Part shown: positions 1 to 486 of the stretch, one piece after another | How positions within the stretch are numbered: the stretch's first letter is position 1 | Layout: each line of letters starts with the position of its first letter | Assembly (NCBI RefSeq): GCF_003334765.1 | Contig: NZ_QOWT01000121.1 | Reading direction: 5' to 3' (one strand) | Length of the DNA: 486 nt | DNA from: Escherichia coli | GTDB taxonomy: Bacteria > Pseudomonadota > Gammaproteobacteria > Enterobacterales > Enterobacteriaceae | Notes under the pieces: model-generated | What the model saw: only the letters and a program-made list of their open reading frames with translations | What the model was told of the DNA's origin: nothing | Database searches by the model: none | Translations under genes and position numbers: made by a program

Positions 1-486
1 GAAGCTGCGCAGCGTTTCCCGGTGCAGGCGGTCGCGGGTGTACTCCACCAGCGGTGTGTCGCCGAGTTTCATGCCTGCCAGGTAACCGCTGCCGTAGGTC
101 AGCCATTCCACGGCGGGCAGGCTGTCCGGTATACAGCGGTTCGCCAGCCCCTGCGCGTTGTACGCATGTCTGGTCTCATGCTGCCAGAGCAGTGCTTCCG
201 TCTGCGGGTGATGCACCGTCTGACGCTCACCGGTCAGCCGGCCTTTCTCATCATACCTGTAATGCACCGCCACCCGGTGCCCTTCGCTGATATGGCTGAT
301 GTCTGTCAGCCAGCCACGTTCGTCATACTGCCACCGCTCTGCGGTTTCACCCTTCACGGTGCGGTGCGTGAGGCGGTCTGCTTCGTCATAGTGCCAGTGG
401 GTGACCAGACCCTCATCCTCGCTGCGGATAAGTTTGCCGGTCAGGTCGTGGTGATAACGCTGTGTGCGGCCGTCAAAGCCGGTTTC
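1..486 (-). CDS. Rhs-family YD-repeat protein, internal core fragment (partial at both ends; polymorphic toxin scaffold)
   Basis: Seen in sequence: reverse-complement frame with codons at +484-486 down to +1-3 has no stop in 162 codons, while the other two minus frames hit stops within the first 4 and 15 codons (tga). Translation: ETGFDGRTQRYHHDLTGKLIRSEDEGLVTHWHYDEADRLTHRTVKGETAERWQYDERGWLTDISHISEGHRVAVHYRYDEKGRLTGERQTVHHPQTEALLWQHETRHAYNAQGLANRCIPDSLPAVEWLTYGSGYLAGMKLGDTPLVEYTRDRLHRETLRSF. It contains repeated Y-D-x-x-G-R/W-L motifs (WQYDERGWL, YRYDEKGRL, HWHYDEADRL, RYHHDLTGKL) at the spacing expected of Rhs/YD repeats, and codon choice is enterobacterial (ctg, ggc, cgc, acc). Established knowledge: the peptide closely resembles the conserved core of E. 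coli-type Rhs proteins as I recall them. I cannot tell which paralog or species from memory, so no gene symbol is given. Confidence 0.9.
187..270 (-). repeat. YD-repeat unit (peptide-level), near-canonical YRYDEKGRLTGE
   Basis: Residues 73-100, AVHYRYDEKGRLTGERQTVHHPQTEALL. This is the best match in the window to the R-Y-x-Y-D-x-x-G-R-L consensus. The YD dipeptide is encoded at +250-255 (atcata on +), 72 nt from the neighbouring YD. Boundaries are approximate. Confidence 0.7.
271..336 (-). repeat. YD-repeat unit (peptide-level), WQYDERGWL
   Basis: Residues 51-72, RWQYDERGWLTDISHISEGHRV. The YD dipeptide is encoded at +322-327 (gtcata on +), 63 nt from the YD of the neighbouring unit. Boundaries are approximate. 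Confidence 0.65.
337..408 (-). repeat. YD-repeat unit (peptide-level), HWHYDEADRL
   Basis: Residues 27-50, LVTHWHYDEADRLTHRTVKGETAE. The YD dipeptide is encoded at +385-390 (gtcata on + = tatgac on -). Boundaries are approximate. Confidence 0.6.
409..477 (-). repeat. YD-repeat unit (peptide-level), variant RYHHD...LTGKL
   Basis: Residues 4-26 of the minus-strand translation, FDGRTQRYHHDLTGKLIRSEDEG. Fits the Rhs repeat consensus G-x(3)-R-Y-x-Y-D-x(2)-G-R-L with the second Tyr replaced by His. Boundaries are approximate. Confidence 0.6.

Follow-up and report, generated by a model that had tools for sequence, protein, structure and literature searches.

Introduction

The window considered here, meaning the whole 486-nt stretch of Escherichia coli DNA that was analyzed, contains neither the start codon nor the stop codon of a gene, and it can be read from end to end on both of its strands. 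In the six-frame translation, frame 0 of the minus strand runs through all 162 codons without a stop and begins ETGFDGRTQRYHHDLTGKLIRSEDEGLVTHWHYDEADRLTHRTVKGETAERWQYDERGWLTDISHISEGHRVAVHYRYDEKGRLTGERQ, and frame 0 of the plus strand is of equal length and likewise uninterrupted across the 486 nt. The locus raises the question of which strand is translated, which gene the segment was taken from, and what that segment would contribute to the protein it encodes. An initial annotation had read it as an internal piece of an Rhs polymorphic-toxin core on the minus strand. The identity of the window, its reading frame, its coding strand, its family membership and the domain layout of its host gene were each determined by direct comparison. 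The window is almost certainly an internal fragment of a clade I E. coli rhs gene of the rhsA/rhsB type, carried on the minus strand, and would form part of the wall of a cocoon that encloses the protein's own toxin.

Identity and Reading Frame of the Window

All 486 of the 486 nt of the window are matched by megablast, at 100% identity, to both rhsA and rhsB of E. coli K-12, where they correspond to nt 1999–2484 and to aa 667–828 of either gene, in frame with the annotated CDS; the peptide of the window is accordingly located at residues 667–828 in both RhsA and RhsB. The match occupies coordinates 7001–7486 in the rhsA locus of K-12 MG1655 (L001) and the same coordinates in the rhsB locus of strain ER1709 (L002), with the CDS starting at 9484 on the opposite strand in both records. 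Full-length identity to the mid-core of these genes, at codons 667–828, bears out the reading of the window as an internal minus-strand piece of an Rhs core, and exact identity to the annotated K-12 rhsA and rhsB agrees with the further statement that the system is a known one; the window is an already well-described piece of an Rhs toxin-shell gene and holds nothing new. The features that it carries are as follows.

1–486, minus strand: coding DNA from the interior of an Rhs core gene, spanning codons 667–828 (100% nucleotide identity; RHS_core profile)
430–456, minus strand: YD motif YHHDLTGKL, aa 11–19 (motif scan)
370–396, minus strand: YD motif WHYDEADRL, aa 31–39 (motif scan)
307–333, minus strand: YD motif WQYDERGWL, aa 52–60 (motif scan)
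235–261, minus strand: YD motif YRYDEKGRL, aa 76–84 (motif scan)
349–447, minus strand: RHS/YD repeat pair, aa 14–46 (Pfam PF05593 RHS_repeat, E 5.3e-05; TIGR01643 at aa 13–50)
223–327, minus strand: RHS/YD repeat pair, aa 54–88 (Pfam PF05593 RHS_repeat, E 4.4e-04)
1–216, minus strand: degenerate-repeat part of the shell, aa 91–162 (RHS_core profile and alignment to Tse5)
1–486, plus strand: antisense open frame, a 190-aa GTG ORF in K-12 (L001 7022–7594); a by-product and not a gene

RhsA (WP_000015300.1, b3593) and RhsB (b3482) of E. coli K-12, which are classified as clade I Rhs elements (Jackson et al. 2009), share with the window its DNA, protein, frame, strand relation and GC-rich composition. 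Since no position of the window distinguishes the two copies, the window is assignable neither to rhsA or rhsB individually nor to a strain. The paralogues RhsC and RhsD belong to the same family, have an open sense frame at the same core position, and retain 150/162 and 131/162 identical residues, respectively; at the nucleotide level, the window is only 93.6% identical to rhsC and 79.8% identical to rhsD, and it therefore does not derive from these copies.

Coding Strand

The openness of a frame is weak evidence for coding in a sequence of this composition. When the window was shuffled 5,000 times at the mononucleotide level, at least one fully open frame appeared in 6.7% of the shuffles and two open frames in 0.18%, percentages that serve as a rough guide, as such shuffles do not keep codon structure; open frames are only moderately unusual at 62% GC. 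It is the family match and the substitution pattern, and not the openness of either frame, that carry weight in deciding between the strands.

A real gene on the plus strand, with the YD motifs of the minus strand being incidental, would account for the absence of a stop from plus frame 0 within the window and for the 190-aa GTG ORF that this frame forms in K-12. However, the openness of the plus frame is explained by the GC-rich sense frame itself, in which the codons TTA, CTA and TCA, the sole codons that give codon-aligned antisense stops, occur zero times. No NCBIfam match was obtained for plus frame 0, whereas a curated equivalog is matched by the minus-strand translation with an E value of 2.1e-101. 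The substitution pattern points in the same direction. Compared with rhsC, 19 of the 31 differences fall at minus-strand third positions, and they alter 12 amino acids in the minus frame versus 22 in the plus frame, into which they also introduce a stop; compared with rhsD, 69 of the 101 differences fall at minus-strand third positions, with 31 amino acid changes in the minus frame versus 77 in the plus frame, where no stop arises. The plus frame thus accumulates about twice the amino acid changes of the minus frame in both paralogues. Along the whole of rhsA, moreover, the aligned plus-strand frame is broken 21 times, its longest ORF being that of 190 aa. A plus-strand gene is consequently improbable in the extreme: the minus strand codes, and the plus-strand ORF is a by-product of a GC-rich sense gene. 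The minus frame had initially been singled out as the only long open frame with biological signal, a description that fits these results, as the plus frame, equally long, lacks a family match and fails the coding test.

YD Repeats and Family Membership

Four clear YD motifs were detected by motif scan in the minus-strand translation, spaced 20–24 aa apart, and two RHS/YD repeat pairs were recognized over the same region by the Pfam RHS_repeat model. The NCBIfam model YD_repeat_2x (TIGR01643) matches aa 13–50 with 19.9 bits, against a cutoff of 15.8. The remaining residues, aa 91–162, lack the canonical YD motif and are missed by the repeat models of Pfam and NCBIfam; they carry degenerate repeats (HAYNAQGLA, WLTYGSGYL and VEYTRDRLHRE), lie within the RHS_core match, and align to the shell of Tse5 up to its residue 731, with the stretches WLTYG.G.L and RD.LHRE being conserved between this part of the window and the Tse5 shell.

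The entire translation, aa 1–162, corresponds to positions 675–836 of the 1261 positions of the NCBIfam RHS_core equivalog (NF041261), with an E value of 2.1e-101 and 340.6 bits, or approximately 2.1 bits per profile position; the whole-protein cutoff of this model, 2000 bits, is out of reach for a 162-aa fragment. Full-length K-12 RhsA, for comparison, scores 2647.1 bits over positions 1–1261 and lies above that cutoff. The family assignment proposed initially is upheld in this way by the RHS_core, YD-repeat and RHS_repeat models alike.

Among proteins of known structure, the window aligns by sequence, over its full length, to the middle portion of the Rhs shell, at residues 577–731 of Tse5 (8cp6_B, E 9.6e-21) and residues 874–1032 of Tse15 (E 2.7e-16). 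Rhs proteins from S. bongori, P. protegens and Photorhabdus are further matches of known structure, and E. coli clade I is not represented among them. A YD-repeat shell is common to Rhs proteins and to several other families, namely, the TcB/TcC components of Tc toxins, teneurin-like proteins and WapA-type wall-associated proteins, and teneurin-like chains do appear among the PDB matches of the window. These teneurin matches are very weak (E 0.14–0.17), whereas the strong PDB matches are all to bacterial Rhs effectors; the best profile is the RHS_core equivalog and not a Tc or teneurin model, and the window is exactly identical to rhsA and rhsB. The probability that it encodes a YD-repeat protein of one of these other families is accordingly negligible, and the Rhs assignment is retained in what follows.

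Organization of the Host Gene

The domain layout of the host gene can be read from K-12 RhsA. Pfam places DUF6531 at residues 46–123 of this protein, followed by a run of RHS repeats, the PF03527 'RHS protein' domain at approximately residues 1143–1179, and the Ntox34 toxin domain (PF15606) at approximately residues 1298–1372 (E 1.6e-42), and the Rhs_assc_core model (TIGR03696) covers residues 1170–1247 with 83.2 bits. The motif PxxxxDPxGL, the predicted aspartyl autoprotease motif of the K-12 Rhs proteins, begins at residue 1238 in RhsA (1238–1247) and in RhsC, and at residue 1249 in RhsD; directly after it, the sequences of the paralogues are unrelated. Jackson et al. divided such proteins into a clade-specific N-terminus, a core, a hyperconserved motif ending in DPxG, and a variable tip (PMC2935791), and the window falls in the core domain of this four-domain scheme. 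Its composition is that of the core as well: with 62.3% GC, the window resembles the core as a whole (61.8%), compared with 52–53% in the flanks and 40.6% in the tip, and the contrast between a GC-rich core and an AT-rich tip is a known Rhs signature (PMC2935791).

The variable C-terminal tips and the small genes downstream of them form toxin-immunity pairs, designated Rhs-CT/RhsI (PMC3150448), and the tip of K-12 RhsA and the ORF downstream of it are listed there as one example, toxin and immunity activity having been reported for K-12 RhsA by Vlazny and Hill 1995 (cited in PMC3150448). In K-12, yibA lies directly downstream of rhsA. Farther along, the fragments at L001 2777–4458 are interleaved with yibG, which encodes a sel1 repeat protein, and are followed by a frameshifted Imm57 immunity gene; an orphan toxin-immunity array of the kind seen downstream of K-12 rhsA is typical of rhs loci. 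The region is not the same in every strain. For instance, in strain ECCHD184 an IS5-like ISKpn26 transposase lies directly downstream of rhsA (L005 6299–7279), taking the place of the yibA/yibG/orphan-tip region of K-12, and yibI is truncated.

Dissociated core fragments are commonly present at rhs loci (PMC2935791, PMC3150448), and two of them adjoin K-12 rhsA, at L001 3502–4458 and 2777–2995, annotated as pseudogenes of the RHS repeat-associated core domain that are missing the N-terminus. The window could, in principle, have come from a silent 'orphan' remnant of this kind, composed of core plus tip, instead of from an expressed full-length gene. The position of the window within the core speaks against such an origin, since the two fragments beside rhsA are reduced to the final few hundred bases of the core, whereas approximately 1,240 nt separate the window from the DPxGL-coding sequence downstream of it; the window is, moreover, without a match in the fragments downstream of rhsA, and L001 is matched by it once only, within intact rhsA. 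A source in a dissociated fragment is therefore very unlikely, and an internal segment of a full-length rhs gene remains the preferred reading.

As a separate observation, some genomes carry frameshifted rhs copies, and the intactness of the source copy is not visible from the window. Both rhsB of ER1709 (L002 5250–9484) and the copy in FORC 064 (L006 7255–11482) are annotated as frameshifted pseudogenes. Alignment of ER1709 rhsB with rhsA over the first 3.7 kb requires one gap of a single base, and an ungapped comparison of the two genes gives dense mismatches from nt 3683 onward, just before the DPxGL-coding region.

Shell Structure and Proposed Role

The structures available for Rhs proteins provide a framework for the probable role of the window. 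In the solved proteins, the repeats spiral into a closed beta-cocoon, which is sealed by a plug at the N-terminus and an aspartyl autoprotease at the C-terminus of the protein, and the cleaved toxin stays inside the cocoon, largely unfolded, until delivery (PMC8765631). A homologous YD-repeat shell is shared by the solved T6SS Rhs effectors Tse5 of P. aeruginosa (8cp6), Tse15 of A. baumannii (8uxt), RhsA of P. protegens (7q97), Tre23 of Photorhabdus (7pq5) and the Rhs protein of S. bongori (8qja), and the host gene of the window presents its parts in the same order as these effectors, that is, shell, DPxGL autoprotease and variable toxin. From these homologues and the literature, we infer for the host protein a cocoon fold, encapsulation of the toxin, autoproteolysis and delivery between cells.

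The host protein would be of approximately 1,400 residues (K-12 RhsA has 1,377 aa), of which the window represents residues 667–828 and would encode about seven YD/Rhs hairpin repeats of the beta-cocoon wall, or approximately 13% of the shell polypeptide. By homology with the solved Rhs proteins, the shell would enclose the protein's own C-terminal toxin, which in K-12 RhsA would be the Ntox34 domain located after PxxxxDPxGL. The toxin would be kept enclosed until its delivery into a competitor cell, and the downstream gene would protect the producer by conferring immunity. Within such a scheme, the role of the window is likely to be purely structural; it holds no catalytic residue, cleavage site or toxin.

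Delivery Route

Rhs effectors are as a rule delivered in a T6SS-linked manner. The initial annotation had placed the window in a locus of contact-dependent or T6SS-linked toxin delivery. For this element, such delivery can be inferred from other Rhs proteins; the K-12 loci are without an adjacent vgrG and retain only a remnant of PAAR. Neither a vgrG nor a T6SS gene was found beside rhsA, rhsB, rhsC or rhsD of K-12 or beside rhsA of two other strains, six loci in all. No PAAR domain was recognized at the N-terminus of RhsA, where the Pfam PAAR_motif model reaches an E value of 0.23 over model positions 52–69 only, and the T6SS_PAAR_dom model (NF033420) yields 15.6 bits against a cutoff of 124 over positions 68–94 of 94 only.

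The K-12 Rhs proteins begin MSGKPAARQGD..., which includes a literal PAAR tetrapeptide (RhsA residues 1–40, L001 9365–9484), and their N-termini cover just the last 18–27 columns of the PAAR models, far below threshold. Judging from this alignment, the N-terminus of RhsA resembles what is left of a truncated PAAR domain, joined without a spacer to DUF6531. The solved Rhs effectors possess PAAR or clade domains and are carried by VgrG; the K-12 Rhs proteins, in contrast, combine the PAAR remnant with a DUF6531 N-terminal region, have no vgrG neighbor, and occur in a strain without a T6SS. In a comparison of the four sequenced safe laboratory strains of E. coli, K-12 among them, a T6SS was reported in W only (PMC3032704), and Jackson et al. 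stated that the linkage between rhs and vgr 'is not true in E. coli' (PMC2935791). T6SS delivery finds no support in the K-12 copies with exactly the sequence of the window, to which this statement is restricted.

Even K-12, which is without a T6SS, keeps several near-identical copies of clade I rhs genes. The clade I proteins of E. coli might be exported, or act, by a route other than the T6SS, or the genes might persist mainly as recombination substrates by virtue of their identical cores; either form of this proposal is rather doubtful at present, and the window is consistent with it while giving no evidence for it. For the family as a whole, the question is how the clade I Rhs toxins of E. 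coli are delivered without a linked VgrG or a PAAR domain, which lies beyond the reach of a 486-nt piece of shell.

Copies and Distribution in E. coli

Of the 5,426 complete E. coli genomes searched by megablast, 3,882 contain matches to the window, at a median of 3 and at most 7 places per genome, and 12,732 of the 12,735 match places in E. coli are chromosomal. The accessory character ascribed to the locus at the outset is in keeping with these figures, the window being matched in 72% of complete genomes at a variable copy number.

Within K-12, rhsA and rhsB are 99.2% identical over 3.7 kb and perfectly identical over nt 1894–3107 (L001/L002 6378–7591), a 1,214-nt block that encloses the window; apart from their C-terminal tips, all differences between the two genes are scattered sites beyond this block. 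Upstream of their start codons, the sequences are unrelated, with 30% ungapped identity. Dispersed repeats such as this block gave Rhs its name ('rearrangement hot spot'); the recA-dependent rearrangements to which that name refers have a classic substrate in these 1,214 identical nt.

Similar DNA is also present in 12 plasmid records and 3 phage records. The plasmid records are either megabase-sized (up to 4.8 Mb) or contigs of 2–15 kb, and all of them are typed as non-mobilizable; the phage records are 1.9–3.3 kb in length and carry no annotation. Megabase 'plasmids' with an rhs core segment are probably pieces of chromosome, and two short Klebsiella 'plasmids' (5,191 and 2,340 bp), which are 95.7–98.8% identical to the window, are probably mislabelled or contaminant fragments. 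A plasmid or phage origin was rejected, as no record suggests true mobility, and these records are read as mislabelled or fragmentary chromosomal sequence.

Implications

Short reads or windows from this part of the rhs core are not uniquely placeable, given the 1,214 nt over which rhsA and rhsB do not differ. The practical value of the window lies in annotation, where it marks an accessory gene that is repeated, GC-rich and prone to recombination.

Follow-up and report, generated by a model that had tools for sequence, protein, structure and literature searches.

The window and its coding content

The window analysed in this work is a stretch of 486 nt of Escherichia coli DNA. Translation of its minus strand gives one frame, frame 1, that is open over all 162 codons, and many stops in the two remaining minus-strand frames. 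The features of the window are the following:

1..486, minus strand: internal Rhs core ORF fragment, open at both window ends (translation, RHS_core match, 100% identity to K-12 rhsA and rhsB, alignment to Rhs structures)
1..42, minus strand: flagged interval, codons for residues 815-828 (YTRDRLHRETLRSF); ordinary core that contains neither a demarcation motif nor the end of the gene
223..327, minus strand: YD (RHS) repeat, residues 54-88 of the window protein (Pfam RHS_repeat, i-E = 4.4e-04)
349..447, minus strand: YD (RHS) repeat, residues 14-46 of the window protein (Pfam RHS_repeat PF05593, i-E = 5.3e-05; TIGR01643 YD_repeat_2x, 19.9 bits for a cut-off of 15.8 bits)

The window protein matches the NCBIfam model RHS_core (NF041261) with E = 2.1e-101 over model positions 675-836 of 1261, a match that we judge to be far beyond chance. 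Its score of 340.6 bits is below the whole-protein cut-off of 2000 bits only because 162 of the 1261 model positions are present in the window. In E. coli K-12, rhsA and rhsB both match the window with 100% identity at the DNA level, and the protein that the window encodes corresponds to residues 667-828 in RhsA (WP_000015300.1) as well as in RhsB (WP_000015298.1). There is no difference from either K-12 protein inside the window, which shares with them the same GC-rich core with YD repeats. RhsA and RhsB are the founding E. coli Rhs elements, described since 1984 and now textbook material. The GC content of the window is 0.62, and reaches 0.75 at third codon positions. A 15-nt direct repeat at 319-333 and 382-396 encodes WQYDE and WHYDE; its copies are 63 nt (21 codons) apart, a spacing which is, judging from the encoded residues, the YD periodicity. 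The window is also homologous to the shells of solved Rhs structures, namely Tse5 (8cp6_B residues 577-731, E = 9.6e-21), Tse15 and Pseudomonas protegens RhsA (7q97). The best solved homologue is Tse5, a type VI secretion system (T6SS) Rhs effector of P. aeruginosa (PDB 8cp6).

YD repeats, an RHS_core match and a high GC content, the features of Rhs core membership, were thus all found in the window. We are highly confident that the window is a 162-codon piece inside the GC-rich conserved core of an Rhs polymorphic-toxin gene of the E. coli RhsA/RhsB/RhsC subfamily, the product of which would act by the mechanism proposed below. The preliminary description of this DNA had read the gene as running from high to low plus-strand coordinates, with its C-terminal end to the left of position 1, and this is the orientation of the minus-strand frame and of the matching full-length genes. 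It had also described the window as conserved core devoid of a demarcation motif; in agreement with this, a regular-expression search of the full-length proteins places the sole P....DP.GL at residues 1238-1247, the window being residues 667-828.

Spread of the window and identity of rhsA and rhsB

The window was found in 3,882 of 5,426 complete E. coli genomes, at a median of three places per genome, and the best place is at least 99% identical in 790 records. Nine of the 12,735 matching places were inspected in detail. In K-12 there are zero differences between rhsA and rhsB over 1,214 nt (locus 8378-9591, window coordinates -622 to 591), a stretch that includes the window (locus 9001-9486), and only 22 differences in the rest of the core. 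On the left, the two genes first differ 624 nt from the window; on the right, 106 nt from it. Because no rhsA/rhsB difference lies in or near it, the window can be assigned to neither paralogue: an assignment to one or the other was tried and failed, there being no paralogue-specific base within the window. As rhsA and rhsB share this stretch without a difference, the same 486 bases are found upstream of different tips. The identity over 1,214 nt would fit ongoing gene conversion or a recent duplication. The rhsA and rhsB genes are the repeat pair whose recA-dependent unequal crossover gave the Rhs elements their name (PMC2935791).

It also follows from the 1,214-nt identity that tips cannot be assigned from core reads. 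The history of the EDL933 rhsA gene is a practical example of the difficulty of linking a tip to a repeated core: in the first EDL933 genome (2001) the rhsA 3' end was of the K-12 type, PF15606 (Ntox34), which PCR could not confirm, and in a later assembly the core is instead joined to the z5017 tip (PMC7216683). Core-tip ambiguity seems to have been behind the unconfirmed 3' end. The lesson for method is that a window in a multi-copy, near-invariant core names neither the paralogue nor the tip, and that claims about flanks therefore need real flanking sequence.

The core boundary and the tip to the left of the window

In every full-length gene with an identical window, PxxxxDPxGL lies at residues 1238-1247, its last codon being at window coordinate -1256. 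It takes the forms PVTNTDPLGL, PISDIDPLGL and PVINVDPQGL, and forms the latter half of a DPxG-x18-DPxG aspartyl-protease motif (residues 1221-1246). At this motif the identity between rhsA and rhsB drops from ~98% to ~30%, and the GC content is 0.60-0.65 in the core vs 0.33-0.39 in the tip and immunity region, a contrast between GC-rich core and AT-rich tip that has been described for Rhs genes (PMC2935791). The stop codons are 1,649 nt (rhsA), 1,751 nt (rhsB) and 1,745 nt (BA92 type) to the left of position 1. The matching full-length genes encode a 47-residue N-terminal segment, a DUF6531 plug, ~1,100 residues of YD repeats, a PF03527 region with DPxG-x18-DPxGL, and a tip; the Ntox34 and DUF4329 tips described below each come after PF03527 RHS.

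In the nine genomic contexts the leftward order is the remainder of the core, DPxG-x18-DPxGL, an AT-rich variable tip of 130-164 aa and a small ORF, and orphan tip/immunity modules and IS elements come next in seven of the nine loci. The order that had been expected from the window, in which core is followed by demarcation motif, variable tip and small immunity gene, was thus right in the nine contexts, except for the immunity gene in ECCHD184, and so was the expectation that orphan modules often lie beyond the immunity gene (seven of nine loci). The motif and the tip had been sought several kb to the left; they are indeed on that side, but the tip starts only ~1.26 kb away, and the distance is 1.3-1.8 kb. 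For the window's own source, we infer the motif, the tip and the immunity gene from the genomes that carry the identical 486-nt segment.

Different tips behind the same 486 nucleotides

Four distinct left flanks were found behind 100%-identical windows:

K-12 rhsA: Ntox34 tip of 130 aa (3e-43), YibA (HEAT repeats), then two orphan tip fragments with yibG and a frameshifted Imm57 gene; Ntox34 and yibA block at coverage of at least 80% in 1,757 of 5,426 genomes
rhsB: DUF4329/Tox-JAB-2 tip of 164 aa (2e-39), YhhH (Imm-NTF2-2, 3.4e-26), HEAT-repeat pseudogene, ISEc1; DUF4329 and yhhH block at coverage of at least 80% in 2,684 of 5,426 genomes
BA92 and FORC 064: first K-12 orphan tip (clan-CD His/Cys, 162 aa) fused to a full core, yibG (Sel1) next; this tip on a long core stretch in 928 of 5,426 genomes
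ECCHD184: Ntox34 tip cut by an IS5-family element, no immunity gene

The first two flanks bear on the most likely partners of the window, which are Ntox34 with YibA if it comes from rhsA, or DUF4329/Tox-JAB-2 with YhhH if it comes from rhsB. An origin in a K-12-type rhsA locus, with Ntox34, yibA and the two orphan tip fragments (yibG and the frameshifted Imm57 gene), is a real possibility, though one somewhat short of even. The window is 100% identical to the K-12 gene that has this layout, the Ntox34 and yibA block occurs in the 1,757 genomes counted above, and about four of the six rows with 100% identity in an evenly spaced sample are K-12-like laboratory strains. However, rhsB is equally identical over the window and over the adjoining sequence up to the first distinguishing base on either side, so nothing in the window favours rhsA. 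An origin in rhsB, with the DUF4329/Tox-JAB-2 tip, yhhH, the HEAT-repeat pseudogene and ISEc1, can be entertained quite seriously while falling a little below an even chance: the identity of the window to rhsB is 100%, the DUF4329 match (2e-39) and the match of YhhH to Imm-NTF2-2 are clear from the list above, and the tip and yhhH block is found in 2,684 genomes, but rhsA is just as identical over the window.

Both K-12 tips are of kinds with tabulated partners. Zhang et al. 2012 (PMC3482391) list Ntox34 with Imm-HEAT on RHS proteins, and Tox-JAB-2 (Pfam DUF4329) with Imm-NTF2-2 in gamma-proteobacteria, E. coli only; the K-12 tips have these same immunity partners, YibA (HEAT) and YhhH (Imm-NTF2-2). 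A statement in Poole et al. 2011 (PMC3150448), which cites Vlazny and Hill 1995, is that the RhsA C-terminus is toxic and is neutralised by yibA. Signature residues were seen in both tips, GNVAD and WNCRH in RhsA-CT and HTH in RhsB-CT. NCBIfam holds no models for any of the three tips (Ntox34, DUF4329 and clan-CD). A PADLOC search of the downstream ORFs yielded only weak matches, for YibA (HEAT-ARM, 2.5e-06; OloA, 0.0033), which are due to its HEAT repeats, and for YibG (PtuA, 0.0063); the clan-CD tip and YhhH had no PADLOC match. The hope that an undescribed tip might lie in this flank is not borne out for the K-12-type flanks, the tips of which are already characterised (Ntox34/Imm-HEAT and Tox-JAB-2/Imm-NTF2-2; RhsA-CT/YibA).

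The third flank is a less likely source of the window's own tip, the clan-CD His/Cys domain with YibG. An origin of the window in a gene at the rhsA position, with the K-12 orphan clan-CD tip promoted onto a full core and followed by YibG, is improbable. The windows of BA92 and FORC 064 are 100% identical and have this flank, and 928 genomes have the tip on a long core stretch, but the flank looks like a minority among records with a 100%-identical window, and both the protease activity and the immunity function of YibG are in-silico statements only (PMC7216683). The arrangement of clan-CD tip and yibG is also present in O157:H7 (96.7% window identity), ETEC H10407 and ML35. In FORC 064, frameshifts are annotated in the rhs gene, in yibF and in the selA region (locus 5255-11782), all within ~6 kb. 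Their clustering suggests errors of sequencing or assembly, not true pseudogenes. BA92 has an intact equivalent.

The fourth flank introduces the case of a degraded gene, with an IS-cut tip, a core fragment or a frameshifted pseudogene, and no working toxin/immunity pair left. In ECCHD184, which has a 100%-identical window, the end of the Ntox34 tip (~26 residues) has given way to ISKpn26 (IS5 family; locus 4299-5318), and the locus lacks yibA, yibH, most of yibI and the two orphan modules. A further tip, together with ybfB, is found in the rhsC copies, whose windows are 98-99% identical; the SZQ1 rhsC copy (4291-7362, 99.0% window identity) lacks its N-terminus as annotated and keeps the tip, ybfB, an orphan with ybfC, and ISAs1 remnants. 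Insertions of IS1, IS5 and IS903 within the tip/immunity block were seen in several genomes. These cases are examples of what a degraded source would look like, but most sampled copies are intact and the window has no stop or frameshift, which makes such a source very unlikely for the window. The truncation that the preliminary description had asked about is therefore real in ECCHD184, where an IS cuts the tip and no immunity gene remains, but is not the state of most sampled copies.

A HEAT-repeat (yibA-like) pseudogene lies at rhsB locus 6439-6789, downstream of yhhH and adjoining ISEc1 (yhhI). This pseudogene would seem to be the remnant of an Ntox34/YibA-type module, and the median of two places per genome obtained with the query made of yibA and the tip fits such a relic at rhsB.

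All three tips are of known kinds and already catalogued. It had been argued that the window alone supports no assertion of novelty, and this holds, as the same 486 bases precede four flank types whose tips are catalogued: the Rhs element of the window and its tips are already known, and no novelty can be attached to the window. We consider it very unlikely that the genome of the window has an unsampled flank type, in which the invariant core segment is followed by a tip and an immunity gene that are both undescribed; the idea is raised because the RhsA/B/C core is a promiscuous carrier, and because the loci inspected are nine of 12,735 places. What this comparison chiefly provides is a precise measure of how far away the motif and the discriminating bases are, together with the finding of at least four flanks behind the same 486 bases.

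A predicted clan-CD peptidase fold in the third tip

The clan-CD tip, which lies outside the window, is an orphan in K-12 (rhsA locus 5502-6458) and the main tip in BA92, O157:H7 and ETEC H10407; in BA92 it occupies locus 4255-4743, and yibG 3782-4243. It has no Pfam-A match in the library used, even at E <= 10, and a direct sequence search of the PDB gave no match; only profile and fold searches were informative. One RefSeq record names it a DUF8616 domain-containing protein. An exhaustive protein search retrieved 562 relatives at E <= 0.001. Some of them form the C-terminal end of long proteins, and in giant proteins (3,000-6,800 aa) as many as five stretches per protein match. DPxG[LIVMF] precedes 70 of the 163 relative segments that were extracted. 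In an alignment of 33 sequences H30, G31 and C70 are invariant. Some relatives match DUF4347 and, more weakly, Peptidase_C13 and Peptidase_C25, and the profile of the tip matches gingipain Kgp with E = 0.047 and legumain with E = 1.2. The invariant His-Gly and Cys, the DUF4347, C13 and C25 matches and the Kgp and legumain profile hits argue together for a domain of clan-CD (CPD/DUF4347-like) His/Cys peptidase fold, a fold that is predicted with confidence; the conserved His-Gly and Cys dyad falls on this predicted caspase-hemoglobinase fold.

Such a domain fits the Tox-Caspase class of Zhang et al. (PMC3482391), the tabulated partners of which are Imm57 or Imm36, whereas the E. coli clan-CD tip has the Sel1 protein YibG. 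It also resembles Tce1 and Tce2 of P. aeruginosa (DUF4347; PDB 9qpe; PMC13323088), and its sequence identity to Tce1/Tce2 and to the CPD (Peptidase C80) of MARTX and TcdA/TcdB is ~14-15%. Tce1 and Tce2 differ from it in that they are loaded into Hcp rings and lack neighbouring immunity genes; the E. coli domain forms the tip of an Rhs protein, with a Sel1 ORF adjacent. In the literature searched, we found in-silico statements on the clan-CD tip/YibG pair (PMC7216683) and no experiments. The pair is the sole lead of some value to come out of this work, given its presence on a long core in 928 genomes and, as an orphan-length form, in many more. The count of 928 was obtained with a 1,400-nt query, of which the orphan form reaches only 69% coverage. 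A count of 2,532 genomes with the clan-CD tip on the core, obtained with a 1,746-nt query, was rejected as inflated, because the longer query let BLAST pieces of the main core and of the orphan join.

Right flank and N-terminus

The preliminary description had advised looking to the right for vgrG, hcp or PAAR genes. Over 6-9 kb on either side, the annotation of the nine sampled loci, which are at rhsA, rhsB and rhsC positions, shows no vgrG, hcp, PAAR or Eag-chaperone gene. The upstream neighbours are yibF/selAB (rhsA), nikR (rhsB) and ybfA/kdp (rhsC). To our knowledge, K-12 has no T6SS. The EHEC rhsA/B/C clade has been placed outside vgrG islands (PMC7216683).

The full-length proteins start with MSGKPAARQGDM, and residues 1-47 of RhsA are encoded at K-12 rhsA locus 11344-11484. 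Pfam PAAR_motif matches residues 2-20 with its positions 51-69 of 70, but at E = 0.15, short of significance, and we do not claim an N-terminal PAAR domain on this basis; there is also a weak match of the N-terminus to the PAAR-like SalCis10 (E = 0.061). The literal letters PAAR occur at RhsA residues 5-8. A DUF6531 plug (3.7e-18) follows the N-terminal segment, and in an alignment with Tse5 the residue with which the self-cleaved shell begins falls on RhsA residue 48 (PVNPLLGAK). In Tse5 the 47-residue N-fragment is a PAAR-like domain that is required for secretion (PMC10684867). Tse5 and the full-length E. coli proteins are alike in having a ~47-residue N-fragment, a DUF6531 plug at PVNP(L/M)LG, a YD shell and an aspartyl-protease plug, and by analogy a Tse5-like layout, in which a PAAR-like fragment of 47 residues precedes a conserved cleavage site near the N-terminus, is plausible for RhsA and RhsB. 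They differ in that Tse5 is vgrG-adjacent and has a pore-forming tip, whereas the sampled E. coli RhsA/B/C loci have no T6SS neighbours and carry unrelated tips.

Proposed mechanism

By homology with Tse5 and P. protegens RhsA (PMC10684867), the YD repeats would form a closed cocoon round the tip, and the residues encoded in the window would lie in the beta-cocoon wall. On the model of the solved homologues, the two aspartates of DPxG-x18-DPxG would release the tip by a cut after DPxGL; both aspartates of this catalytic motif are conserved in the E. coli full-length proteins. Autoproteolysis and encapsulation in E. coli RhsA and RhsB would thus be as in Tse5, P. protegens RhsA and Rhs1 (PMC10684867), from which they are carried over. 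The protein encoded downstream would neutralise the tip inside the producing cell. Finally, as copies of the core recur in the chromosome almost unchanged, recombination within it, or with the downstream orphan fragments, would swap tips; this C-terminal displacement is suggested by the comparative layout (PMC2935791).

Minor features of the window

The longest ORF within the window on the plus strand has 78 aa (54-290). It has no protein family match, and was rejected as a gene; we regard it as an artefact, antisense to coding DNA that is rich in GC. An Rfam scan of the window gave a sole match, to sR32, the score of which (16.3 bits vs a gathering score of 40) is below threshold and ascribed to chance. 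Scans of the window for promoter-like and terminator-like sites, tRNA and inverted repeats found none.

Chi octamers are common in E. coli, and at least one was obtained in 8 of 200 shuffles of the window. The window has a Chi octamer (GCTGGTGG) on the rhs coding strand, at 45-52 (minus), just to the right of the flagged interval; its presence in the stretch where rhsA and rhsB recombine may mean nothing. Another Chi octamer, in the same orientation, lies farther upstream in the core, at 10845-10852 of the K-12 rhsA locus.

Follow-up and report, generated by a model that had tools for sequence, protein, structure and literature searches.

The locus: an internal segment of an rhs core gene

The window, by which we mean the whole 486-nt stretch of DNA that was analysed, could be read on its minus strand through 162 codons in one frame, with zero stops. 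The rhsA gene of E. coli K-12 MG1655, annotated there as 'RHS element protein RhsA' (1,377 aa), matched its DNA at 100% identity. So did the rhsB gene of K-12-derived and other strains, so that the assignment to one of the two genes is not unique; the E. coli K-12 RhsA/RhsB core protein (NF041261) was the same in sequence, without a difference. The window almost certainly lies inside the E. coli K-12 Rhs core gene, read on the minus strand, and encodes seven consecutive beta-hairpins of the YD sheet. The features are as follows; residues are those of the window translation unless RhsA is named.

1..486, minus strand: internal segment of the rhsA/rhsB core ORF, RhsA residues 667–828, open throughout
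415..465, minus strand: YD unit 1, residues 8–24, turn D14-L-T-G-K18 between strands (Pfam RHS_repeat 14–46; DSSP of the model)
355..408, minus strand: YD unit 2, residues 27–44, anchor Y33-D34, turn DEADR (D34–R38) (Pfam; DSSP of the model)
286..348, minus strand: YD unit 3, residues 47–67, anchor Y54-D55, turn DERGW (D55–W59) (Pfam RHS_repeat 54–88)
211..279, minus strand: YD unit 4, residues 70–92, anchor Y78-D79, turn DEKGR (D79–R83) (Pfam; model)
127..192, minus strand: predicted unit 5, residues 99–120, anchor Y109-N110, turn NAQGL (N110–L114) (model; sequence score)
64..111, minus strand: predicted unit 6, residues 126–141, short G132-S-G134 turn after Y131 (model; orthologue conservation)
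1..57, minus strand: predicted unit 7, residues 144–162, turn D152-R-L-H-R156, anchor R151-D152 (model; orthologue conservation)

Against NF041261 RHS_core, a curated equivalog with a cutoff of 2000 bits, the window scored 340.6 bits (model positions 675–836) and the full RhsA 2647.1 bits (residues 1–1247 on model 1–1261). The full protein also matched TIGR01643 YD_repeat_2x (137.5 bits) and TIGR03696 Rhs_assc_core (83.2 bits), and contained 12 PF05593 matches at E<=0.001, the RHS_repeat matches being scattered across residues 318–981. At its N-terminal end were a literal PAAR (residues 5–8) and DUF6531 (46–123). PF03527 (1143–1179), the core/tip junction of the form DPxG-x18-DPxG (DPIG...DPLG, 1221–1246) and the PxxxxDPxGL autoprotease motif (PVTNTDPLGL at 1238) all fell outside the window. 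The GC content was 58–66% in the rhsA core versus 33–47% downstream. This is the classical Rhs pattern, in which a conserved core rich in GC gives way to a variable, AT-rich tip and the genes downstream (PMC2935791).

The first-pass annotation of this DNA had reported a periodicity. A plus-strand feature or an RNA element, such as the 78-aa ORF at 54–290 or a structured RNA, might in principle lie behind it, and such an ORF was indeed present, as was a sub-threshold Rfam match to sR32 at 210–258 on the minus strand. Only the minus frame, however, was open from end to end, annotated and matched by the curated equivalog model, and chance ORFs are expected on the plus strand opposite a gene of 62% GC. 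The plus-strand ORFs were short and were set aside as artefacts of reading the antisense strand of a GC-rich gene. The sR32 match, the only one from Rfam, scored 16.3 bits versus a gathering score of 40 bits (E 0.05); it is far under the threshold, sR32 is an archaeal C/D-box family, and the match was judged to be due to chance. We regard an origin of the periodicity on the plus strand or in an RNA as extremely improbable.

Similar DNA was widespread: among 5,426 complete E. coli genomes it was present in 3,882, in a median of 3 copies per genome. When the DNA of rhsA (MG1655) and rhsB (strain ER1709) was aligned, the ~2.1 kb that include the window had one differing position, after which the similarity broke off abruptly where the core gives way to the tip. 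The window is part of a dispersed, multi-kb DNA repeat. The near-identity of rhsA and rhsB is the substrate of the unequal crossover between them, from which the family took the name 'rearrangement hot spot' (PMC2935791).

The annotation of ER1709 gives rhsB as a pseudogene with a frameshift, and several database homologues of the window (P0041, P0069, P0079 and P0117) were frameshifted translations. Together, these suggested frequent decay, or assembly errors, in the repeated rhs genes. Downstream of MG1655 rhsA lay yibA (HEAT repeat), yibG (Sel1 repeat) and an Imm57 immunity gene with a frameshift, and interleaved with these were two pseudogene fragments, both partial, of the 'RHS repeat-associated core domain'. 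This array looks like the displaced orphan toxin tips and immunity genes of Jackson et al. 2009 (PMC2935791).

Repeated words and the level of the repeat

PMC10684867 and PMC2935791 cite Feulner et al. 1990 for the YD (Rhs) repeat of E. coli rhsA. The YD-repeat feature is thus already known, and it is an ordinary property of a well-annotated gene. Three YD-encoding hexamers had been noted in the window, spaced 72 and 63 nt apart, and their positions proved exact: ATCATA at 250–255, and GTCATA at 322–327 and 385–390. On the minus strand these read TAT GAT and TAT GAC, and all were in frame, encoding Y78-D79, Y54-D55 and Y33-D34, respectively.

The 8-mer CCGGTCAG had also been noted twice, 207 nt apart. 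Both copies were found where they had been placed and both were in frame, encoding L84-T85-G86 (230–237) and L15-T16-G17 (437–444). The distance was correct, but its reading as three repeat units was not, as units 1 and 4 are separated by 65 aa (195 nt). In unit 1 the LTG comes directly after the anchor (H13-D14-L-T-G, +2 to +4), in unit 4 after the turn (Y78-D79-E-K-G-R-L-T-G, +6 to +8). The two tripeptides are therefore 4 residues out of register and occupy non-homologous positions of the repeat. There were 8 repeated 8-mer pairs in the window, versus 3.0 expected from base shuffles and 4.5 from codon shuffles (p = 0.05–0.13). The CCGGTCAG pair is in frame by coincidence, does not exceed what chance predicts, and is weak evidence of a repeat.

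One of its copies overlapped a near-palindrome, GCTCACCGGT/ACCGGTCAGC (225–238, centre ACCGGT), which lies inside the coding sequence and gave no indication of a function.

That short words recur by chance in a GC-rich coding sequence, and that no true repeat lies behind them, is thus a valid account of the 8-mer pair. Extended to the whole pattern, this account could also draw on the lack of any single significant lag inside the window (see below). The anchors, on the other hand, were not what shuffling produces. At least three YD dipeptides occurred in 1.6% of residue shuffles, but four copies of [YH]Dxxx[RKW]L, in the window HDLTGKL, YDEADRL, YDERGWL and YDEKGRL, in 0 of 20,000. Over the whole of RhsA, Y[DN]xxGx[LIVM] was seen 9 times versus 0.11 expected. 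Profile matches, a 21-aa period (z 6.8) over the core, a hairpin model and fold matches, all described below, concurred against chance. For units 1–4 chance is refuted, and as a general explanation it has practically no prospect of being right.

With fixed-lag autocorrelation, no lag was significant in the 162-aa protein of the window (maximum z 2.9, versus a 95% shuffle bound of 3.1), nor in the window DNA (best lag 63 nt, z 2.2 versus 3.0). This is because the unit lengths vary, being successively 20, 21, 24, 31, 22 and 20 aa. Over RhsA residues 300–1000, the protein autocorrelation peaked at 21 aa (63 nt; z 6.8) and 42 aa (z 6.2). The period of 'about 63–72 nt' given in the first-pass annotation fits three of the six spacings, but their full spread is 60–93 nt.

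The same spacings might be taken for a true nucleotide tandem repeat, a minisatellite-like array of 63–72 nt units formed by slippage or unequal crossing-over, of which the protein pattern would be a by-product. Three 24-nt copies at 233, 305 and 368 (spacings 72 and 63 nt) were in fact 67–75% identical; they lie at the YD codons. However, TRF at a minimum score of 30 found zero tandem repeats in the window. The self-comparison of the nucleotide sequence gave no units of high identity: the best off-diagonal windows were 18/24 (75%), 27/45 and 34/60 (57%), at the level of codon shuffles, none of which was beaten (p = 0.06–0.14). Head-to-tail copies of high nucleotide identity, as in a minisatellite, were thus not found in the window, and the unlike unit lengths (see above) also speak against such an array.

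In register, units 1–4 were 33% identical in amino acids, with a mean BLOSUM62 score of +25 versus a background of -15 +/- 10. Their nucleotide identity was 47%, made up of 59% at the first codon position, 50% at the second and 32% at the third; the background for window pairs, over all nucleotides, was 29%. Such a vanishing of the similarity at the third position is what marks selection on the protein. We consider a nucleotide tandem repeat a most improbable source of the pattern. The first-pass annotation had ascribed the periodicity to YD repeats in the protein and not to tandem repetition of the DNA; TRF, the codon positions, and the profile and structure results below all agreed with it.

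Profile matches and predicted structure

The first-pass annotation had counted seven units that should align to a YD-repeat profile. The Pfam model RHS_repeat (PF05593), which spans roughly two units, matched residues 14–46 (5.3e-05; units 1–2) and 54–88 (4.4e-04; units 3–4), and TIGR01643 scored 19.9 bits in the window at a cutoff of 15.8. Residues 89–162 matched no YD profile, and units 5–7 alone missed the thresholds; in the full RhsA, a profile-silent gap ran from 755 to 858. Thus units 1–4 aligned as supposed, but unit 5 was marginal and units 6–7 were recognised by structure only. As repeat units, the putative units 5–7 rest on the predicted structure.

Among 1.84 billion representatives, searched exhaustively, 10,837 relatives were found at E<=0.001, and 131 listed relatives were re-scored locally. 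There were 84 giant YD-repeat proteins (bacterial, 2,000–5,000 aa), the repeats of which matched units 1–4 at 8–23 places per protein. About 600 of their 620 matched stretches covered query residues 11–80 and fewer than 10 extended past residue 121; residues 89–162 were almost never matched. In Rhs-core-sized proteins the whole query was matched, at the orthologous place. By this distribution, units 1–4 are generic YD repeats, and residues 89–162 are specific to this position of the Rhs core.

A first AlphaFold model, built on a shallow enterobacterial alignment, was confident for residues 5–120 only, with units 6–7 at pLDDT 29–45. A second model, of RhsA 647–908, was built on 17 homologous segments that lie at the orthologous position (33–80% identity to the query). 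Its mean pLDDT was 92, with no low-confidence segment, and it consisted of beta-hairpins throughout. By DSSP, the turns of the seven window hairpins began at D14, D34, D55, D79, N110, G132 and D152, and the hairpins were joined by the links EG, KG, EG, HPQTEA, DSLPA and GD. Repeated beta-hairpins, as in shells of the Rhs/teneurin type, had been anticipated, and these were obtained.

The model also defined the individual units. Unit 1 has H in place of Y in its anchor (H13-D14), and after unit 4 the connecting loop is longer (HPQTEA, 93–98). Unit 5 had canonical geometry in the model while scoring under the profile thresholds; by sequence, it was the best-scoring of the non-canonical positions (z 2.7). 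In unit 6 the GSG turn was shortened, and YD was not recognisable by sequence (z 0.3). Unit 7 had been read as YTRDRL, with its turn at Y149-T150. The model placed the turn at D152 and the anchor at R151-D152, and with this register its mean score against units 1–4 rose from z 0.8 to z 2.0, so the earlier register was abandoned.

Ahead of unit 1 lies the loop GFDGR (residues 3–7; 472–480, minus strand), a five-residue turn versus the two-residue links between other units. Its F4, D5 and G6 were at least 90% conserved in the orthologues.

When the model was compared with the PDB by Foldseek, the top 42 matches were all Rhs, Tc-toxin BC, or teneurin or teneurin-like shells. The best was Tse5 of Pseudomonas aeruginosa (8cp6; E 6e-16, 32% identity), the shell of a T6SS Rhs effector with 40 YD beta-hairpins. 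A search by sequence only had also aligned query residues 1–160 with residues 577–731 of Tse5, the orthologous position (E 9.6e-21). The YDxxGRL hairpin logic is common to both. Tse5 is unlike RhsA in its overall identity (~32%), its N-terminal region and its toxin. The Tc-toxin BC cocoons (YenB/YenC2, 4igl; TcdB2-TccC3, 4o9x and 6h6g) and the teneurin YD shells (6fb3, 7bam) show the same spiral sheet of YD-repeat beta-hairpins, with Foldseek E values of 1e-8 to 1e-10 but only 11–16% identity. Their domain contexts differ from that of RhsA, the former being a two-chain BC fusion and the latter a eukaryotic adhesion receptor, and neither has an orthologous counterpart of units 5–7. As modelled, the window units are consecutive YD-type beta-hairpins of an Rhs/teneurin-type shell.

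This agrees with what has been described for solved shells. The beta-hairpin shell has been solved in many homologues, including that of PMC10684867, and an Rhs core made wholly of beta-hairpins has been described (bioRxiv 10.1101/2024.02.26.582050). In the Tse5 barrel, the 40 hairpins have the consensus YDxxGRLV, in which DxxGR is the turn and Y points towards the cavity; YDxxGRL[I/T] is given as the hairpin motif, and Y is often swapped for H, R, W or F, and D for N, S, L or Q (PMC10684867).

We hold it almost certain that each unit in the window is made of a first strand whose last residue is an inward-facing aromatic (Y or H), a turn of the form D-x-x-G-R/K, a second strand starting with L and a short link containing G, and that selection acts on the few residues that determine the fold. 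With so few residues under selection, the DNA keeps only a loose rhythm, of 60–93 nt (mode 63 nt, or 21 aa), carried by codon positions 1 and 2. By analogy with the solved shells, the hairpins would belong to one uninterrupted sheet, wound as a spiral into a closed shell that surrounds the C-terminal toxin, and the toxin would be released through the aspartyl autoprotease motif at the junction of core and tip. Encapsulation of the toxin, autoproteolysis and delivery to target cells are inferred here from the solved homologues (PMC10684867; bioRxiv 10.1101/2024.02.26.582050).

Conservation of units 6 and 7 and its meaning

The units had been described as becoming more degenerate toward the low-coordinate end. 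This description was misleading, since units 6–7 turned out to be the most conserved part across the Rhs-core orthologues. In a sample of the reference and 14 such orthologues (33–44% identity), 12 of 42 columns in units 6–7 were at least 90% conserved, versus 7 of 115 in units 1–5. Y131, G132 and G134 of unit 6, and R151, D152, H155 and E157 of unit 7, were invariant. The segment WLTYGSGYLAGMKLGDTPLVEYTRDRLHRETLR (residues 121–162; window 1–126, minus strand) missed all YD profiles despite the highest conservation in the window.

The motif of this stretch can be written W-L-T-Y-G-S-G-[YH]-L-x-G ... [ET]-R-D-x-L-H-R-E, and Tse5 contains it too, as WLTYG(S/P)GHLHG...ERDxLHRE. Its conservation from E. 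coli to Pseudomonas Tse5, together with its absence from the generic giant YD proteins, suggested that units 6–7 are specialised and not decayed YD repeats. They may form a functional site of the Rhs shell, a reading that we offer tentatively and hold to be possible but less than probable. Such specialised units could be a seam, a contact of the toxin or plug, or a folding nucleus. There is no mention of the conserved stretch in the structural literature on Rhs shells cited here.

These results indicate that a weak DNA rhythm of 60–70 nt can be purely the signal of a protein fold, and that exact 8-mer recurrences in a GC-rich window of 486 nt are at chance level. They indicate also that repeat units which appear 'degenerate' can be the most constrained ones. 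The invariant YGSGHL...ERDxLHRE stretch, specific to the Rhs core, is a mildly interesting by-product of the analysis.

Follow-up and report, generated by a model that had tools for sequence, protein, structure and literature searches.

An rhsA/rhsB core segment of Escherichia coli and the possible origin of its G+C-rich composition

A short stretch of 486 nucleotides from an E. coli contig, referred to below as the window, has a G+C content of 62.3% (303 of 486 nt), in a species whose genome is about 51% G+C. The question raised by this locus is where such a composition comes from, and whether it belongs to the window, to the gene that contains it or to the history of that gene. The contrast in G+C content between core and tip of E. 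coli Rhs genes has been textbook knowledge since Hill and colleagues studied these genes in the 1990s, and is routinely used for delimiting the two parts. A first-pass annotation, made from the letters of the window, had taken it for Rhs core, had described a strong G+C bias at third codon positions, and had connected the high G+C content with horizontal origin. Here the identity of the window, its composition relative to K-12 flanking genes and the composition of Rhs cores in other hosts were determined, and the explanations for the G+C excess were weighed against each other.

Identity of the window and features within it

All 486 nt of the window were 100% identical to both rhsA and rhsB in the K-12 loci, which were fetched with 40 kb around each, and the window spans codons 667-828 (CDS nt 1999-2484) of both genes, inside the YD-repeat core. 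Since rhsA and rhsB are identical over the window, it can be assigned to neither gene over the other. By megablast, the window was found in 3,882 of 5,426 complete E. coli genomes, with a median of 3 copies per genome and up to 7 places, roughly 12,700 copies in all. In K-12, three places matched at megablast sensitivity, and the 100% matches were annotated as rhsA or rhsB. Two of six reading frames are free of stops, minus-strand frame 0 and plus-strand frame 0, which is its codon-aligned antisense, and the product of minus-strand frame 0 is a YD-repeat protein (ETGFDGRTQRYHHDLTGKLIRSEDEG...WHYDEADRL...WQYDERGWL...YRYDEKGRL...). The peptide matched the NCBIfam model NF041261 (RHS_core) at model positions 675-836 of 1261 (E 2e-101, 341 bits), and for the full RhsA and RhsB proteins the scores across residues 1-1247 were 2647 and 2644 bits, where the curated cut-off is 2000. 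TIGR01643 gave an E value of 7.6e-4 in the window and 5e-41 in full RhsA, and TIGR03696, the Rhs-associated core domain, matched residues 1170-1247 of the parent proteins, outside the window. The RHS_core model ends at residue 1247 of RhsA/RhsB, where the G+C content falls; the motif that closes the core (residues 1238-1247) reads PVTNTDPLGL in rhsA and PISDIDPLGL in rhsB, and is followed by the variable C-terminal tip. The window holds 162 codons from the interior of the conserved YD-repeat core of K-12 rhsA/rhsB, on the minus strand, and its first-pass identification as Rhs core is borne out by the identity to the K-12 genes and by the scores of the parent proteins.

By homology, the core would form the beta-cage shell around the C-terminal toxin of T6SS-type Rhs effectors, and the window would be a part of the cage wall. 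The nearest solved structures by sequence were T6SS Rhs effectors, namely Tse5 of Pseudomonas aeruginosa (PDB 8cp6), whose residues 577-731 are collinear with window residues 1-160 (E 1e-20), Tse15 (8uxt) and a Salmonella bongori Rhs core (8qjd). These effectors are distant in sequence from the window, and the likeness to their cage is one of sequence. Within 20 kb of K-12 rhsA or rhsB the annotation shows no vgrG, hcp or PAAR gene, so that linkage to a T6SS was not found around these two genes; two more distant Rhs homologues sit directly after vgrG.

RhsA and RhsB belong to the rhsABCF subfamily of Hill and co-workers and, by our assignment, to clade I of Jackson et al. 2009. They show no difference from the window, and both have the PxxxxDPxGL core end, an A+T-rich tip and a small gene downstream (yibA after rhsA, yhhH after rhsB). 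RhsC and RhsD have the same architecture, with cores of 61.3% and 63.3% GC (GC3 72% and 75%) and tips of 41% and 37%; nucleotide identity in the window region was 93.6% for rhsC and 79.8% for rhsD, which is of the rhsDE subfamily. The rhsA and rhsB cores were 98.9% identical, differing at 42 of 3,741 nt. The window lies in an identical tract of 1,214 nt (CDS nt 1894-3107), and the 42 differences are concentrated at the very 5′ end and in the final ~640 nt ahead of the tip. This clustering suggests gene conversion of the mid-core. Judged by copy number and identity, these genes share the Rhs-element trait of several near-identical cores per genome. 'Rearrangement hot spot' is the recombination property that has been ascribed to such near-identical core copies, and its history is recounted in Jackson et al. 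2009 (PMC2935791).

The features of the window are collected in Table 1. The 15-nt direct repeat reflects, at the DNA level, the motifs WQYDE and WHYDE of adjacent YD repeats. The Chi octamer stands apart from the question of composition; two Chi sites lie in the rhsA core (20045-20052 and 21845-21852 in the fetched locus), both oriented opposite to five Chi sites in 36 kb of flanking chromosome. The plus-strand open frame was considered as an overlapping gene and rejected as a by-product of codon bias. It is open because the coding strand, with its GC3-rich codon use, has no TTA, CTA or TCA codons, and 12% of 162-codon windows in the rhsA core were open in the codon-aligned antisense frame, versus 3.8% in host genes. 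Searching both strands of the window against Rfam gave, as the best result, a sub-threshold chance match to archaeal sR32 (16 bits versus a gathering score of 40).

Table 1. Features of the 486-nt window, with positions counted from its first letter
Feature	Position	Strand	Remarks
Rhs core coding segment, codons 667-828 of rhsA/rhsB	1..486	-	Frame 0; GC 62.3%, GC3 74.7%
YD (RHS) repeat, peptide residues 14-46	349..447	-	Pfam PF05593 RHS_repeat, E 5.3e-5
TIGR01643 YD_repeat_2x, peptide residues 13-50		-	NCBIfam match overlapping the first YD repeat
YD (RHS) repeat, peptide residues 54-88	223..327	-	Pfam PF05593 RHS_repeat, E 4.4e-4
15-nt direct repeat TTCGTCATA(C/G)TGCCA	319-333 and 382-396		Spacing 63 nt (21 codons)
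Chi octamer GCTGGTGG	45..52	- (rhs coding strand)	1 match vs 0.04 expected in shuffles
Antisense open frame, codon-aligned, all 162 codons	1..486	+	By-product, no gene

Composition of the window, the core and the tips

Read in minus-strand frame 0, the window has GC1, GC2 and GC3 values of 0.679, 0.444 and 0.747. Outside the Rhs elements, the flanks in K-12 had a G+C content of 52.5% at the rhsA locus and 51.7% at the rhsB locus, and no flanking 486-nt window reached at least 62.3% GC in either (0 of 627 and 0 of 658; 0 of 1,285 in total). The 59 flanking host genes averaged 53.2±4.2% GC (maximum 60.9%) and 59.3±6.9% GC3, with mean GC1 of 0.601 and GC2 of 0.404, and the window was higher in both of these positions as well. 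On the scale of this scatter among genes, the window exceeds the mean by about 2.2 sd, for GC and for GC3. The nikC and nikB genes beside rhsB (24661-26435 in the fetched locus) had GC3 of 72-76% and GC of 58-61%, with nikC at 75.5% GC3. Since these genes match the Rhs core in GC3, GC3 alone is no proof of foreign origin. Taken singly, a window is only moderately extreme; what makes the excess striking is its persistence and its sharp limits.

The whole 3,741-nt core of rhsA and rhsB had 61.6-61.7% GC and 72% GC3, while the tips after PxxxxDPxGL had 40.2% GC in rhsA and 36.6% in rhsB, with GC3 of 25-28%. Downstream of the window, the core/tip junction follows after 1.2 kb. A fit with a single change point placed the drop in G+C content at CDS nt 3683-3693, some 50 nt short of the end of PxxxxDPxGL, with 62% GC before it and 36-42% after it. 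This point coincides with the start of dense differences between rhsA and rhsB, which diverge from CDS nt ~3647 onward. Genes located 3′ of the tips (yibA, yibG and yhhH) had 32-34% GC. All four K-12 cores examined (rhsA, rhsB, rhsC and rhsD) were within 61.3-63.3% GC, and their tips within 37-41%. High G+C content characterises the Escherichia/Citrobacter-type Rhs lineage over its entire 3.7-kb core, and is not specific to the window.

These values agree with what had been read from the letters of the window. The hand count of 303 in 486 nt was exact, and the bias at third codon positions is present with the minus strand as the coding strand. A lower host background, which could only be supposed from within the window, was found at 52% GC in the flanks, rather than at a level of about 62% that would have made the composition unremarkable. 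The expected shift to AT-richer tips at the core/tip boundary was likewise observed, and the statement that enterobacterial Rhs cores are much more GC-rich than their hosts holds for this core (61.6% versus 52% in the flanks).

With a G+C-rich core, an A+T-rich core-extension with A+T-rich downstream genes, and flanks of 52% GC, rhsA and rhsB match the description of a genetic composite. Jackson et al. 2009 (PMC2935791) described the conserved core as G+C-rich and the core-extension as A+T-rich, and attributed the composite structure to recombination that replaces tips with alternatives acquired laterally. Base composition is not treated in Poole et al. 2011 (PMC3150448). For a clade II rhs of Serratia marcescens (SMA1610), a core of 67.7% GC and a tip of 46.4% were reported (Jackson et al. 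2009, PMC2935791). SMA1610 is like rhsA/rhsB in having a core far more G+C-rich than its tip, but it belongs to a different clade, lives in a host of higher G+C content and carries a long downstream array of dissociated tips, an arrangement generally absent from E. coli clade I loci (Jackson et al., PMC2935791). Downstream of K-12 rhsA (14884-17458 in the fetched locus), we observed two Rhs core-end fragments that are orphaned and pseudogenised; yibG (sel1 repeat) separates them, and an Imm57 immunity gene with a frameshift lies downstream. A 500-nt window within one of these fragments (17001-17500) formed a peak of 58% GC amid sequence of 29-40% GC, and such a peak is the signature that Jackson et al. 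(PMC2935791) use to delimit dissociated tips.

The contributions of amino-acid content and codon choice to the excess were separated by back-translating the window peptide 5,000 times with the codon frequencies of flanking genes. Under host codons, 56.1±1.3% GC and 57.6±3.6% GC3 were expected, versus 62.3% and 74.7% observed (z = 4.7 for GC and z = 4.6 for GC3), and none of 5,000 draws reached the observed values. The peptide is rich in Arg, Gly, Thr, Asp, His and Glu, and this content demands G+C. An excess of about 9 points over neighbouring genes is thus divided: amino-acid content accounts for about 3 points and synonymous choice for about 6, or about one third and two thirds. Of the Arg codons, 35% in the window (6 of 17) and 41% in the core (50 of 122) were rare ones (CGG, CGA, AGA and AGG), compared to 20% in flanking genes, and the codon choice of the core shows no optimisation for E. 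coli. By the compositional measures used to recognize acquired DNA, the window stands out in its GC3 (z = 4.6), in a share of rare Arg codons that is roughly doubled, and in having no equal among the flanking windows.

Rhs cores across hosts

Homologous segments in Buttiauxella, Citrobacter amalonaticus (four copies), C. youngae, Lelliottia and E. albertii had 59-63% GC, with flanks of 51-56%, and the whole core exceeded its flank by 5 to 11 points in this enteric set. By codon alignment, the segments from Buttiauxella, Citrobacter, Lelliottia and E. albertii shared 58-88% amino acid identity with the window. In Burkholderia, Paraburkholderia, Cupriavidus and Variovorax, which carry distant Rhs genes, cores of 60-68% were found with flanks of 61-68% (difference of -2 to +3 points), and other homologues from a representative search had cores of 57-67% with flanks of 50-62% (+3 to +6.5). 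Three cores came from low-GC contexts: one of 44.0% with flanks of 35-39% (+5 to +9), one of 35.1% with a flank of 39.0% (-4), and one of 36.2% on a contig without usable flank. Over 19 loci, core composition was related to flank composition by core GC = 0.44 x flank GC + 37.7 (r = 0.76), and the FYMINK/GARP ratio ranged from 0.24 to 2.28 across the family. The Rhs family follows host composition, over a range of 35-68% GC. Since cores in low-GC contexts reach 35-44% GC and amino-acid content varies widely, the fold does not impose 62% GC. The enteric cores carry a composition that is native to hosts of 60-68% GC, as the classical reading of horizontal origin predicts.

The sources of this comparison differ in what they cover. 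Related loci taken from genome contigs consisted of close enterics and four apparent contaminant contigs, and their range of host G+C content was too narrow for regression alone. The plasmid collection consisted of GC-rich Burkholderiales hosts and mislabelled E. coli replicons, and it served only the high-GC end. Protein homologues of the 162-aa peptide were almost only short fragments from Escherichia, Salmonella and Citrobacter, with no hosts of differing G+C content among them, and were excluded from the host comparison.

Several records met during these searches are noted here in their own right. E. coli-type Rhs fragments (83-100% amino acid identity) were found on contigs of 433-3,462 nt in four unrelated assemblies, an Oscillospiraceae MAG, a Lentisphaerae MAG, Streptomyces griseoloalbus and Frankia tisae (coverage 0.8), and are probably enterobacterial contamination or mis-binning. 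Among records filed as plasmids, E. coli-type rhs cores occurred in 'E. coli plasmids' of 1.0-1.3 Mb and in 'Klebsiella plasmids' of 2-5 kb that consist almost wholly of rhsB, and these look like mis-assembled or mislabelled chromosomal fragments. One metagenomic low-GC Rhs gene (521-4501 on a 4.5-kb contig) had a core of 36% GC (GC3 25%) and a tip of 46% after PVQQVDPKGL. A reversed contrast of this kind, here in a single case, is as expected if tips share a pool of intermediate composition.

Origin of the core composition

The best explanation, which we hold to be likely, is that the window is rhsA/rhsB core and that its composition is a relic of a foreign gene pool. The core lineage would have obtained its composition in a pool of about 60-68% GC, and would then have entered enteric bacteria by horizontal transfer. 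Tips and immunity genes (37-41% GC) would come from a separate, AT-richer and exchangeable pool, and C-terminal displacement would have joined them to the core at the PxxxxDPxGL junction. On Escherichia branches, the G+C content of the core would be off equilibrium and drifting slowly downward. This history is read from composition, and it is consistent with the comparison across hosts, which is no proof of it. The first-pass suggestion of horizontal origin fits the atypical composition and codon use of the core, but it is not proven by them, and about a third of the excess it was meant to explain comes from amino-acid content.

Two further observations bear on the proposed decay. When four-fold degenerate changes over the whole core were polarised by outgroup and parsimony, S>W changes outnumbered W>S changes in E. 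albertii (23:6 and 14:5), rhsC (11:3) and rhsA (10:4, 8:4 and 9:8), on few sites and with a method that inflates common-to-rare changes; this S>W excess on Escherichia branches is suggestive of slow decay. Identity at four-fold sites between the E. coli window and enteric orthologues was 52-62% (73% for E. albertii), where 31-36% is expected by chance, and 52-62% corresponds to roughly one substitution per site. GC4 of the enteric orthologous segments nevertheless stays at 66-83%, and at 70-83% in the enteric hosts of 50-56% GC whose segments are 52-62% identical at these sites. Retention of GC4 despite this divergence would mean either that the lineages diverged before entry into their hosts, or that some force maintains the bias. 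Wang, Zhao and Hill are reported to have argued in 1998 that the divergence predates entry into these hosts.

The second of these possibilities is the alternative to be taken most seriously, although we consider it unlikely: that high GC3 is actively maintained within enteric genomes, by GC-biased conversion among the 3-7 near-identical cores or by selection on GC3. It agrees with the concerted evolution of the rhsA and rhsB cores, with their 42 differences in 3,741 nt and the 1,214-nt identical tract around the window, with a median of 3 core copies per genome (up to 7), with GC4 of 70-83% across enteric orthologues about one substitution per four-fold site apart, and with an excess over flanks that is largest in multi-copy hosts, E. 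coli and C. amalonaticus. However, the polarised changes on Escherichia branches lean toward S>W and not W>S, and cores of GC-rich hosts show no excess over their flanks, in a comparison that covered composition. That the GC3 excess is an equilibrium reached specifically by GC-biased conversion among concertedly evolving multicopy cores, and no fading relic, appears doubtful to us, more so than maintenance in general.

The remaining explanations dispense with both a foreign pool and active maintenance. It is very improbable that the amino acids of the YD-repeat cage force about 62% GC in any host. GC1 and GC2 of the window (0.679 and 0.444) do exceed the host-gene means (0.601 and 0.404), amino-acid content alone raises the expected GC to 56.1%, and cores lie 0-5 points above their flanks in most sampled hosts; but amino acids explain about 3 of 9 points, GC3 is 4.6 sd above the expectation from host codons (0 of 5,000 draws), homologous cores in low-GC contexts have 35-44% GC, and FYMINK/GARP ratios range from 0.24 to 2.28 across family members. 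The back-translation and the low-GC cores contradict amino-acid content as the sole cause. Extremely improbable is translational selection, by which the gene would be highly expressed and its GC3 bias would reflect the codons that E. coli prefers: codons such as CTG, GGC, ACC, GAC, CAC and CAG are used and are also common in E. coli, but so are GGG, ACA, ACG, CTC and CCC used, and the share of rare Arg codons, in the window (6 of 17) as in the core (50 of 122), is about twice the 20% seen in flanking genes. As for ordinary local fluctuation in a genome of about 51% GC, a single window that is only about 2.2 sd high, next to nikB/nikC with GC3 of 72-76%, might seem to permit it; we give it next to no credence, as none of 1,285 flanking windows reaches 62.3%, the excess persists through 3.7 kb up to a defined protein motif, where it stops, and it recurs in four paralogues and in orthologues of four other genera.

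We return to the relic of a foreign pool, and to what the analysis adds to it. The observation is confirmed and its interpretation is supported: the data fit the classical reading, in which a core from a GC-richer pool was joined to AT-richer exchangeable tips, without proving it. As the G+C-rich core has been a known feature since the 1990s, the result changes little in how Rhs elements are seen. Its additions are quantitative, namely the partition of the excess into one third from amino acids and two thirds from synonymous choice, the family range of 35-68% GC, and the likeness of enteric cores to hosts of 60-68% GC. They sharpen, without settling, the question of whether the composition is a relic or is maintained. 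If biased conversion among multicopy cores were the true cause, Rhs cores would offer a natural reporter, inside the genome itself, of such conversion in bacteria.

Follow-up and report, generated by a model that had tools for sequence, protein, structure and literature searches.

The window, by which we mean the whole 486-bp stretch of DNA analysed here, is almost certainly the antisense strand of an internal, G+C-rich piece of the core of an rhsA/rhsB-type Rhs polymorphic-toxin gene from Escherichia coli. This degree of confidence applies to our best explanation as a whole, i.e., to core identity, multi-copy status, recombination, conversion and assembly effects taken jointly. The feature itself is textbook and already known, an ordinary piece of the conserved Rhs core, and it is very likely present in more than one copy in the genome from which it came.

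Identity of the window

The G+C content of the window is 58-66%. Frame 0 of the minus strand runs through the full 486 bases (162 codons) without a stop, and its translation reads ETGFDGRTQRYHHDLTGKLIRSEDEGLVTHWHYDEADRLTHRTVKGETAERWQYDERGWLTD...LHRETLRSF. This peptide matched the NCBIfam RHS_core model (NF041261) at model positions 675-836 of 1261, with an E-value of 2.1e-101. On its own it scored 340.6 bits, the curated cut-off of 2000 being beyond the reach of a 162-aa fragment, and the full proteins that contain exact copies of the window do pass that cut-off (RhsA, 2647.1 bits; RhsB, 2643.8 bits). Two units of the Pfam RHS_repeat (PF05593) were found in the peptide (E=5.3e-5 and 4.4e-4), and TIGR01643 (YD_repeat_2x) scored 19.9 bits against a cut-off of 15.8 over residues 13-50. 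Tandem YD repeats, with a consensus around YDxxGRL, can be read straight from the sequence as YDEADRLT, YDERGWLT and YDEKGRLT, and the YD dipeptides fall at residues 699, 720 and 744 of RhsA. The initial annotation had taken the window to be an Rhs core fragment, a premise that is borne out by the open minus frame, the RHS_core match and the RHS_repeat units.

At the DNA level, a repeat search returned three diverged 24-nt direct repeats whose coding-strand readings, in order of window position, are YDEKGRLT, YDERGWLT and YDEADRLT. These direct repeats encode the YD motifs, so they mirror, in the DNA, the YD repeats of the protein. Inverted repeats or hairpins within the window amounted to weak arms of 70-75% complementarity, none of them notable. 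The features are listed below; window base 486 corresponds to gene nt 1999 and window base 1 to gene nt 2484.

1..486, minus strand: internal Rhs core coding fragment, codons 667-828 (gene nt 1999-2484) of K-12 rhsA and rhsB
349..447, minus strand: YD/RHS repeat unit, peptide residues 14-46 (PF05593, E=5.3e-5; TIGR01643)
223..327, minus strand: YD/RHS repeat unit, peptide residues 54-88 (PF05593, E=4.4e-4)
233..391, minus strand: three diverged 24-nt direct repeats at 233-256, 305-328 and 368-391, spaced by 72 and 63 nt

We also considered whether the plus strand encodes a protein or a functional RNA, given that its frame 0 is likewise free of stops over 162 codons and that it has one weak Rfam match, to sR32. 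The probability of such a product is next to nil. The family match on the minus strand, at E=2e-101, stands against a plus-strand gene, as does the finding that the 211-codon antisense open stretch ends exactly at sense TTA, CTA or TCA codons. In the window, the sense strand encodes leucine by CTG, CTC and CTT only and serine by AGC; it contains no TTA, CTA or TCA, and the plus strand is open for this reason. The antisense gene was rejected on the K-12 rhsA locus (extracted coordinates 4184-8317), the open plus frame being a by-product of codon usage. A functional RNA was rejected as a chance match: sR32, the sole Rfam match, belongs to an archaeal snoRNA family, and its 16.3 bits (E=0.05) fall far short of the family's gathering score of 40.

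In the layout of K-12 RhsA and RhsB, DUF6531 occupies residues 46-123, the RHS repeats extend over residues ~318-981, and the RHS domain lies at residues 1143-1179. Residues 667-828, which the window encodes, are identical in the two proteins. The PxxxxDPxGL motif that marks the boundary between core and tip is found at residue 1238 (PVTNTDPLGL in RhsA, PISDIDPLGL in RhsB, and PISNIDPLGL in RhsC), and the TIGR03696 Rhs-associated core domain, at residues 1170-1247 of K-12 RhsA, RhsB and RhsC, is outside the window. Beyond the boundary motif the tips differ, with Ntox34 in RhsA and DUF4329 in RhsB; in rhsA, G+C is 61.6% in the core versus 40.2% in the tip.

In solved Rhs proteins, a cocoon-like shell encloses the variable C-terminal toxin. 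Among solved Rhs chains, the best match to the window peptide was Tse5 (8cp6, residues 577-731, E=9.6e-21), followed by Tse15, 8qja, 7q97 and 7pq5. The alignments place the window peptide in the YD-repeat shell of type VI secretion system (T6SS) Rhs effectors with known structures: Pseudomonas aeruginosa Tse5 (8cp6), Tse15 (8uxt/8uy4), P. protegens RhsA (7q97) and Photorhabdus Tre23 (7pq5). These effectors share with K-12 RhsA and RhsB an architecture of shell, RHS domain, DPxGL boundary and C-terminal toxin, but they are distant homologues from other genera, and K-12 RhsA and RhsB carry a DUF6531 N-terminal region. We infer from these alignments that the 162 residues probably form YD-repeat beta-strands of a toxin-enclosing cocoon shell. 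By analogy with the family, the K-12 rhsA and rhsB loci may likewise encode toxins; to our knowledge, no delivery route has been demonstrated for K-12 RhsA or RhsB.

Copies of the core within and between genomes

We compared the window with the rhs genes of E. coli K-12 (MG1655, NC_000913.3), namely rhsA (b3593), rhsB (b3482), rhsC (b0700), rhsD (b0497) and the rhsE pseudogene. It is identical to rhsA (486/486, gene nt 1999-2484) and identical to rhsB at the same offset (486/486), whereas rhsC matches at 93.6% (31 mismatches, no gaps), rhsD at 79.8% over 481 bp, and rhsE at 82.3% over 299 bp. The cores of K-12 rhsA and rhsB align over 3,713 bp without gaps and with 30 mismatches (99.2% identity), and the mismatch-free stretch that contains the window is 1,214 bp long (gene nt 1894-3107). 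With respect to rhsA and rhsB, which belong to the RhsA-B-C-F subfamily (Clade I of Jackson et al. 2009), the window has the same sequence, the same frame and the same YD repeats; the two genes differ from each other only outside it, at the 30 core sites and in their Ntox34 and DUF4329 tips. K-12 rhsC is of the same core family and register, and its 31 mismatches cause 12 amino-acid changes; 22 of them are concentrated in one patch:

194..270, minus strand: 77-bp patch (coding-strand 217-293) with 22 of the 31 differences between the rhsA/rhsB type and K-12 rhsC

The cores of rhsD and rhsE (RhsD-E subfamily) are homologous to the window, but at 79.8% and 82.3% they go uncounted by megablast and are too diverged to confuse read mapping.

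The identity of rhsA and rhsB across the window extends beyond K-12. In ECCHD184 (a chicken isolate) and FORC 064 (a cucumber isolate), a copy with 100% identity occupies both the rhsA position (at yibF) and the rhsB position (at nikR); the two copies are on the same strand and 141.6 and 141.8 kb apart, respectively. Together with K-12 and two further isolates described below, Ryan-0026 and Res13, this gives five genomes in which both loci were read; in all five, rhsA equals rhsB across the window, and the two copies are ~142 kb apart in direct orientation. The 3.7-kb core occupies several loci per chromosome and so behaves as a dispersed repeat, and in K-12-like genomes the direct repeats formed by the rhsA and rhsB cores carry different toxin tips. 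Because the window is inside a letter-identical tract, it cannot by itself be placed at rhsA rather than rhsB. The earlier statement that a core fragment of this size cannot be assigned to a specific paralog therefore stands for this pair but is too broad for the core type, which is assignable: it is rhsA/rhsB and clearly not K-12 rhsC, rhsD or rhsE.

Two side observations concern the same loci. First, core-end fragments and orphan tips lie downstream of K-12 rhsA (yibJ, yibS, yibW and yibV; extracted locus 8338-11681) and of K-12 rhsB (yrhC; extracted locus 8400-9133). In this yibJ, yibS, yibW, yibV and yrhC region, the last ~450 bp of the core is repeated at 94-97%; these are extra copies of the core end and not copies of the window. 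Second, the automatic names given to near-identical sequence vary by record, from rhsA, rhsB and rhsC to "RHS element core protein" and "DUF4329 domain-containing protein" (e.g., NZ_CP121157.1), so RefSeq names of rhs paralogues are an unreliable guide to the chromosomal locus.

To count copies more widely, we searched 5,426 complete E. coli genomes with megablast. The window matched 3,882 of them and had 12,735 places overall, or 1-7 per matching genome (median, 3); the remaining 28% had zero match at the megablast sensitivity used. Nearly all places were chromosomal (12,732 of 12,735), and three were on plasmids. Of 60 matching records sampled at even intervals, 57 had at least two places: we counted one place in 3 records, two in 7, three in 32, four in 12, five in 2, and six in 4. 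The initial annotation had proposed several near-identical copies per genome, which agrees with this median, with the 57 of 60 sampled records and with the two exact copies in MG1655. It had placed such copies in many Enterobacteriaceae; this applies to rhs genes generally but less well to the window, whose rhsA/rhsB-type core clade is found mainly in E. coli and Shigella (PMC2935791) and is missed in more than a quarter of the complete E. coli genomes searched. An exact scan with a degenerate 41-mer over one genome per species returned a mis-binned rhsD-like scaffold as its sole locus, a result to be read in light of a pattern that was too strict and of GTDB folding Shigella into E. coli.

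Could the window nonetheless derive from a BL21-like genome with a single-copy core, in which locus assignment and assembly would be unproblematic? Genomes of this kind exist: the minimum per matching genome is one, and 3 of the 60 sampled records have one place. These three match at just 98.6% (BL21 (TaKaRa)), 96.7% (JX21CE8) and 95.4% (WL297, where the match is partial), however, while among the matches listed every 100%-match record has two to three places, and the three 100%-match genomes with both loci read have two exact copies each. We regard a single-copy origin as very improbable. Put in the terms of the copy count by sequence search of closed genomes that had been suggested for this window, a unique hit occurs in none of the listed 100%-match genomes and only in a more distant minority, such as BL21.

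An origin on a plasmid or phage instead of the chromosome deserves hardly any credence. Apart from the three plasmid places among the complete genomes, 17 "plasmid" and 3 "phage" records match the window. The best of the "plasmid" matches are either records of chromosome or megabase size or short linear pieces that are non-mobilizable, one of which is kdpA-kdpF-ybfA-rhs chromosomal DNA. One "phage" record is an UNVERIFIED 2.8-kb SPAdes node with a coverage of 2.9, and the other two are unannotated and 1.9-3.3 kb long. We rejected this origin, as the matches are mislabelled chromosomes, small linear fragments and unverified low-coverage contigs, and as the chromosomal places outnumber the plasmid ones by 12,732 to 3.

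Recombination, assembly and read mapping

Recombination among rhs elements is well known. The elements owe their name to unequal, recA-dependent crossing-over of rhsA with rhsB, which duplicates glyS (PMC2935791), and a 139-kb rhsB-rhsA amplification recurs in laboratory evolution, which its authors ascribe to crossover between 3.7-kb homologous regions (PMC4340650). In Citrobacter rodentium, a translocation arose via recombination between two nearly identical rhs elements (PMC3072379). These three reports uphold the earlier view of the core as a substrate for homologous recombination and duplication. According to this literature, RecA-dependent unequal crossover between cores is the source of the well-known tandem duplication of ~140 kb. 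Inversion, which the same view had included, is not expected in the genomes examined because the copies share one orientation. In K-12, each of the five rhs genes is encoded on the plus strand, in the isolates the exact copies form direct repeats, and no inverted core copy was found among these five genes or the exact copies in ECCHD184 and FORC 064.

The rhs cores resemble rRNA operons, IS elements and tufA/tufB in that all of these are kilobase-scale, near-identical copies that break contigs and serve as substrates for recA-dependent recombination (PMC3045373, PMC3072379). Unlike them, the Rhs core is protein-coding, is not self-mobile, and differs from locus to locus in the toxin tip and immunity gene attached to it.

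In 454 assemblies of K-12 strains, the 62 common contig breaks include all five K-12 elements (rhsA, rhsB, rhsC, rhsD and rhsE), and one false polymorphism in that work was traced to an rhs assembly error (PMC3045373). Short-read assemblers break contigs at rhs cores, according to both this literature and the orphan contigs that we encountered. The initial annotation had warned that short-read assemblies often collapse or mis-join such regions. Its warning about unreliable assembly is supported by the contig breaks, the false polymorphism and the orphan contigs, but what the public records show is fragmentation and mis-filing and not collapse or mis-joining.

Several public records with rhs-core sequence are filed in unexpected places. 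NZ_CP069926.1 (1-5191), a linear "Klebsiella oxytoca plasmid" of 5,191 bp, is E. coli-type chromosomal kdpA-kdpF-ybfA-rhs that ends at core nt 2771; its rhs gene occupies the position of K-12 rhsC but bears the annotation rhsB, and it is 99.35% identical to K-12 rhsB versus 97.2% to rhsC. The 2,340-bp "Klebsiella pneumoniae plasmid" NZ_CP069827.1 is wholly core. OR844789.1 is the UNVERIFIED "Escherichia phage" node of 2.8 kb mentioned above, and JALHET010000378.1 is a 3.5-kb scaffold of a "Lentisphaerae" MAG that is 95.6% identical to rhsD and ends at core nt 2822. The plasmid database also includes NZ_OL790696.1, a 4.8-Mb E. coli record in which the window has 8 places and which is evidently a misfiled chromosome. 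When rhs-core fragments are deposited with an incorrect organism or replicon type, calls of taxonomy or of mobile elements can be led astray.

The value of these results is practical, as a caution for read mapping, variant calling and locus assignment: the window is best handled as repetitive sequence with a copy number of two or more. To tell rhsA from rhsB in K-12-like genomes, one must go 106 nt past window base 486 (gene nt 1893) for the closest discriminating base and 624 nt past window base 1 (gene nt 3108) for the following one; the locus-specific tips begin ~1.2 kb away. Variant calls within the window can be cross-mapping artefacts, and shifts in read depth may signal the common ~140-kb rhsB-rhsA duplication.

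Probable exchange between the rhsA and rhsB cores

To ask how the two cores are related within and between strains, we compared in full the rhsA- and rhsB-locus cores of K-12 and of two diverged isolates, Ryan-0026 (from a tracheal wash, US) and Res13 (from a pig, Canada); the records for the isolates are NZ_CP041392.1 and NZ_CP062815.1. The flanks are kept in all three genomes, as yibF-rhs-yibA at the rhsA locus and nikR-rhs-yhhH at the rhsB locus. Within a genome, rhsA and rhsB have 0, 0 and 0 mismatches across the window and 20, 1 and 13 over core nt 1-3640. At the same locus between strains, there are 7-10 mismatches in the window and 14-46 over core nt 1-3640. Moreover, each strain's rhsA/rhsB pair carries its own private variants, at 7 and 9 window sites relative to K-12. 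The differences come in patches: a private block occupies nt 3108-3495 of K-12 rhsA, and in Ryan-0026 one small cluster is of the rhsC state in both copies:

78..85, minus strand: cluster of four sites (gene nt 2400, 2402, 2403 and 2407) at which rhsA and rhsB of Ryan-0026 are both in the K-12 rhsC state

This cluster looks like a short conversion tract common to both paralogues. Within the 77-bp patch at 194-270, a four-paralogue alignment revealed several sites at which rhsC agrees with rhsD and rhsE instead of with the rhsA/rhsB type; by this agreement, the core is a mosaic.

Gene conversion between cores would make rhsA and rhsB resemble each other within a genome more than either locus resembles its counterpart in another strain. 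It is the simplest reading of the within-genome likeness, a signature of concerted evolution, in the three genomes compared in full, and the remaining evidence agrees with it. On balance, we favour the view that continuing gene conversion keeps the rhsA and rhsB cores identical in each genome and that short patches are also imported from rhsC-type cores. For comparison, the word "concerted" is absent from PMC2935791, where gene conversion appears only in the reference list.

Alternatively, a recent duplication in a single lineage, not followed by any exchange, might alone explain why rhsA and rhsB are identical across the window. Two observations speak for a recent event: one rhs position arose uniquely in the K12/HS/ATCC8739 lineage (PMC2935791), and K-12 rhsA and rhsB differ at a single site over core nt 82-3107. 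We nevertheless consider a duplication of this kind unlikely. Both loci are at the same chromosomal positions in K-12, Ryan-0026 and Res13, so the duplication is older than the split between these strains; each pair has gathered private variants and is still identical within its genome across the window; and the patchy differences, in the K-12 rhsA block and in the rhsC-like block shared by both Ryan-0026 copies, also argue against it.

If gene conversion does continue between the cores, the shell would evolve in concert while the toxin tips diversify. The inability to assign the window to rhsA or rhsB would then be actively maintained, and would not be the relic of a recent duplication.
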